Source: a virus
Strand: one strand, 5' to 3'
Virus record (IMG/VR): IMGVR_UViG_3300025699_000004
DNA: 64,000 bases
In this document: positions 1 to 64,000 of the stretch, one piece after another
Numbering within the stretch: the stretch's first letter is position 1
Layout of the letters: every line of letters begins with the position of its first letter
Program-made: the position numbers and the translations under genes
Notes under the pieces: model-generated
Seen by the model: only the letters and a program-made list of their open reading frames with translations
Database searches by the model: none
What the model was told of the DNA's origin: nothing

Positions 1-349
1 TTACTGCGAATTGCCCGCTCCATTGCATGTTTTCATCTGCAGCGGCTCCAGTGGCTACAATCCCGCCATTATCAAAATCGATGTAATACCCCATTCCTGG
101 ATCTCCTCTTCTGGTAGCTAAGCCAAATCCAGAAAAATTGACAGGTACATGAGCTCCACCCACACCGCTTTCCGTACACCATTGTTTATAAGAACTACTA
201 TACCTGTAGAACCCCGCTGGCAGCCTATCATCTTTGACATAATATAACTTACCCGTCTTGTTCGAATAAGCCTCAGCGTTTTTTATTAAAAAATCATCAA
301 ACCATAATGAAAAGCTGGTAGTTGCTTCGTGACCAAAATTTATTTTCAT
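1..349 (-). CDS. Partial (runs off window edge) putative virion structural protein
   Basis: Manually translated open frame from ATG at 349 (overlaps TAA of the upstream gene): MKINFGHEATTSFSLWFDDFL...DENMQWSGQFAV; co-oriented with head-tail genes. Confidence 0.6.
   Translation of the reverse strand, partial: MKINFGHEATTSFSLWFDDFLIKNAEAYSNKTGKLYYVKDDRLPAGFYRYSSSYKQWCTESGVGGAHVPVNFSGFGLATRRGDPGMGYYIDFDNGGIVATGAAADENMQWSGQFAV
9..54. repeat. Copy 1 of a 46-nt dispersed direct repeat (31 nt identical)
   Basis: aattgcccgctccattgcatgttttcatctg identical to 31529-31559; 42/46 identity to 31529-31574. Confidence 0.95.
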
Positions 350-1014
350 TAAAGCATTCTCCCGTTTAAAGCGATAACCGACCTTCTAAAGTCTTTTAGT
401 ATAGATGAAATGTAAGAAGTTCTTGTGAACCTAGTTCTTTGGTTAGCTATAGCCCCCCCAGTACTTCCTCCTCCAAAAGCTTTCTCGTCTTTTTTTCCTC
501 CTTTTATTTGTATAGCTGGTCCAGATCTTGATTTATCTATATTTTTTCCTTGTAAATACAAATAGAAACCTAAGCCAGAAATACCCGTCTCGATACCATC
601 TAGCCAGCTCCTTGAGCCCTCAAAATCGGACCTGAAGTTTGAAAATTTTGTCATTGAGAAAAGCTCATCTTTCGTCGGTTCTGTAGTTATGAAGTTAAAT
701 ACTCCCCTGCTTATTTTTTGTTTAATAATTCTTGTTTCTTCTAATCTCGATCTTATTGGCTCTATGGGATCGTGTCCAGAAGGAAACCCAATAAAAGTAA
801 ATAAATTACCATAACCACTTAAAGTCTTACTTGAATTACTAGCATCTTCTCCATTTTCTATCTCTATAGTTACTGGATGATTATTGAAATCGCTAATCAT
901 TCTGCGTTTTATTATTTCAAATTCTTTTAATAAAATCTTTAAAACAGATGGAGCTAATTGTTTGCTGGCTTGAGATTCTATCGACCTTCTGACATCTGCA
1001 GGTAATCTATTCAT
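349..1014 (-). CDS. Putative neck/tail-completion morphogenesis protein
   Basis: 221-aa ORF downstream of the head-closure-like gene; function inferred from position only. Confidence 0.4.
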   Translation of the reverse strand: MNRLPADVRRSIESQASKQLAPSVLKILLKEFEIIKRRMISDFNNHPVTIEIENGEDASNSSKTLSGYGNLFTFIGFPSGHDPIEPIRSRLEETRIIKQKISRGVFNFITTEPTKDELFSMTKFSNFRSDFEGSRSWLDGIETGISGLGFYLYLQGKNIDKSRSGPAIQIKGGKKDEKAFGGGSTGGAIANQRTRFTRTSYISSILKDFRRSVIALNGRML

Positions 1015-1473
1015 TTAATTCTCTGTTGGAGTTAAAAAGAATGTATAATAATTAGGTTCAAATAAACCGTGAGGTCTCACATCGCTAGTTATTGAAAATC
1101 TTCTTCCATCAAAATCTACTCTTTTTGCTTGCCTGATATACTGATATCCTGTTTTATCTAATTTTATCCGTACTGTACCGTCTGGGATTTTTATTTTTAA
1201 TTGAGAATCTATTTCTGGAGATGATATATTTTGTTCAGCTCGATCAGTGTCGTAAGTTATTCGAGCCATAAAAGAGCCTGATTGAACTTGTTTTGTTTCT
1301 ATTTTTGATTGAGCTGCATTCTGATGGTATATAGCATTATAAGAAGGGTTTGTCGCTATAGATATCGACTTAGCCTCCTTATACACATATATTTCCCGAG
1401 CAAAAGTATCATGCAAATCATTAAATGCGCCTTGTAGCGCTGCCTTTTGAGCTGCTGTTAATAATGAAGCCAT
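1015..1473 (-). CDS. Putative head-closure (head-tail adaptor) protein
   Basis: Beta-rich C-terminus FDGRRFSITSDVRPHGLFEPNYYTFFL resembles SPP1 gp16-like head-closure proteins; start re-assigned to ATG at 1473. Confidence 0.5.
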   Translation of the reverse strand: MASLLTAAQKAALQGAFNDLHDTFAREIYVYKEAKSISIATNPSYNAIYHQNAAQSKIETKQVQSGSFMARITYDTDRAEQNISSPEIDSQLKIKIPDGTVRIKLDKTGYQYIRQAKRVDFDGRRFSITSDVRPHGLFEPNYYTFFLTPTEN

Positions 1474-1541
1474 ATGTAATATATACACTTTTATTTGAAA
1501 AAATATTTTTTTTGTGTAACATAATATGGAAAAAGGTTTCT

Positions 1542-1823
1542 ATGGAGGATAAAAAATTATTACAGGAAAGGTATGAAAGACATGTTAAGGATTTATTTAA
1601 ATCTTTTCTTTTTATCTTGGAGGATTTAGCGGATGATCACGCTATACATTTCGCAAAATTAAAAAGATCACTACCAGAACATTCGAGTCTAATTGATCAA
1701 GCTAATTATTTTGACAAAGAAAAACTTCAATTCTTAAGGAAAAGAGTTTTGGATTTAGGAAACGACTCATTAAGAAGCCACGGCGAAGATTTGGAAAAAT
1801 TCACTGTAATTTTTAAATTTTAA
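1542..1823 (+). CDS. Hypothetical protein
   Basis: ORF from ATG 1542 (MEDKKLLQERY...), downstream of a divergent GTGTA motif. Confidence 0.7.
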   Translation: MEDKKLLQERYERHVKDLFKSFLFILEDLADDHAIHFAKLKRSLPEHSSLIDQANYFDKEKLQFLRKRVLDLGNDSLRSHGEDLEKFTVIFKF

Positions 1824-1837
1824 TTTTATAATACAAT

Positions 1838-2599
1838 ATGAAAGAAATATATAGTTTTAATGTTGAGGTAGAGCGCACTGTAGAAGAAACTTCGACCAAG
1901 AAAAGAAAAAACAAAGACACGGGTAAAATGGAAGAAGTGTCTGTCGCCCAAGAGGTTAAAAAAGAAGTCCCCGTAAAGATTATTTTAAGAGAGCCCAACA
2001 GAAGGCAGCTAGAGGAGGCCGACATGGAATATAGCATTGAAATGAGTAAGTGCATCAAAAGAGGAATTCTTACCAAGGCAATGCTCGCAAAAAAGTATAG
2101 CGACTCAGGAGGGTTACTTAGTGAGGAAGATGCTCAATTTTTAACTAGAAAGTATTCTGAATTAGGCGATTTTCAAAATAAATATACTAGACTTTCTACA
2201 AAACCTAAAAAGACTAAATCTGACGAAGACAAATTAAAGAATATGCTAGGAGAGATGGCTGAAAAAAGAAGGGAAATTGTTGACATGGAAACAAGCTATT
2301 CTTCTTTATTTAATCATACCGCTGACACTAAAGCTCAAAATAGAGTGTTATTGTGGTATCTAGTAAACCTCTCTTTTTTCCAAGAAAACGAATCGGAAGA
2401 AATGAAACCATTTTTTACCGCAGAAAGCATGGAGGATAAGATAGAGGAGTATTACGATCTAGATGAGGGAGGAAACGATATCTTCGATATTTCTAAGGAT
2501 AAATTATCTACAATTTTAAGTTTTTGGTATTTTAGCTCAAACGCAACTCAAGAAGACTTTGACAAATTGAATGAAGATATAGAATCGGGAAATGTCTAA
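1838..2599 (+). CDS. Hypothetical protein, possibly tail-assembly chaperone-like
   Basis: 253-aa charged helical ORF; function inferred from context only. Confidence 0.35.
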   Translation: MKEIYSFNVEVERTVEETSTKKRKNKDTGKMEEVSVAQEVKKEVPVKIILREPNRRQLEEADMEYSIEMSKCIKRGILTKAMLAKKYSDSGGLLSEEDAQFLTRKYSELGDFQNKYTRLSTKPKKTKSDEDKLKNMLGEMAEKRREIVDMETSYSSLFNHTADTKAQNRVLLWYLVNLSFFQENESEEMKPFFTAESMEDKIEEYYDLDEGGNDIFDISKDKLSTILSFWYFSSNATQEDFDKLNEDIESGNV

Positions 2600-3590
2600 G
2601 AGTGAAGCTACTTTATATAGAAAAATTTTTAGAGATGTAGTTCAAGGTTTTACCAAAGTCTTTCATGGTGAAGAGCTTATATTCATAAAGCACTTAACAA
2701 CTCACGACCAAGTTAACCTGGAGGATATAGAAGAGAACTTTTTTAATAAAGCTCAAGCAAGGGGCTTAAAGACGGAGCAAGAATCTCTTGATCAAATAAT
2801 TAAAGATGAATTATGGACAAGAGAGGACGAGCAGTTTCTCTCGACTCAAAAATCTTACGTAGAAAATTTATACAAAGGTAAGTCTCAATTAATTCTAAAA
2901 TCTCAAATAGATAATCAAGAGAGGTTAATAAACACTGAGCTTAAAAAGCTAGACGAAAAAATCAACGAAAAAAACGAATTGCTAGGCGAAACTTGCGAAA
3001 AATACTCCAAGAAAAGAGCTAATGATTATTATATAATGACGAGCTTTTATAGCGACGAAAAATTAACCACAAAACTTTATGAAGAAAAAGAATTTGATGA
3101 TGTTGGATATAGTAGATTAAGCGAATTAGTAAATATTCACAACGAGCACTTTTCTGTTTTTTCTGAGGATAACATACAAAAAACTATATTAGAAGATTTC
3201 TTTTTTCCCTTTATGTCGTTCAGCGAAGACACAATGCAGTTTTTTGGCAAACCTGTCTGCGAATTAACGAACCATCAAGTTAAATTAATTATATTCGCTA
3301 GAATTTTTAAATCGATTTTTGATAATAATGAAAATATACCTGAAAAGATCAGGAAAGATCCAAAGGCATTAATAGACTTCGCCTCAACCTCAAACAAAGG
3401 AAAAGAAGAACTGGACAGGCACGAGGAAAAAGGAGGGGCAACTACAGTGGTAGGAGCTACTAAAGAAGATTATGAATACATGGGAGTCAATCCTGTAAAG
3501 GCTGAAGGTGGAGTGTCCTTGCACGAGAAAGCGAAGAAGAAAGGCGGAACCTTAAATATGAATGACCTAATGGAAATGGCTGGGCAGTAA
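2592..3590 (+). CDS. Hypothetical protein, possibly tail-assembly chaperone-like
   Basis: 332-aa ORF overlapping the previous one by 8 nt; helical and acidic. Confidence 0.35.
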   Translation: MSKSEATLYRKIFRDVVQGFTKVFHGEELIFIKHLTTHDQVNLEDIEENFFNKAQARGLKTEQESLDQIIKDELWTREDEQFLSTQKSYVENLYKGKSQLILKSQIDNQERLINTELKKLDEKINEKNELLGETCEKYSKKRANDYYIMTSFYSDEKLTTKLYEEKEFDDVGYSRLSELVNIHNEHFSVFSEDNIQKTILEDFFFPFMSFSEDTMQFFGKPVCELTNHQVKLIIFARIFKSIFDNNENIPEKIRKDPKALIDFASTSNKGKEELDRHEEKGGATTVVGATKEDYEYMGVNPVKAEGGVSLHEKAKKKGGTLNMNDLMEMAGQ

Positions 3591-3591
3591 T

Positions 3592-4116
3592 TTATTCAGG
3601 AGAATCTTTCCCAGCGACTTGCCTGGGTCCGCCCCTGTAAGAGGTATATCTTTGCAACAAATCCCTTAATGTATAATCAGCGTCTTGAGCAAATGAAGAG
3701 AATGTTCTTGATGCGGTTACTTTTGTTGCTGGGCTTGCTAACATAGCTTGTCTTTTTATTACACTATCTCCATCTCTTAATTCAGTCCAATCAGAAGTAA
3801 CTATTGACCCTGACCCGCTCGAGCTTGAACTGCTTGAGCTGGTCGAAACTCCCATTAAAGCGCTTCTCCCTAGCTTTGTATAATAGTTTTTTAGAAAAAC
3901 TTGCCTGTAAATAGCCTGCTCCTCAACTCTTAATCCTGGATTTTCTCCGCTGTAACAAGTATGAATTAATACATTTAATTCGCCCATGTTGTTTTGCAAC
4001 CATCCTGATATATAGTCCATCGACACCGATCCAGTATTTGAATCGAAATCATACTTAAATATTCCAGTAGCTAAATTACCTACTTCGTTTAAAGATGGTG
4101 AAAAATAATAGCTCAT
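3592..4116 (-). CDS. Putative head-tail connector/adaptor protein
   Basis: 174-aa ORF two genes after the major capsid gene, the usual adaptor position; Ser-rich linker. Confidence 0.4.
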   Translation of the reverse strand: MSYYFSPSLNEVGNLATGIFKYDFDSNTGSVSMDYISGWLQNNMGELNVLIHTCYSGENPGLRVEEQAIYRQVFLKNYYTKLGRSALMGVSTSSSSSSSSGSGSIVTSDWTELRDGDSVIKRQAMLASPATKVTASRTFSSFAQDADYTLRDLLQRYTSYRGGPRQVAGKDSPE

Positions 4117-4526
4117 TTTCCATTAAGTATATCTATTATATCTTTAGCGACCTCCGAATCTGGATCAACAATAGGTTTTTCCACTTGAGAGTTGTGTAAC
4201 GGCCTGTTTAGACTGCCGAATTTTGTTTTGAATTCTTTTTTCAGTTTATTTTTTAGAGTGGTCTTATTTCCAGATGGAAAAACACTAGCGTTAACTGCCA
4301 TTTCTTGCATCTCTCTAATATTCATAGATGCTAACCTTTCCTCCAAATTTTCTAAAGATTCAACTCCAAATGGATTTCTGGGAGCGTTAAGAATATCTTC
4401 AATATCTTTAGCTAAGTTGTGGTCTTGTTCGATTTTTCCATTCGCTAAAAACACTTCGGTCTCTTGTTTTTTATTCACCTTACGAGTTGTTGCTTTTGTT
4501 TTTCTTGTAGTTGTCTTTTTTGTCAT
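4113..4526 (-). CDS. Basic protein with Rho-N/HeH-like helical motif
   Basis: Lys/Thr-rich N-terminus and LASMNIREMQEMAVNASV...KTTLKNKL motif; AAGGA SD upstream. Confidence 0.4.
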   Translation of the reverse strand: MTKKTTTRKTKATTRKVNKKQETEVFLANGKIEQDHNLAKDIEDILNAPRNPFGVESLENLEERLASMNIREMQEMAVNASVFPSGNKTTLKNKLKKEFKTKFGSLNRPLHNSQVEKPIVDPDSEVAKDIIDILNGK

Positions 4527-4571
4527 AATTTAATCCTTTATATTAGGGTACACATATATTATAATATCTAG

Positions 4572-4604
4572 AAACAAAAAATCCACCATAAAGGTGGACT
4601 TTTT
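4572..4604 (-). terminator. Intrinsic terminator after the major capsid gene
   Basis: TCCACC-ATAAA-GGTGGA hairpin flanked by A and T tracts. Confidence 0.75.
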
Positions 4605-4625
4605 GCAAAAGAATGTGAAATACTC

Positions 4626-5720
4626 TTAAACCTGAATGGCTAAGATAGCACTATCATTGATGATTGTGCGACCTTCTTCAAGCTCGGAGTAAAATCCGAT
4701 CTTCTTAGAGCGAGTCACATACTGATCATCAGCAGAAACACTCATTGTTGTGCCAGATTCGGCATCAACAGCCACAGCTCTCAAAAGCGACTCTCTTGAC
4801 CTGTCAAGACCAAGGCAAACGTCGGCTCTTGTCATTGTGCCTCCAAGAAGCTTTTTAGCAACCTTGGTGTACTTAGCGTTTAAACCAAGTTCATAAATTT
4901 CCATGATGGAAATTCCGTAGAACTCAGGAAGTCCAGCGCTATTGTAGATAGCTTGACGCATTTCGTCAGTAGCAGGAATTGCAGTTTCGGTTGTCTGGTT
5001 TGCGCCAGTACCAGCAGCAGTTTGAACTCCACCCTTGGTATTAATTGGATTGTAAGCCATTTCACGAAGGCTTTGAACGATCTCAGGAGAAACGATCAAA
5101 TCAGTCATGCCACGAGTACGCTCAGGAGTACCACCGCTCCAAGAAGGATTATTCCTTTTCATCTTGGTAAGCATCTTGTTGAAATCATCAAGCAAGAAGC
5201 GGTTAGCAAAAGTGGAAGAAGTAAGCAGCTTGTTTGAATTATCTGCGATAGTTCCAAGAAGCAAAGATGCAGAAGCATTTTCTTGCTGAATAAGGATCTC
5301 TTGAGCCAAGCGAGTCATGCTTTTACTTACTACATCAAGTCTGGAACGAGAAGCGTAGCGCTTGTCGAAGTCAACAGCACTCTCAAGTCTGTAAGTGGCA
5401 AGCTTCAACTCACTATGAGTTGGAGTTACGTGGCTGGAAGGAAGTCCGCCTGCAGCATTTGTGCTATAAACCTTAATGTAGTCTTCGTCCGATACATCAT
5501 AGTAGAGATCGAGCGGAATACTGGGGTTATCATCAGCAGCAAACTGAAAGGGGTTAAACAAGTTACTGATCGTAGGAGCGTTGTCTACTACTTCAGCGAC
5601 AACAGGTCCGATAAATGCAGCTAAAGCTTCTTGAGCTTCGTATGCAACATTTCTGTCGCGTGAAGCCATTGCCTTGACCAGTTCTACTTGCTCGTCGGTT
5701 CTTTTTAGTGTGATATTCAT
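4626..5720 (-). CDS. Major capsid protein (HK97 fold)
   Basis: 364 aa; follows protease/scaffold and decoration genes; C-terminal TDLIVSPE and KIGFYSELEEGRTIINDSAIL patterns typical of HK97-type MCPs; own terminator. Confidence 0.85.
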   Translation of the reverse strand: MNITLKRTDEQVELVKAMASRDRNVAYEAQEALAAFIGPVVAEVVDNAPTISNLFNPFQFAADDNPSIPLDLYYDVSDEDYIKVYSTNAAGGLPSSHVTPTHSELKLATYRLESAVDFDKRYASRSRLDVVSKSMTRLAQEILIQQENASASLLLGTIADNSNKLLTSSTFANRFLLDDFNKMLTKMKRNNPSWSGGTPERTRGMTDLIVSPEIVQSLREMAYNPINTKGGVQTAAGTGANQTTETAIPATDEMRQAIYNSAGLPEFYGISIMEIYELGLNAKYTKVAKKLLGGTMTRADVCLGLDRSRESLLRAVAVDAESGTTMSVSADDQYVTRSKKIGFYSELEEGRTIINDSAILAIQV

Positions 5721-5756
5721 TTTATATAAGCCTTTTCTATTTTTAAAAGTTAGTGA

Positions 5757-6422
5757 TTAGCAAGATAGCTTGATTACATAATAAATTCCACTCTGGAAAT
5801 CATTATTAATTGCTCCATAAGAAGGACCAGTTTTGTTTGCTCCTCTGTGTCCAGTAGCAATAACAGATCCTAAAATGTCGTCCATATCCTTAGAAGCACT
5901 CGATAAGAACTTCTTGAACTTACCAGGGGATCCTACGGAAAGCTTGTCTCCTACTGCGGGAGATCCGTCAACGCCATTCGCATGAACTGTCACAACTCCT
6001 TTAGTAAGAACTGGTACAGTTTGACCAGAAAGAACTGCTTGAAGCTCGTCTTTCTTTACTGGGTTAAAAAGCAAGCTCTCTCCGTTTTCGTCAACGGCGA
6101 GCGTTTGATTAAGAGTTACTCCTAATACGGCGTCTCCAGAAACTGCGGGGGCAACTTTAAGAGGGTTAGTCGGATAAGGGTTACGTCCAACAGGAGAATC
6201 GTAGCTAGCCATGAAGCGATTGTCCTCGCTAACATCGATAACTTCATTGTCATTCATGTTTCCGTTTGTTACTGAAACAAGAACTCCATCTGCATTAATG
6301 TCATCTACAGAAGGCTGGATGGCTTTAAGCCCTCCCGCAGCAACGCTATCTGCGTCAAGAGCGTATAGGTTAATGACGTCGTTTTCGTCGTATTGTCTGA
6401 AAGGTAATAGTCTGTGTGCCAT
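5757..6422 (-). CDS. Capsid decoration/cement protein
   Basis: Between protease and MCP; VLGVTL...TVPVLTKGVVTV...VGDKLSVGSPGKF beta-tulip-like pattern. Confidence 0.65.
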   Translation of the reverse strand: MAHRLLPFRQYDENDVINLYALDADSVAAGGLKAIQPSVDDINADGVLVSVTNGNMNDNEVIDVSEDNRFMASYDSPVGRNPYPTNPLKVAPAVSGDAVLGVTLNQTLAVDENGESLLFNPVKKDELQAVLSGQTVPVLTKGVVTVHANGVDGSPAVGDKLSVGSPGKFKKFLSSASKDMDDILGSVIATGHRGANKTGPSYGAINNDFQSGIYYVIKLSC

Positions 6423-6428
6423 GATTTT

Positions 6429-8081
6429 TTAGTATTTAATTGTTATGGATTCTTTTGAAAATGCTTTTTCAAATTTTTCTTTAAGAGATAATTCTTTTTC
6501 AACGGATGCTCCGTTATTAGAAGGAAGTTGTTCGGAAGTAGCTTCAGTTTGATCAAGGGCAGTTTCAATTTCTTCTTCTTGATTTTCTTCTACAGCTTCT
6601 GTTTTAACTTCTTCTACTACAACTGTTGATGCTTCGGATCTTTTTGCTATTTCAGCTTGTATTTTTTCTTCGAAAGATTTTTCTTGATTTTCAATGAATT
6701 GTTTGCTTTTGTGATTGAAAATTATTCCAATTCTTTTTTGATAACTAGCAAAACTCTCATCGGCCTGATCCACAGTCTTCAAGTCTTCCGCAATGATTTG
6801 CCTATCTTCGTCAGACAATTCATATTCAGAATCAAAAGAATCCATTCTTTTATTAAACAAGTCGAGAGCGGCGGCGGCTTTTTGTTCAGCTTGAACTTCG
6901 GCCAATTGATCTCTTGCGGAAGCTAACTCTTCCTCCATCTTGTGGAGTTTTTCGTCGGCATCCTGTTTTGCTTGAGCAACATCTTCTTTTTGTTTTTCGA
7001 TTTCGGCTTTCTCTTTTACGTACTCTTCACTTCTTTCGCGTATTGCGTCGGAAACTACCTTTACGATATTAGCTACAGCCTCTTCGGAAAACTTATCAGC
7101 AGATGAAGCTTCGATAGTTTCTTTGAGTTGTTCGATTATTTCTTTCATGTCCATTTTGTTTTTCAATGATAAAATTGCTTTGTCAGAAGTTACATGCGTT
7201 TTTTCAATATGTGAATGATTTTTTTTATAATTTTTTATTTTTTTTAAAAAATCTTCTGTATTAATTTCAATTTTTTCGACTTCTGCACTTAGATCCTCTT
7301 CTACTTCAATCTCTTTTTCAAGACTTACCTCTTCTTTTTTTTTACTCTCTAAAGAGATTAAACCCTTCACTTCTGCAGCAGGGTTGGCGGTAAAACCAAT
7401 CCCTAAAGGAAATACAGATCCTGAAATTAATCTATATACTTCAGTTCCGTCCTTAGTCTTTCCTTGTCCTTCAAATGCTTTTAAATATTGTTTATACTCT
7501 TTAATATGTTTTTCATCAGTAAGAATCTCCGCTTCGTTTAAATTTTTACTGCCCAAAGCAATGACAAAATCATTAAAACCTATTTCCCAACTAGCTGAAA
7601 CTATATTATATTTATCGCTAGATGGATCGCAGCTCTCCTCAACAAGATTCGCAAAATCTTTATTAGCTACTTTATATATAACAGAAGCCAAAGAGATATT
7701 AAAAGGATCAAGTCCACTAATGTCATCTTTTTTTATTATTTGATTATCTCCATAAGAAGAAAACCCTGAAGATACTATATGCCCAACGACCTTGTCTTTA
7801 TTATGCTCGATGTTAGTGGGCTTATGTTTGAAATATTCAGAAACCGCAAGAGCAGTATCTGTTGACATGCCATCATGATTTTTGTTAAACTTATTCACCA
7901 CAGCCGCATTAAATGCAACAGCCATGATATCAATGTTTTTCTCTAAATCTATACCCTCAGGTATTAGACTCACCAAGCTGTCTAAAGAAGCCTTGCTTAT
8001 TCGATCAACTTCCTGTTCTCCTATTGAGGATGCTGAGATCAAGTTAGTGAATTCAGCTTTATACTTGTAAGGTTTACTCAT
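6429..8081 (-). CDS. Prohead protease fused to coiled-coil scaffolding domain
   Basis: KPTNIEHNKDKVVGHI and SASWEIGF serine prohead-protease motifs; Glu/Lys-rich coiled-coil C-terminal half; between portal and MCP. Confidence 0.8.
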   Translation of the reverse strand: MSKPYKYKAEFTNLISASSIGEQEVDRISKASLDSLVSLIPEGIDLEKNIDIMAVAFNAAVVNKFNKNHDGMSTDTALAVSEYFKHKPTNIEHNKDKVVGHIVSSGFSSYGDNQIIKKDDISGLDPFNISLASVIYKVANKDFANLVEESCDPSSDKYNIVSASWEIGFNDFVIALGSKNLNEAEILTDEKHIKEYKQYLKAFEGQGKTKDGTEVYRLISGSVFPLGIGFTANPAAEVKGLISLESKKKEEVSLEKEIEVEEDLSAEVEKIEINTEDFLKKIKNYKKNHSHIEKTHVTSDKAILSLKNKMDMKEIIEQLKETIEASSADKFSEEAVANIVKVVSDAIRERSEEYVKEKAEIEKQKEDVAQAKQDADEKLHKMEEELASARDQLAEVQAEQKAAAALDLFNKRMDSFDSEYELSDEDRQIIAEDLKTVDQADESFASYQKRIGIIFNHKSKQFIENQEKSFEEKIQAEIAKRSEASTVVVEEVKTEAVEENQEEEIETALDQTEATSEQLPSNNGASVEKELSLKEKFEKAFSKESITIKY

Positions 8082-8104
8082 ATAAAAATCTATTACACAA
8101 GCTT

Positions 8105-10129
8105 TTATTTACTTTTCACTTTTTTTTTGCTATGATACAATAAAGCGGCTGGAAAGCACTCCACTTCATGCTTGCTAGACTCTTCTAATATTTCAGGTAA
8201 AACAGATAGCTTTTCTATCTTGTCTAAATTTTTCACGCATGAAGATACAGTTCTTGTCCATAAATTTTGACTTTTAGATAAAACCACAGATTCGCACAAC
8301 TGTCTTGCTAGCTTTTCTTGATCAGGAGTTAATTCTTTCAACTTAAAATGCTCCTTCATCTTATTTGACGCATGACTTTCTAAATTCTCAATTTTATAGA
8401 CAATGTTTTGTATATCTTTTCTTGAATAAAGATCAGAAGCGTTTACTTGTCTTGGTATTCCAGTTGTCCCCTTTGGTCTTCCTACTGGCCTTCCGCTTGA
8501 TTTAGGGCCTGATGAACTTTTATCATCTCCAGTCGGTACGGTGTCAACTTCTCCATCTCCATCGACATCTATCATTGGAATACCTCCGACCAAAGGATTA
8601 TACATACCTTCTTTTCTTTTTTCGATATATCTCTCCTGAGCGGGCTCTATTTCTTCTGAGTTTGGATATATGCCAGTTTTTATAGCATTAATTCCTTGCT
8701 CTGGAGTGAGTATTCCCATTTCAATTAATCGAGTAACAACCCTTTGTAATTGAACCTCATCCTTAATGTCAATTTCCTCAAATCTAGCCGTAGGGTAAAC
8801 TTTAAATCCCATTTCCTGGCAAACTAATTTTATCTGAGGTTGAAGAAAATTATGCAAGAAAGCTTGTCTGGCTTCTTTTAATCTTTCTAAAAATATCTCA
8901 GCCTTTACTTGGGTGTTCTTATATTTCTCATCTCCCACAATTACATTCTGAAGTCCCTGTCTAATATCTTCATTAACTATTTGATATTTTTCTGGACCAA
9001 TTACTTTACCTATATCAGGAAGGACAAACTCAGCCTTAGTTGTATAATCTGCGACTAATACCCTTCCAACACTTTCATTCTGAAAAAGAGATTGCATTGC
9101 TTGCATATTGCTAGGATTAATTCCGCCCTTATCTGGATCGGTCCCCATTGTAATTAAAAGTATTACATTCTCTATAGTTCTACTAATCGCTTGATCAACT
9201 TTTTTCAACTCCATCTTCCAGTTAATGTCATCTAGAACTGGGAATCCAAAAGGAATAGCGAATGGTTCGTAATCTTGTTTTTTGTAAAAAGAAACGCAAA
9301 GCTTCGATGGATCTAAGTTCATTAAGACTCCGTCGCTAGACCAACCCCCTTGCTTTATTCTTTTTTTCGTGTCCTCAGGCAAAGAGTTAAATATCTCTTC
9401 ATCCTCCTGAGTTTTTGGGTTTTTAAGTCTTTCTAACTCATATTCAGATAATATTTTCTTGTAACAGTTTATATCAAAAGTAGTACTTCTGGAAGCAACT
9501 ATGTCGTAAGGATTTAAAACTGTATATTTTATTGGAATCTCCCCTTTATCAAGAAAGCTTGATCCGTAAATTTTATGCAATTTTGAAAAATCTTCAGAAT
9601 TAAATTTTCCATCCATTCTATACAAAAATATATTTCCAGATCTATAATATTCTCTAAAAAATTGATCTTTTAATGACCAGAGATTTATTTTTGAGAACCA
9701 TTTTTTTATAAAAGTCCTTGATTTTTCATTTCCTTGTTCCACATAAATGGGTGAATTAGCTAATTCTGCCATAATATCTATAGCATTCCTAAATATAGGG
9801 ACATTAGCATAGGCTTTCTGGCAAAGCTCTATAGACTCCTTAACATCAACCCCGTCAGAAGAAACGCTAAACGGAAGCATTCCTTGGGCTATATTCTCAA
9901 ACCTATATTTTTTAGAAGAAATAGCTGTAGAGTTCCTTCTTCTCGATGTCGATGATCCGCCCCCATTCCTCGAATAGCCTCCAGTAGAAGCAGAAGAAAC
10001 ATAAAAACTTTCTCCAGCTGATGCAGGAGGAATACCTGGATTCACATCATTTCCTTGCATTAAGTCCGTTATAGGTTTATTAAATTTCTCCCAGTATTCG
10101 GATTTTTTTTGGTACTTTCTTTTGCTCAT
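8105..10129 (-). CDS. Portal protein
   Basis: 674 aa directly downstream of terL; IFRNAIDIMAE, FREYYRSGNIF and GRPVGRP tail patterns seen in portals. Confidence 0.8.
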   Translation of the reverse strand: MSKRKYQKKSEYWEKFNKPITDLMQGNDVNPGIPPASAGESFYVSSASTGGYSRNGGGSSTSRRRNSTAISSKKYRFENIAQGMLPFSVSSDGVDVKESIELCQKAYANVPIFRNAIDIMAELANSPIYVEQGNEKSRTFIKKWFSKINLWSLKDQFFREYYRSGNIFLYRMDGKFNSEDFSKLHKIYGSSFLDKGEIPIKYTVLNPYDIVASRSTTFDINCYKKILSEYELERLKNPKTQEDEEIFNSLPEDTKKRIKQGGWSSDGVLMNLDPSKLCVSFYKKQDYEPFAIPFGFPVLDDINWKMELKKVDQAISRTIENVILLITMGTDPDKGGINPSNMQAMQSLFQNESVGRVLVADYTTKAEFVLPDIGKVIGPEKYQIVNEDIRQGLQNVIVGDEKYKNTQVKAEIFLERLKEARQAFLHNFLQPQIKLVCQEMGFKVYPTARFEEIDIKDEVQLQRVVTRLIEMGILTPEQGINAIKTGIYPNSEEIEPAQERYIEKRKEGMYNPLVGGIPMIDVDGDGEVDTVPTGDDKSSSGPKSSGRPVGRPKGTTGIPRQVNASDLYSRKDIQNIVYKIENLESHASNKMKEHFKLKELTPDQEKLARQLCESVVLSKSQNLWTRTVSSCVKNLDKIEKLSVLPEILEESSKHEVECFPAALLYHSKKKVKSK

Positions 10130-10185
10130 TGTATATATGATACACGAAAGTCGATCAAAAGTCTAAAAGTTAACTTTCTAACTTT

Positions 10186-12057
10186 CTATTTTATGAACAT
10201 AGGGGTGAATCCTGCAACCACCTTTTTCTCGGTCGAAGACATTATATCATAGTATACTTTTATCATCCAGTTGCCTAACACCATAGCCGAATAAGCGTCC
10301 TTTCTCGCTTTATGCGGTCCCGTGGTCCTCTTTAGAGTATCAGGGAGGTCAAAGGTTTGATTTCCTTGTGGAGAGGTTTTAATTTGTATTAATGCACATT
10401 GAGTTTTTACCAACTCCATCATGTCTTGTTGATGTTCAACAAAATCTATCATTTTAGCTCCCGAACTTTGCTTCTCCTCTGCGTCAGCGAAAGTCGAAAA
10501 TTTCAAATCTTTAATAGGTATTTTCTTTTTTATTTGTTCATGATAACTATTATTTATAGCTCTGCCCGCAAAGAATACTCTTTTATGATCGAAATTAGCC
10601 TGAAGGAGTTCGTTGGCTCTTCTGATCCATTGACTGGTAGGCTTCCTCAATATACAATATTTTCTTTCTGATAAATTGTATTGTTTTTTAGCTTCAATTA
10701 AATCTTCGCTATAAGACTCAGGCTTTTCAAAATCCGATGTCAGCATGTCAATGAAAATTTTAGACTTCTTGAATAAACCGCTTTCATTGCATGCATTTAT
10801 AAATTGAACCCCTCCATTGTAATCTCCAACTATTGCGACTATATTAAAGTTAGTTAAGATATAATGAAAATATTTCATATGATGCTTCAAGCTGGTTCCT
10901 GGCAACGCGTAGCCATGAACTAATGTGCCAGTTTTTGTTTGATCATTTATTTTAAATACCTGAATCGCAAAGTCATCAGAACTTTCGGACTCTGCCCAAC
11001 TAGGGTCAAACGAAATAATATACTTCGATTCAGAATCTCCAGAAACCTCAATGCTGGGATCTTCCCCATCAGGGATAGTGCAATCGACCATGCGGGATGT
11101 CTTAAAGTATCCAGAGCTATCGTCTGTAAATACAGCACCAAATTCTCTGTCAAACTGAGACTGACTCATAGTAGATTTTGATTGTAAAATTAAATTTTCA
11201 TCGTACAGTCTTTTGGGAGCGCAATCGTAGCTAAACTGCATAATACATCTATTCGCATCTCCTTGTTCCGCATCATAAGGATTCGCTATTAACCCTTCGA
11301 ATTTTTCATAAAGCTTGTAGAGATATTCAAATTTATAACTTGCTGAAGATAGCATTATCAACTTATTGTTCGGCCACTTATACCTATCTTTTTCTTGCAT
11401 TTTTCCTTGGGCGATTAAGTCGCTTTCCACTTGATGCATTCTTTCTCTTTCCACAGGATTTTCTACAACAGATAAAAATGGCACTATAACCTCATTATAT
11501 ATTCTTTCTGGCATCAATAACATTTCGTCAATAATAATTCTATGAAACCTGAAGCCTCTCAACTTAGATCCATCACCCAGAGGTAAAGCTCTTATCCTAG
11601 AGCTGCCTATCTCAAGTAACCATTCATCATTATTTTTGGATTTATGAGTTATACATTGGGCCAACATTCTCGCCTCAGGTTTTGCGGCAATGTCTTCTAT
11701 TTTTTTAAAAATCATTTTAGACTGTCTAAATGATTTTGACAATATACCAATCTCAACGCCTGGATTAAGTATAGCATCCAAGAATGCATATATTCCTGTG
11801 GTAAAAGATTTAGACATACCTCTTGACCAAATACCTAAAGTGTAATCACTTTCAAACATAGCTTTAATCGCTAAGTGTTGAAAGGGAAAAAGCTCAACCC
11901 CCGAAACCAGATCTGTAAAGAAAGTGACGTTTTCTCTTAGAAACTGATAAAGTAATATTTTAGCCTCGTCTTCATCTAGAAACCCTTCTATTTCCTTGAG
12001 CTTCTTGTTGAAATCTTCTTTTTTTAATCGTTGTTGATCTCCTATTTCCCAACTCAT
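10186..12057 (-). CDS. terL: Terminase large subunit
   Basis: Walker A-like SRGMSKS, Walker B IIIDE, FDREFGAVF linker, RNase H-like ISFDP nuclease start and KDAYSA acidic motif. Confidence 0.92.
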   Translation of the reverse strand: MSWEIGDQQRLKKEDFNKKLKEIEGFLDEDEAKILLYQFLRENVTFFTDLVSGVELFPFQHLAIKAMFESDYTLGIWSRGMSKSFTTGIYAFLDAILNPGVEIGILSKSFRQSKMIFKKIEDIAAKPEARMLAQCITHKSKNNDEWLLEIGSSRIRALPLGDGSKLRGFRFHRIIIDEMLLMPERIYNEVIVPFLSVVENPVERERMHQVESDLIAQGKMQEKDRYKWPNNKLIMLSSASYKFEYLYKLYEKFEGLIANPYDAEQGDANRCIMQFSYDCAPKRLYDENLILQSKSTMSQSQFDREFGAVFTDDSSGYFKTSRMVDCTIPDGEDPSIEVSGDSESKYIISFDPSWAESESSDDFAIQVFKINDQTKTGTLVHGYALPGTSLKHHMKYFHYILTNFNIVAIVGDYNGGVQFINACNESGLFKKSKIFIDMLTSDFEKPESYSEDLIEAKKQYNLSERKYCILRKPTSQWIRRANELLQANFDHKRVFFAGRAINNSYHEQIKKKIPIKDLKFSTFADAEEKQSSGAKMIDFVEHQQDMMELVKTQCALIQIKTSPQGNQTFDLPDTLKRTTGPHKARKDAYSAMVLGNWMIKVYYDIMSSTEKKVVAGFTPMFIK

Positions 12058-12416
12058 TCCCTAAATATTTTTTGACACTTATAGGAAGTTGGCCCCCAGA
12101 AATCTTCTGATATTTCTATGACTTCACTGGGCTTATAACCCGCGCAACTGTGAATATTGACAAATATGTCTTTTGATTTGTTTATTAAATGAGCTGTAAT
12201 TAAGCAATTCGAAGTTTCATGTACTAACCTGAATCCAGACATCTCTTCTTCGTGCTCCCCAAAGGGAGAAACCACGCCCATAATTTCAGCATCAGGATCG
12301 ATAAATTCGCCCAATTTTTTAGCGAAATCTTTTGCAGTTTCTTCGTTAATTTTTTTTGATTCGCACTTTTTTAAATCCAAGCATAAATCAAGAGACCATA
12401 GTGTTTTGTTTTTCAT
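12054..12416 (-). CDS. S-adenosylmethionine decarboxylase-like protein (divergent)
   Basis: LDLKKC...F..KL...PFG...SGFRLVHETSN...ITAH...NIHSC..Y pattern of the AdoMet decarboxylase proenzyme fold. Confidence 0.65.
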   Translation of the reverse strand: MKNKTLWSLDLCLDLKKCESKKINEETAKDFAKKLGEFIDPDAEIMGVVSPFGEHEEEMSGFRLVHETSNCLITAHLINKSKDIFVNIHSCAGYKPSEVIEISEDFWGPTSYKCQKIFRE

Positions 12417-13344
12417 CTATTTTTTTATCTATATAATATTGTAAATCCACATTCCATAATTCCTTACCGTATAATAATAACTTTGGAATTATATTTTTCA
12501 ACCCAGATCTATTATGCAAGAACAAAACCTGACAAACATCTTTATAGCTTTGGCTCATTTCTTTTAAGTTGTGCCATATATATGGGAGTTTTGATTTGTG
12601 CGCTCCGAAATTATTATTTAACTTTATTTTTTCTATACTGCTTTCCACCCCTATGAATATAAAAGAATTCAACTCCCTTGCTCTATCCAATTCCCTCTTG
12701 AATCTTTCATAGTTTTTTCCGCTTAAAGTACTCTTGAAGTCCTGCTCGCTCTTTCTATCTACATATGTATAGTCGTAGTATTTGCCTCCGCATGTATAGT
12801 CTCCAAAATCTAATTTCATATCAATACTTTTTTTAAATTTTAAAGGTTTTTGTTCTCTAGTATCCACGAAAATTTCTAAATCCTGAGGCGAATCAACTTG
12901 AAAAAAGTTCTCTGGAATTCTATTTTTCAACAAATTTTTTACACCTAGAGGTTTAGATAACTTGCAATAGCTGCCAAATATTTTTCTATACGTGTCGATA
13001 TCAGGCAAGTCACATAACTCAAGCTCCACATGACTCAACAAGTATTTAATCCCCTTCTCTTCGATTCTTTTTTTTAAGAGAGTCCTGCAATACTCTAAAG
13101 TTTCACTTTTATTTTTATCATTGCACCACTGTATCAATTCGGCTCTATTTAAAAAATCTCGGTTCTTATAATCCTTAATATTTTTAAAAGGAATTTTTTT
13201 TCCAAAAAGCAGACTCTTCTTGGGGCAATATTCCTCGTAATATTTTGAAATTTCAAGCTTATGAGCTTTCGATATGTGTAAGTGAAGCCCTCTCTCTTTG
13301 TCGAATTTTTTACCGCATATTTCGCACTCAAATTCTTCCGACAT
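12388..13344 (-). CDS. C2H2 zinc finger + ERCC4/XPF-type nuclease
   Basis: CEICGKKF...LHLHISKAH; FVDTREQKP, DFGDY, VDRKSEQDF ERCC4 signature. Confidence 0.85.
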   Translation of the reverse strand: MSEEFECEICGKKFDKERGLHLHISKAHKLEISKYYEEYCPKKSLLFGKKIPFKNIKDYKNRDFLNRAELIQWCNDKNKSETLEYCRTLLKKRIEEKGIKYLLSHVELELCDLPDIDTYRKIFGSYCKLSKPLGVKNLLKNRIPENFFQVDSPQDLEIFVDTREQKPLKFKKSIDMKLDFGDYTCGGKYYDYTYVDRKSEQDFKSTLSGKNYERFKRELDRARELNSFIFIGVESSIEKIKLNNNFGAHKSKLPYIWHNLKEMSQSYKDVCQVLFLHNRSGLKNIIPKLLLYGKELWNVDLQYYIDKKIDEKQNTMVS

Positions 13345-14393
13345 TACATTACATCCTCTTTCCTTAAACCCATGACCCTAGCCTTCCAGGAGTCCATTGA
13401 TTCAAGCTTATCTATTTCTTCCTCGACCAGCATTTTTTGCTTTTCCGCTATTTCTATCATCCTGTTTCTTTCTTCTTGCTCTTGAAATGATTGCACCAAA
13501 TTTAATATAGATGCATATTTATCTTGTTTGTTTTTCATCCTGACGGATCTATCTCCATTAAGTTTTTTTATCAACGACTCTTGTCTTTGTTCACACTGGT
13601 GATATTCCGCGCTTTTAGCCTTAAGTATCTCCGCTAACTTTACTGACATTTCTGTTTGATCTTCAACCTCGTCAAACATTCTATTTAATTTTTCCATGTT
13701 TTTTTGAATAATTTTTAAATTAACATAATCAACACATACATTTATATATAAATTAACTTCGTCTGTTGTTAAGTCGGGCTTATCCCATACAGCTCTAATG
13801 AATTCCCCTTCAAAGAGCTTTGCATCCTGGCAGTTATAAGTATTCATCAAATCAACAAACCTGGGCGACGATAAAAACTTTTCAAGAGCGTTTAAGTTTT
13901 CTTTATCTGATCTTTTTAATGTTTTTTCGTCTACTTCAACTTGAGCGAAACTTTTGATCTTTTTAGTCAATTTCGCTATTGTATTTGGTATTTCATACTG
14001 TTTTCTCTCGATAATTAATTCTTCAGGTTTTATGAAATCAATAGAATTAGTTTTTAGGAAATTCGCTACAGCTCTTTGTTCCATGCTTAGGTTTTTCACC
14101 TCTTTATCTTGAAATAATAATTGGGCTATTTGCAGGCTGTTTAGCCTGTCTCTAGAATATTCCTTAATTAATTCTTCCTGACTTTCCGTTAATATTATTT
14201 TTTTTGCTTTTTTATGAACTTTCGTTTTGTATCCAAACCCCATTTCCAGCATGTAAGAAGCAACAGCTTTCCCCTCCTTGTTTCTTCCGTCTAGAGACTG
14301 ATCGTTAAATAAAGTTCTGGTCAATTGATCTATATCTGGTATATGCAAATAATTATTACCTATAAATTTCTTTTGATCATTATTAAGTTCCAT
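13344..14393 (-). CDS. Putative terminase small subunit / HTH DNA-binding protein
   Basis: N-terminal HTH-like segments, EVNLYINVCVDY motif and coiled-coil C-terminus; upstream of terL. Confidence 0.4.
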   Translation of the reverse strand: MELNNDQKKFIGNNYLHIPDIDQLTRTLFNDQSLDGRNKEGKAVASYMLEMGFGYKTKVHKKAKKIILTESQEELIKEYSRDRLNSLQIAQLLFQDKEVKNLSMEQRAVANFLKTNSIDFIKPEELIIERKQYEIPNTIAKLTKKIKSFAQVEVDEKTLKRSDKENLNALEKFLSSPRFVDLMNTYNCQDAKLFEGEFIRAVWDKPDLTTDEVNLYINVCVDYVNLKIIQKNMEKLNRMFDEVEDQTEMSVKLAEILKAKSAEYHQCEQRQESLIKKLNGDRSVRMKNKQDKYASILNLVQSFQEQEERNRMIEIAEKQKMLVEEEIDKLESMDSWKARVMGLRKEDVM

Positions 14394-15094
14394 TATAAAA
14401 ATATATCCTTTCTTTTTATTAGGCTCAAGGCCTTCTCCTTAAACTTACTCTTTAAATTTTTTATTTGCTTGTAACCAGCCTTCCGACCTTTTTCTGAAGT
14501 TTTATAACCAAGCTTTAGGGCCACTTGCTCTTCGTCTATTTTATCAATGAAAAGCATTTTATAAATTCCAAATTGTTTTTCGCTAAGGTAGCTTTTCATT
14601 TCCTTATGGAATTTTTTAACATTTAAATCTATATCTTCATTTAATATATTAAAAGACTTAAGGTCATATTGTAAGTTTTCCATTGAAACTGGAAGTTTTA
14701 TATCGCAAGCATGTTTTTTGGCCTTCGACCATTTTTTATAGAGCGGGCATGTGTTATCCTGCTTCCCGCTTTTCGTAAATCCGCAGGCATTCTCTTCTGC
14801 TGACCCAGACATATTAAGAGGGCAATTAGAGCATGGCTTAACGAAACTGTGGTAATTATTTCTTAAGATATTTTTAAATTGATTTGTTATGATTTTGTTA
14901 ACCCAAGGTAACAAAGATCTCTCTTGATCCCATTGGTCCCATTTTTTATATATATGAGCCCTTATTATCTGGGAAACATCATCAAAATCCATCCACGCTA
15001 AAGAAGTTAAACGCCACTTACCCCGACGTTTTTGTATTTCTTTATCTATATCGATGTATTTATCTTCGTAATTGAACTTACTTTTCTTCGCCAC
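14393..15094 (-). CDS. Phage sigma70-family (ECF-like) sigma factor
   Basis: Region 2 DFDDVSQ...WDQWDQERSLLPWVNKIITNQFKNILR; region 4-like LSEKQFGIYKMLF...EQVALKLGY. Confidence 0.8.
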   Translation of the reverse strand: MAKKSKFNYEDKYIDIDKEIQKRRGKWRLTSLAWMDFDDVSQIIRAHIYKKWDQWDQERSLLPWVNKIITNQFKNILRNNYHSFVKPCSNCPLNMSGSAEENACGFTKSGKQDNTCPLYKKWSKAKKHACDIKLPVSMENLQYDLKSFNILNEDIDLNVKKFHKEMKSYLSEKQFGIYKMLFIDKIDEEQVALKLGYKTSEKGRKAGYKQIKNLKSKFKEKALSLIKRKDIFL

Positions 15095-15392
15095 TTTGTT
15101 TTAGTTCATTTATTTTCCCTATTATGTCTGATCCTTTAATAACCCTACCTGACCCTCCATAGTCTACGTCCACTTTCAATCCACCTCTAATTTCGGGGAC
15201 ATAATCTATATCCGAAAAATCATCGCCTTGATCAATTTCTCTTGCTTTGGAAGTTTTAAGAGCCCTTGTCTTCGGGGCATCTTTAATCGCCGCACTTAAT
15301 CCCAGGGGCTTGCCGCATCCTCCGCAAAACTTAGGTGGATGAATTGAATATTCGTTTTTATAACCACAATGAGTACAGTATGTATTAGCCAT
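15078..15392 (-). CDS. Zinc-ribbon protein
   Basis: YCTHCG...KFCGGCGKPL. Confidence 0.75.
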   Translation of the reverse strand: MANTYCTHCGYKNEYSIHPPKFCGGCGKPLGLSAAIKDAPKTRALKTSKAREIDQGDDFSDIDYVPEIRGGLKVDVDYGGSGRVIKGSDIIGKINELKQSGEEK

Positions 15393-15713
15393 TTAAATCC
15401 TTCTTGATATTAGTTTGCAATATTTTTTTATAACCCTTTTTTCTTTTTCAGATAAATCATCACTAAGTTCGGACATTCGTATTTCAACCATATCTATCTC
15501 AACATTCGAAGAGATCGCTGCATCTGAATTGTATCTCTCTTCCTTCTTTAATACTATTTGAGCTCGTTTAATCTTGCCTTGCGCTAGAATTTTTTTAATT
15601 TCTAGTTTTAAGTTAGACTCTTTTCTCTTTGACAAGAGCAGTTGTATTAACATAACGATGATCGCTACAGACCCACCTATAATTGCTGAAATTATTTCAT
15701 TACTCATAAACAC
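15393..15713 (-). CDS. Small membrane-anchored protein
   Basis: N-terminal hydrophobic helix IISAIIGGSVAIIVMLIQLLL then a charged region. Confidence 0.55.
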   Translation of the reverse strand: MFMSNEIISAIIGGSVAIIVMLIQLLLSKRKESNLKLEIKKILAQGKIKRAQIVLKKEERYNSDAAISSNVEIDMVEIRMSELSDDLSEKEKRVIKKYCKLISRRI

Positions 15714-15745
15714 TTTATGATAAAAAAATTTTTAAAAATTTAAAT

Positions 15746-16459
15746 TTATTTTTCTAATTTCTTAATTATAAATTTTAAAATCTCACTTCTTACGATATCC
15801 TCTTGGTTGAAAGAAAAACAGTGAATTCCATTATCCGAACTCTCTTTATCCTTAAATACATTAAACATTTGAGAGAATCCAGACTTACCATTTATATCAC
15901 TTTGCATAAAATCTCCGCATATAAAAATTTTAGTATTTTTTCCTATTCTAGTTATTAATGTTGTCAATTCCTTGAATGTCGCATTCTGAGCTTCATCCAT
16001 TATTACAATTTTGTTATTCCAGCTAGAACCCCTTAAGAAATTTATAGGCATAGCATCTATCCTCCCCTTCTCCTCCAGGTCTCTTCTTGCTGTGGTATTC
16101 TTGGGTAATAGCTCGTATAATTTATCATTTAACGGTAAGATGTAGGGGTTGAACTTTGTATCCAAGTCTCCAGGTAGTGCCCCAAGCCCCTTATCGGCGC
16201 TTTCTATTATAGTCCTAACATAGAGAAGGTCCAAGTCCTTATCGTCCGACAGCAGCCTTAGAGCGCAATAGACTGCCATGTATGTTTTTGAGCTTCCTGC
16301 GGGCCCAGATACAAAAGTAATTTTACTTTCTTTGTCTAGAGATAAATCCAGTAAAGCTTTTTGCTTTTTAGTTAGAGACAATCTATTGAGAGATATTTTA
16401 TCAGAACCAATTGATATGTCTTGCTTTGTTAGTTTAGTTTTTGTTTTTTTTGTTGCCAT
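15746..16459 (-). CDS. phoH: PhoH-family ATPase
   Basis: GPAGSSKT, LGALPG, PINFLRGSS, IMDEAQN, GDFMQSD, DIVRS motifs. Confidence 0.95.
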   Translation of the reverse strand: MATKKTKTKLTKQDISIGSDKISLNRLSLTKKQKALLDLSLDKESKITFVSGPAGSSKTYMAVYCALRLLSDDKDLDLLYVRTIIESADKGLGALPGDLDTKFNPYILPLNDKLYELLPKNTTARRDLEEKGRIDAMPINFLRGSSWNNKIVIMDEAQNATFKELTTLITRIGKNTKIFICGDFMQSDINGKSGFSQMFNVFKDKESSDNGIHCFSFNQEDIVRSEILKFIIKKLEK

Positions 16460-16985
16460 GTTTAATGTTATTTAAAATATTATTAATTAATGCTCCTTTG
16501 TTTTTGTTAGTCTCATGATACCACTTCCAATGAATAGACTCTATTATATTTTTTATATCCAATTTTAAAGAATCGACCTCTCTTTCCATTTGCTCGATTT
16601 GTCTAAATGAAATACCATCTACATTCACATTTAACTTTATTGCATTGTCTATTAACTTAGATATTTCCCCTTCTTTTTTAGCTTTTGCGGATTCTATAAA
16701 AATGTCTTGATCATACTTTTCTATTTTGTCAGGATGGCTTTTTTTGGCTATCTCCCTAAATATCGACTTAATCTCCTCCTCGTTTACTGAAGTTTTATCT
16801 TGTTTTTCTTTTTTTTCTGGCTTGAATTCTAAATCGACATTTTCTTTCTTAGCTCGAAATGAAATCTCTTCATTAAATAATTGCAAAGCCTTTAATTCTA
16901 CATCTCTTAAGCTCAAATATTCAGAAGTTAGATTTCTCCACTCAACCCTTATTCTTTTTAATATTTTCTTTTTTTCTTTCAACAT
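16434..16985 (-). CDS. J-domain (DnaJ-like) protein
   Basis: IKSIFREIAKKSHPDK with HPD motif. Confidence 0.75.
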   Translation of the reverse strand: MLKEKKKILKRIRVEWRNLTSEYLSLRDVELKALQLFNEEISFRAKKENVDLEFKPEKKEKQDKTSVNEEEIKSIFREIAKKSHPDKIEKYDQDIFIESAKAKKEGEISKLIDNAIKLNVNVDGISFRQIEQMEREVDSLKLDIKNIIESIHWKWYHETNKNKGALINNILNNIKHGNKKNKN

Positions 16986-17262
16986 ATTTTCTTATGCCAT
17001 AAAATGTGCCCGAACAAATCAGTAGAACTAATATGATTCCCAGTATTCCAAAAAACACAAATGCAGGCTTCTGCAAATCCACGCCTTGACCTTCTTGATT
17101 TTGAAATTCTTCCTGCGATATAAAATTATCTTGATTTTTGTCTATTTTTCTAAATTTTTTTTGATCGTAGATTTCTGAACGATCAGCATCAGGATTATTT
17201 ATCAAGCCCTTCATAGAGCAAGACGCCAGACTTAAAAGGGTTATAAAAAATAAGAATTTCAC
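16942..17262 (-). CDS. Predicted lipoprotein with EF-hand and C-terminal TM helix
   Basis: Lipobox LSLASC; DKNQDNFISQEE 12-residue EF-hand loop; hydrophobic C-terminal helix. Confidence 0.65.
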   Translation of the reverse strand: MKFLFFITLLSLASCSMKGLINNPDADRSEIYDQKKFRKIDKNQDNFISQEEFQNQEGQGVDLQKPAFVFFGILGIILVLLICSGTFYGIRKYVERKKENIKKNKG

Positions 17263-17327
17263 AATTTACCAAAATTAATAATGCTATAGAAATAATAGTT
17301 TTTAAATTTAATATAATTGTATTACAC

Positions 17328-17531
17328 ATGAATAAAAGAAAAGTTCTCAAAAACATATGCCTAGAGTATGTCGAAGCCAATGATGTTAAAGTTGAGGGCG
17401 AAGAATTATTCGTGCTAGTGCCTTCTAAATATGCGGGCGATTTAATAATGAAACTGGAGCAAAAAGGATGCAAGCTCCAATTTAGCAAAAAGAAGCATTT
17501 CTTGCTGCTTATTTGCTTCTTAATACCCTAA
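17328..17531 (+). CDS. Hypothetical protein
   Basis: 67-aa ORF leading the rightward GT operon. Confidence 0.55.
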   Translation: MNKRKVLKNICLEYVEANDVKVEGEELFVLVPSKYAGDLIMKLEQKGCKLQFSKKKHFLLLICFLIP

Positions 17532-17532
17532 A

Positions 17533-19065
17533 ATGAAGAAGAAATTGTATTGTTTCTTTACTCCGTCCCACGAGTCATTATTTAATGACTACTTAAAACC
17601 TAGTGCCGAAAAAGAATATGATATAAATTATCTTTTTTACAAAAACCAAATTTGTGAATCTGGAGAATATAGTGAAAGCGGATGGAGGGAGACTCAATAC
17701 AATAAAGTTTTATACTGGATAGATGCGGTGAAAAAAAACTACCAAGATGTAATTGTTTGCTGCGATGTGGATGTTCAGTTTTTGAAACCTAGCTTCGAGT
17801 TACTCGTTCAGGCCTTAGGCTCAGGCGATATCGCTTTTCAATGCAATGATAGTTCTGGGAATATTTGTTCTGGATTTTTTATCTGCAAATGTAACGATAA
17901 GACCCTTTCATTCTTGAAGGAAACAGCCGCAATACTAAAAGGCAAGATGCGTCAAGATGGAGGGGGGGAGCAGTACGTAATGAGAGATATCCTTTTTAAA
18001 GATTCTTGCGATTTAAATTGGGCGGTCATTCCGAGATCAATAGTTTGGTGCCCTTCTGAAAAATACAATGCACTTTCAGCTTTAAAAGTAAATAATAGCC
18101 TAGTTGCCCATCATGCAAACTGGACAAATGGAGTTGATGAAAAAATAAAACAACTTGATTACATTAGAAATCGATTTAATCAAGGCTCATTGGCGGAAAA
18201 GCAATCCAGGATAGCTTTGTGCTCCTCATCCCTTTTAAGGAACCTTGGTCAAACATATGAGAACTTAATAGAGAAAATAATAAAGCCGCTTCCAGAGGCC
18301 CCTGATTTTTTTGGGTTTTTTACCGACAAGTGCGAAACGGAAGAAAATAAGAGGTATTTAAATGAAATAAAAAAACATTGCAATTCAATGCATATTGAAT
18401 TCAAGGAAGACATTATAGATGAGACACTTTGCGATCTTAGCGATGGCTTAAATAGATTCCAGAGACATGGATTAAGGGGCAATATACTTCAGTGGCAGTC
18501 TATGAAAAAGGTCAAGGAGTTAAAGTGCAATTTTGAGAATTTTCACGGAATGACTTACGAGTGCGTTATTTGGACTAGGCCAGATTTGTATTTTTTTAAC
18601 TCCCTGGATAATATTTTAAATTTAAAATTCCATGAAATATATAACTCAGCTCACGACAATCATCTTCACGGGATTTGCGACAGATTCTCATTAGGCTCTT
18701 CGGAGGCTATGGACTCAAGAATGACGATAATTGACTCTTTTAGAGAATGGTTCTTCAACCACAAGAGAGAAGATACTTTTTTTTCAAAAAAAGAACAGAG
18801 GTTTATGTGGAACCCAGAGGTATTTTATCGTGATTACCTGGAGATTTGCGAATTAAATCACGGGAAGTTGAATCTATGTTTCGGTAAATCAAGGGAGAAC
18901 GGAGAGGTCAAGATTCCATTCTGGCATGAAATCTCTGGAAATTCAAACTCTGGACACTCTTGCTCTGAAGATATTATCAATCCTGAGGTTCTCAAAACCA
19001 TTAAAGACAGTGAAGATCTAATCTTAGATAAATATGGAAACTGGATGACAGTTAAAATGAAATGA
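17533..19065 (+). CDS. Two-domain glycosyltransferase (GT77-like nucleotide-diphospho-sugar transferase + second GT-like domain)
   Basis: CDVDVQF DxD, CSGFF, GEQYVM, HHANW; C-terminal WTRPDLYF and DRFSLGS motifs. Confidence 0.75.
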   Translation: MKKKLYCFFTPSHESLFNDYLKPSAEKEYDINYLFYKNQICESGEYSESGWRETQYNKVLYWIDAVKKNYQDVIVCCDVDVQFLKPSFELLVQALGSGDIAFQCNDSSGNICSGFFICKCNDKTLSFLKETAAILKGKMRQDGGGEQYVMRDILFKDSCDLNWAVIPRSIVWCPSEKYNALSALKVNNSLVAHHANWTNGVDEKIKQLDYIRNRFNQGSLAEKQSRIALCSSSLLRNLGQTYENLIEKIIKPLPEAPDFFGFFTDKCETEENKRYLNEIKKHCNSMHIEFKEDIIDETLCDLSDGLNRFQRHGLRGNILQWQSMKKVKELKCNFENFHGMTYECVIWTRPDLYFFNSLDNILNLKFHEIYNSAHDNHLHGICDRFSLGSSEAMDSRMTIIDSFREWFFNHKREDTFFSKKEQRFMWNPEVFYRDYLEICELNHGKLNLCFGKSRENGEVKIPFWHEISGNSNSGHSCSEDIINPEVLKTIKDSEDLILDKYGNWMTVKMK

Positions 19066-19907
19066 AGAAAACTCGGATTATAGCTGTCTACTTTGGAAGT
19101 TTTCCTTATTACTTCTCCCTCTTCAAGGAAAGTTGTTTTAAGAATAAAAACTTCGAGTGGTTGATATTTAATGATAGTGTGGGAGATAAGCGGGAAAAAA
19201 ATATAAAATATGTAAGGACTTCCCTTAAGGAACTCAGCGAGCTCGCCTCGGAAGCCCTAAGCTGTAAGATCGACCTCAAGGAACCTTACAAGGTATGTGA
19301 CTTAAGACCAATCTTTCCTATTGTTTTTTCCGATTACATTAAGGGTTACGAATTTTGGGGTCACTGCGATCTGGATGTAATTTGGGGAGATATGGGTAAG
19401 TTTTTGGATTACGAATTTCCCTGGGAAAATGATATAATATCTGCCGATAGAAGAAGGGTTTGCGGTCCATTTTCATTATTTAAAATTTCAGACCAAATGA
19501 AATACCTATATAAAGATATCGATGATTATATTGATATATTAAATTCAGAAGAATCTGGAATTATAGATGAGCTAGAATTTAACCAAGTTAACGAACCTAA
19601 AAGATGCACTCAGACAATAGATACGAAGAAATATAAAGTTTTTTGCGGCCACGATATTTCAGGCAAGTTTATATCACTACAAAGGTATAGCACGGACAGA
19701 GCTCCAGCTTACTGGAAGAGTGGGAAATTATTCATTGAAAAATATTTTAAAAATCTAGTGGTCGATGGTAACAATTTTCATGGATTCGGGGCGGAAACAA
19801 TGATGCTTCATGTAAGAAAATGGCATTATGTGGATTGTAAAAAAAAGTCAATACATCACAAGGATGAAAGTGTTGATATTTACAAGCAATGGGCTAATAC
19901 CCATTAA
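19062..19907 (+). CDS. DUF6625-like putative glycosyltransferase
   Basis: YFG.FP.YF, YKVCDLRP, FWGHCDLDVIWG motifs. Confidence 0.75.
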   Translation: MKKTRIIAVYFGSFPYYFSLFKESCFKNKNFEWLIFNDSVGDKREKNIKYVRTSLKELSELASEALSCKIDLKEPYKVCDLRPIFPIVFSDYIKGYEFWGHCDLDVIWGDMGKFLDYEFPWENDIISADRRRVCGPFSLFKISDQMKYLYKDIDDYIDILNSEESGIIDELEFNQVNEPKRCTQTIDTKKYKVFCGHDISGKFISLQRYSTDRAPAYWKSGKLFIEKYFKNLVVDGNNFHGFGAETMMLHVRKWHYVDCKKKSIHHKDESVDIYKQWANTH

Positions 19908-19929
19908 GGTTTTAGTGTAATATATTTTT

Positions 19930-20826
19930 ATGCCTAATTTCAATTCGAGTCCGTATCTATCTACTTCCCTTGTTGATGTTAGGGAAAATCCAAGGCATTA
20001 CTCCAAGAGCTTTTTGGAATTTGGGATAATTGCCAATTTGGGCCGAGGAGGGTTCTGCAACCAAATAATACAAATCGTACATGCCGAAAGCATTTCTCAA
20101 ATACTAAAGGAAGAGTTTTCTCGAAATGTTGATTATTACATAGGCAAATTCCCGAAACTGAAAAATAAAAATTTTAATAATGTTTTTTCTTACATAGATT
20201 CAGATAAAAGAATTGATTCAGGAGGCTCGTGCAACTTCTTCCTCCAAAGAGGTTGGGGCTTATTGGACGAGAAAGCGGCAAGTAGGGCTCACAGAGTTCT
20301 TCAAATAATGGGGGTAAAAATAAATAAAAAAGAATACATGAACAGGTATTCTGCAAATTTTAAAAAAATAAAATTTAAAAAAAATATACTAAAAGAAGCT
20401 GACGATTTTTCTTCGATAAATGATATCGACTTCGAGTTAACTTTGGGAATTCATTTAAGAACTAACGATCACGATCCTAAAAAAGGTAAATTTTTTAAGC
20501 GTAATGACTTTGATAAATGCATTTCGAGCATAAACAAAACACTTAAGCTTAAAAATTTAAAATGCGTCTATATCTCAGGAACGGACAGGACGAATCGAAA
20601 TTTCGACAATAAGGTGGGCCTACATAGCGAAGTTGTAAAATATTATAAAGATAAAAATATTAAAATTATTTCTGATAACGAAAGCTCCTACATAAGAGAT
20701 TCGCCCGAATGGATAAGGGACTTAATAATTTTATCAAAATGTAGATTTTCTACAGGACATCAGGCTTCTACTTTTAGTTTTCTTCCGTCCTTCCTTGGGG
20801 ATTCTGAATTTATACCTATAAAATGA
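19930..20826 (+). CDS. Fucosyltransferase-like GT-B enzyme (O-FucT/NodZ-like)
   Basis: GGFCNQI, GIHLRTND, DLIILSKC...STFS motifs. Confidence 0.7.
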   Translation: MPNFNSSPYLSTSLVDVRENPRHYSKSFLEFGIIANLGRGGFCNQIIQIVHAESISQILKEEFSRNVDYYIGKFPKLKNKNFNNVFSYIDSDKRIDSGGSCNFFLQRGWGLLDEKAASRAHRVLQIMGVKINKKEYMNRYSANFKKIKFKKNILKEADDFSSINDIDFELTLGIHLRTNDHDPKKGKFFKRNDFDKCISSINKTLKLKNLKCVYISGTDRTNRNFDNKVGLHSEVVKYYKDKNIKIISDNESSYIRDSPEWIRDLIILSKCRFSTGHQASTFSFLPSFLGDSEFIPIK

Positions 20827-21683
20827 AACTGGGTTTATGCTTCTTAATTAGAGATTCAATTAATCTAGAAAAGGAATTGTGGGTGAATTTCTTAAAAAAT
20901 GTTAACCGTGATTCTTTTGGAATCTATGTCCACCATAAGCATTTGGGAGAACATACAAATTTCGTGAGTGACCTGCCCAATGCAAAAGATTGTACCAATA
21001 TAATTCCCACTGCTAGAGGGTACCCTAGTTTAGTCGATGCAACTAGAAATCTTTTTTTAGATGCGTTTAACGATGGCTGCGATTATGCATATCTTATATC
21101 AGGAGACATGATTCCTCTTTGTAGCTTTGGTCAGTTACAAGAAATATCAAAAGAAACCCTGTTCCAGTTCTTAGAGACAAAAGATATAAAAAGATATTGC
21201 AATCATTGTAAAAAATTACTGGCAGATGACCATTTCGTAAGAAGAACTTTGTTTGTTTGGGAAAAAAGGTACGAAGAACACTACGAGAGGAATGCTAATT
21301 CTAGAATCAAAGAAATAGCCCCTTCTTTTCATGATTACAAAAAACAATTCATGTTTTTCGGAATGAATAAAGAGTCTTTTTTGAAAATAGAAAGTGATTA
21401 TAATTTTCCAAAATATAAAAAATTAAATGGTTGGCACTGGGGAATAGATGAATTTTACTGGATAAATATATGCAATTATTTAAATATTAAATATAAAAAA
21501 ATTGATAACTTATTATTTTGCAACAGAGATCCGATAGAAACTCAAGCCGAGCATATTGATTTTTGCAACTCATTTTCCAAAAACATCCGTAAGTTTTTCT
21601 TTGCTAGGAAGATAGCTTATATAGATAAAATTCAACAAGAAGAAATTATTAATATGTATAATAGTAAAAATATTAATTTATAA
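20823..21683 (+). CDS. Core-2/I-branching-type glycosyltransferase (GT14-like)
   Basis: LCFL, SLVDATRNLFLDA, LISGDMIPL motifs. Confidence 0.7.
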   Translation: MKLGLCFLIRDSINLEKELWVNFLKNVNRDSFGIYVHHKHLGEHTNFVSDLPNAKDCTNIIPTARGYPSLVDATRNLFLDAFNDGCDYAYLISGDMIPLCSFGQLQEISKETLFQFLETKDIKRYCNHCKKLLADDHFVRRTLFVWEKRYEEHYERNANSRIKEIAPSFHDYKKQFMFFGMNKESFLKIESDYNFPKYKKLNGWHWGIDEFYWINICNYLNIKYKKIDNLLFCNRDPIETQAEHIDFCNSFSKNIRKFFFARKIAYIDKIQQEEIINMYNSKNINL

Positions 21684-21701
21684 AGTGTATCTATATTATA
21701 T

Positions 21702-22568
21702 ATGCGAACTGTTTTTTGTTACTGGAACAGAGGGGTCAATTGCATGCCCCCTCCAATTAGAATAATTTACGAAAGAAATTGTAGATTACTGAAATCATTT
21801 GGGTTGAAATTCAGACTTGTTTCTGATGAGAATGCTTCTGAGTTTGTAGGAATTCTTCCTGATTTTTTTGAAAATCTTTCGCCCAATCATAAGAGTGATT
21901 TTTTAAGGTGGGAAATTCTTTATAAGCACGGAGGTGTTTGGCTGGATACCGATATTATTTTATACAAAGACATAACTCCTCTTTTTGAAAAACTTTATGA
22001 TTTTGATTCTGTGGATGTTTTATTAAATATAGAATACAGATCAAAAATACATAATATATTGCAGGAAAACTGTGTGGAAGAATTGGTGGTATACGAAGAT
22101 TTCTACATAAAGCCTGCTTGCTGTGTGGTTTTTGCGAAGCCAAAGTCAGATTTTATTAAATTCTGCAAAGAAAATACTTTAGAAAAAATAAGCTCCAGCC
22201 TTCACTTGGACTGGTGGGACATCGGACCGTGTATGATATCTAAAGCATATAGGAATAATAAATCTTTGGCATATATATTAAACAATTCAGAGATGGACGA
22301 GTTGGGCTTTAATGCTGTCACCTGGAAGGTGGACCTTAGCTTGCCTACTATTTTAAATAATTACCCTGGATATAATAAGTCTCAATGGTACGGCTCCCCA
22401 CCAACAGTCGCCCAGAAAGCAAAAAGAATGATCTTGAATGAAAATTTCTTTTATTTACCTATATGGTCTATACATAAAAGAAATAATGGAGACCAAAAGA
22501 ATATTGAAAGTGTATTATTTCAAGAGGAGAGATCTCTTTTTTATCAACTTAACAAACTGTCTAAATAA
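21702..22568 (+). CDS. GT32-like (capsular polysaccharide synthesis) glycosyltransferase
   Basis: HKSDFLRWEILYKHGGVWLDTD. Confidence 0.85.
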   Translation: MRTVFCYWNRGVNCMPPPIRIIYERNCRLLKSFGLKFRLVSDENASEFVGILPDFFENLSPNHKSDFLRWEILYKHGGVWLDTDIILYKDITPLFEKLYDFDSVDVLLNIEYRSKIHNILQENCVEELVVYEDFYIKPACCVVFAKPKSDFIKFCKENTLEKISSSLHLDWWDIGPCMISKAYRNNKSLAYILNNSEMDELGFNAVTWKVDLSLPTILNNYPGYNKSQWYGSPPTVAQKAKRMILNENFFYLPIWSIHKRNNGDQKNIESVLFQEERSLFYQLNKLSK

Positions 22569-24358
22569 TGAAATTAGGATTTTTAATATGGAAATTTCCA
22601 GCACAAGCCAACACTTTTATAGTTAATGAAATAAAAGAGTTTATTAAATCTGGAAGGCATGATTACCATATTTATTCTTTAGATAAACCAAGTTCTTATA
22701 CATTTGATATATTTAAAGAAGATTTAGATTTTATAGACCGTGATAAAATCACATATATAAAAAAGGAAGGGCTGATGATGGAAAAGATTATTCGCCTGTC
22801 AGAAGTTCCCTTTCACTCAAAACTAAAAGACTCAGATATCCATTCTGCTAAAGAGATTCATGACATTGAAGAAATCAAACATAAATCAATAGCCAATAAA
22901 TTTGCATTCTCTAATTTAGCCAAAAGAATACATGAGGATGGAGTAAAAGCTATTTACTCGCCTTTTGGTAATTATACTTCCGATATAGCTATGATGTTGA
23001 AAGTTCATTACGGAATACCTTATATGTTCTCTGTACATGCGTATGATTTATTCACCGAATTTAATTATCAGAAGCAAAAAGCTAAAACATGCCATAAAGC
23101 ACTTCCTATATCAGAATATAATAAAAAATATTTAAAAGATTTAGACTTCCCTTCTATAAAGACTACAGTTAAAAGGATAAATTTCAGAAGCGAGTCGAGC
23201 AGCATTGTTGAATATAAGTCGGAATATAAATATATTTTTTCCGCCAGCAGGCTTGACCCTATGAAAGGTTATGAATATTCTATAAAAGCTTTTTCTGAAT
23301 TTTTGAAATCTAATCCTGACTACCGTTATTACATAGCAGGAAGAGGCGATCAGGAATACGAATTGTTTTTAAAAAAAATTGTTAAGGATTTATCAATAGA
23401 GGATAAAGTTCATTTTTTAGGTTTCATAAGTAACGAGGAAGTTATTTCATATATAAAAGGAGCTCGATTTACAATTCTTTCCTCTGTTGAATTAAGTAAT
23501 AGCGATAAAGAGGGTATACCCACATTTTTTATAGAAAGTTTGTCGAACGGAATTCCTGCCATTGGATCAAAATTATCAGGTATACCTGAGTTGCTAAACG
23601 ATGATGTAGGGGGGTTATCCGAACAGGCTGATATTGATAGCATAGTGTATCAAATGGAAAGACTGGCTTCATTATTGAATAGGAAAATTGAAAAAAGAAA
23701 GATGAGAAGACAGTGCAGGATGAAGGTCTCTAGTATGTATGATAATCTTGCGAATATAAATATATTAAATGATACATTAGACTCATTGTCTGTAGAGGAT
23801 TTTTTCTGTTATAATAATTTAGAGCTAGACCCCTTTATTCCTATAGAAAATCCCGGTTTGGATAGTATCCTTTTAAATCAAAAACCTATTTCAAAAGATA
23901 AAACTTTTATCTATAATCCATACAATATTAAGATTTGGAAAATTGATAATTTTCCATATAAAAATATACAAGATTGTAATATCAATAAATATAAAAAACT
24001 TATAAATGAGAAGTATTCATGGTTTAATTATGAAGGAGGATGTGTTAAAGATTTAAAAACTTATTTTAATATTGTAAAAAATAGTAATAATATTATAATT
24101 AACAATGATCTTAGCTTTGTAATACTTAATCATTTATTCCCCAATAGTAAATTTATATTATATGTACCTGAAAATCTGGAATGGGTAAGAGAGAAAATGA
24201 TAAAGAATGGTTGGTGCCAGGGGGACTTAAAGGTTATAGATTCGACGGTTAAAGGCGGAGAAGCGGTTCTTGAATTAATGCAGAAATGCATGAAAAAAAT
24301 AATAGACGAAGATTCTCTAGAAATAATAAAAATAAATGACAAAGAGCTCGAAAGATAA
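22568..24358 (+). CDS. GT4 (WcaL-like) glycosyltransferase with extra C-terminal domain
   Basis: VHAYDLF, ASRLDPMKGYEY, DKEGIPTFFIESLSNGIPAIGSKLSGIPEL. Confidence 0.85.
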   Translation: MKLGFLIWKFPAQANTFIVNEIKEFIKSGRHDYHIYSLDKPSSYTFDIFKEDLDFIDRDKITYIKKEGLMMEKIIRLSEVPFHSKLKDSDIHSAKEIHDIEEIKHKSIANKFAFSNLAKRIHEDGVKAIYSPFGNYTSDIAMMLKVHYGIPYMFSVHAYDLFTEFNYQKQKAKTCHKALPISEYNKKYLKDLDFPSIKTTVKRINFRSESSSIVEYKSEYKYIFSASRLDPMKGYEYSIKAFSEFLKSNPDYRYYIAGRGDQEYELFLKKIVKDLSIEDKVHFLGFISNEEVISYIKGARFTILSSVELSNSDKEGIPTFFIESLSNGIPAIGSKLSGIPELLNDDVGGLSEQADIDSIVYQMERLASLLNRKIEKRKMRRQCRMKVSSMYDNLANINILNDTLDSLSVEDFFCYNNLELDPFIPIENPGLDSILLNQKPISKDKTFIYNPYNIKIWKIDNFPYKNIQDCNINKYKKLINEKYSWFNYEGGCVKDLKTYFNIVKNSNNIIINNDLSFVILNHLFPNSKFILYVPENLEWVREKMIKNGWCQGDLKVIDSTVKGGEAVLELMQKCMKKIIDEDSLEIIKINDKELER

Positions 24359-24863
24359 AGGTAATGCTTGGGAGCTTGAATTAGCTAAAATATTAGAAGA
24401 TAACTTTGAAGGAAAATTTAGTAGGACTCCTAGATCTGGCGCGATTTTTGGAGGGTCTAATGCAGAGAAAGCGGAAGGAGAAAGGGAAGATGTGGTTGAA
24501 ATACTTTCTGGAGACTTAATAACCCCCAAAGACTTTCCCTTCTTGGTGGAAGCCAAACACTATGAAGATTTTAAGTTCTCGCAAGTAATAAATGGTCAAA
24601 ACAAAGAGTTCGACGGATGGATAGATCAAGCTAGCACAGATGCGGAAAGATGCTCTAAACTTCCAATGATATTTTGTAAAATTAATTATATTGGAATATA
24701 TTGTATATTTGAATATAAGATATTATCATTAGATAGCGGTATTTGCCCTACTACATATTTCTCTAATCATTTAATATATAAAAGAAAATGGATAATGATA
24801 TCTATGGAAACTTTTTTAAATTATAAAAATATAATAGTTGATATGGCCAGACTTAAATCTTAA
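24336..24863 (+). CDS. Holliday junction resolvase (Hjc-like PD-(D/E)XK)
   Basis: SKDKGNAWE, RTPRSGA, GDLI, VEAKHY. Confidence 0.85.
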   Translation: MTKSSKDKGNAWELELAKILEDNFEGKFSRTPRSGAIFGGSNAEKAEGEREDVVEILSGDLITPKDFPFLVEAKHYEDFKFSQVINGQNKEFDGWIDQASTDAERCSKLPMIFCKINYIGIYCIFEYKILSLDSGICPTTYFSNHLIYKRKWIMISMETFLNYKNIIVDMARLKS

Positions 24864-25504
24864 GCGTTATTCCTCATTTGCCTTATAAGCCCAGAAAAAG
24901 AAGACCAGCCTGTGCCTTTGAACCTTTTAGCCCCTATGCACAAATACAAGTCTATAACAGAATCTTCTAAAGATGTGTGTCTGAATCCAGATTTTTGTAT
25001 AAATTTAATATATTTTATAAGAGGCGCGAATTTATCATAAAATATTTTCTGCGTTTCTAAATTATCTGTAGCTATATATAATGGCCTATCTTTATTATTA
25101 TCTATAAAATTAAAAAACAATTCGTCTGGTTGATATATATTTCTCTGCTTTCTTATTAATACATGATCTGTTCTTCTTATATGAACTGCATTGTAATCTA
25201 GCGATAGTTTGCCCTGAACCTCTTTAACTTTTTGCATAATTTCTTTCTTAACCTTTAGATCTTTATATAAAAACATTTTGTTAGCGTCGAAATTATGCCT
25301 ACATATACCGTAAGTAGGGCTAGATGTCGTATTATTAAAGAAAACTCCTTCTGGGGGCTCGAATAACTCCAGAAAGTGACCAGGGCAATCTTCGTCTGGG
25401 GTCCAATTAACAAAAAGCTCTTCTTTTTTCTGTTTACAATATTCCAGATGAGAAAAAAGGCTTCTTAGTCTGTTAGACAAACCTAAGTTTACGGTAATCT
25501 GCAT
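24860..25504 (-). CDS. Fucosyltransferase-like GT-B enzyme
   Basis: GLSNRLRS, AVHIRRTDH, YIATDN, DLYLC...SSFS. Confidence 0.75.
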   Translation of the reverse strand: MQITVNLGLSNRLRSLFSHLEYCKQKKEELFVNWTPDEDCPGHFLELFEPPEGVFFNNTTSSPTYGICRHNFDANKMFLYKDLKVKKEIMQKVKEVQGKLSLDYNAVHIRRTDHVLIRKQRNIYQPDELFFNFIDNNKDRPLYIATDNLETQKIFYDKFAPLIKYIKFIQKSGFRHTSLEDSVIDLYLCIGAKRFKGTGWSSFSGLIRQMRNNA

Positions 25505-25506
25505 TT

Positions 25507-26085
25507 TTAAAAATCATAAGGGAATAAATTTAAGTCTTGTTCAAATCTTTTTTCTATAATTTTTATTGTTTCTGAATTGTAATACTCTTTATAATTCCCT
25601 CTATTTGAAGAATTTATTTTTTTAATAGGTTGGCTGTATTCTATATTGTTCTTTTCACATATATATTTCATATCTTCATTTATAGTTTCTAATCTTCCTA
25701 CGTAATTCAAAGATATATTTTCCTTATTTAATAAAAAGCCTAATATCGATAAGGGGTCTTGAGTTGACCACTTTTCACCATCAACCGTTTTATTCTCCCA
25801 GTGATTAGGCAGCCCTTTTCTTACCCAGTGATCAAAACCCTGTTTGTTTTTAGGTTCGTATGGGTCGCCATGATGATGAAAATACCAAGAAACCATCCTG
25901 TCCCAAGGATTTCTTATAAAGGTGAACTTAAAGAACTTCTCTAGTTCGTCATAAGACAGGTCTGACGAATACTTTCTTAGTGTCTCGTGCCTAAGTCCAT
26001 TCCACCCAAAAAACCTCTCTATAGAGACTCCAGCGCATTTAGGAATATGTATAAAAATTAAGTTGGGATCTTTTTTTATCACCAC
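25507..26085 (-). CDS. Sulfotransferase (Sulfotransfer_2 family)
   Basis: FIHIPKCAGVSI (5'-PSB), RNPWDRMVSWY (3'-PB). Confidence 0.92.
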   Translation of the reverse strand: MVIKKDPNLIFIHIPKCAGVSIERFFGWNGLRHETLRKYSSDLSYDELEKFFKFTFIRNPWDRMVSWYFHHHGDPYEPKNKQGFDHWVRKGLPNHWENKTVDGEKWSTQDPLSILGFLLNKENISLNYVGRLETINEDMKYICEKNNIEYSQPIKKINSSNRGNYKEYYNSETIKIIEKRFEQDLNLFPYDF

Positions 26086-26100
26086 TTATTATAAAATAAA

Positions 26101-27429
26101 TTAGTGATATTTAAATAATTTCCTAATATCTCTTACGACATAACTTCCGAACCTATTATCATACCTATTGTCAAAAAGATAATTAGAAGGGTGTAGGGCT
26201 ATACATGTTCCATTTATAAAATTTTTAAAATTCATTCCTGGATCTTCTAGTAGTTGGTGCCATGTTAATCGATTTCCGCCAGTCCTGTAAGGAATCCTTA
26301 AGCTTAATTTAGGATTAAGTTGTATTGCTGAATTTTTCTTAACATATCTAATTTCTGAATTATGTATATGTATGCAATTTACAAAACCATGAAATCCTAT
26401 ATTATACAATTCAAGCCCTTCTAACTTCAATGCACTTAAAAATTGCTGCTCGCAATGAAGTGTTCCTAGGGGAAGTTCTGAGAAATTAGTAGTAATTAAA
26501 TCTGCGGTTTTTTTTGTAAAAGCCCATGCATCGGAACTGTAAGGAGGCATTCTGGAAGATTGTTCGCTATGTTCTCTTACTATTAATTTTCCCACTTTCT
26601 TCGTGCCATTTAATCTGCTGGATGGAACTATACTACCATCAGCCATCTCGTCTTGCCTAGTCATTGATAATAAAAACTTATCTGTGTAATTTATTTTTTT
26701 TAAAATACCCACCGTCTTATCAAAATAGCAATCTGAATTGCACAGTAAATAAACCGAATCGCCATTCCCATGATTTCTCGCGTATTTTAATGCAGCCTCA
26801 TAATTAAGTCTTACTGGAGACACTATTATGTCAACCTTTTTCTTCAAGGAACTCGGAATCCCTAGCTTTTTCAATAAAGAAATCGTACTATCCGAAATGA
26901 CTGAATTGTACCTCCTGCTAGGTTGATCCACAAAAATAACAATTTTATCAATCAGCTCATTTTTAACATTTAATAAAATGCTTTTTTTTAACTCATTAAA
27001 TCTTTCCTTGCTTTTTTCCGAGTATATAGAAGTTATTAATGTTATTTCTTGTTTAGAGTCTCTCGTTGGTACTTCCTGGTGATTAATTTTTTTAATTTTT
27101 ACCAAAGATTCTTTCTCAGTTAAATCAACTAAGCATTTTATGGTATTTTTCTCGACGTAATCTGCGTAAATTTTCCTAATTATTTTTTCGCAGGGTTCAG
27201 AAAATTTTTCTCCGTGAATATGACTTTCTATTAGAGGCCAAAGATATTCATTCTTCCATTTGATCGTAAAGTCGTTAGATAATATTTCTTCTACAGAATC
27301 CTTCGATAGTGCTTCTGGGTTGTTTTGAGCTATGGAAATAAGCACAGGTCTTATCTCGTGCAGCATGCTTATGAAATTATAACTTTCAGTTATGCTCCCG
27401 CAACATTCACATACATTAATCTTCCTCAT
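26101..27429 (-). CDS. Putative GT-A-fold glycosyltransferase with N-terminal extension
   Basis: YLLCNSDCYFD, SDAWAF, CIHIHNS; N-terminal CECC. Confidence 0.45.
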   Translation of the reverse strand: MRKINVCECCGSITESYNFISMLHEIRPVLISIAQNNPEALSKDSVEEILSNDFTIKWKNEYLWPLIESHIHGEKFSEPCEKIIRKIYADYVEKNTIKCLVDLTEKESLVKIKKINHQEVPTRDSKQEITLITSIYSEKSKERFNELKKSILLNVKNELIDKIVIFVDQPSRRYNSVISDSTISLLKKLGIPSSLKKKVDIIVSPVRLNYEAALKYARNHGNGDSVYLLCNSDCYFDKTVGILKKINYTDKFLLSMTRQDEMADGSIVPSSRLNGTKKVGKLIVREHSEQSSRMPPYSSDAWAFTKKTADLITTNFSELPLGTLHCEQQFLSALKLEGLELYNIGFHGFVNCIHIHNSEIRYVKKNSAIQLNPKLSLRIPYRTGGNRLTWHQLLEDPGMNFKNFINGTCIALHPSNYLFDNRYDNRFGSYVVRDIRKLFKYH

Positions 27430-27430
27430 T

Positions 27431-28045
27431 TTAAAAATTATAATTAAATCTCTTAATGTCTTCTTTGTATAATTTAGCTACTTCCTGCTGCGATTCTTTA
27501 TTGTAACAATCTTTGTAATTTATTTTTGGAGCTTTATGATTGTATTTCTTATGGTCAAACGGATTTTTTCTCTCCAAAGGTATATTCTTACCTATTTTTT
27601 GACAAATCGTTTCCCAGCTGCCCTTGAGATCCTCAAATCTTCCTATAAAATCTAAAGGTTCATCTAAAATATTTAAATATATCGAGTTTTTAATTGGATT
27701 GTCTTTTGAGGTGCTTATCGATCTATGATCAAATTCAAATCCATACCTATTAATTCTTTTTTTAAATCCACTTAAGTCAATTTTCCCATCTTCAATTTTT
27801 ACTTTGTAAAAATTAGGGAATCTAGCTAAAGATTTTGTCCTATCCCAGGGATTTCTAATTATAGTGAATTTAAAATAATCATCCCAATATTTTGAGTAAG
27901 CCTTTTTCGCGTCGCTTGCAAATATATGCTTTGTTTTTTTATCAATCAACCACCAGTCTTTTTTTACAAGACTTAGCTCTATACTGCTTCCTGCGCAACC
28001 AGGAATATGTATAAATATGCATTTATTCTTATGATCAATCATCAT
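27431..28045 (-). CDS. Sulfotransferase (Sulfotransfer_2 family)
   Basis: FIHIPGCAGSSI, RNPWDR, FIGRFEDL; start re-assigned to ATG after the GTGTA motif. Confidence 0.9.
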   Translation of the reverse strand: MMIDHKNKCIFIHIPGCAGSSIELSLVKKDWWLIDKKTKHIFASDAKKAYSKYWDDYFKFTIIRNPWDRTKSLARFPNFYKVKIEDGKIDLSGFKKRINRYGFEFDHRSISTSKDNPIKNSIYLNILDEPLDFIGRFEDLKGSWETICQKIGKNIPLERKNPFDHKKYNHKAPKINYKDCYNKESQQEVAKLYKEDIKRFNYNF

Positions 28046-28063
28046 AAGTATATACACTCTTAA

Positions 28064-28291
28064 TTAAATAACTTTAAATGAAATTTTATGTTTTTGGGAT
28101 TTTGGCGGATTAGAATATATAATGCAATCATTTTCCCAATGTAAATTTACGAAATCTTGCTCAAATAATCCGACATTGTGCATGAAATTGCAAATGCAAT
28201 ATAATCTTATTTCGTCAAAAATGTTCTCACTATTAGTTATTTTAAATTCATTTACGCAAATGTCCTCAAAGAGGACTTCTATTTTTCTCAT
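28064..28291 (-). CDS. Hypothetical protein
   Basis: 75-aa ORF packed in the operon. Confidence 0.55.
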   Translation of the reverse strand: MRKIEVLFEDICVNEFKITNSENIFDEIRLYCICNFMHNVGLFEQDFVNLHWENDCIIYSNPPKSQKHKISFKVI

Positions 28292-28303
28292 CTTAACTAC
28301 TCT

Positions 28304-28624
28304 TTAAACTTTTAACATTTCATTAAATTCTTTAAGGTCAACTCCCCCTCCATCTGTTAAAGAGGGGTATAGAACTTTGAACCATTCTTTTTTAAATTCC
28401 CGTTTTCTTCCTTTAAGCAATACCTTGCATTCTTTTATTTGACTTGATGTAATGCCGTTTAGAACAAGATCCCAAGCATGCTCTGCTGCAAAATGAAAAT
28501 ATGCATTTTCACCTCTTGTGAGAATCGGTATGCCATTTCTTACTTTGGGTAAAGTCAATGAAGTAGACTTACCTTGATGAAATCCATTTCCAGCATCCCT
28601 CAATACGAATTTTCCGTCTGTCAA
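28304..28624 (-). CDS. Hypothetical protein
   Basis: 106-aa ORF in the operon. Confidence 0.6.
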   Translation of the reverse strand: MTDGKFVLRDAGNGFHQGKSTSLTLPKVRNGIPILTRGENAYFHFAAEHAWDLVLNGITSSQIKECKVLLKGRKREFKKEWFKVLYPSLTDGGGVDLKEFNEMLKV

Positions 28625-28725
28625 TCCGACTTCAACTTCGAATTTTATATTTGAGTTATCCTCTCCCAGAAAACTGCCGTTCCATTCGATTTTTTATTCT
28701 CCAAACTCATGTTTATATTGCAATG

Positions 28726-29364
28726 TTATTCCCCAAATTTATATCCGAAATACTCGATGTCCTTTGCGTATTTTTGGGCAACGATTTGACGAGTTTCGTC
28801 ATCGTAGTATTCGGTATAGTGTTTATGTTTACTTTTGTTATTATGCGGAAGTTGTTGCCGTGGAATTCCAATTTTGTCGCAGACGGTATTAAAGTCTTCT
28901 TGGAGGTTTTCTGTTTTTCCGATGAAATCTAATAAATTATTTTGGTTTTTATCTTCGTAATATCTACTATACCCAAGGTAGCAAGAATTTCTTTTTTTAT
29001 ACTCAGACCGTATGAATGTATTAAAATCAATTAAAGAAAATTCTTTATATTTATTATACTGTTTTGCTGTAAAATCATATTTTGGGGATTCAGTTTTATG
29101 CACCTGCTTACACATGAACTCGTACCAGGATACTATTCTATCCCAGGGATTTCTGACAAATGAGAATTTAAAATACGAATTGAATTTTTTTGTGTCATTT
29201 ACAAATAGTTCCTTTTTAACTTCCGACGCAGTAGTGTGTGGATTTTTTTCGTTAAAATTGCCGTATCTTATATCGGAATACTGATTCAATCTGTTTCTTA
29301 TTGATACCGACCCAGTCTTTTCCATTGCAATATATACAAACTTATTTTTATGTGATATTATCAT
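28726..29364 (-). CDS. Sulfotransferase (Sulfotransfer_2 family)
   Basis: YIAMEKTGSVSI, RNPWDRIVSWY, KHKHYTEYYD...YFGYKFGE tail. Confidence 0.92.
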   Translation of the reverse strand: MIISHKNKFVYIAMEKTGSVSIRNRLNQYSDIRYGNFNEKNPHTTASEVKKELFVNDTKKFNSYFKFSFVRNPWDRIVSWYEFMCKQVHKTESPKYDFTAKQYNKYKEFSLIDFNTFIRSEYKKRNSCYLGYSRYYEDKNQNNLLDFIGKTENLQEDFNTVCDKIGIPRQQLPHNNKSKHKHYTEYYDDETRQIVAQKYAKDIEYFGYKFGE

Positions 29365-29367
29365 TTC

Positions 29368-30096
29368 TTATTCATGTTCGAGGAATTTTTGGATTGGTAG
29401 AGCAAAAAAACCATCGAATTTACTTACGGCTGGAAAGCTCCTAATTTGGTCGTAATGATAATCTCCGTGCAAGATAAGGTCTAGCAGACCATCCTCGCAG
29501 TTTTCATCTCCTTTGAAAGCCACATCATAGATAACATTTTCATTTAATACTTTAACAATTTTATTGTATTTGCTCCAAGTAGCGGGACATTCTTTTGCTC
29601 GTTTGATTAGATTTTTTTTTCCTTGACTGTTTTTTGGCAAATTATCAACGAGGTATTGCAAATCTGTTTGAGTATTGAGTGCAATTACATTATTTACTTT
29701 TAACAAACTTCCGAATAATAAACTTGCATAACCTCCCGCACTGCTCCCCATACATAACACTTTATCGTATTTAGCGAATTCTTTTCTCAGAAATGCAATA
29801 GTATGATTAATATTCTTTCCAATTCCATTAAGACTACCAAGATACCATTTACTTTGATTTCTTAAATACAATACATCAAAGTCGTTGCGTTTATATTTTA
29901 GTTCCATTAAACTTCTTTTTCTTTGAAAAAAGTCTTTTTCAGGTGCTCCATTGCTTGAAAAACTTACAATAAGTTTTTTGTTATTATCACCCACTTTAAC
30001 ATACGATATTTCAGTTGCTTCTTGTTTGTTAATATACTGCATCGCATCTTCATAATTGTTCATTTCCACCCTCTTGTATTTTGGTGATGTTATCAT
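29368..30096 (-). CDS. Alpha/beta-hydrolase fold protein
   Basis: MGSSAGGYASLLFG nucleophile elbow. Confidence 0.7.
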   Translation of the reverse strand: MITSPKYKRVEMNNYEDAMQYINKQEATEISYVKVGDNNKKLIVSFSSNGAPEKDFFQRKRSLMELKYKRNDFDVLYLRNQSKWYLGSLNGIGKNINHTIAFLRKEFAKYDKVLCMGSSAGGYASLLFGSLLKVNNVIALNTQTDLQYLVDNLPKNSQGKKNLIKRAKECPATWSKYNKIVKVLNENVIYDVAFKGDENCEDGLLDLILHGDYHYDQIRSFPAVSKFDGFFALPIQKFLEHE

Positions 30097-30099
30097 TTT

Positions 30100-30242
30100 A
30101 AATTTCCTTGATATAATATTTTTTAATATATTCTTCGTCCATAATTTCTGCTTCGTTTATTATGTCCACACATTCCATTTAATTTGTTGTCTAAAAAAGT
30201 AGATCCACTTCTTGGGGTCGATAATAATATTGTTGAATTCAT
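30100..30242 (-). pseudogene. Truncated/frameshifted Stf0-type sulfotransferase remnant
   Basis: ATG 30242 gives MNSTILLSTPRSGSTFLDNKLNGMCG... with stop at 30123; PAPS-binding loop PRSGST present; another frame continues VDIINEAE... Confidence 0.6.
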
Positions 30243-30244
30243 AT

Positions 30245-30868
30245 TTACTCTCCAAATTTGTATCCAAAATACTCGATGTCCTTTGCATATTTTTTTGCAA
30301 CAATTTCACGTGTTTCTTCATCGTAGTATTCGGTATAATGCTTGTGTTTTGTTTTGTTTTTGTGTGGAAGTTCTCGTTTTGGAATGCCAACTTTGTCGCA
30401 GACGGTGTTGAAGTCTTCTTGATACGTTTCGAGATTGCCTATAAAACTTAATAATTTTTTGCCATCGGAATTAAATAATTTCATACGAGGGTCGGTGTAT
30501 GGCATTACATGACTCCATTTAAAAAAAGTCCAGTCTGATTCCTTCAAAACATGGTCTCTTATAAAATCAGTAAAATCATTAAATGGAACTTCCCATTTAT
30601 TATTTATCTTCTTACTCGTTACCCAAGGGCATTTCCATGCAGAAACCAATCTCTCAAAGGGATTTCGCACAAAAGAAAAAGAAAATTCTATATCCGATAC
30701 ATCTTCAATATTCGTATAAACATCGGTATCGTGTTCTTCATTAAGTTTATTTGCATTACCATTCACAGTATCAATTAATATATCATTATCACGACACACA
30801 CTTTCCATACTCAATCCACCGCACTTTGGGACATGAATAAAAATAAATTTTCGTTCGTTATCAATCAT
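30245..30868 (-). CDS. Sulfotransferase (Sulfotransfer_2 family)
   Basis: FIHVPKCGGLSM, RNPFERLVSAW, conserved FGE tail; start at ATG 30868 (ATGA overlap). Confidence 0.92.
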   Translation of the reverse strand: MIDNERKFIFIHVPKCGGLSMESVCRDNDILIDTVNGNANKLNEEHDTDVYTNIEDVSDIEFSFSFVRNPFERLVSAWKCPWVTSKKINNKWEVPFNDFTDFIRDHVLKESDWTFFKWSHVMPYTDPRMKLFNSDGKKLLSFIGNLETYQEDFNTVCDKVGIPKRELPHKNKTKHKHYTEYYDEETREIVAKKYAKDIEYFGYKFGE

Positions 30869-31932
30869 TTTCGTTTCCATTTGTTGTTTTTTGTTAAATT
30901 TTTAAAAATGAGCTTTTCAATATGCTCCTCTGAGCTTGGTGTAAATTGAGAGATATATTCCGATGCTCTCATGGAAATATTCTTGCATTCTAGGTCGTTA
31001 TTCCTGCACCATTCTAACTTTTCATCAAAATCGGAAACATCATCTTTTAAAGGGACATAATGAACCCAAGGTTTTAGTTTGAAATGTACTATATTATGCC
31101 ATTTGGGAGTAGGCGCGAGAGTAACGCTATTTGAAAACAATGAAGGTATTAAGCTACTGGGCCAGTCATGCCCCTCTAGGTTCAAAATATATTTATATTC
31201 ACAAATTCGGTAAAACCAATCTATTCTGCTTCCGAATGAATTTTCATTTTCTTTTCTAAAGAATTCATTGTAATATGATAAGTTTTTTAAATTTCTTTTT
31301 AACATTGATTGATATGTAGCGTCTGGAAAATCTATAAATTTTATATTATTTTTACTCGATAGCTTTTCAACAAACCTAATTCTTTGAATATCGTTAGCAT
31401 AACTTTCAATATTTTCGGATTTGAAGAAGTTTTTTCCGTCACGATCTCTTCCTGTCAATGTTCCCCTCCAAACCACTTCGTCAATTTTTTCATTAAACGG
31501 GTAGAGGTCTTTATGCTCAAAATTCGTTAATTGCCCGCTCCATTGCATGTTTTCATCTGGGGTGGCTTCAGTGGAGAGTTGTTTGGTCGTACATGGTAGA
31601 GCAAATAAAATTGAATTATTTTTATTGTATTCTCTATTGTGCGATATGTACGGAATATTTTTCGCATCAAATCCGAATTGAAGTTTTAGCTTTTTAAGTC
31701 TTATGTCTAGTTCTTTTTCCGATAAGTAATCTTCGGAATCTACGATAACTCCTGGATTTTTATCAATTCCGTATTTTATCCATTTTTCAATCCAGTCGAG
31801 ACGTCTTAGGTTATCAGGCATAGGGGTAGTTTTCTCACAATCCCAATCAAATTGGCGGCAAGAGTATTCTTTGTTGTGCCATTTGCCCATTCTGTACTTA
31901 ACCGAATCTTCTATGTAGTTTTTTTCAATCAT
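30865..31932 (-). CDS. GT90 (CAP10-like) glycosyltransferase
   Basis: VVWRGTLTG, YKYILNLEGHDW, LKPWVHYVPL..D.SD..EKLEW. Confidence 0.85.
   Translation of the reverse strand: MIEKNYIEDSVKYRMGKWHNKEYSCRQFDWDCEKTTPMPDNLRRLDWIEKWIKYGIDKNPGVIVDSEDYLSEKELDIRLKKLKLQFGFDAKNIPYISHNREYNKNNSILFALPCTTKQLSTEATPDENMQWSGQLTNFEHKDLYPFNEKIDEVVWRGTLTGRDRDGKNFFKSENIESYANDIQRIRFVEKLSSKNNIKFIDFPDATYQSMLKRNLKNLSYYNEFFRKENENSFGSRIDWFYRICEYKYILNLEGHDWPSSLIPSLFSNSVTLAPTPKWHNIVHFKLKPWVHYVPLKDDVSDFDEKLEWCRNNDLECKNISMRASEYISQFTPSSEEHIEKLIFKNLTKNNKWKRK
31529..31574. repeat. Copy 2 of the 46-nt dispersed direct repeat
   Basis: Matches 9-54 (42/46, first 31 nt exact), offset 31520. Confidence 0.95.
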
Positions 31933-32555
31933 ACTATTTTATTCCCATATTCAAATTTAAAATGCTCAATATCTTTTGAGAAGACTTCCGCAACGATTGA
32001 ACGAGTTTCATCATCGTAGTATTCGGTGTAGTGTTTGTGTTTTGTTTTGTTATTGTGTGGAAGTTGTTGTTGTGGAATTCCAATTTTGTCGCAGATTACG
32101 TTGAAGTCTTGTTGGAGGTTTTCAAATTTGCCTATAAAGTCACAACATTTTGTAGATTCGTATTGAAACCCATGAGCCCATATATTCTCGTAGTTTTGAA
32201 TATATTGTTTAAAGTTGATGTCCGTTAAATCTCTTTTTTTATTTGTAAATTTTTTTTTCTCAAAACAATACCAAGACACAACTCTGTCCCAAGGATTTCT
32301 TACAAATGCAAATTTAAAATAATTGCTATATGAATTGAGGAAGTTTCCAGAACGTTTACAATCACTGTGTTTGTATTTGTGTGGTTCAGTCGCATCAACT
32401 CCACTTTTGCAATTTAAGTTTGTGCTATCATCACCAACTAATTTTCCAACAATTAAATTATCATCTTCAATCTTTTCAAGTACACCGTGGATTGAAGTTG
32501 TACCCGTTTTCTCTGGTGCAATAAATACGAATTTATATTTTGGTGATATAATCAT
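31929..32555 (-). CDS. Sulfotransferase (Sulfotransfer_2 family)
   Basis: FIAPEKTGTTSI, RNPWDRVVSWY, KHKHYTEYYD. Confidence 0.92.
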   Translation of the reverse strand: MIISPKYKFVFIAPEKTGTTSIHGVLEKIEDDNLIVGKLVGDDSTNLNCKSGVDATEPHKYKHSDCKRSGNFLNSYSNYFKFAFVRNPWDRVVSWYCFEKKKFTNKKRDLTDINFKQYIQNYENIWAHGFQYESTKCCDFIGKFENLQQDFNVICDKIGIPQQQLPHNNKTKHKHYTEYYDDETRSIVAEVFSKDIEHFKFEYGNKIV

Positions 32556-32561
32556 TGTAAA

Positions 32562-33422
32562 TTATCCTTTAAATTTTAAAATTTCTGTTAAACTATCTGC
32601 GCTTGCAGGTAAATTGTGAGTTTTGCATAATTTAATCGCAGTGTTAAATCCACTTGATTTCCAGTTTTCCCCAGACAAATTATTAATTTTAAATAAGTTT
32701 CTTGTTTTCTTATTCTCAGTTTCATAATTTGCATTTTGGATTGTATCTTGCATAAAATTCTCAAGTTTTTTATTTAAAGTATTTTCCCAGTAGTCTTCAT
32801 CTAAACAATCTTCGTAAAAAATAGTCAAACAATTTTTATGATACTTTTTCAGTGTGTTATAGTAAACTTCTTTTTCCCAATCGCATCTGATTGCATCTGC
32901 TACAATTAAATTGTAGTTTAAATCTAAGGCTTTATCGGTATTATTAATTTGATTCTTATAGTGTTTATTGTTATGATACACTCCTGTTGTTTTAGCAATT
33001 TGATTGCTTGTTGCTTGTGCAATTGAATCTTTACGAACAAAGTGAATTGCTGGATATTTTAAAATTGAATTTATGCTACATTGATCGTACATTATATTTA
33101 CAAATTCATTGTCATTCAGTGAGTCGTGTGCATCATCGTAAAATTGTTCAGTTTTTTGAATAATTTTATTTGTGTCAAATACTTCAAATGCTTCGAGAGT
33201 AGATAACTTTCTCAAATAACCTTTTTCTGTAATAAATCTTGGTTTAGGTAAATAATAAGAATTCAGTTTTTTTCTTTCAATGAATGTTTTGCTTGAAATT
33301 TCTTCCCACCAATTCACATTATTTTCTTTAGATACGCGCCAACGACCAAACATTCCTGCCAGCTTTTCACAAAACCAAGTTGTTCCACTTCTTTGTGACG
33401 ATACTATAAAGAATTTTCTCAT
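32562..33422 (-). CDS. Stf0-like sulfotransferase
   Basis: SSQRSGTTWF, HFVRKDSIAQATS...AKTTGVYH, IFYED. Confidence 0.8.
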   Translation of the reverse strand: MRKFFIVSSQRSGTTWFCEKLAGMFGRWRVSKENNVNWWEEISSKTFIERKKLNSYYLPKPRFITEKGYLRKLSTLEAFEVFDTNKIIQKTEQFYDDAHDSLNDNEFVNIMYDQCSINSILKYPAIHFVRKDSIAQATSNQIAKTTGVYHNNKHYKNQINNTDKALDLNYNLIVADAIRCDWEKEVYYNTLKKYHKNCLTIFYEDCLDEDYWENTLNKKLENFMQDTIQNANYETENKKTRNLFKINNLSGENWKSSGFNTAIKLCKTHNLPASADSLTEILKFKG

Positions 33423-33427
33423 TTTAT

Positions 33428-34048
33428 TTACTCTCCAAATTTATACCCAAAATATTCAATGTCTCGTGCATATTTTTCCGCAACAATTTGTTTTGTTTCT
33501 TCATCATAGTATTCGGTGTAGTGTTTATGTTTTGTTTTGTTTTTATGTGGAAGTTTTTGTCGTGGAATTCCTATTTTGTCGCATACGGTGTTGAAGTCTT
33601 CTTGGAAGTTTTCAAATCTTCCGATGAAATCAACAAGTAGCTTTCCATTATCATCGTAAAGAAACTTGTACTGATGATCCCATTGTACATGGAGTTTTGC
33701 CACGATCAAGAGGTTTATATAATCATTAAATGATGCAGATTCAGTAATACCAATGTGATCCATTAAATCAGGTCGTTTAGTTATATTGTAATTGTACTGA
33801 GAAACCATTTTTTCCCAAGGGTTTCTTACAAACGAAAATGTAAAATACTCGGAAAATATATCTCCACCAACCTCTTCTATAATGTGTGATGACATTAAAT
33901 GTTGAAGTCCTCCTGTTTGATATTTATTTGGAGACATCCAAAGGTCTTTTGTAGTACGTTTTTTCGGTTTAAATAATAAATCTTCTACACTTGTTCCACC
34001 TGTTTTCGGAATATGAATAAAAATAAATTTATGTTTGTGATTTATCAT
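33428..34048 (-). CDS. Sulfotransferase (Sulfotransfer_2 family)
   Basis: FIHIPKTGGTSV, RNPWEKMVSQY, FGE tail. Confidence 0.93.
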   Translation of the reverse strand: MINHKHKFIFIHIPKTGGTSVEDLLFKPKKRTTKDLWMSPNKYQTGGLQHLMSSHIIEEVGGDIFSEYFTFSFVRNPWEKMVSQYNYNITKRPDLMDHIGITESASFNDYINLLIVAKLHVQWDHQYKFLYDDNGKLLVDFIGRFENFQEDFNTVCDKIGIPRQKLPHKNKTKHKHYTEYYDEETKQIVAEKYARDIEYFGYKFGE

Positions 34049-34051
34049 TGC

Positions 34052-34624
34052 TTATACTCCAAATTTATACCCAAAATATTCAATGTCTCGTGCATATTTT
34101 TCCGCAACGATTTGCTTTGTTTCTTCATCGTAGTATTCGGTGTAATGCGGGCCTTTAATTTGATGTTCATGCTTTAATTTACACTTAGGCATTCCAGTTG
34201 AATGACATATTTTGCGAAAATCCTCCTCAATACTCTCAAATCTCCCAATAAAATCAAAGCTCTTAAAATCACCAATCATTTGTGAATATGAAAATGCATG
34301 AGGCGCATCATCAGGGTCGAACTTTTTCAAGAACTCCTTAAAAGTCATTTTTCTATAAAATTTCTTTTCACGCTTTCTGGGCCAACGAAATTTTTTATTG
34401 GTATACCATTTATACTCGGAAACATATTTATCCCAGGGATTTCTAACAAAAGTAAACTTAAAGTATTGATTGAATTTTTCAGGCCCCAACCTTTTCTCCA
34501 TTCTTTTGGCTGGTAAATGGTGATGCCCAACCCTGAAACAGTAAGGTTTTATGCATTTCTCAATAGACGTGCCTCCTGTTTTAGGAATGTGTAAAAAAAT
34601 AAATTTATAAATATCGCTGATCAT
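34052..34624 (-). CDS. Sulfotransferase (Sulfotransfer_2 family)
   Basis: FLHIPKTGGTSI, RNPWDKYVSEY, conserved tail. Confidence 0.93.
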   Translation of the reverse strand: MISDIYKFIFLHIPKTGGTSIEKCIKPYCFRVGHHHLPAKRMEKRLGPEKFNQYFKFTFVRNPWDKYVSEYKWYTNKKFRWPRKREKKFYRKMTFKEFLKKFDPDDAPHAFSYSQMIGDFKSFDFIGRFESIEEDFRKICHSTGMPKCKLKHEHQIKGPHYTEYYDEETKQIVAEKYARDIEYFGYKFGV

Positions 34625-34626
34625 TT

Positions 34627-35280
34627 TTACTTAATTGAAAATAATTCTGAATGCTTTTCGTTCATAAAACTTAAAACCAACTCTTCGTCATATATATTAA
34701 AAACTCGATCAACCTCTTTGAGGCATTCGATATATTTTTCTTCAAATTCCTTAATGATTTCAACGGGTAGCCTTAGCGCCCCTGCTTTTAATTTTATTTT
34801 GGGAAACTTAGCTTCCAATAACCCTCCATATGGATTTCCTGGTATTGAATGATATTTCTTTATTACCATTTTTTTTTCTAGTCCACCGTTTAGAATTTCT
34901 CCGAAACCTCTATTAAAAACACAATCTCTCCACACTATATCTTTAACTAAAGAAAGATCACTAACCCTTTTGAAAAGAAGAATCTTGCTTGTCCATATAG
35001 TAGCTAGTTTAAGATACGAAGAACTCTTTATACGCAACCCGTATTTAGTATATACATAATCCATAGATTCGCAGTATTTTGTTAAATTTTTTAAATAAGG
35101 TTTGCTTGGCAAATCTTTAAAATTTAATTTAATATTATTACTAAAATCTATTTTTTCTTCTGAGAAAAAATTATCTATATTCAACTTCTTTGCGCCTCGA
35201 AGGTGCCTGCCATTAGTTGGCTTGACGTTACCTTCTACCTTCCAGTATCCAGAGAACGTGGCTCTATTTAATATACTCAT
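34627..35280 (-). CDS. Hypothetical protein, possibly HtrL/WlaTC-like glycosyltransferase
   Basis: IWTSKILLFK and DEELV motifs loosely resemble that family; context in the GT island. Confidence 0.35.
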   Translation of the reverse strand: MSILNRATFSGYWKVEGNVKPTNGRHLRGAKKLNIDNFFSEEKIDFSNNIKLNFKDLPSKPYLKNLTKYCESMDYVYTKYGLRIKSSSYLKLATIWTSKILLFKRVSDLSLVKDIVWRDCVFNRGFGEILNGGLEKKMVIKKYHSIPGNPYGGLLEAKFPKIKLKAGALRLPVEIIKEFEEKYIECLKEVDRVFNIYDEELVLSFMNEKHSELFSIK

Positions 35281-36088
35281 TAATTATGTAGTTTTTTTTA
35301 TTCAGTTGCAGATTCTTTAATATTTTCGGATTGATGTTAAAAGTTTCGTAGTCTCGTGTGCCGTGCCCTGTATCGTTCTGCCTGTAATGGTTCAGACCTA
35401 ACTCTTCTATTTTAGGATTGAACCATTTTCCGTAAGGAGCAGTTTGCGCCTTATGAGGCTGTAGTTTTGTGGTTATTGATGGCTTGTAAATATATTTTCT
35501 AAATTTATCACCTTTTGAATGAAGCATTGATTTTGATATTTCTGTAATTAATTTATCAGGGTTTAGATCTCTAGACTCAAATCTAATCTGCCTCATCCTG
35601 ACCAGTCCTACTGTATCACTCAATCCAGACAAGTATTCCTTGATATCATTTTTTCGCCCTTGATCTATTACTAGAAATTCATCCATATCTAGACTCGCAC
35701 ACCAATCGACGCCTTTTCCTCTTAATCTTGCTGCACAATGTCCGTGAGCTCGAGCTTGAGCATATTCGACTTTACCGTGTCGGTCTAATGGAGACCATTC
35801 CACAAAATGAACTCCTGGATATTTGTCTGAAATATCTTTTAAAATTGAATCAATCTGTTTTTCATTTAAAGGAACCTCCTGTTTAAAATCCCACCCGTGC
35901 TTATTTACTCTTCCAGGCTTAATATATTCATTCTTCATCCTTATCTCCCAGAAGGGTTTCGTTTGTACTTTTGAATTATCATACAGATAAAATTCATCAA
36001 AACCTAATTGCGAATGATAATCTATCCATTCTTCCAGCCATAAGATATTCTCTTTGGCGATAAAAACATTATGCATTGCCGTTTTCAT
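35264..36088 (-). CDS. GT92/GT2-like glycosyltransferase
   Basis: LEEWIDYHSQLGFDEFYLYDNS, SLDMDEFL, LNHY. Confidence 0.8.
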   Translation of the reverse strand: MKTAMHNVFIAKENILWLEEWIDYHSQLGFDEFYLYDNSKVQTKPFWEIRMKNEYIKPGRVNKHGWDFKQEVPLNEKQIDSILKDISDKYPGVHFVEWSPLDRHGKVEYAQARAHGHCAARLRGKGVDWCASLDMDEFLVIDQGRKNDIKEYLSGLSDTVGLVRMRQIRFESRDLNPDKLITEISKSMLHSKGDKFRKYIYKPSITTKLQPHKAQTAPYGKWFNPKIEELGLNHYRQNDTGHGTRDYETFNINPKILKNLQLNKKNYIINEYIK

Positions 36089-36564
36089 TAATCTTCCTCC
36101 TGATTTACGGAAAGGGAAAATTGTTCTTCCTCTTCCTTAGATACTTTTTTCTTACTTTCAACTTTATGTATTCTCTTTCTAAGCCCAGTACTTGAAAAGT
36201 CGTGGTCTCTTGAATTATAATATATTTCTATGCTCTTTTTCAAACATATATCTTTTCCAGAAAAATCTACATCTTTGTAATCAGATCCTATAATTCTAAT
36301 GTTCACGTCGTAACACAATAAAATATCATGCAAATCTTTTTCTAAATTATATGGTATAATTTCGTCTACATATTTAACAGCAGAAAGCTGTATATAGCGC
36401 TCAACAATACTTTGAACTGGAGCATTTTTTTGAGGTCTTTCCACTTGCGGGTCAACATGCAGACCGCATACTAAATAGTCGCATTTACTTTTAGCTTCTT
36501 TTAGCATTGAAATGTGCCCAGAATGCAAAAGGTCAAAGGTTGAAAATGTTATTCCTGTTTTCAT
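36088..36564 (-). CDS. Cytidylyltransferase (TagD-like, HIGH superfamily)
   Basis: FSTFDLLHSGHISML, LVCGL, ERY, GSDY, FSST. Confidence 0.88.
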   Translation of the reverse strand: MKTGITFSTFDLLHSGHISMLKEAKSKCDYLVCGLHVDPQVERPQKNAPVQSIVERYIQLSAVKYVDEIIPYNLEKDLHDILLCYDVNIRIIGSDYKDVDFSGKDICLKKSIEIYYNSRDHDFSSTGLRKRIHKVESKKKVSKEEEEQFSLSVNQEED

Positions 36565-36565
36565 G

Positions 36566-36799
36566 TTATACTATATTTTCTCCTAGGTTATTTTTAAATA
36601 ATTCCGAATCGTTCCATTTAGATTTCATCCTCATTTCGCTAATAATTTCGCAAATTATAAGTTTTTTTTCTTCGTCTAAAGTCTTAAATTTTTTCTTTGC
36701 AATTATGTATGCAGCAGAAACCTTTGAGTTGGTCGAGTCCTCTAAGTTTAACATCGCCTGAACTGTTAAAAAATCAATAATCTCGTTATCTGTACACAT
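36566..36799 (-). CDS. Hypothetical protein
   Basis: 77-aa ORF packed in the operon. Confidence 0.55.
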   Translation of the reverse strand: MCTDNEIIDFLTVQAMLNLEDSTNSKVSAAYIIAKKKFKTLDEEKKLIICEIISEMRMKSKWNDSELFKNNLGENIV

Positions 36800-36801
36800 T
36801 T

Positions 36802-37179
36802 TTAATACCCCATGTCTTCGTAATCATCCCAGTAAACAGAGCCCAATCCACAATCTCTTAACAAATTAACTCCAATGGCTCTATCTCCCCTTTTGCCTGG
36901 ATCCATATCGTTAATTAAAACTCTAGGTCCTCTTTCGATTTCCATGATTAATCTGCTATAAGGAAGGTCGTACATAGACAATTCTTTCTCGGTGTGCTCT
37001 CTTAAATACTCAGGCCTTGCTGTTGTCAGTATTACCATATGACCGTTACTTGACCAGCAGTCTAATTTTTCTTTTACTCCGTCCAGAAGTTCTGGTGTTG
37101 AAGTCTCATAAGTTTCGAACTTTCTATATTTAAATAAAGTTCCATCTATATCGCAAAATATTGTATTTTTCTTTTCCAT
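36802..37179 (-). CDS. HAD-superfamily phosphatase (capsule-biosynthesis phosphatase-like)
   Basis: FCDIDGTL motif I, LTTARP motif II, LIND. Confidence 0.85.
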   Translation of the reverse strand: MEKKNTIFCDIDGTLFKYRKFETYETSTPELLDGVKEKLDCWSSNGHMVILTTARPEYLREHTEKELSMYDLPYSRLIMEIERGPRVLINDMDPGKRGDRAIGVNLLRDCGLGSVYWDDYEDMGY

Positions 37180-37228
37180 TTTAATTATTGGGTTGTTAGT
37201 GTTTGTCTCATTATTCCTTCTGTTATGC

Positions 37229-38437
37229 TCATTTTAATTTCATCTGTTCTTGAAATCTGGAATCCCAGTCTATTTCTTCTGGCGAGCTAAAATCTAAGAG
37301 AGAAAATACATAAAGTGCTAAAGCTGAAACAACGAAAACCCCTAAAACTACCCATGCTACATTTTTCCTTAGCCAACTCTCTGGCTTTTCTGGTTTAGGC
37401 TCTTCTGGTTTAGGCTCTTCTGGCAAGGGTTCTTCTGGTGTGGGCTCTTCGGGCTCAGGGTCTGGATAGGGATGTGGTATATCGGGCTCAGGTTTTTTTT
37501 CTTCTGGAAATTCTTCTTTCAGGAGTTTCTCTATATCTACAACTCCATGACCCCAGTTTTTATCTTTCCCCTTTTCCCCTTTGTCCGATGTATATCTTAA
37601 CAAATGACCTCTTATTTCTTCTACTGTCTTGCAATCATTAAGGCCTGTTTCTTTTTCTTTTTGTTTGTGCTTTGAAAGCATTAAAGCTATGATTCCAACT
37701 AAATACGGGCAAGCCATTGAAGTTCCGCTTAAAGATGCATATGCATTGTTTAAGAAGGTACTGAATATTCTATGTCCAGGAGCGGCCCAATCAACCTCTT
37801 TACCTCTAGATGAAAAATCTGCAATTTCCCCGTTCTTATCAAAAGCCGCCACCGATATTGTTTCTGGGTACGCAGCTGGATAACTAACTCCAGCGTGTCC
37901 AGAATTACCAGCCGAACAAACTATGGGTATGTTTTTCTCATAAGCTTTTATGACTGCTTCCTCTATATCTTTACTGGGCCTACTTGCCCCCAAAGACATC
38001 GAAATTATGTCTGGCTTAAAATCTATAGCCATTAATATGGCTTTAGCTACATTAGAGGAGCTACCAGAGCCGTTTCTATTAAGTGCTTTTATACAAATGC
38101 ACCTCGACTCTGGAGCTACCCCAACATATCCCTGATTATTGTCTTTTGCGCAAATAATGCCCACGCAATGAGTTTGGTGCCCGTTTAAATCTTCAATACC
38201 TTCTCCTGACACGAGATTGACTCCAGCAATCGCGTTATCTCCGATATCGTTATGATTGGGCTTACCTGTATCAATTACAACTATACTTATTCCCTTGCCT
38301 TTCGATATTTTCCAAGATTCTGGAATATTGCAATATTTCATCCCCCAGTCTAAAGACTGAGAGAGGGTCGCTGTCATTTCGTTAACTTGATAATTTGGTA
38401 TTGATACTTCTTCTTTTTCGCTTTTTTGTTTTGGCAT
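37229..38437 (-). CDS. S8 subtilisin-like serine protease with Pro/Glu linker and C-terminal TM anchor
   Basis: IDTG (Asp), HQTHCVG (His), GTSMA (Ser); PEEPK repeats; hydrophobic C-terminal helix. Confidence 0.92.
   Translation of the reverse strand: MPKQKSEKEEVSIPNYQVNEMTATLSQSLDWGMKYCNIPESWKISKGKGISIVVIDTGKPNHNDIGDNAIAGVNLVSGEGIEDLNGHQTHCVGIICAKDNNQGYVGVAPESRCICIKALNRNGSGSSSNVAKAILMAIDFKPDIISMSLGASRPSKDIEEAVIKAYEKNIPIVCSAGNSGHAGVSYPAAYPETISVAAFDKNGEIADFSSRGKEVDWAAPGHRIFSTFLNNAYASLSGTSMACPYLVGIIALMLSKHKQKEKETGLNDCKTVEEIRGHLLRYTSDKGEKGKDKNWGHGVVDIEKLLKEEFPEEKKPEPDIPHPYPDPEPEEPTPEEPLPEEPKPEEPKPEKPESWLRKNVAWVVLGVFVVSALALYVFSLLDFSSPEEIDWDSRFQEQMKLK
37389..37450. repeat. 15-bp imperfect tandem repeat encoding PEEP(K/L/T) linker
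   Basis: tctggtttaggctct units inside the protease ORF. Confidence 0.7.
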
Positions 38438-38457
38438 TTTATTTTCGCAATTTTTTT

Positions 38458-39285
38458 TTACTCAGGCCTCTTCCCTAAAGGTTTTCCATCCTGACCTATT
38501 TCGCCCGCTCGTATTTTAGTAGCTGATACAGCTTGCAATTCCTTACTTAGCTCAAGTTGTTCGATATTATATCCAACTCCTCTGCCATAAAAAACGTCCA
38601 TTATGTTTGGAACTTCTATGATTTTCACTTTATCTCCGAAATCAACGCATGCAGCCATAATTTCAGCCTTGACTTTCTCAAAGCTGTAAGGGTTGCTGTC
38701 GTCCATTCCTCCTACATCTCTAAGAGCTATGCAGCACTGACCAGTTCTTTTAATTGCTTCTGCAACTAAAGTTTTATGGCCAACATGAAAAGGTTGATAT
38801 CTGCCTATTAGTAATGCGGTTGGAGCTTGGTTGTCCCATTTTTCCGTGGCATAAATATTCTCTAATGCAGTTTCGCACCATTCTTGAGGAGTGCCTTCGT
38901 TTAATATCAAATCCCTATCGTCCCACCTTTCATCTTTGGTCGGATCCTCAAAAATAGCATTCGTATCAGCATATCTACCTTCTTCGATTCTATTGACCCA
39001 AATTACATAATCGGGATTAAAAAGCTTTCTAGCATCTTCCGTGGGGCAACAAAAATCAGATACAACATATCCACCTCCTAGTGCGGACCAATCAGCCAGC
39101 TTGCCCATTCTCCTGGAATGCTCGTTTCTATCTTCTTCGGTAAACCCTAAGTCTTTATGAATTTCCTGTCTAACAGCATCAGCGTTAAACCAGACAGCGT
39201 TCAATTTAGGAACTAATAGTTCTGCCAGAGTAGTTTTACCAGACCCTGGAAGCCCCATTATTAATATTTTCCTTTTAGTTTTCAT
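38458..39285 (-). CDS. cysC: Adenylylsulfate (APS) kinase fused to HIGH-type nucleotidyltransferase
   Basis: GLPGSGKTT P-loop, NADAVR...DLGFTEEDRNEHSRR, FCCP; C-terminal GRYQPFHVGH and VSATKIR. Confidence 0.85.
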   Translation of the reverse strand: MKTKRKILIMGLPGSGKTTLAELLVPKLNAVWFNADAVRQEIHKDLGFTEEDRNEHSRRMGKLADWSALGGGYVVSDFCCPTEDARKLFNPDYVIWVNRIEEGRYADTNAIFEDPTKDERWDDRDLILNEGTPQEWCETALENIYATEKWDNQAPTALLIGRYQPFHVGHKTLVAEAIKRTGQCCIALRDVGGMDDSNPYSFEKVKAEIMAACVDFGDKVKIIEVPNIMDVFYGRGVGYNIEQLELSKELQAVSATKIRAGEIGQDGKPLGKRPE

Positions 39286-39397
39286 TTGTTTTTTTTATTT
39301 CCCTTTTTATTTTGTTATATTTTATCGGTTTATAATAGTATTCAATTACACCATAATATAGTGCAGCGAGAATGCCTATTATAATCAATCCGTCCAC
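39275..39397 (-). CDS. 40-aa single-pass membrane microprotein (not in the ORF track)
   Basis: GTG start 9 nt after a GTGTA motif; MDGLIIIGILAALYYGVIEYYYKPIKYNKIKREIKKTNEN; overlaps the cysC start. Confidence 0.6.
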   Translation of the reverse strand: MDGLIIIGILAALYYGVIEYYYKPIKYNKIKREIKKTNEN

Positions 39398-39484
39398 ACT
39401 TACTATTACACTTTTTTTGAGTTTGTGAAAAAAAAATTTCCCATTTTATTTTTTTTCCTGTAGGGCCCCTGTATGAAATTTTTT

Positions 39485-39512
39485 TTGACTTTTAATCGCC
39501 ATGCGTTATAAT
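39485..39512 (+). promoter_or_regulatory. Sigma70-type promoter for tRNA-Thr
   Basis: TTGACT-16-TATAAT, 7 nt before the tRNA. Confidence 0.75.
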
Positions 39513-39519
39513 TACATAA

Positions 39520-47851: not shown

Positions 47852-48358
47852 TTAATCTACAAGAACGTTTTCGCCTTGAATTCTCATTGAAAGAATGTTT
47901 TCAAGTTTAACGTCTCGCAAGATTACCTTTTTGGTTAATTCTTCTTGAGTTGAACTTTCTCTCTTTTTTGGCAAGAATTCTTCGATTGCGCTTTTTTCAA
48001 TTGGCGCGCCGTTTTCTAAGAAATAATTTACTTCAAAAGTTTTTTCAACTTTGCATTCTAAGTAATGATTTCCTTTGTGTTCGACAAGCGCGCTTTTTGG
48101 CAAGCGAATTCCCCAACGGCGCGGTTGAACTTGAAAATCAATATTCTTGTTTTCGCGTTTCGCTTGGTTTTCTAAAGAATTAGAATAATGGAATCCAATG
48201 TTTGCCAATAATCTTGTTTTCTTTAAAACCTTTCCGTATGGGTTTCCTGTTTTCTTTAGCCGCGCATCAGTTAAGATAGTCAATCCAATTAGAGAATGCC
48301 CAACGTAGTTGAGAAAGAACGTTAATAATTTATTCGTGGTATATGTAGTTTTAATCAT
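47852..48358 (-). CDS. Conserved hypothetical phage protein
   Basis: PRRWG...LVEHKGNHYLE motif; start re-assigned to ATG 48358, 35 nt from TTGACG. Confidence 0.7.
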   Translation of the reverse strand: MIKTTYTTNKLLTFFLNYVGHSLIGLTILTDARLKKTGNPYGKVLKKTRLLANIGFHYSNSLENQAKRENKNIDFQVQPRRWGIRLPKSALVEHKGNHYLECKVEKTFEVNYFLENGAPIEKSAIEEFLPKKRESSTQEELTKKVILRDVKLENILSMRIQGENVLVD

Positions 48359-48797
48359 AAGTACATTATCGCATAACAAGTTGATTACGTCAAATAAAAA
48401 TAAAACTTTTTTTTCAAGGTAATTGAAAAGCAAATAATCCGACAAGAAAGATTAATCCAATTAAAATCATTTGTTCGCCTTTGGTATGGAGTCAATAGCT
48501 TGTTTCCTTGTATAATTAAAACGTTTCATGATGTATAAAATCATTTGTTCGCCTTTTAATTGTTTTGTTTGTTCGCTCATTGTCTTTTAATTATATTGTT
48601 TTATTCTTCCATGCAAGATAAATCATTCTTTCTTGCCAATGTTTAAAATAGATTGTTTCAATTACTTTTCCGTTTTCTGTAATCTCTAATATGTATTTGT
48701 TATTATTCATTTTTATTTTTCGCTTGTTATTTTGTTCTATTTAAAAAATTTCCTGTTTGTATTTGACGGAAAACAGGGAAAAACGTTTTTATTCTAT

Positions 48798-49085
48798 TTA
48801 ATTACTTAACACGTGCCAATCGTACAAGTCAAGCACTTTAGCGCCGTTATAATATTGTTCGTGATCTTTTTGATAAACATCGACATTTAAAATTCCTCTT
48901 AAACGTTCTCTCGTTGTAGCAGATCCCCAACCCGCAAAGGTAAAAAGAATTACGCCGCTTGGATCTCTTTTAATTATCTCATTACCACGATAAAAAACTG
49001 ATGTGCCATCAGTGAAATCATGATTGATTTTCTTTGTTTGCCGTGCGAAGAATGCTTCTTTGATTTTTTCTGTTACTTTATTCAT
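48798..49085 (-). CDS. Hypothetical phage protein
   Basis: AGWGSATTRERL motif; AAAGGAG SD. Confidence 0.7.
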   Translation of the reverse strand: MNKVTEKIKEAFFARQTKKINHDFTDGTSVFYRGNEIIKRDPSGVILFTFAGWGSATTRERLRGILNVDVYQKDHEQYYNGAKVLDLYDWHVLSN

Positions 49086-49101
49086 TTTGTTTTTTCTCCT
49101 T

Positions 49102-49341
49102 TTAGTTATTTGAATTTAATCTAATATTGCGCGCATTTAATCGATTGTCAAATTCTTTTTCTGTAATGAAAAGATCCTCATTAAAAGAATAATAACAATG
49201 AGATTGTTCTACTACGTTATAAACGTATATATACCACCGCCCGCTAATTTCAGACGGGATCTCGTCGCCACCGCACGCTATTCTGTAAGGGTGTTGCCAC
49301 CCGCTTTTCCAATCGTAAGGACATTGTATTGTTTTAATCAT
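49102..49341 (-). CDS. Hypothetical protein (leaderless-type promoter)
   Basis: TTGACG 35 nt upstream of ATG. Confidence 0.7.
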   Translation of the reverse strand: MIKTIQCPYDWKSGWQHPYRIACGGDEIPSEISGRWYIYVYNVVEQSHCYYSFNEDLFITEKEFDNRLNARNIRLNSNN

Positions 49342-49383
49342 ATAAACAAATTGCCACGTCTTTAATCTTACGTCAAATAAATT

Positions 49384-49614
49384 TTAATCTTTTTTAAAGT
49401 TTTTCTTTCCCTGGTAATTCTCAGGAAAAAGTTTAACGTGCAAACACATAAAACAAAATAAACTAATTAAATAGAATATAATTGAAAAGAGAAAAAACCA
49501 ATTAGAATGGTGCGAGGTAAAGGCAAAGTATATAATAAAAGATCCAATAAAAAACGATAAAGCTTGAACAATACAAAGGAATGAATCTTGTAAACTAGAA
49601 ATTAATATTTTCAT
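49384..49614 (-). CDS. Two-helix membrane protein
   Basis: Two hydrophobic aromatic-rich helices. Confidence 0.6.
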   Translation of the reverse strand: MKILISSLQDSFLCIVQALSFFIGSFIIYFAFTSHHSNWFFLFSIIFYLISLFCFMCLHVKLFPENYQGKKNFKKD

Positions 49615-49706
49615 TTATTTATTTTATTTAGATTATTTTTCTTTTTATTTTATTTAGAATAAATTAGCTTTTATTTAAGGGAAAAGCTTAAAACCTTCTA
49701 TTTAAT

Positions 49707-49892
49707 TTAAATCGGCAATTTCTTTAATTGAATTATTTCTTTAACTTGTTCCTTCCCAAGTCTTTGTTTTGCATCTTTTGCATTATATCCCCATTGCTCA
49801 AATTGAGATCCATCTTTTAGAATAATGAGATATGTACCGATTTGCTTTTGTGCTTCGGAGCGCCGTTCGTAGTAATCTTGATTTTTGTCCAT
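49707..49892 (-). CDS. Hypothetical protein (leaderless-type promoter)
   Basis: TTGACA-17-TAGTTT-5-ATG. Confidence 0.7.
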   Translation of the reverse strand: MDKNQDYYERRSEAQKQIGTYLIILKDGSQFEQWGYNAKDAKQRLGKEQVKEIIQLKKLPI

Positions 49893-49935
49893 ACCATAAA
49901 CTAGTTTAATTAATTTGTTTTGTCAAATCTTTTTT

Positions 49936-50118
49936 TTACATATCCCACTCGCCCGCTTTTACGTTGTCGATGTCTTGCATAGCTTTATCGTAGGCAGTAT
50001 ATTCGCTTGTATCGTTTTTCTCGTCATCATACAATTCAAGTATATCACTTGCATACTGAGCATTAAATGATTCCTCTTTAACTAATCTATTTAATTCCTT
50101 TTTTAATTGTTCCCTCAT
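49936..50118 (-). CDS. Hypothetical protein
   Basis: 60-aa acidic ORF. Confidence 0.6.
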   Translation of the reverse strand: MREQLKKELNRLVKEESFNAQYASDILELYDDEKNDTSEYTAYDKAMQDIDNVKAGEWDM

Positions 50119-50211
50119 GATATTTTTTTCTATTTAGTTTATTTTTTGCTTGTTATTTAATATATAAAAAATGGCTTTTATTAAGGGAAAAGCCTAAAAC
50201 CTTTTAATCAA

Positions 50212-50433
50212 TTAAATGATTTGCCCGCCATTCTTATAAAAGTTTAATTCGAATTGATCCAAAACCTTTTGTTTGTTTCCTTTGTATCCGAATAACTTTT
50301 TAACTTGTGAGTAACAAGTCGGCGCTTTATTGGTTAATCTCATTCCGTTGCCTTTTGCTTCTAATCTTAATCCAATTAGAAGATGTTTCATTTTGTAGGC
50401 GTGGATGCTTTCTTTGGTGTCTAATATAATCAT
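50212..50433 (-). CDS. Hypothetical protein (leaderless-type promoter)
   Basis: TCGACA-17-TACTCT-6-ATG. Confidence 0.7.
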   Translation of the reverse strand: MIILDTKESIHAYKMKHLLIGLRLEAKGNGMRLTNKAPTCYSQVKKLFGYKGNKQKVLDQFELNFYKNGGQII

Positions 50434-50585
50434 AAGTATAGAGTAGTCTATATAATTCTAAATGTCGAATCTTTTTTTAAGTTTTTTTCTATTGTATTTC
50501 TTTTTGTCTTTATGTGGGCGTGACTTAGTAAATAAAATCTTTAATCTTATCTTAATTACTTTATTCTTTTTCTTTTTCTTGCTCA

Positions 50586-50792
50586 TTAGAATTTGACTTG
50601 AATGCCTAACTCATTTTTTACCCATCTACGTACAGGATGAATTGCTCGCTCGCTAAAATGCATAAGATATTGAGTATTAGCTTTTGGATGTGTCAGAAAA
50701 GCGCCGTTCTTTGTTTCCCTCATTATTACGCCGTTCTTTCTTAATTGTTTAATGACTTTTTTCATTCCGTTGGATATATGTTTATTGTTCAT
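50586..50792 (-). CDS. Small basic protein, possibly HicA-like fold
   Basis: VIKQLRKNG...AFLTHP...YLMH pattern; TTGCAA 35 nt upstream. Confidence 0.4.
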   Translation of the reverse strand: MNNKHISNGMKKVIKQLRKNGVIMRETKNGAFLTHPKANTQYLMHFSERAIHPVRRWVKNELGIQVKF

Positions 50793-50828
50793 AATATACT
50801 TTTCGCATAGTTTTCGCTTAATTGCAAA

Positions 50829-51092
50829 TCATTTTACAAATATTTGATTAATGTATTTTGTTGCTTGCTTATTGCTTCCAAGTGTTACCTTAGACTGAAG
50901 GCTGTTAGCAATCTTGTTTATCTTTGTTCTCGCTTCCTTTTTATCTTCGGCTTGTACTACAATTACATTATTCGTCATTACTGAATTGATAAATGTATTT
51001 GTATTTGTATTAAACAAAGGAAGTTTTGAATCATCATTACTGAAGATATGAACGTTGCCTGTGAAGGTTTTTTGCTTGTTACTCTTTATCAT
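50829..51092 (-). CDS. Hypothetical protein (leaderless-type promoter)
   Basis: TTGCAA 35 nt upstream of ATG. Confidence 0.65.
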   Translation of the reverse strand: MIKSNKQKTFTGNVHIFSNDDSKLPLFNTNTNTFINSVMTNNVIVVQAEDKKEARTKINKIANSLQSKVTLGSNKQATKYINQIFVK

Positions 51093-51254
51093 TTCTACAT
51101 ATAACTATATAATTTAAACAATTGCAAATAAAAAATTAAAAAAAATTATTGGCATTAATATTGATATCGATAAACTAATTAAAACATTCATTTAATTAAT
51201 TTGGCATATTGTGACTTAGTAAAAAGGCTAAGAAAATAACTCCTATTAATATCA

Positions 51255-51431
51255 TTATTCTTTTTCTAATTGAATTCTAATGTATGGCTCGGAATATTCA
51301 TCCACATCCATGTCGGCATAATTACAGTCTTTAAAGTCTCCAATATCATCCACACCGTTATTGTCGGCAAAAGTATTTACCTTAAAACTACATAAATCAT
51401 TACCATTATAATCTTCTATTACTATCTTCAT
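51255..51431 (-). CDS. 58-aa acidic hypothetical protein (not in the ORF track)
   Basis: MKIVIEDYNGNDLCSFKV...YIRIQLEKE. Confidence 0.55.
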   Translation of the reverse strand: MKIVIEDYNGNDLCSFKVNTFADNNGVDDIGDFKDCNYADMDVDEYSEPYIRIQLEKE

Positions 51432-51502
51432 ATATTTCTTTCTATTTATTTTATTTTCGCTTATTTTTTGATCTATTTAAAACAATAGCAAAAGACTTGG
51501 CT

Positions 51503-52213
51503 CTAATGAGCCAAGTATGCTATAGGTTTTTTAAAGTCTTTGATAAAACAATTGTTGCAATTGTTTCCTGCGCAAGTGTGATCATCTTTGTTTGACGTTG
51601 CAGGACAAACGGAATGCCCGTCGGCAATAGCCTTTTTAGCGCAACTATAGACTGACGTTCCTGCATCTAATCCTGCTATACTTGGCGCTTTTTCATCTAT
51701 ATATAAAGCGCTTGGTTTAATTACAACGTTTGGCAAGCTTGCCAAATCTTTTAGCGCATCCATTTGGCTTTCTCTAATATACTCACGTGTTGGAAACCAA
51801 AATTTAATTTGAGGAAAATTTTCGCAAACTCTTTTCCATGCATTAATATACTTTACTGAGAATAAGTCTCCACTATCGTGAACACGAAAAAGACTTGTAT
51901 CGATATTCTTTAATTTTTTAGCAACTCCGTTTTTAAAGTACTTTTTTTCGATTTGCTTAGATATCTCGTTAACAAACGTGTCGCCATTGTCTTTTCTTAA
52001 TGAATCAATAACAAAATCAGCGCGCGCTTGCAAACTAGCTTTAACATTAGAAAAAGTATAAAAACCTTTACAAGCATAACAACTTGAACAAATTAATTTG
52101 TCGAGTTTTTCTTTTACTTTAAATAAAAGTTTCGCGGCAGGACAATACTTTAATGCAGGAATGTTAAAACCTACACAAGGCATTTTGGATGGGTTGGATA
52201 ATAAGTTAATCAT
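51503..52213 (-). CDS. GP88-like (gene product 88) Cys-rich protein
   Basis: SKMP...PA..YCP...CSSCYACKG.Y, FRVHDSGD, FWFPTRE, C-terminal CP...C..C..C. Confidence 0.75.
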   Translation of the reverse strand: MINLLSNPSKMPCVGFNIPALKYCPAAKLLFKVKEKLDKLICSSCYACKGFYTFSNVKASLQARADFVIDSLRKDNGDTFVNEISKQIEKKYFKNGVAKKLKNIDTSLFRVHDSGDLFSVKYINAWKRVCENFPQIKFWFPTREYIRESQMDALKDLASLPNVVIKPSALYIDEKAPSIAGLDAGTSVYSCAKKAIADGHSVCPATSNKDDHTCAGNNCNNCFIKDFKKPIAYLAH

Positions 52214-52253
52214 ATAAATAGTATTCCATAGGTTTTTCTAGATTGCAAACTTT

Positions 52254-52291
52254 TTTTTAAAAAAAAATAGCCTAGGTTTTACCCTAGGCTA
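52254..52291 (-). terminator. Intrinsic terminator
   Basis: TAGCCTAGG-TTTTAC-CCTAGGCTA with A tract. Confidence 0.75.
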
Positions 52292-52505
52292 AATTGATTT
52301 AATTAAACTATAACGCCCAACATCCACCAAGGTTTTGATTCACTTGGCTTCTTCCATTGAAACGTTCCATCTTTTAATCTATACAGAATAAATCCATTCT
52401 TCGTTGGCTGTTTAGATAGTTTTACTGCAATAATTTTCTTATTAATATTCATTTGATTATTTTCGTTTATTTATTTTCGCTTGTCAAATTTATTTTTTGA
52501 TTATT

Positions 52506-52535
52506 TAGGGTAAGGGGAGAAATCCCCTTACCCTA
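52506..52535. terminator. 13-bp perfect stem with 4-nt loop
   Basis: TAGGGTAAGGGGA-GAAA-TCCCCTTACCCTA. Confidence 0.7.
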
Positions 52536-52540
52536 TCACA

Positions 52541-52759
52541 TTAACTATTACTATCCAAATAGTTTTGAATTGCCTTGGCATCTCTTACGAGAGCCTCCAT
52601 GCTTACCCAACTATACTTGCCATCTTCTTGATCCTTCTTTTCCTTCTCAATGATGATGTCGGCGTTCTTGACGATTTCGTCTAGGTAACGATTAAGTCCT
52701 TCTGCAAGGATAATGTTACCGAGTCCGAAGTGATTTCTTATATGTTCGATTTGATCCAT
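52541..52759 (-). CDS. Hypothetical protein (leaderless-type promoter)
   Basis: TTGCAA-16-TAGTTT-6-ATG. Confidence 0.7.
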   Translation of the reverse strand: MDQIEHIRNHFGLGNIILAEGLNRYLDEIVKNADIIIEKEKKDQEDGKYSWVSMEALVRDAKAIQNYLDSNS

Positions 52760-52811
52760 ACCAATAAACTAACACGCCTTTGTTTGATTGCAAACTTTTT
52801 TTTAAAAAAAA

Positions 52812-53105
52812 TTAATCATACATTTGTCTAAGCATATCAACATCAACGCCGTCAATATGTCTTGGAACATGATTTGTATGGGCATCTTCAACTAATCCAT
52901 TAATTAAATCCCCTGCATTTTCTGCATCCATTGGCTCTAGTATATTTTTTGATTCAACTAGCATAATATCAAAACCTTCTTTAGTTATGATTATTTGCTC
53001 ATCATCACGAAGTTTGCCTTGAATATATTTGAGCGCGACGTGTAAATCTTTCATTGATCTATTTGTTTTTGAAAATGCCATGCTACAATATACATAATAA
53101 TCCAA
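52812..53105 (-). CDS. Hypothetical protein
   Basis: 97-aa ORF; start uncertain. Confidence 0.55.
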   Translation of the reverse strand: MDYYVYCSMAFSKTNRSMKDLHVALKYIQGKLRDDEQIIITKEGFDIMLVESKNILEPMDAENAGDLINGLVEDAHTNHVPRHIDGVDVDMLRQMYD

Positions 53106-53350
53106 GGTAATACAATTAAAACGTCATCTATCTTATTTATAAAACTAATTATTTCGTTCATATTTATTTATTTAATTTATTTTAATATCCTAACCAATTT
53201 AATACATACTGAGCATTATATTCTTCTTTAACTCCATAGATTGAATAAAAATTATCTATATCATTAAAAGCATTATGCTCTTTAATTTCTTGTATTGCTC
53301 TTTGTTTAGATATAACTAAACCCTCTGCGCTATCGTAATAATCCATTTAA

Positions 53351-53662
53351 TTAATATGCTTGAATGATTATGCCTCCATTGGCTAATTCCAATACCATAG
53401 TTTGATCTCTTAAATAGTCAAGAGCATAGTCATCATCATCTTCATCTTCTTCTGCTTCATAACCATAGTCCTGCTTCCATTCTTCAAGACTAGCATACTC
53501 TGTATACTCGCAACAAACTGCAATAGGATCAAGCTCCATTTCGGGAGAAAGCTCCTCGAACATTTCAAATAAAGCCTTTCGACCTGCTACTGTGAAGTTA
53601 GTTGCTCTGTTTACGTCGTCAAAAGACTTAACGAAATCCCATTCTGTAATTGTTTGAATCAT
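53351..53662 (-). CDS. Conserved acidic phage protein
   Basis: NFT..GRKALFE...LDPIAVCCEYTEY motif. Confidence 0.7.
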   Translation of the reverse strand: MIQTITEWDFVKSFDDVNRATNFTVAGRKALFEMFEELSPEMELDPIAVCCEYTEYASLEEWKQDYGYEAEEDEDDDDYALDYLRDQTMVLELANGGIIIQAY

Positions 53663-53668
53663 AATAAT

Positions 53669-53884
53669 TTAATTAATTTTGAGTTGTTGGTAGTTGTATA
53701 ATATATATTCGCTCACATCTTCGATTTTGTCAAGAGCATCTTTGAGAATTCTTTCTGTATCGCTCTTGCGCATCATATTCTTTTGATTAAAATACTCTAA
53801 AGCTTTTAAATGCCCTTTGGCTTTAGATAAATCTAATAGTTTTTGATGCAATGGTTCTCTTTCTAATTCTTTAGTAACTTTCAT
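53669..53884 (-). CDS. Hypothetical protein (leaderless-type promoter)
   Basis: TTGACG-17-TAAAGT-6-ATG(53884). Confidence 0.7.
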   Translation of the reverse strand: MKVTKELEREPLHQKLLDLSKAKGHLKALEYFNQKNMMRKSDTERILKDALDKIEDVSEYILYNYQQLKIN

Positions 53885-53915
53885 AATCATACTTTAAAAC
53901 AGATTAGTTTAAACG

Positions 53916-54197
53916 TCAAACTTTTTCTTTCCTTAATTGTTTTGTTTCGGGCGGGTATACATGGCAGGGTTCATCTGCTCCATTCTGTTTAATATACCAA
54001 GCAGGTGGATCAAGGGGTTGGACAAGTAAACCAATATATCCATGCTCTACAAAGTATTTTAATACTTTTGACCTGCCGATATTATTCATTGGAACATCTA
54101 TTTCAGTTCCCACAGGTGGAATTGGTTTATCTGAAGACCATTGAAGTTCTTCAAACTCAGTATAAGACGATACGGGTTGTTTTACTAATTCGTGCAT
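53916..54197 (-). CDS. Hypothetical protein (leaderless-type promoter)
   Basis: TTGACT-17-TAATTT-6-ATG. Confidence 0.7.
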   Translation of the reverse strand: MHELVKQPVSSYTEFEELQWSSDKPIPPVGTEIDVPMNNIGRSKVLKYFVEHGYIGLLVQPLDPPAWYIKQNGADEPCHVYPPETKQLRKEKV

Positions 54198-54243
54198 ATT
54201 TGGAAATTATAATAGATTAATTTAAAAGTCAAATTTATTTTTA

Positions 54244-54495
54244 TTATTCTACGCCTAGAATTGTTTTTAATTGGCGATAATGTTCTGTTCTAATAAATAC
54301 TTCTCTAACATAGTCGTCAGATTCTGCTTCTACTTTTTCTATCCTGCTAGGAACAAATTGAGCGAAACACTCTTCTCTTTCTCTCATGCCCCATTTAATA
54401 ACTAACGGAGTATTAGGAAAGTATTTAATTAATTGTGGAAGTTGAACGGAGTCTACAAAACCCCAATTCTCGATAATATCTTTTATTAGTTGCAT
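54244..54495 (-). CDS. Hypothetical protein (leaderless-type promoter)
   Basis: TTGACT-17-TAAATT-6-ATG; promoter shares 30 identical bp with that of 54197. Confidence 0.7.
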   Translation of the reverse strand: MQLIKDIIENWGFVDSVQLPQLIKYFPNTPLVIKWGMREREECFAQFVPSRIEKVEAESDDYVREVFIRTEHYRQLKTILGVE

Positions 54496-54550
54496 GATTT
54501 AAATTTAGAATAGATTAATTTAAAAGTCAAATTTATTTTTGTGTTTTTAC

Positions 54551-54625
54551 CTCTTTCTCTCTCCCGAAGGTTGTAGGCGTGTGCTGACGCCTCGTTGTTC
54601 AATGCTTTCGCATCTACAGAAAGAG
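54551..54625 (-). ncRNA. Structured RNA module (multi-branch, GAAA and UUCG tetraloops)
   Basis: CTCTTTCT/AGAAAGAG closing stem, GTAG/CTAC, ATGC-GAAA-GCAT, GCGT/ACGC, CC-TTCG-GG. Confidence 0.65.
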
Positions 54626-54626
54626 C

Positions 54627-54745
54627 AGTCCCATAGGAGACTCGAACTCCTTTCTTTATTCCCTCTACGATGATCAATCGTTTGCAGTCGTAACTAGTAT
54701 TCTGCTCGTGGAAATAATGCTTTACCGATTATAAGCTAATGGGAC
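54627..54745 (-). ncRNA. tRNA-like RNA with ~46-nt structured insertion in the anticodon arm
   Basis: Acceptor GTCCCAT/ATGGGAC, D-arm GCTT/AAGC, T-arm AGGAG-TTCGAGT-CTCCT, anticodon stem TTATT/AATAA enclosing two hairpins; no CCA. Confidence 0.8.
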
Positions 54746-54749
54746 ACAT

Positions 54750-54766
54750 AAAATGTTAAAGAACTA
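54750..54766 (-). promoter_or_regulatory. rrn-type boxA-like element
   Basis: GTTCTTTAACATTTT 4 nt upstream of the tRNA-like RNA; same 13-mer at 58052-58064. Confidence 0.65.
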
Positions 54767-54786
54767 AGAACAATTAATCACATTAT

Positions 54787-55023
54787 TTAATCTACGTCAA
54801 ATAATTTTTTATTTTTTTCTAAATATTCTTCTCTAGCTATTTTGCCAGTAGCTAAAGCTATTTCATAACCTAATCTATTTAATTCAATTTTGATCACTTT
54901 TATCTTTCCTTTGTGATCGGGGGAAGGATTTATTTTCTCCTTTTCTCTGATTAATTTAAATTCGTTATACCTGCTAATGAGATATTTCAATCTCTCCGTT
55001 GGTGTCATTGGTTTAATGTTCAT
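54787..55023 (-). CDS. Hypothetical basic protein
   Basis: 78-aa ORF; its 3' end contains TTGACG for the downstream RNA. Confidence 0.6.
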   Translation of the reverse strand: MNIKPMTPTERLKYLISRYNEFKLIREKEKINPSPDHKGKIKVIKIELNRLGYEIALATGKIAREEYLEKNKKLFDVD

Positions 55024-55337
55024 ACCAATATAAAGGCAGGGACTTTTATTTTTTCCGCATTATTTTGAATTTTTCTTTATATTCTTTAATAACTAAATCG
55101 TTATTATTTAATCTTTTGTACATTGGCTTGTAGGTATCAAACGGAATGAATTCCTTTAATGTTCCCCAAGCTATTATTATTTCATTTAAGTTCATTAGCA
55201 ATTATTTACGCAATTATTATTTACCCCTGACCCACCCGATACTGACCTGTTATTTATATAATTATTATAACCAATTAAGAGTATCTATCTTATTTAAACT
55301 AAATTAATCAATTTGGGAACTTATTTATTACGGACAC

Positions 55338-55366
55338 AAAAAAACCTCCCCTATTTCTAGGGGAGG
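55338..55366 (-). terminator. Intrinsic terminator
   Basis: CCTCCCCT-ATTTCT-AGGGGAGG with A tract. Confidence 0.85.
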
Positions 55367-55390
55367 CATCTTCTTTCTAATTAATTATTA

Positions 55391-56245
55391 TTAATTGAGT
55401 GCCATGCACTCGTCCCAAACTCTGTTCATCAAGGTTGCATCTGAACCAAGAGTGAGAGAAGTCAATCTATTCTCTGCGATACTTGAAGTTTCAGAAGAAC
55501 GATGAGCTTTGCCATGATTTTGATATTCAGTAATACCATTAACTAAATCCCAAGCAGTTTCGCCTCTGTTGCCCATACCCTTGCTAAAGCGACTGAAGAC
55601 CTCATCTCTGATGTTCTCCGCTCTTTTGGACTCTCCCTTGAACAAACGATTGATAACCTCCCTAGCATCAGTAGGAGTAACAGGAGTTTCTGCTAAAGAA
55701 TAAATAATCTGTTTAGTTTCTGCATAAGCAGATTTGATTTCTTCCATTTGAGTATCTACATACCCCTGCAACTTATCTTCCATCTGCGCAGAATGTTTTA
55801 CCTTAACTACCGATTGACTATCTCTAGCAACCATACCATTTGTGCAAACTAATCTCTCCAACATTTTGTTGATAGTATGCTGAAGTGAACCATCGAACGA
55901 AGTCCAAAAGTAAACCACTTCGTCCATAGTATCCCCTACTTTAGGGTCAATTTCTATTGCATTTTTCTTGCGAAGAGAAAGAAATAACCTGCGACCTCCC
56001 TTGGCAAAACCTGCGGTATCAAAGGTCATATCCAAACCTTCACGAAGTGAATCTACATAATTAAAAGCTTTTGCAGGTTGCATAAGCGGATAAGTTTTAT
56101 TCACGATAGCAACAGGATTATCATTACCATCGAAAACTCCACGATAAGTTGGGAATTCTGAAATCGGGCGAAGAGAGTAATCCTGCTCTGCTCCGATGGT
56201 TTTTAATACTTCTGATACTGAGTTACATTCTGATACGTTATTCAT
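55391..56245 (-). CDS. DUF932-family protein (paralogue 2)
   Basis: VNKTYPLMQPAKAF, TAGFAKGGRRLF, SFDGS, RLVCTNGM, KHS, TAWDLVNGITEY; ATG 56245 has an AAAGGA SD. Confidence 0.85.
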   Translation of the reverse strand: MNNVSECNSVSEVLKTIGAEQDYSLRPISEFPTYRGVFDGNDNPVAIVNKTYPLMQPAKAFNYVDSLREGLDMTFDTAGFAKGGRRLFLSLRKKNAIEIDPKVGDTMDEVVYFWTSFDGSLQHTINKMLERLVCTNGMVARDSQSVVKVKHSAQMEDKLQGYVDTQMEEIKSAYAETKQIIYSLAETPVTPTDAREVINRLFKGESKRAENIRDEVFSRFSKGMGNRGETAWDLVNGITEYQNHGKAHRSSETSSIAENRLTSLTLGSDATLMNRVWDECMALN

Positions 56246-56329
56246 TTTGAATCCTTTTTTTGAGTTAATATTCATAAGACTATAAACACTATACTAAATA
56301 GATTAATTAATGTCAAACTTTTTAATTAA

Positions 56330-56638
56330 TTAATTTATATCGGGATTTTGGTCAGATAGATAATCATTTAATACATCACCCCTTAACCGATCATTATCTT
56401 TTCTTAGTTCAAGCAAACTCCTAGACATTGCTCCCATAAATACCCCGCCTATTCCTAATAGTTTTGCATGAAGTGAATCGTCTTCAACTTGATCGATTAA
56501 ATCTAATACCTTGGTCATAGTGGTTCTTAAAAAGAAATCTACTTGCTCTACATCTTGTGAAAGCATTTTTTTTGCATTCTCATCTATAACAAGATTCCAC
56601 TCATCATCAAGATAATCTTCGGGTTTATTTAATTTCAT
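56330..56638 (-). CDS. Hypothetical protein
   Basis: 102-aa ORF in the operon. Confidence 0.65.
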   Translation of the reverse strand: MKLNKPEDYLDDEWNLVIDENAKKMLSQDVEQVDFFLRTTMTKVLDLIDQVEDDSLHAKLLGIGGVFMGAMSRSLLELRKDNDRLRGDVLNDYLSDQNPDIN

Positions 56639-56873
56639 TTATTTTATTTCCTAAATTTTCTAATATTTTTTGATATATTTCATCTATTCTTTCCGCGCCC
56701 TTCATTCCTTTTATTTTATCTAAACCCTTTTTTCTTTCAAGATAATCATCTAGTATTTGATTTATTTTGCCCGATTTAGTTACAGGTATATATTCTTCCT
56801 CTTCTATTTCTTCGGATTCTTCCTTCGGAGGCATTCCCCAGGCTGAAAAGTTTTCTTCGTGATAATTATCCAT
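56625..56873 (-). CDS. Hypothetical protein
   Basis: Start re-assigned to ATG 56873, just after the upstream stop. Confidence 0.6.
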   Translation of the reverse strand: MDNYHEENFSAWGMPPKEESEEIEEEEYIPVTKSGKINQILDDYLERKKGLDKIKGMKGAERIDEIYQKILENLGNKINEIK

Positions 56874-56874
56874 A

Positions 56875-57150
56875 TTATTTAAGAGATGATTGTATTTGTT
56901 CTGATAATTCGTCAATGTCTTCGCAATCCTCTGTATGAAAGGTATTTACGACATTATCCATATAATTTATTTCTTCCTGCATATCTTTAATTGAATAATC
57001 TATTACTTGATCTGCTTCATCATAACTAGATTCTTCTTCTACTGCATTTGAATTATTTAAATAAAATTCTACATAATCCATATCGGCAGGTGTTTTGCCG
57101 AAACGATTAACCCAATATGCCATTGCCTTGATTGATAAGATATTGTTCAT
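56875..57150 (-). CDS. Acidic hypothetical protein
   Basis: 91 aa, AGGAG SD. Confidence 0.65.
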   Translation of the reverse strand: MNNILSIKAMAYWVNRFGKTPADMDYVEFYLNNSNAVEEESSYDEADQVIDYSIKDMQEEINYMDNVVNTFHTEDCEDIDELSEQIQSSLK

Positions 57151-57225
57151 AATTTTTCTCCTATTGTGATTGATAATAATAATACTAAAGCTAACATAAA
57201 TAATAATTCCATGATTGTCAAATTA

Positions 57226-57600
57226 TTAATTATAAAAAAGTTTTCCATTAATCGCTTTAACGAAATGAGCTTTATAAACTGAGCTACCATCCCCCTTATC
57301 ATAAAAACTATTTCTAGCATAAGGATTGTAAGATGCTTGTCTAATTAAATTAAGAGGGGTGTCCCATATATACCCCCTTACAAAGGCATGAACATTCTTT
57401 CTTTTCTCTTTAATTACTTTTAGTCTGTTCTTCTCATTAACTAGAAAAGAGCAATCATATAAATTAATTTCATCTGAATGTGCTTTAACTAATCCATTTT
57501 GTTTAACAGACCAACAACCTTTATGTAAGTTTCTATATACTTTAACAGGTTTAGAATAGTCTATGTAGTATCTTTTATCTGTTTGATTTAATAATTTCAT
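57226..57600 (-). CDS. Conserved phage protein
   Basis: VYRNLHKGCWSV...KNVHAFVRG...YNPY motif; TTGACA 35 nt upstream. Confidence 0.75.
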   Translation of the reverse strand: MKLLNQTDKRYYIDYSKPVKVYRNLHKGCWSVKQNGLVKAHSDEINLYDCSFLVNEKNRLKVIKEKRKNVHAFVRGYIWDTPLNLIRQASYNPYARNSFYDKGDGSSVYKAHFVKAINGKLFYN

Positions 57601-57644
57601 GTAATCAATATCACATAAGAATTACACCTTGTCAAATAAAATAA

Positions 57645-58107
57645 AAAAACCTCCCCTCTCTGATTAACAACTAAGGTAATAAAGCTTAGTCTCAGAGAGA
57701 GAAGGAGAACGATGAGCTACGAACTCAAAATTAAATTGGTGTGGGGGAGGACTACTGTATACCTCCGACTTTTCGGCATGAACATCAGTTCATAGAGTTC
57801 CTACTTTGTACTACAAATTAGACGTGGTATTAGTCTTTCGCTCATCCGATTGGACTCTGCGTCCCCACCACAGGGAATTTGCATACCTTAGCCCGCTCAT
57901 GACAGGCTTGCTCAGTCACCCACAGGAGAAGCATATCTACTTCTCCAAAGTGTCGGGGGGTAGAGTTTATTTGTTCACCTCGGCAAACAAAAGGATATAA
58001 CCAAAACCTTGCTCTACCGCAGGAATTTATCCTGCGTAACTCCCCTTTATGAAAATGTTAAAGATCAAGTCTTATTTGATTTAATTGAGTTCGACTTTCT
58101 CAATGAT
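57645..58107 (-). ncRNA. Large structured non-coding RNA with group I ribozyme-like core topology
   Basis: Own promoter (TTGACT 58142, TATACT 58119), boxA, more than 10 predicted helices, terminator 57645-57706; no convincing ORF. Confidence 0.75.
58052..58067 (-). promoter_or_regulatory. rrn-type boxA-like element
   Basis: GATCTTTAACATTTT ahead of the structured RNA. Confidence 0.65.
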
Positions 58108-58393
58108 TTATATAGTATACTCTATTATTTGGAATAAGTCAAGAAGTTTTTCTACTTATTTCTATTTTTTATTTTTATTTTATATTTTATTTGTGCTAAG
58201 TCTTTTCTTATCTGTTTAGTTATTTCGATTGTTTCTTCTTCCAATCCTCTAACTAATTTAATTAATGCTCCGTGTTTACTCATGTTATTACAATATAGAT
58301 CAGTATTTAGAATAAGTCAAAGAGTTTATTATTTATTATTATTATTTATAATTTTTTAAAACTTTTTAAAAATCGGCGTTATCTGATTAGAAT

Positions 58394-58567
58394 CTACAAG
58401 AATTTGTGCAATATATTTAATTGATTTAATCCTACATATTTAGCGAAGTAAGAACAGAATTCTGCGATCCTGTGCATTTCCCATCCTTCTTTCCTCATTA
58501 CATCTCCTACTTGAGTATAATCTCCTTTATTCCACATCTCTGTTAATTCGATATATTCTGTTTTCAT
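58394..58567 (-). CDS. 57-aa hypothetical protein (not in the ORF track)
   Basis: MKTEYIELTEMWNKGDY...LNILHKFL. Confidence 0.6.
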   Translation of the reverse strand: MKTEYIELTEMWNKGDYTQVGDVMRKEGWEMHRIAEFCSYFAKYVGLNQLNILHKFL

Positions 58568-58637
58568 TATTTGTTTATTTATTTATTATTTAATTTATTA
58601 TTATTTATTATTTAATTTATTATTTATTCAATTTAAA

Positions 58638-58714
58638 TGGTGGGTTCTGTGAGGCTCGAACTCACGACCTGCCGATTATGAGTCGGATGCTCTAACCAAC
58701 TGAGCTAAGAACCC
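58638..58714 (-). tRNA. tRNA with CAT anticodon, probably Ile2 (lysidine)
   Basis: GGGTTCT/AGAACCC, CGACTCATAATCG anticodon arm typical of Ile2, A73, encoded CCA. Confidence 0.93.
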
Positions 58715-59190
58715 ATTCTATATTCTTCTGTTTCTATATATTCTTCTATTGTTAAATTTAATTTATCTACTCTATTTTCAAACTCATCAAAAAAGAATAT
58801 TAATAAACTGCTTATTTTATTTTCTATTTTTTCTTTTTCCGCTTTATTTAATTTATTATTTAATTCTTTCTTACATTTTACTATCTGATCGACTAATCCT
58901 TCTATGAACTTTATTTCTTCTTCTATTTTCTGATTAATTAATTTATTATTATATTGTTTATTAAATAATTCTTTTGTTTTATTTAATTCTTTTATTAAAA
59001 ATATACTTTCTTGCTTGAGTTCGTCTTCGATCTCCATTTTTTTTTCTTGACTTTATTAAAATAGTGCGATATAATTAATTATTTTATATATTTAAATTCG
59101 CCACACCACTCTCAAACAAATAATAATATAGTAATAAAGTTCTGAATAGTAACAATCTCTGTATAAAACATTATATATTCTCTCTCTATC

Positions 59191-59472
59191 TTATTGTTTA
59201 TTATCCTTATTGTTATTCTTAATAGGATGTTTATTGGAAGACTTGGGTTGATCGTCCCTAAGTTTGCTTTTAAGATGGGTGAAATCATAGAGAAGATGAT
59301 TCTTCTCTTTGTATCGTTTATCAGAGGGAACGATTCTCTCGAAAACCTTACCTCCAACGAGTTTCCCTGTTTGAATTGCCCATTGCTTGATGGTTTTTAA
59401 GGGAGTGTTAGGGAACTTATGCGAATAAGATGCTTGGTGAACTCCTCGTGAATCAAATACTGAATATCTCAT
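59191..59472 (-). CDS. Hypothetical protein
   Basis: 93-aa ORF with upstream TTGACA-17-TATATT. Confidence 0.6.
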   Translation of the reverse strand: MRYSVFDSRGVHQASYSHKFPNTPLKTIKQWAIQTGKLVGGKVFERIVPSDKRYKEKNHLLYDFTHLKSKLRDDQPKSSNKHPIKNNNKDNKQ

Positions 59473-59532
59473 AGTTTGTAATAATTGTTAATATACTTAT
59501 AATATACTTTATAATTTATGTTTTGTCAAGTT

Positions 59533-59886
59533 CTAATTTATACTTTCTTTACTCGCTCTTTCGAGTATACCTTTTAAGAATGAATCCCCTCCTTGACATA
59601 AAGCATTTGGATATAATGATCTTTGATGATCTGCCCAAGTTTGTCTTTTATCATCCCAATGTTTAATACTAGAAATTAAATCAACAACATCTTGCCATGA
59701 AAGATATGAGCCAACATCATAGTCGCTTAATGGTATGTTGCCAATATCGTCCCATAGAAGCACCTCAAAAGTGTTTGAAGACCTTGACCCTTGGCATCCA
59801 TTGCCTTGAACAATTGATATGCTTATATCGTTTACTTGATAACTTGCTTGCCAATGCAAATCGTCCATGTTGGTGATAATATTCAT
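59533..59886 (-). CDS. Hypothetical protein
   Basis: ISISIVQG...TFEVLLWD...GSYLSWQDV motif. Confidence 0.65.
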   Translation of the reverse strand: MNIITNMDDLHWQASYQVNDISISIVQGNGCQGSRSSNTFEVLLWDDIGNIPLSDYDVGSYLSWQDVVDLISSIKHWDDKRQTWADHQRSLYPNALCQGGDSFLKGILERASKESIN

Positions 59887-59887
59887 T

Positions 59888-60202
59888 TTACTTAAATTTT
59901 AATTTTTTAATTTGATAGTCGTGGAATAATGTTTTCCATTCACTTAATGATTTTGTTTGTCCTATTAGATTAGTTTTACCTTTTACTCCACATTCTACTA
60001 ATTCTGCGCGAAGTCTAAGAAATTCCATAAAATCAATTTCATTATTAATATGTTTATCTGCATTTGGATAATTAATATTAATTAAAGCTATTTCCTTCTT
60101 ACTTAAAAAAGACCTTCTCCACATTGGAGAATCCATTATAGATAGATAAGATTCTATTGTATTGCAAGAGTTAATTAAATCTGTTGTTTTTTGAGAAATC
60201 AT
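59888..60202 (-). CDS. Hypothetical protein
   Basis: 104-aa ORF in the operon. Confidence 0.6.
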   Translation of the reverse strand: MISQKTTDLINSCNTIESYLSIMDSPMWRRSFLSKKEIALININYPNADKHINNEIDFMEFLRLRAELVECGVKGKTNLIGQTKSLSEWKTLFHDYQIKKLKFK

Positions 60203-60203
60203 T

Positions 60204-60380
60204 TTACTTAATTAATTTAATTTTTTTAGCTTGTTGGATAATTGCCAACTTTTTAGCAAACTCTCTTTGTTGCGCGAAAATACCTTCAGTAGCTTCGTTG
60301 TAAGTTCTGAACCTTGCATTTCTAATATATGTGCCGTTCATAATATTGTTGGCGATAGTTGATCTAATAGCTTTACTCAT
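60204..60380 (-). CDS. 58-aa basic hypothetical protein (not in the ORF track)
   Basis: MSKAIRSTIANNIMNG...; AGGA-like SD and TTGACA promoter upstream. Confidence 0.55.
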   Translation of the reverse strand: MSKAIRSTIANNIMNGTYIRNARFRTYNEATEGIFAQQREFAKKLAIIQQAKKIKLIK

Positions 60381-60636
60381 TTCGCAATTTCCTTTTTTTA
60401 GATTAATAATTTTTCTTGATAATAACTAACAATAGCATAATTAAATTTATATGTCAATACTTATTCGTAAACTTTTTCATGTTTAATTATTGAGTCTATA
60501 TGATCTTTAAGCATATCGTGCATAAGTTCCTCATCATAAACTCTTTCACCATCATCTGTCAAGGAGAAAAGAACAGGGATTTGAATTTTGTCGTGACTTG
60601 GGTAGTCGTTATCTTGATGTATTTGAATTGTATGTC

Positions 60637-60831
60637 TCATTTGCTTTTGATTATTCTAATTATTCTTGAACAAACACCATCGTAATCACTTTCTAGTGAA
60701 TTAACAACACCTTCCCATGTATCACCTAATACATCTCTCAACCAATAAGCACTTGGTAATTCTACAACATCACCAATTTTAACATTTAAATCTGTTTCGT
60801 ATGTATAACCTTCAACTACAACTTTTTTCAT
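60637..60831 (-). CDS. Small SH3/KOW-like hypothetical protein
   Basis: VKIGDVVELP...WEGVV pattern. Confidence 0.55.
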   Translation of the reverse strand: MKKVVVEGYTYETDLNVKIGDVVELPSAYWLRDVLGDTWEGVVNSLESDYDGVCSRIIRIIKSK

Positions 60832-61013
60832 TTTGAACCTCCATTTATATTTTCATTCATTTCAAAATGGTCTACATTTGAATTAAATAATTCTTCATCT
60901 TTATCCATGATTGCACAAAGATCATCATAAACATAGGACATAAGATCGTCTAAGTCCATATCGTCAACAATTTTTTGTGCGACTACCATTACATTTTCAT
61001 CTGTATAATTCAT
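60828..61013 (-). CDS. Acidic hypothetical protein
   Basis: IVDDMDLDDLMSYVYDDL. Confidence 0.65.
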   Translation of the reverse strand: MNYTDENVMVVAQKIVDDMDLDDLMSYVYDDLCAIMDKDEELFNSNVDHFEMNENINGGSK

Positions 61014-61294
61014 TATTTACTTCCCCCATTTATATTATCTAATTCGTTTTCTTTTTCTTGCCTTCTCATTGCATCGACAACTTCTTGATCTACTAAATTA
61101 TTAATTCTTTCTACATAATCAATCTTTGTATCGAAATAACAATCAATTAATTGTGCAATTTGCTCTACGCATTCATTAAATCTATAATTATATCCACCAT
61201 TTGATGGAACTTGAAAGGTAATTGATTCTGTTTCGTAATTCATGCTTTGCCCTATTGTTTGTTTGATAACTCCTTCAATTATTGAATAACTCAT
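61013..61294 (-). CDS. Hypothetical protein
   Basis: 93 aa, coupled to neighbours. Confidence 0.65.
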   Translation of the reverse strand: MSYSIIEGVIKQTIGQSMNYETESITFQVPSNGGYNYRFNECVEQIAQLIDCYFDTKIDYVERINNLVDQEVVDAMRRQEKENELDNINGGSK

Positions 61295-61303
61295 ACAAAC
61301 ACA

Positions 61304-61630
61304 CTAGCATACAAGATTATGTGCGTCAACATTTTTTCTGATTTTTTCTTTAATTTCTTGAATAAAATTATAAGAATGCTTGTTTCCCCCTAAGTGCCAA
61401 CGAGTTACGAATTCGGGATCGTTTGTATCTGATTTATAATCATAAATAGTAGCGATTGATCCATTGTCGGATTCAAGAACCCATTCGCATAGAACTTTAT
61501 TGTCAGCGGATTTTCCATAAGTTGGTGATCCAAACGAATTAATTAAACTAAAATAACTTGTAGTTGTCCAATCTACATAATAAGTTCCATTTGCTTTCTC
61601 ATTTACTTCATCTGATCTTAATACTTTCAT
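61304..61630 (-). CDS. Conserved phage protein
   Basis: LINSFGSPT...DNKVLCEWVL...TIYDYK...WHLGG motif; AAAGGAG SD. Confidence 0.7.
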   Translation of the reverse strand: MKVLRSDEVNEKANGTYYVDWTTTSYFSLINSFGSPTYGKSADNKVLCEWVLESDNGSIATIYDYKSDTNDPEFVTRWHLGGNKHSYNFIQEIKEKIRKNVDAHNLVC

Positions 61631-61701
61631 GTCGATTTTTTCTCCTTTTATAAACGTGTTTTAATAATATGTCGATACAATAAACTTTATTTTATCTTGT
61701 G

Positions 61702-61908
61702 TCAAGAGTTATTTTCATAACTATCTATTAAATCTTCTAAATCCCATTCGGTATATTCCCTAAGTAATTTAATATTCTGAAATGCTCCATCTATATAAGT
61801 TGCTCCACCCATACCATCATTACATATCTCTATGCCTTTAATGTTTGTTTTGCATTGATAACCAACACCTTTATTGGTCTTGAAGTATCTAACATTTGTT
61901 ACTTTCAT
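61702..61908 (-). CDS. Hypothetical protein
   Basis: RYFKTNKGVGY...NDGMGGAT; ATG 61908 in ATGA overlap. Confidence 0.65.
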   Translation of the reverse strand: MKVTNVRYFKTNKGVGYQCKTNIKGIEICNDGMGGATYIDGAFQNIKLLREYTEWDLEDLIDSYENNS

Positions 61909-62078
61909 TGTTGTATGCAATATTCGTTTAAATAAATACCTTCTTCTACTAATTCATCTTCTGTAAACTCCATTGGTTCTTCCCATTCCTCATCATGCAA
62001 GAAATAAGTGCCTGTGAAATTATCGTAGTAAAATTTTTCTTCGATAGTTCCATCTTCGTATATGTGATTTATATTCAT
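61905..62078 (-). CDS. 57-aa acidic hypothetical protein (not in the ORF track)
   Basis: MNINHIYEDGTIEEKFYYD...; TTGACG 36 nt upstream. Confidence 0.65.
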   Translation of the reverse strand: MNINHIYEDGTIEEKFYYDNFTGTYFLHDEEWEEPMEFTEDELVEEGIYLNEYCIQQ

Positions 62079-62110
62079 GTTTTAAACTTTACTATATTTT
62101 TGTTTTCGCG

Positions 62111-62299
62111 TCAATCTTTTTTTAATATTTCTTTTAATTGTTCTCTTCTAGCAACTATCTTGTCTGTTAAGTTAAAAATTTGCTCATCACTTAGGACACA
62201 ATTTTCAGAACCGATTGCTTGGTCAATATCATATAAAAAACCACTAATGTCAAATTTTAATTTGTTTAAATAATCTAATTCGTTTTGTATTGAGTTCAT
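62111..62299 (-). CDS. Hypothetical protein
   Basis: 62-aa helical ORF. Confidence 0.6.
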   Translation of the reverse strand: MNSIQNELDYLNKLKFDISGFLYDIDQAIGSENCVLSDEQIFNLTDKIVARREQLKEILKKD

Positions 62300-62529
62300 T
62301 ACAATTCTAAATTTGCAGTTATTGTTACGTCTAATACTCCATGATTAACTGCACTTTCAACACCATAACCTTGGTCAGTTAATTTGTCCATGATAGAATG
62401 TCTATGTCTCCAAATATCTTTATCCCATCCACGATAGTCGCAAGTAGAAAATGATGATGACCCTGTTTTAGCTACTCTATCTATATGGTATTTAATATTT
62501 GTTTTTAATTTTTCTTTTAATTCATTCAT
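62299..62529 (-). CDS. Hypothetical protein
   Basis: 76 aa, coupled. Confidence 0.65.
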   Translation of the reverse strand: MNELKEKLKTNIKYHIDRVAKTGSSSFSTCDYRGWDKDIWRHRHSIMDKLTDQGYGVESAVNHGVLDVTITANLEL

Positions 62530-62789
62530 TGTATGTATTCTCTTTCTTGTAGGTATTCTTTAAAATTAACTTTAAATTCTTTTAGCCAATGTGGGTCAAC
62601 TGCGCATTCCGCAAGTATCTCCCAAGGATCACCTAAATAGTTATCAATGTCAACATCAAAATAGAATTTTATTTGATCTGCTAATGACATATCTTTTATA
62701 TATTGTTCGTATGTTGGTAACTCCATGATTACATTATCATAATATTCGCACTCATCTTCATTTGTTCCATCATATATTGGTTGTTTCAT
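62526..62789 (-). CDS. Acidic hypothetical protein
   Basis: 87 aa, coupled. Confidence 0.65.
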   Translation of the reverse strand: MKQPIYDGTNEDECEYYDNVIMELPTYEQYIKDMSLADQIKFYFDVDIDNYLGDPWEILAECAVDPHWLKEFKVNFKEYLQEREYIQ

Positions 62790-63099
62790 GTGTATCTTGT
62801 TTTTATGGATTTTTTAATGATTTGGGATATTTTTTTAACGATAGCAGTTTTTATTTGCATAGGGATTATTTTTTTATCTAATTCAAATTAAAACTGAAAT
62901 TGCATGATATATCAAGCATTTTATTGTGTTATTGATAAAAAGTTAGTATTTATATAGTTAAACAATTATTTTGCATCTTTTATCATGCAATTTAGTTGGC
63001 GAATAGCTTGACTCAAATGAACAAATGGTTCATCCCATGCAACTCCATCGTTATCAACTATCCAATAACCACTACTTCTTTCTACTATTTCTAAATTCA

Positions 63100-63345
63100 T
63101 TATAATGCTTTTGCTTGTGTTCTACCCGCTCCATCCATTTGCATCCTAAGAATGCTTGATTGCCCCTTACGAGCAGTTGCTTGCTTGGCATACTCAAATG
63201 CACTTGGATCACTAAAAGTCTGCATGACCATAGTTGATTTATCTAAATAAATATTAAGACCCTTTTTGGGTATTGAATTTGCAATCTTTTCTGCACTTGC
63301 AATTGATTGTTTGATGCTATCTTTAAATGCTTCTGCCGTATTCAT
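63100..63345 (-). CDS. Hypothetical protein (leaderless-type promoter)
   Basis: TTGACA 35 nt upstream of ATG. Confidence 0.65.
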   Translation of the reverse strand: MNTAEAFKDSIKQSIASAEKIANSIPKKGLNIYLDKSTMVMQTFSDPSAFEYAKQATARKGQSSILRMQMDGAGRTQAKAL

Positions 63346-63416
63346 AATTATATCTTCGCATATTCCTTTCTCTTTGTCAATAAAAATTTTTAAAAACTTT
63401 TAATAATTTAATTAAA

Positions 63417-63824
63417 TTAATACCAAGACGAATAAAAGATTCTATGCTTCTTCTCAAGCATTTTTCTTGCATCTGTTACGAATTGCAAATCACTTTCTAA
63501 ATAGTAGTAACTATTTTCGGGGTAATCATTACCATCTTCGTCTGTCCAAAAGAAAGAATCACTACCCCAAAAGAAACCATTAGATTCGGGCATAGTCATT
63601 GTAAGAATGTCATCTTCAAGAGCATTAATATCTTCTTCGGTAAGTTGCAATTCAACACAATTGAAGTCACCATCTTCATTGGCATTTGGGCAACCTTTTG
63701 ATTCCCATAATTGTTGCATCCAACCTTGCAAGCGATTGTGTTTGCGCCATTCTCCAATTTGCACATCGTCATCACTATTTCTCTTGCGAGGTGGACGAGC
63801 ATAAGCATACATATCTAATCCCAT
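63417..63824 (-). CDS. Conserved phage protein
   Basis: MGLDMY...WRKHNRLQGWM...FNC...GFFWG motif; AAGGAG SD. Confidence 0.8.
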   Translation of the reverse strand: MGLDMYAYARPPRKRNSDDDVQIGEWRKHNRLQGWMQQLWESKGCPNANEDGDFNCVELQLTEEDINALEDDILTMTMPESNGFFWGSDSFFWTDEDGNDYPENSYYYLESDLQFVTDARKMLEKKHRIFYSSWY

Positions 63825-64000
63825 AATATTTTTCTCCTTATAATAATTTAATTAATATTAAACGTAATCCGCTTTTGTTGGCAATGATTCAATTACTGAT
63901 TCACACTCATCTTCTTGATCTTGAAGCATTTGCATAATTTCTTCTCTATAATCTGATTCAAATCTTTTTATAAATGCTCTATCTCTTTTGTGCTTCCAAA

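Follow-up and report, generated by a model that had tools for sequence, protein, structure and literature searches.

Marine phages carry a transcription unit in which an early sigma-70-type promoter and a boxA-like leader are followed by a tRNA body bearing an insert and then by a 77-nt RNA. In the phage DNA analysed here (the window, a stretch of 64,000 nucleotides), the tRNA-shaped part of this unit lies at positions 54627-54745 and, as judged by comparison of its sequence with those of its relatives, is a conserved RNA that does not decode and to which a second folded RNA is joined. About 37 marine loci, viral and metagenomic, share this architecture, and the uncatalogued RNA family to which the RNA belongs is represented in more than 40 viral contigs. 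The reading that we favour, and which we believe probably holds, is that of a stable non-decoding phage RNA built on a tRNA scaffold, matured by tRNA-processing cuts and probably acting through loop-loop pairing.

Fold and conservation of the tRNA-shaped RNA

The positions of the elements are given in Table 1. An initial annotation, made from the letters of the window alone, had described a 7-bp acceptor, a 4-bp D-stem with GG, a 4-nt variable loop and a T-arm, and each of these was recovered at the same minus-strand positions; the anticodon stem, said to enclose about 46 nt, is an 8-bp stem with one G-U pair and encloses exactly 46 nt. When the Rfam tRNA model (RF00005, gathering score 29) was applied to the local neighbourhood, the RNA was matched with 40.0 bits (E 5e-7), with all 71 model positions aligned and a 51-nt insertion placed in the anticodon loop; its relatives scored 38-50 bits against the same model. 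The acceptor, D and T arms and the elbow (U8, D-loop GG, T-loop UUCRA) of the RF00005 cloverleaf are present, and all these helices covary. The 5-bp anticodon stem, 7-nt loop, U33 and anticodon are missing; in their place, the 8-bp stem closes a 46-nt three-way junction. The annotated tRNA mimic that cannot decode is borne out by this replacement of the anticodon loop, and no loop with U33 can be restored.

Table 1. Positions of the elements of the RNA unit, and of the genuine tRNAs, in the window
Feature	Position	Strand	Remarks
-35 hexamer TTGACG	54795-54800	-	Position of TTGAC conserved in all relatives
-10 hexamer TTAATT	54772-54777	-	TTTATT or CATAAT in relatives; role assigned from conserved position
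Leader, 20 nt, boxA-like motif GUUCUUUAACA	54746-54765	-	Begins at predicted transcription start
tRNA-shaped RNA, 119 nt	54627-54745	-	Rfam RF00005 match, fold, covariation; acceptor, D arm and T arm intact
Acceptor stem, perfect 7 bp, then U8	54739-54745 with 54628-54634	-	
D arm	54719-54736	-	4-bp stem, GG in loop
Extended anticodon arm	54656-54717 (54710-54717 with 54656-54663)	-	8-bp stem including one G-U, closing a three-way junction
Hairpin 1	54684-54705	-	4-bp covarying stem, 14-nt conserved loop; palindrome ACUAGU at 54693-54698
Hairpin 2	54667-54681	-	4-5-bp covarying stem, 7-nt loop YUGAUCA (anticodon-loop-sized); palindrome UGAUCA at 54671-54676
T arm	54635-54651	-	UUCGA loop
Discriminator U	54627	-	No CCA after discriminator
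3' domain, 77 nt	54550-54626	-	Nearly invariant; starts directly after discriminator
3' domain, closing helix	54618-54625 with 54551-54558	-	Covaries
3' domain, three hairpins	54602-54613, 54576-54591, 54563-54570	-	Last one swaps loops; two inner ones invariant
Genuine phage tRNAs Thr-UGU, Arg-UCU, Met-CAU	39520-39595, 41123-41199, 58638-58714		All with 3' CCA

Detection of the RNA depended on the method: a whole-window Rfam scan with fast filters missed it and ARAGORN did not call it, so that, of the ARAGORN and Infernal checks proposed in the initial annotation, only the local comparison with the Rfam tRNA model returned it. The thermodynamic fold of the single sequence reproduced the structure with a z of -2.2 against shuffles, which is mildly better only. 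Because ARAGORN and the fast-filtered scan miss the RNA and the z of its fold is only -2.2, the single sequence is suggestive and not conclusive, and the main weight of the evidence for the predicted RNA is comparative.

For this comparison, 13 distinct units of the two-hairpin class were aligned, and the RNAalifold consensus recovered the acceptor, D, anticodon, hairpin 1, hairpin 2 and T helices. Over 30 pairs and 13 copies, 97.4% of the cells were paired, as against 35-47% when the partners were slid by 1-3 columns; compensatory changes occur at 24 of the 30 pairs, and the observed values of pairing and compensation were attained by none of 500 shuffles. Of the six anticodon-stem pairs that were modelled, five covary, and in one relative (L013) all five outer pairs of this stem are replaced with the G-U retained at the same place. 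Homologue covariation, proposed earlier as a check, is thus extensive. It indicates an RNA under selection, on the side which the initial annotation had preferred to a pseudo-tRNA, and it contradicts a random, non-conserved insertion.

The acceptor and T arm of the window copy are identical over 23 nt to those of genuine, CCA-encoding tRNA-Glu(UUC) of other viral contigs; in a sister type, the tRNA-Glu D arm is kept too and a long variable arm is added. Other family members have quite different tRNA bodies (Glu-like, Ile-like and others), the Ile-like body of one of them presumably resembling E. coli tRNA-Ile, and the cloverleaf and elbow nucleotides are kept in all. CCA is encoded by all three genuine tRNAs of the window and is absent from the tRNA-shaped RNA, as had been annotated, U54627 being followed by other letters. 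Among the relatives, the acceptor stems change freely with compensation, and U, A and G all occur as the discriminator; such variability leaves no conserved set of aminoacylation identity elements, which is a point against charging. Aminoacylation would on these grounds be improbable, and the earlier remark that the RNA is perhaps charged is unlikely to be right, given the lack of a conserved identity set, the variable discriminator and the unencoded CCA.

Promoter, leader and distribution of the family

The two promoter hexamers are spaced by 17 nt and followed, after 6 nt, by the predicted start at 54765, a geometry which is the same as that of the neighbouring early-gene promoter at 54502-54530. 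A generic promoter scanner did not flag the promoter of the tRNA-shaped RNA, an omission attributable to the weak match of its -10 hexamer to the consensus. From the predicted start the transcript reads AGUUCUUUAACAUUUU, and the leader closely resembles what we take to be the boxA of E. coli rrn operons (TGCTCTTTAACAA). The leader core AGTTCTTT is conserved in every family member, whatever the tRNA body that follows. A GYUCUUUAACA-type motif after the promoter of an untranslated transcript, as is characteristic of rrn-type boxA, is found at 54754-54764 and in all relatives. The promoter and boxA which the initial annotation had assigned to the RNA as its own are conserved in position and sequence in all relatives, and we infer that the leader would serve Nus-factor antitermination of untranslated transcripts. 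A stem joining leader and trailer for processing was considered and set aside, only 4-5 bp being possible.

The family was collected through two handles. With the upstream 78-aa gene, 3 viral and 36 metagenome loci were obtained; after the conserved promoter and leader, these loci carry the window RNA or a variant of it (12), a different RNA of about 103 nt (about 20) or nothing (4). An 18-nt core of the 3' domain, used as a pattern, gave 24 further viral contigs, and in every one of them a tRNA-shaped RNA with its anticodon loop replaced by an insert precedes the core. A search of a genome collection yielded one match, a MAG contig resembling phage DNA (L069). The tally of about 37 loci comprises the 12 metagenome loci found via the 78-aa gene, the 24 viral contigs found via the 3' domain core and this one MAG contig. 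A relaxed pattern of the 3' domain gave chance matches in coding DNA only, and so no more divergent members were gained. No cultured phage was matched, the unit having no blastn hit among 50,697 phage records; megablast of 20 kb returned a tRNA fragment only, and viral pattern scans found genuine tRNA-Glu genes only (T arm plus acceptor) or nothing (D arm). Rfam 15 contains no family for the tRNA-shaped unit, and searches of the literature gave no description of the family, although it may be among the candidates listed in a 2023 catalogue of structured viral RNAs (PMC10690425).

Two variants of the locus deserve description. On the MAG contig, which is labelled Rickettsiales bacterium MED606, an extra hairpin of about 50 nt lies between the boxA-like motif and the tRNA-shaped RNA (L069:7771-7830, minus strand), and the body combines the anticodon arm of the window with the long variable arm of the sister type. 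The alternative RNA of about 103 nt occupies the same site behind the same promoter and boxA-like leader (L003:5298-5400, L006:1773-1875, L037:1397-1501 and about 17 more loci); its acceptor-like stem is long, with a single bulged base, and is accompanied by a T arm and two hairpins but by no 3' domain, and four pairs of this RNA show compensatory changes. Of the 6-nt loops of the two hairpins, CUGCAA is the exact complement of UUGCAG, which fits the theme of loop pairing suggested below by the sequence of the window RNA. Neither Rfam nor ARAGORN gave a match for this alternative RNA.

The window derives from an uncultured phage with a G+C content of about 33%, and contains a T4-type terminase N domain, many glycosyltransferases, a manA RNA and three ordinary tRNAs. 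The genes flanking the unit are all small and on the same strand, and Pfam and PHROGs assign them only to DUF932, GP88 and unknowns. Neighbouring proteins of phages that carry the family are only 30-75% identical, and relatives which lack the RNA keep the flanking early genes. When open reading frames within 4 kb were clustered across 37 loci, no universal neighbour emerged, and the highest-ranking 'clusters' were spurious frames that ran over the RNA; near the unit neither a conserved partner protein nor a defence or toxin partner was identified. At 54493-54530 (minus strand), the gene after the RNA unit is preceded by a -35 element, 17 nt, a -10 element and 6 nt, and its ATG at that distance from the -10 element implies a leaderless mRNA.

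The insert, the 3' domain and their likely roles

The GCAG/CTGC and ACGAT/ATCGT hairpins which the initial annotation had drawn in the insert are both present, and both stems covary. Six compensated versions of the hairpin 1 stem were found (GCAG/CUGC, GCGG/CCGC, ACAG/CUGU, GUAG/CUAC, GUGG/CCAC and UGUGA/UCACA), and four of the hairpin 2 stem (ACGA/UCGU, CCAA/UUGG, CCGA/UUGG and CGA/UCG). The stems thus vary with compensation while the loops are conserved, as U-ACUAGU-U in hairpin 1 and YUGAUCA in hairpin 2. Where the hairpin 1 hexamer differs, it is UCUAGA (L051, L058 and one whole separate insert class) or ACAUGU (L053, L054); that of hairpin 2 is UGAUCA in most copies, UAGCUA in L058 and CGAUCA in L057 and L060. 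The loop hexamers therefore mostly change in pairs and stay palindromic (ACUAGU, UCUAGA, ACAUGU; UGAUCA, UAGCUA); in the CGAUCA lineage (L057, L060) the outer palindrome pair is lost. Other insert classes of the family are likewise built from ACUAGU, AUCGAU, UCUAGA and the 10-nt UAGCUAGCUA. As DNA words in the whole window, ACTAGT has 3 copies against about 5 (4.9) expected from a Markov model and about 21 from base composition, ACATGT has 3 against 7.8 (Markov) and 21 (base composition), CTAG is under-represented (134 against 194 expected), and the counts of TGATCA and TCTAGA equal expectation.

A 6-nt palindrome cannot fold on itself within a loop, and the RNA holds no second copy of either; the simplest reading is therefore pairing between two molecules. 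The insert would accordingly be expected to act, probably, through loop-loop (kissing) pairing, in the simplest case as a homodimer or as chains. Proteins that read the loops would fit as an alternative to dimerisation, most copies keeping one hexamer per loop (ACUAGU; UGAUCA), and the palindromes could in principle be protein sites at the DNA level. Pairing between the loops of hairpins 1 and 2 was examined and rejected, as they are complementary in parallel only and show no joint covariation.

When a covariance model of the 3' domain (R1), built from nine copies, was run on 32 window-type loci, each proved to hold exactly one copy, at 68-113 bits; loci with the alternative RNA, and T4, gave no match. 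In every case the domain begins one base past the discriminator. The initial annotation was right that the RNA at 54627-54745 is real, but had taken its 3' neighbour as something separate, although the two always co-occur. Loops of UUCG, GAAA, GCAA and UUUG interchange in the last hairpin of the domain; neither the two inner hairpins nor the junction strands vary at all, so that the pairing there is only predicted, though the constraint on their sequence is extreme. Such extreme conservation suggests that the 3' domain, rather than the insert, may be the main effector. Threading of the domain by hand onto an HDV-like fold was rejected: its first strand pairs and covaries with its 3' terminal strand, and since the first strand pairs with the last, the fold cannot be HDV-like. 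No ribozyme family of Rfam, HDV-type included, matches the domain.

Further RNA lies beyond the 3' domain in many relatives, where a conserved CACAAUUUUG linker leads into a conserved, helix-rich module of 100-150 nt (L012:1990-2110, L015, L017, L054, L061, L065; L053, L055, L057). There are at least two kinds of such modules, and Rfam gave no match for them. The locus in these relatives looks like an operon of non-coding RNAs, to go by its predicted helices. The window carries the first two modules only, and the next promoter follows its 3' domain immediately.

On the reading of a stable, non-decoding RNA on a tRNA scaffold, the boxA leader would recruit host Nus factors and so allow efficient synthesis of an untranslated transcript, as for rRNA, and the tRNA shape would be a handle for folding, stability and processing. 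RNase P would cut at 54745. A 3' cut after U54627, made either by RNase Z-type processing of the CCA-less precursor or by the 3' domain, would split the two RNAs. The two-hairpin module would form the effector end, each loop presenting a 6-nt self-complementary sequence for kissing pairing. As relatives carry a different RNA or none at the site, the function would be an accessory early one, of the host-takeover or counter-defence kind, and not a core one.

Alternatively, the RNA might be an uncleavable tRNA decoy, the body of which blocks a host tRNA-directed nuclease, toxin or uncharged-tRNA sensor, with the insert filling the gap or adding avidity; lacking an anticodon loop, such an RNA could not be inactivated. 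Phage tRNAs counter anticodon nucleases, and a decoy would agree with an early-expressed accessory locus that is polymorphic by presence, absence and replacement, with the intact elbow and acceptor, and with the anticodon-loop-like 7-nt loop of hairpin 2 (YU-GAU-CA). We nevertheless consider it rather unlikely: the anticodon loop that known anticodon nucleases read is absent from this RNA; from one relative to another the tRNA body is not the same, so that no single tRNA species is mimicked; a decoy would require neither conserved palindromic loops nor a 3' domain; and no defence or toxin partner was identified.

The favoured reading could also be extended to a machine of two parts, in which the module forms dimers or rings through kissing loops while the 3' domain is a self-cleaving ribozyme of a new class that cuts at its own 5' edge and frees the CCA-less RNA. 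We hold this to be quite unlikely; if true, marine phages would have an equivalent of the theta ribozymes built on an unrelated fold.

The unit may instead be imagined as a cis-acting leader of the early operon, a nut/put-like antitermination or processing module acting on its own polymerase or transcript. The downstream genes, however, own promoters with leaderless geometry, and the flanking early genes persist in relatives lacking the RNA. What could be cited in favour of such a leader is the boxA-like motif at the extreme 5' end, the lack of an intrinsic terminator past the 3' domain, with same-strand early genes coming next, and the opening of the 3' domain with a boxA-like GCUCUUU and then a GAAA hairpin; but GCUCUUU belongs to a paired strand whose covariation departs from the boxA consensus, and antitermination needs no tRNA cloverleaf. 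A leader of this kind is in our view improbable.

The place of the insert, the anticodon loop of a tRNA that otherwise looks sound, had suggested an unusual intron, and unexplained inserts are known from phage tRNAs (Devoto et al. 2019, PMC6784885); a functional tRNA would then result when a protein or RNA activity removed the 46 nt, which would be comparable to the 'enigmatic' introns reported from Lak megaphage tRNAs. This idea, which we judge very improbable, did not survive the enumeration of single excisions in canonical register: none gave a 7-nt loop with U33 in the window copy, and the relatives yielded either no solution or mutually inconsistent anticodons, and nothing of the bulge-helix-bulge type. 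Furthermore, a group I core (P3-P9) takes about 200 nt or more, which an insert of 46 nt cannot accommodate, and no Rfam intron matched at E up to 10. The conserved parts are hairpin loops and not splice junctions, the CCA that the phage encodes in its real tRNAs is lacking, and the identity elements of acceptor and discriminator are not conserved.

The tmRNA-like context noted in the initial annotation, GCA AAC GAU UGA at 54685-54674, is present as a string, which we take to resemble the start of the E. coli tag frame, and G3:U70 is absent as had been said. A mini-tmRNA for ribosome rescue with a three-codon tag (Ala-Asn-Asp-stop) has nonetheless almost nothing to recommend it. Pair 3:70 is C-G in 11 copies, including that of the window, and G-C in 2, and never G-U; the supposed resume codon GCA is the 3' strand of hairpin 1, covaries (CUGC to CCGC, CUGU, UCACA) and is GUA or ACA in relatives; the UGA belongs to the conserved palindromic loop; and there are no pseudoknots, nor a match to ARAGORN or the Rfam tmRNA models. 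A decayed pseudo-tRNA with a random insertion, to which one might ascribe the failure of ARAGORN and the whole-window Rfam scan, is scarcely conceivable for an RNA conserved in about 37 loci behind its own conserved promoter, and its pervasive compensatory changes rule out a decayed gene.

Comparison with known systems

As far as sequence and predicted fold allow such an assignment, the tRNA-shaped unit represents a new family of a kind that is known only in loose outline. The 'enigmatic introns' of the Lak megaphages, which are 540-kb gut phages, lie in tRNA genes that were called by tRNAscan in eukaryote mode and have an assignable anticodon (PMC6784885). These genes share with the present RNA a phage tRNA-shaped gene whose anticodon loop is interrupted by a conserved insert without a self-splicing core; here, in contrast, there is no restorable anticodon, the insert is a defined two-hairpin module, a 3' RNA is fused to it, and no sequence relation exists. 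In gut phages, CCA-less tRNAs can carry at their 3' end a theta ribozyme, a minimal ribozyme of the HDV-like type (Kienbeck et al. 2024, PMC10879173), and only 4.5% of the tRNAs associated with theta ribozymes encode CCA (PMC10879173). In both cases a CCA-less, tRNA-type phage RNA is immediately followed by a small, conserved, structured RNA, but the 3' domain described here joins its own 5' and 3' ends and is not a nested double pseudoknot.

Species 1 and 2 of T4 (rnaC, rnaD) are likewise stable phage RNAs of a tRNA gene region, the 139-nt one having a T arm and an acceptor-like stem; species 1, however, reaches only 17.5 bits against tRNA-Sec (E 0.7) and shows no homology. Lacking a cloverleaf with a D arm, palindromic hairpins and the shared 3' domain, it is an analogue and not a relative.

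The tRNA-like handles of MHV68 tRNA-miRNA transcripts and of MALAT1 mascRNA, and the engineered 'tRNA scaffold', recruit RNase P and RNase Z, or stabilise or release an attached RNA. In the engineered scaffold the cargo replaces the anticodon loop, which is exactly the place of the present insert; these handles differ from the phage RNA in being eukaryotic or artificial.

YrlA and the bacterial Y RNAs, which have a tRNA-like module and are bound by Ro60 (Chen et al. 2014, PMC4201824), are also non-coding and occur in some phages as well. YrlA ends at its Ro-binding stem, whereas the RNA described here ends at the acceptor stem and has no Rfam match to them. A Y RNA was considered and rejected, as the topology differs and none of four related viral contigs, one of them estimated to be complete, has a Ro60/TROVE gene.

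Homo-oligomeric RNAs with loop contacts include the HIV-1 dimerisation hairpin, phi29 pRNA and ROOL, GOLLD and OLE (PMC12286853). In these, as in the present family, contact is likely to be made by hairpin loops that are complementary to themselves or to one another, and ROOL and GOLLD are also associated with phages and lie near tRNAs; the phage RNA here is much smaller and built on a tRNA, and its oligomerisation would follow from the sequence of its loops only.

If the favoured reading holds, the 'tRNA scaffold' device of RNA engineers would occur in nature, as a tRNA body bearing an unrelated structured module for an anticodon loop, with different tRNA bodies interchangeable around the same module. 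A well-supported family would in any case join the unexplained tRNA look-alikes of phages, namely the Lak 'introns', the stable RNAs of T4 and the tRNAs linked to theta ribozymes.

A second, near-identical boxA-like motif, GAUCUUUAACAUUUU, lies at 58052-58066 (minus strand), between a sigma-70-type promoter and the manA RNA. With such a motif before both the tRNA-shaped RNA and the manA RNA, both non-coding RNAs of the region start with a boxA, and an rrn-type boxA before two non-coding RNAs of one phage suggests that the phage borrows host rRNA antitermination for stable RNAs. The manA RNA motif itself (57736-57946, minus strand) was matched by Rfam with 81.6 bits, against a cut-off of 55.2, and is syntenic in three of the relatives (L003, L004, L061).

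What the first reader, a model, noticed from the sequence alone, without database searches (positions are those of the whole stretch)
57645..58107. Free-standing ~400-nt structured RNA with a group I ribozyme-like core
Seen (minus strand): promoter, boxA and terminator frame an ORF-less, helix-dense, GC-richer segment. The order of elements follows group I topology: P1-like GGAGAAGU.A-GAUA-U.GCUUCUCC with a U.G pair (57946-57925); P2-like GUGAC/GUCAU; P3 GGUAU (57887-57883); J3/4 AAAU; P4 UCCC/GGGA; P6 CGC/GCG with P6a UCC/GGA; P7 GACUA (57835-57831); P3' AUACC; three P8-region hairpins; then AGGUA-UACAG-UAGUCC (P7' at 57754-57750), resembling the S element AAGAUAUAGUCC. Deviations: no P5, short J6/7, an A.C opposition beside the G-site, a 5-nt insertion in J8/7, and no interrupted gene or tRNA exons recognised. 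Inference: a stand-alone ribozyme-derived phage RNA (self-cleaving, circularising or trans-acting), or a new class of large tRNA-associated phage ncRNA.
Basis: partly seen in the sequence, partly recalled or inferred. Interest (0 to 1): 0.85.

Follow-up and report, generated by a model that had tools for sequence, protein, structure and literature searches.

The report
Free-standing manA RNA gene in phage
The flagged stretch is a real, separately transcribed folded RNA of an uncultured phage, but it is the already catalogued "manA" RNA and not a group I ribozyme relative; the unusual part is that it is made as its own gene behind a ribosomal-RNA-style anti-termination leader rather than sitting in front of a gene as a switch.

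Summary
Window 57946-57736 (-) is a full-length match to Rfam manA RNA (RF01745; 81.6 bits, cut-off 55.2, E 5e-21). No group I, GOLLD, ROOL, tmRNA or RNase P model matches even at E<=10. In 25 related loci the manA helices are 93% paired with 21 compensatory pairs. The group I reading is therefore rejected.

The order is sigma70 promoter, small hairpin, boxA (14/16 identical to E. coli rrnB boxA), a variable ~90-nt insert, manA, an intrinsic terminator, then a separate promoter with leaderless geometry for the next gene. boxA is present in 25/25 loci of this long manA subtype and 0/17 of the cyanophage subtype, which sits as a true 5' UTR before gp32 or transaldolase.

tRNA adjacency is not general (1/24). 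This scan has already reported free-standing boxA-led manA genes on other phage DNA. A 2026 preprint reports that manA RNAs build RNA-only cages in vitro. The function in vivo is unknown.

The parts
58114..58142 (-). sigma70-type promoter of the RNA gene (TTGACT, 17 nt, TATACT); inferred start near 58107
   Evidence: An equivalent promoter lies upstream of boxA in 24/25 related loci.
58085..58103 (-). leader hairpin UUGAG (58103-58099) / CUCAA (58089-58085) with a 9-nt loop; it occupies the boxB position of rrn leaders
   Evidence: Alignment A3. The stem co-varies: TTGAG/CTCAA, TTAAG/CTTAA, TCGAG/CTCGA. It is present in 21/24 leaders.
58067..58097 (-). leader pseudoknot: hairpin-loop AAGUC (58097-58093) pairs with GACUU (58071-58067), which abuts boxA
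   Evidence: Six different complementary versions occur in nine leaders (AAGUC/GACUU, GGAU/AUCC, GGGC/GCCC, GAGGC/GCCUC, GGGGC/GCCCC, AAGCU/AGCUU). 0 of 2000 cross-locus permutations reach the observed mean energy.
58052..58067 (-). rrn-type boxA-like element UGAUCUUUAACAUUUU
   Evidence: 14/16 identical to the boxA of the E. coli rrnB leader, read from NC_000913.3. Present in 25/25 subtype-A loci and 0/17 subtype-B loci. In IMG/VR, 20 of 23 promoter-preceded copies of the 15-mer are followed by manA; the other 3 look like coding sequence.
57955..58045 (-). lineage-specific structured insert between boxA and manA (closing stem GGGG/CCCC, three inner hairpins)
   Evidence: -33.5 kcal/mol, z -2.9. 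Relatives carry unrelated hairpin inserts of 0-200 nt at this same place. No Rfam match.
57736..57946 (-). manA RNA core (Rfam RF01745), long subtype
   Evidence: 81.6 bits against a gathering score of 55.2, E 5e-21, model positions 1-192 of 192. Helices are 93.2% paired with 21 compensatory pairs, and 0/500 shuffles reach this. The pseudoknot GUGGG (57923-57919) / CCCAC (57745-57741) switches to GGGAG/CUCCC in the other subtype.
57824..57871 (-). loop-loop pairing inside manA: GUGGU (57871-57867) with ACCAC (57828-57824)
   Evidence: GUGGU/ACC in 16 loci, GUGGC/GCC in 4, one U.G, four end mismatches; Fisher p 4e-4, not corrected for relatedness. The data cannot say whether the contact is within one molecule or between molecules.
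57700..57733 (-). trailer: small hairpin (57727-57713) and a stretch complementary to leader 58101-58077 (possible leader-trailer helix)
   Evidence: Duplex -17.9 kcal/mol, z -3.4 in the window. Comparable or stronger in L074, L102 and L045 but absent in most relatives, so it is not a family feature.
57643..57705 (-). intrinsic terminator: long GC-rich hairpin (57705-57650) and U-run (57649-57643)
   Evidence: Terminators of unrelated sequence sit 22-206 nt after manA in 22/25 related loci.
57598..57635 (-). boundary of the unit: separate promoter (TTGACA, 17 nt, GATATT) with the ATG of the next gene exactly 35 nt from the first -35 base (leaderless geometry, no Shine-Dalgarno); the gene belongs to Pfam Phage_L5_gp82
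   Evidence: The same TTGAC-(34 to 36 nt)-ATG geometry follows the terminator in 17/25 related loci.

Best explanation
The stretch is a self-contained gene for a manA RNA (Rfam RF01745) of a long subtype found in uncultured, mostly marine phages.

Shown: the family identity, the fold, and the conserved order of elements. That order is promoter, leader hairpin with pseudoknot, rrn-type boxA, variable insert, manA core, intrinsic terminator, then an independent leaderless promoter for the next gene.

Inferred mechanism. Host RNA polymerase starts at about 58107. The nascent boxA recruits the host NusB/NusE-based anti-termination complex, as in rRNA operons. That complex protects this untranslated transcript from Rho and may aid co-transcriptional folding. 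Transcription ends at the intrinsic terminator, giving a discrete RNA of about 460 nt, possibly trimmed afterwards. The product acts as an RNA in its own right and not as a 5'-UTR switch.

By analogy with family members studied in vitro (preprint 10.64898/2026.07.01.735769), it probably self-associates through its conserved loops into pentamer-based assemblies. What such assemblies do during infection is unknown.
For: Identity: searches give a full-length manA hit at 81.6 bits. One search shows covariation of the manA helices in 25 homologues. One search shows the pseudoknot co-varying between subtypes.

Free-standing unit: searches give boxA 25/25, upstream promoter 24/25 and terminator 22/25, with terminators of unrelated sequence at variable distance. 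One search shows 17/25 downstream genes with their own -35 and an ATG 34-36 nt away and no Shine-Dalgarno, so a read-through RNA would present an internal AUG without a ribosome-binding site. Downstream genes also differ: gp82-like in the window, mostly an unrelated 84-aa ORF elsewhere.

Contrast: the cyanophage subtype has 0/17 boxA, no terminator hairpin in 14 of 17 loci (in the other 3 the nearest is about 180 nt downstream), and an RBS plus gp32 or transaldolase directly downstream.

boxA: 14/16 identical to E. coli rrnB boxA, in the same promoter-hairpin-boxA order (PMC10250234 for the rrn layout). The promoter-boxA cassette is followed by manA in 20/23 cases.

The leader pseudoknot and the loop-loop pairing show selection on RNA structure beyond the Rfam model. 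The in-vitro oligomers come from the preprint read.
Against: NusB/NusE binding is untested, the host is unknown, and the host's own rrn boxA could not be compared.

Within the window alone the boxA and promoter matches are not beyond chance.

One 7-bp helix of the Rfam model is not formed in this subtype.

A terminator right after an aptamer-like fold is also what a transcriptional riboswitch would look like.

The oligomer data are from a preprint, in vitro, on other family members.
Confidence: 0.8

Rival explanations
1. Cis-regulatory manA riboswitch, the Rfam and 2010 reading. The manA fold senses a ligand and controls formation of the terminator at 57705-57643, so tuning read-through into the gp82-like gene at 57600.
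For: Rfam types the family as Cis-reg, and Weinberg et al. 2010 (PMC2864571) rate it a probable riboswitch. A terminator lies between manA and the next gene on the same strand. The C-rich 3' end of manA (CCUCCCC) could in principle compete for the G-rich arm of the terminator; this is my reading of the sequence and was not tested. The cyanophage subtype really does sit in 5' UTRs.
Against: The next gene has its own promoter placed so that its mRNA would be leaderless, with no Shine-Dalgarno, in the window and in 17/25 relatives. The spacer between manA and terminator varies from 22 to 206 nt, and the terminators are unrelated in sequence. Downstream genes are not conserved. A boxA leader (25/25) is a mark of untranslated stable RNAs, not of mRNA leaders.
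Confidence: 0.1
2. A group I ribozyme-derived stand-alone RNA (self-cleaving, circularising or trans-acting).
For: Several local hairpins occur in an order that can be labelled P1, P4, P6 and P8. In the window sequence itself GGUAU/AUACC and GACUA/UAGUC are complementary. Notes from this scan on enlarged manA relatives report joined ends in environmental RNA; I did not check this.
Against: No Rfam group I model matches even at E<=10. P2, P3 and P7 have 0 compensatory changes and equal column shuffles, and P7 is broken in most relatives. P2 and P7 clash with manA helices that do co-vary. The ACC loop co-varies with the GUGGU loop instead. There is no P5, no G-site context and no exons. UAGUCC is UAAUCC in most members.
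Confidence: 0.02
3. A tRNA-associated large phage ncRNA in the manner of GOLLD or ROOL, functionally tied to the neighbouring tRNA genes.
For: tRNA-Met lies about 500 nt upstream on the same strand. Some manA loci in the 2010 alignment are flanked by tRNAs. GOLLD and ROOL also form RNA-only cages (PMC12286853, listed). A second boxA in this phage precedes a tRNA-like RNA.
Against: Only 1 of 24 related loci has a tRNA within 1.5 kb, and only 4 of 24 have one anywhere in the fetched locus. There is no GOLLD or ROOL match. The tRNA-Met lies outside the unit, upstream of two further promoter-like sites at 58320-58292 and 58142-58114.
Confidence: 0.05

Closest known systems
manA RNA motif (Rfam RF01745; Weinberg et al. 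2010, PMC2864571; cryo-EM assemblies in preprint 10.64898/2026.07.01.735769)
   Same: Full-length covariance-model match above the curated cut-off. It shares the P1 hairpin, the pseudoknot, the GUGACUGA and UAAGGU junction blocks, the GUGGUG and ACCA loops, and the invariant GGUAUACAGUARUCC hairpin. It occurs in marine phage DNA.
   Different: It is not in a 5' UTR: it has its own promoter, boxA leader and terminator. It carries a ~90-nt extra domain 5' of the core. One 7-bp helix of the Rfam model is replaced by a different GAACUGAUGUUC hairpin region. The pseudoknot is GUGGG/CCCAC rather than GGGAG/CUCCC.
rRNA operon leader (boxB-boxA-boxC, rrn anti-termination complex, leader-trailer helix; PMC10250234, PMC4807359)
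   Same: Promoter, then hairpin, then a boxA 14/16 identical to E. coli rrnB boxA, ahead of a long untranslated structured RNA. In the window and a few relatives the leader is also complementary to the trailer.
   Different: The product is a ~200-nt phage RNA and not rRNA. The hairpin loop forms a pseudoknot next to boxA. No boxC was recognised. The leader-trailer pairing is not general. Nus-factor binding is untested.
GOLLD and ROOL RNAs (large phage or prophage ncRNAs that form RNA-only cages; PMC12286853)
   Same: Free-standing, ornate, phage-borne RNAs of unknown function. Members of the family are reported to form closed homo-oligomers.
   Different: No sequence or model similarity. This RNA is much smaller. 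A tRNA neighbourhood is not a general feature here.
Group I intron (Rfam RF00028)
   Same: Only a superficial order of hairpins, and a UAGUCC word in this one sequence.
   Different: No model match, no P3/P7 covariation, no exons, and no P5 or G-site context.

Membership tests
manA RNA (RF01745) | Covariance-model score at or above Rfam's gathering score, over the whole model | tested here: met
   81.6 bits against 55.2, E 5e-21, model 1-192 of 192.
manA RNA (RF01745) | Consensus helices kept by compensatory changes among homologues | tested here: met
   25 loci: 93.2% of cells paired, 21 pairs with changes on both sides, 0/500 shuffles reach this; slid controls give 40-55%.
manA RNA (RF01745) | Pseudoknot between the strand after P1 and the 3' tail | tested here: met
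   GUGGG/CCCAC in the window. It switches to GGGAG/CUCCC in the other subtype; 99.5% paired in 42 sequences.
manA RNA (RF01745) | All helices of the Rfam consensus present | tested here: not met
   The 7-bp helix enclosing the penultimate hairpin aligns with 5 non-pairs and a deletion. This is a subtype difference and not a loss of the fold.
manA RNA (RF01745) | Position in the 5' UTR of a protein gene (Rfam type Cis-reg) | tested here: not met
   A terminator and an independent leaderless promoter separate it from the next gene. The feature is met in the cyanophage subtype.
manA RNA (RF01745) | Homo-oligomer formation (pentamer, decamer, 60-mer) as in the 2026 preprint | not testable with these tools
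   Only the conserved loops, the co-varying loop-loop pair and a palindromic GUAUAC in the invariant loop can be seen.
Group I intron | Match to the Rfam group I model | tested here: not met
   No hit at E<=10 with permissive filters over 57400-58400.
Group I intron | P3 and P7 long-range helices supported by covariation | tested here: not met
   0 compensatory changes. P3 81.6% and P7 68.4% paired, the same as shuffles.
Group I intron | Interrupts a host gene, with flanking exons | tested here: not met
   The unit lies between its own promoter and terminator, and no split gene or tRNA halves are present.
rrn-type boxA anti-termination leader | boxA core sequence, promoter-proximal in an untranslated transcript | tested here: met
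   UGAUCUUUAACAUUUU against E. coli rrnB UGCUCUUUAACAAUUU, 14/16. It starts about 40 nt after the inferred transcript start. Present in 25/25 relatives.
rrn-type boxA anti-termination leader | Binding of NusB-NusE and resistance to Rho | not testable with these tools
   Needs biochemistry or genetics in the unknown host.
GOLLD / ROOL / tmRNA / RNase P | Match to the Rfam model | tested here: not met
   None at E<=10.

The most novel reading that the evidence does not exclude
Long-form manA RNAs are not switches at all but phage-made stable RNAs produced in the manner of rRNA. The phage borrows the host's Nus/boxA anti-termination and folding machinery through a pseudoknotted leader. In some lineages it pairs leader with trailer for end processing, perhaps end joining, as other notes of this scan suggest for enlarged relatives. 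The product then assembles into RNA-only cages or rings inside the infected cell.
Probability: 0.25. Interest if true: 0.75.

Novelty: new member of a known kind. Interest (0 to 1): 0.38.

Why it matters
manA has stood since 2010 as an orphan riboswitch candidate, and a 2026 preprint reports that it builds RNA-only cages in vitro. The genomic logic found here does not fit a 5'-UTR switch: a dedicated promoter, an rRNA-type boxA in 25/25 loci, a terminator, and an independent leaderless promoter for the next gene. For this subtype the RNA therefore looks like the product itself.

This gives a natural expression cassette and clear predictions for testing what manA does in infection: a discrete abundant RNA, yield that depends on Nus factors, and no cis effect on the next gene. 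The split between a free-standing subtype and a gp32/transaldolase 5'-UTR subtype is a useful handle.

The RNA family itself is not new. This scan has already reported the same kind of unit on other phage DNA.

Tried and rejected
Group I reading: rejected.

Known large-RNA families (GOLLD, ROOL, tmRNA, RNase P): no Rfam match at E<=10.

tRNA association: not general.

Leader-trailer bracketing stem as a family feature: strong in the window, L074, L102 and L045, but mean z is only -0.6 over 24 loci. Kept as a side note.

Close cultured relatives of the phage: none. DNA search finds only tRNA matches. Terminase and protease are at most 37% identical to Bacillus or Clostridium phage proteins.

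Whole genome of the window: not held.

Second manA core in the 5' insert, as in 'double-core' relatives noted by this scan: no second manA hit in 57400-58400.

My first two attempts to tabulate the loop-loop pair by regular expression picked the wrong motifs. One search, anchored on alignment columns, is the valid one.

The boxA sequence was not found as a text string in two papers, so it was read from the E. coli genome instead.

Full report
**What is there.** On the minus strand, 58142-57598 reads in this order:
- a TTGACT-17-TATACT promoter (58142-58114)
- a small hairpin (58103-58085)
- the word UGAUCUUUAACAUUUU (58067-58052)
- a ~90-nt multi-hairpin domain (58045-57955)
- a ~210-nt helix-dense core (57946-57736)
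- a short trailer
- a long GC-rich hairpin with a U-run (57705-57643)
- immediately after it, a second promoter (57635-57607) whose -35 starts exactly 35 nt before the ATG of the next gene (57600)

The RNA part is 41-47% G+C in a 22-30% background. As one 463-nt strand it folds with z -5.2 against shuffles.

**Identity.** A scan of the whole window against Rfam 15 gives a full-length match of 57946-57736 (-) to manA RNA, RF01745. The score is 81.6 bits against a gathering score of 55.2. The permissive re-scan of 57400-58400 gives E 5e-21 and nothing else apart from a chance 19-nt pseudoknot hit. No group I, GOLLD, ROOL, tmRNA or RNase P model appears. manA was described by Weinberg et al. 2010 as a probable riboswitch of marine metagenomes, T4-like cyanophages and two gamma-proteobacteria (PMC2864571). 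A 2026 preprint reports that manA RNAs form pentamer-based decamers and a 60-mer cage in vitro through kissing loops (10.64898/2026.07.01.735769).

**Homologues.** The invariant 15-mer of the last hairpin (GGTATACAGTARTCC) found 103 IMG/VR loci, of which 41 carry distinct manA sequences. They fall into two subtypes:
- The window belongs to a ~219-nt form, called subtype A here (25 loci including the window). Its pseudoknot is GUGGG/CCCAC.
- The other, ~205-nt form (17 loci) is the cyanophage type. Its pseudoknot is GGGAG/CUCCC.

**Test of the two structural readings.** On the 25 subtype-A sequences, the manA helices projected from the Rfam alignment are 93.2% paired, with 21 pairs changed on both sides. 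No shuffle out of 500 reaches this, and slid controls give 40-55%. The pseudoknot is invariant within the subtype but switches at two pairs between subtypes.

P7 is paired in only 68% of cells, because the G of UAGUCC is an A in most sequences. P2 and P7 also clash with co-varying manA helices.

The counts are U/A 16, C/G 4, U/G 1, U/U 4, with Fisher p 4e-4 not corrected for relatedness. This is a kissing-loop type contact, and I cannot tell whether it is within one molecule or between molecules.

**Transcription unit.** In subtype A the flanks are as conserved in kind as the core:
- 24/25 loci have a consensus sigma70 promoter.
- 25/25 have the boxA-like word.
- 22/25 have a hairpin plus U-run, by a crude finder that missed the window's long stem. 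These terminators lie 22-206 nt after manA and are unrelated in sequence.
- 17/25 then have TTGAC followed 34-36 nt later by the ATG of a small ORF. That is leaderless-mRNA geometry with no room for a Shine-Dalgarno.

The downstream genes differ: Pfam Phage_L5_gp82 in the window, and mostly an unrelated 84-aa ORF elsewhere.

The cyanophage subtype contrasts in every respect. Its promoter abuts P1. It has no boxA (0/17). A terminator hairpin was found in only 3/17 loci, each about 180 nt downstream. An RBS and gp32 (PF08804) or transaldolase follow within about 15-50 nt in most loci. The '5' UTR' description therefore fits that subtype and not this one.

**boxA.** I read the E. coli rrnB leader from NC_000913.3. 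It runs P2 promoter, boxB hairpin, then TGCTCTTTAACAATTT. The window's motif matches the last at 14/16, and the order promoter-hairpin-boxA is that of rrn leaders (PMC10250234). Of these, 23 lie behind a sigma70 promoter. Nineteen of those are followed by manA by nhmmer, one more is manA cut by the end of the locus, and three look like coding sequence. None of the 84 promoter-less sites is followed by manA. Within the window alone, two boxA-like matches are no more than chance, so the argument rests on conservation. The second copy (54764-54750) precedes a tRNA-like RNA, as note e1-5814128 said.

**Leader structure.** The leader hairpin co-varies (TTGAG/CTCAA, TTAAG/CTTAA, TCGAG/CTCGA). In the nine leaders with a 9-10-nt loop, the loop is complementary to the bases just 5' of boxA, in six different versions. 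No cross-locus permutation out of 2000 does as well. This is a pseudoknot abutting boxA that I did not find described. Between boxA and manA, lineages carry unrelated hairpin inserts of 0-200 nt, and the window's is 58045-57955. In the window the leader (58101-58077) is also complementary to the trailer (57733-57700; -17.9 kcal/mol, z -3.4). That recalls rRNA leader-trailer helices, but it recurs in only a few relatives.

**Mechanism.**
- Shown: family identity, fold, and the conserved cassette.
- Inferred: the RNA is made as a discrete untranslated transcript. boxA recruits host Nus factors to shield it from Rho and to help folding. The product acts as an RNA, probably self-associating as its relatives do in vitro.

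The riboswitch rival keeps about 10%, because a terminator after an aptamer-like fold is what an attenuator looks like. The independent leaderless promoter, the variable spacer, the non-conserved downstream genes and the boxA all argue against it.

**Novelty.** The free-standing, boxA-led use of manA is absent from the papers I could search. However, follow-up reports of this scan have already described it on other phage genomes (e1-5376152, e1-5376160, and enlarged relatives).

Noticed in passing
window 54627-54764 (-): A second boxA-like word (GTTCTTTAACATTTT, 54764-54750) lies behind a TTGACG promoter. It precedes a tRNA-like gene (Rfam tRNA 40 bits, 54745-54627) whose anticodon loop holds a 51-nt insertion. 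ARAGORN did not call it.
   Followed up: partly
L005, L006, L021, L023, L039, L040, L046, L078, L083, L084 and others (IMG/VR): In T4-like cyanophage contigs the short manA subtype sits 30-50 nt upstream of a ~290-aa gene. That gene was confirmed as gp32 (PF08804) for L005, and one locus has transaldolase instead. From general knowledge, T4 gene 32 is autoregulated through a 5' leader pseudoknot, so a link to gp32 control could be worth testing.
   Followed up: partly
window 57598-57635 (-), and the same place in 16 related loci: Genes after the manA terminator have the ATG 34-36 nt from the first base of the -35 hexamer. This implies leaderless mRNAs for these early genes.
   Followed up: partly
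window 58077-58101 with 57700-57733 (-): Leader-trailer complementarity brackets the RNA (-17.9 kcal/mol, z -3.4). Much stronger versions occur in L074 (-30.9) and L102 (-41.5), where the leader pairs with the terminator region. It is absent in most relatives.
   Followed up: partly
window 57749-57763 (-): The invariant loop of the last manA hairpin contains the 6-nt palindrome GUAUAC, which could pair with itself between two molecules. This was not tested.
   Followed up: no
window 57226-57600 (-) and 55391-56275 (-): Neighbouring genes belong to Pfam Phage_L5_gp82 (PF25735) and DUF932 (PF06067). Most other small ORFs around the RNA gene have no family.
   Followed up: partly
PMC2864571 supplementary file 79 (manA.sto), first entries: In the original 2010 alignment some manA loci are flanked by tRNA genes, and one is followed by an annotated terminator and then a tRNA. 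Free-standing instances were therefore already present in the seed data, though typed as Cis-reg.
   Followed up: no
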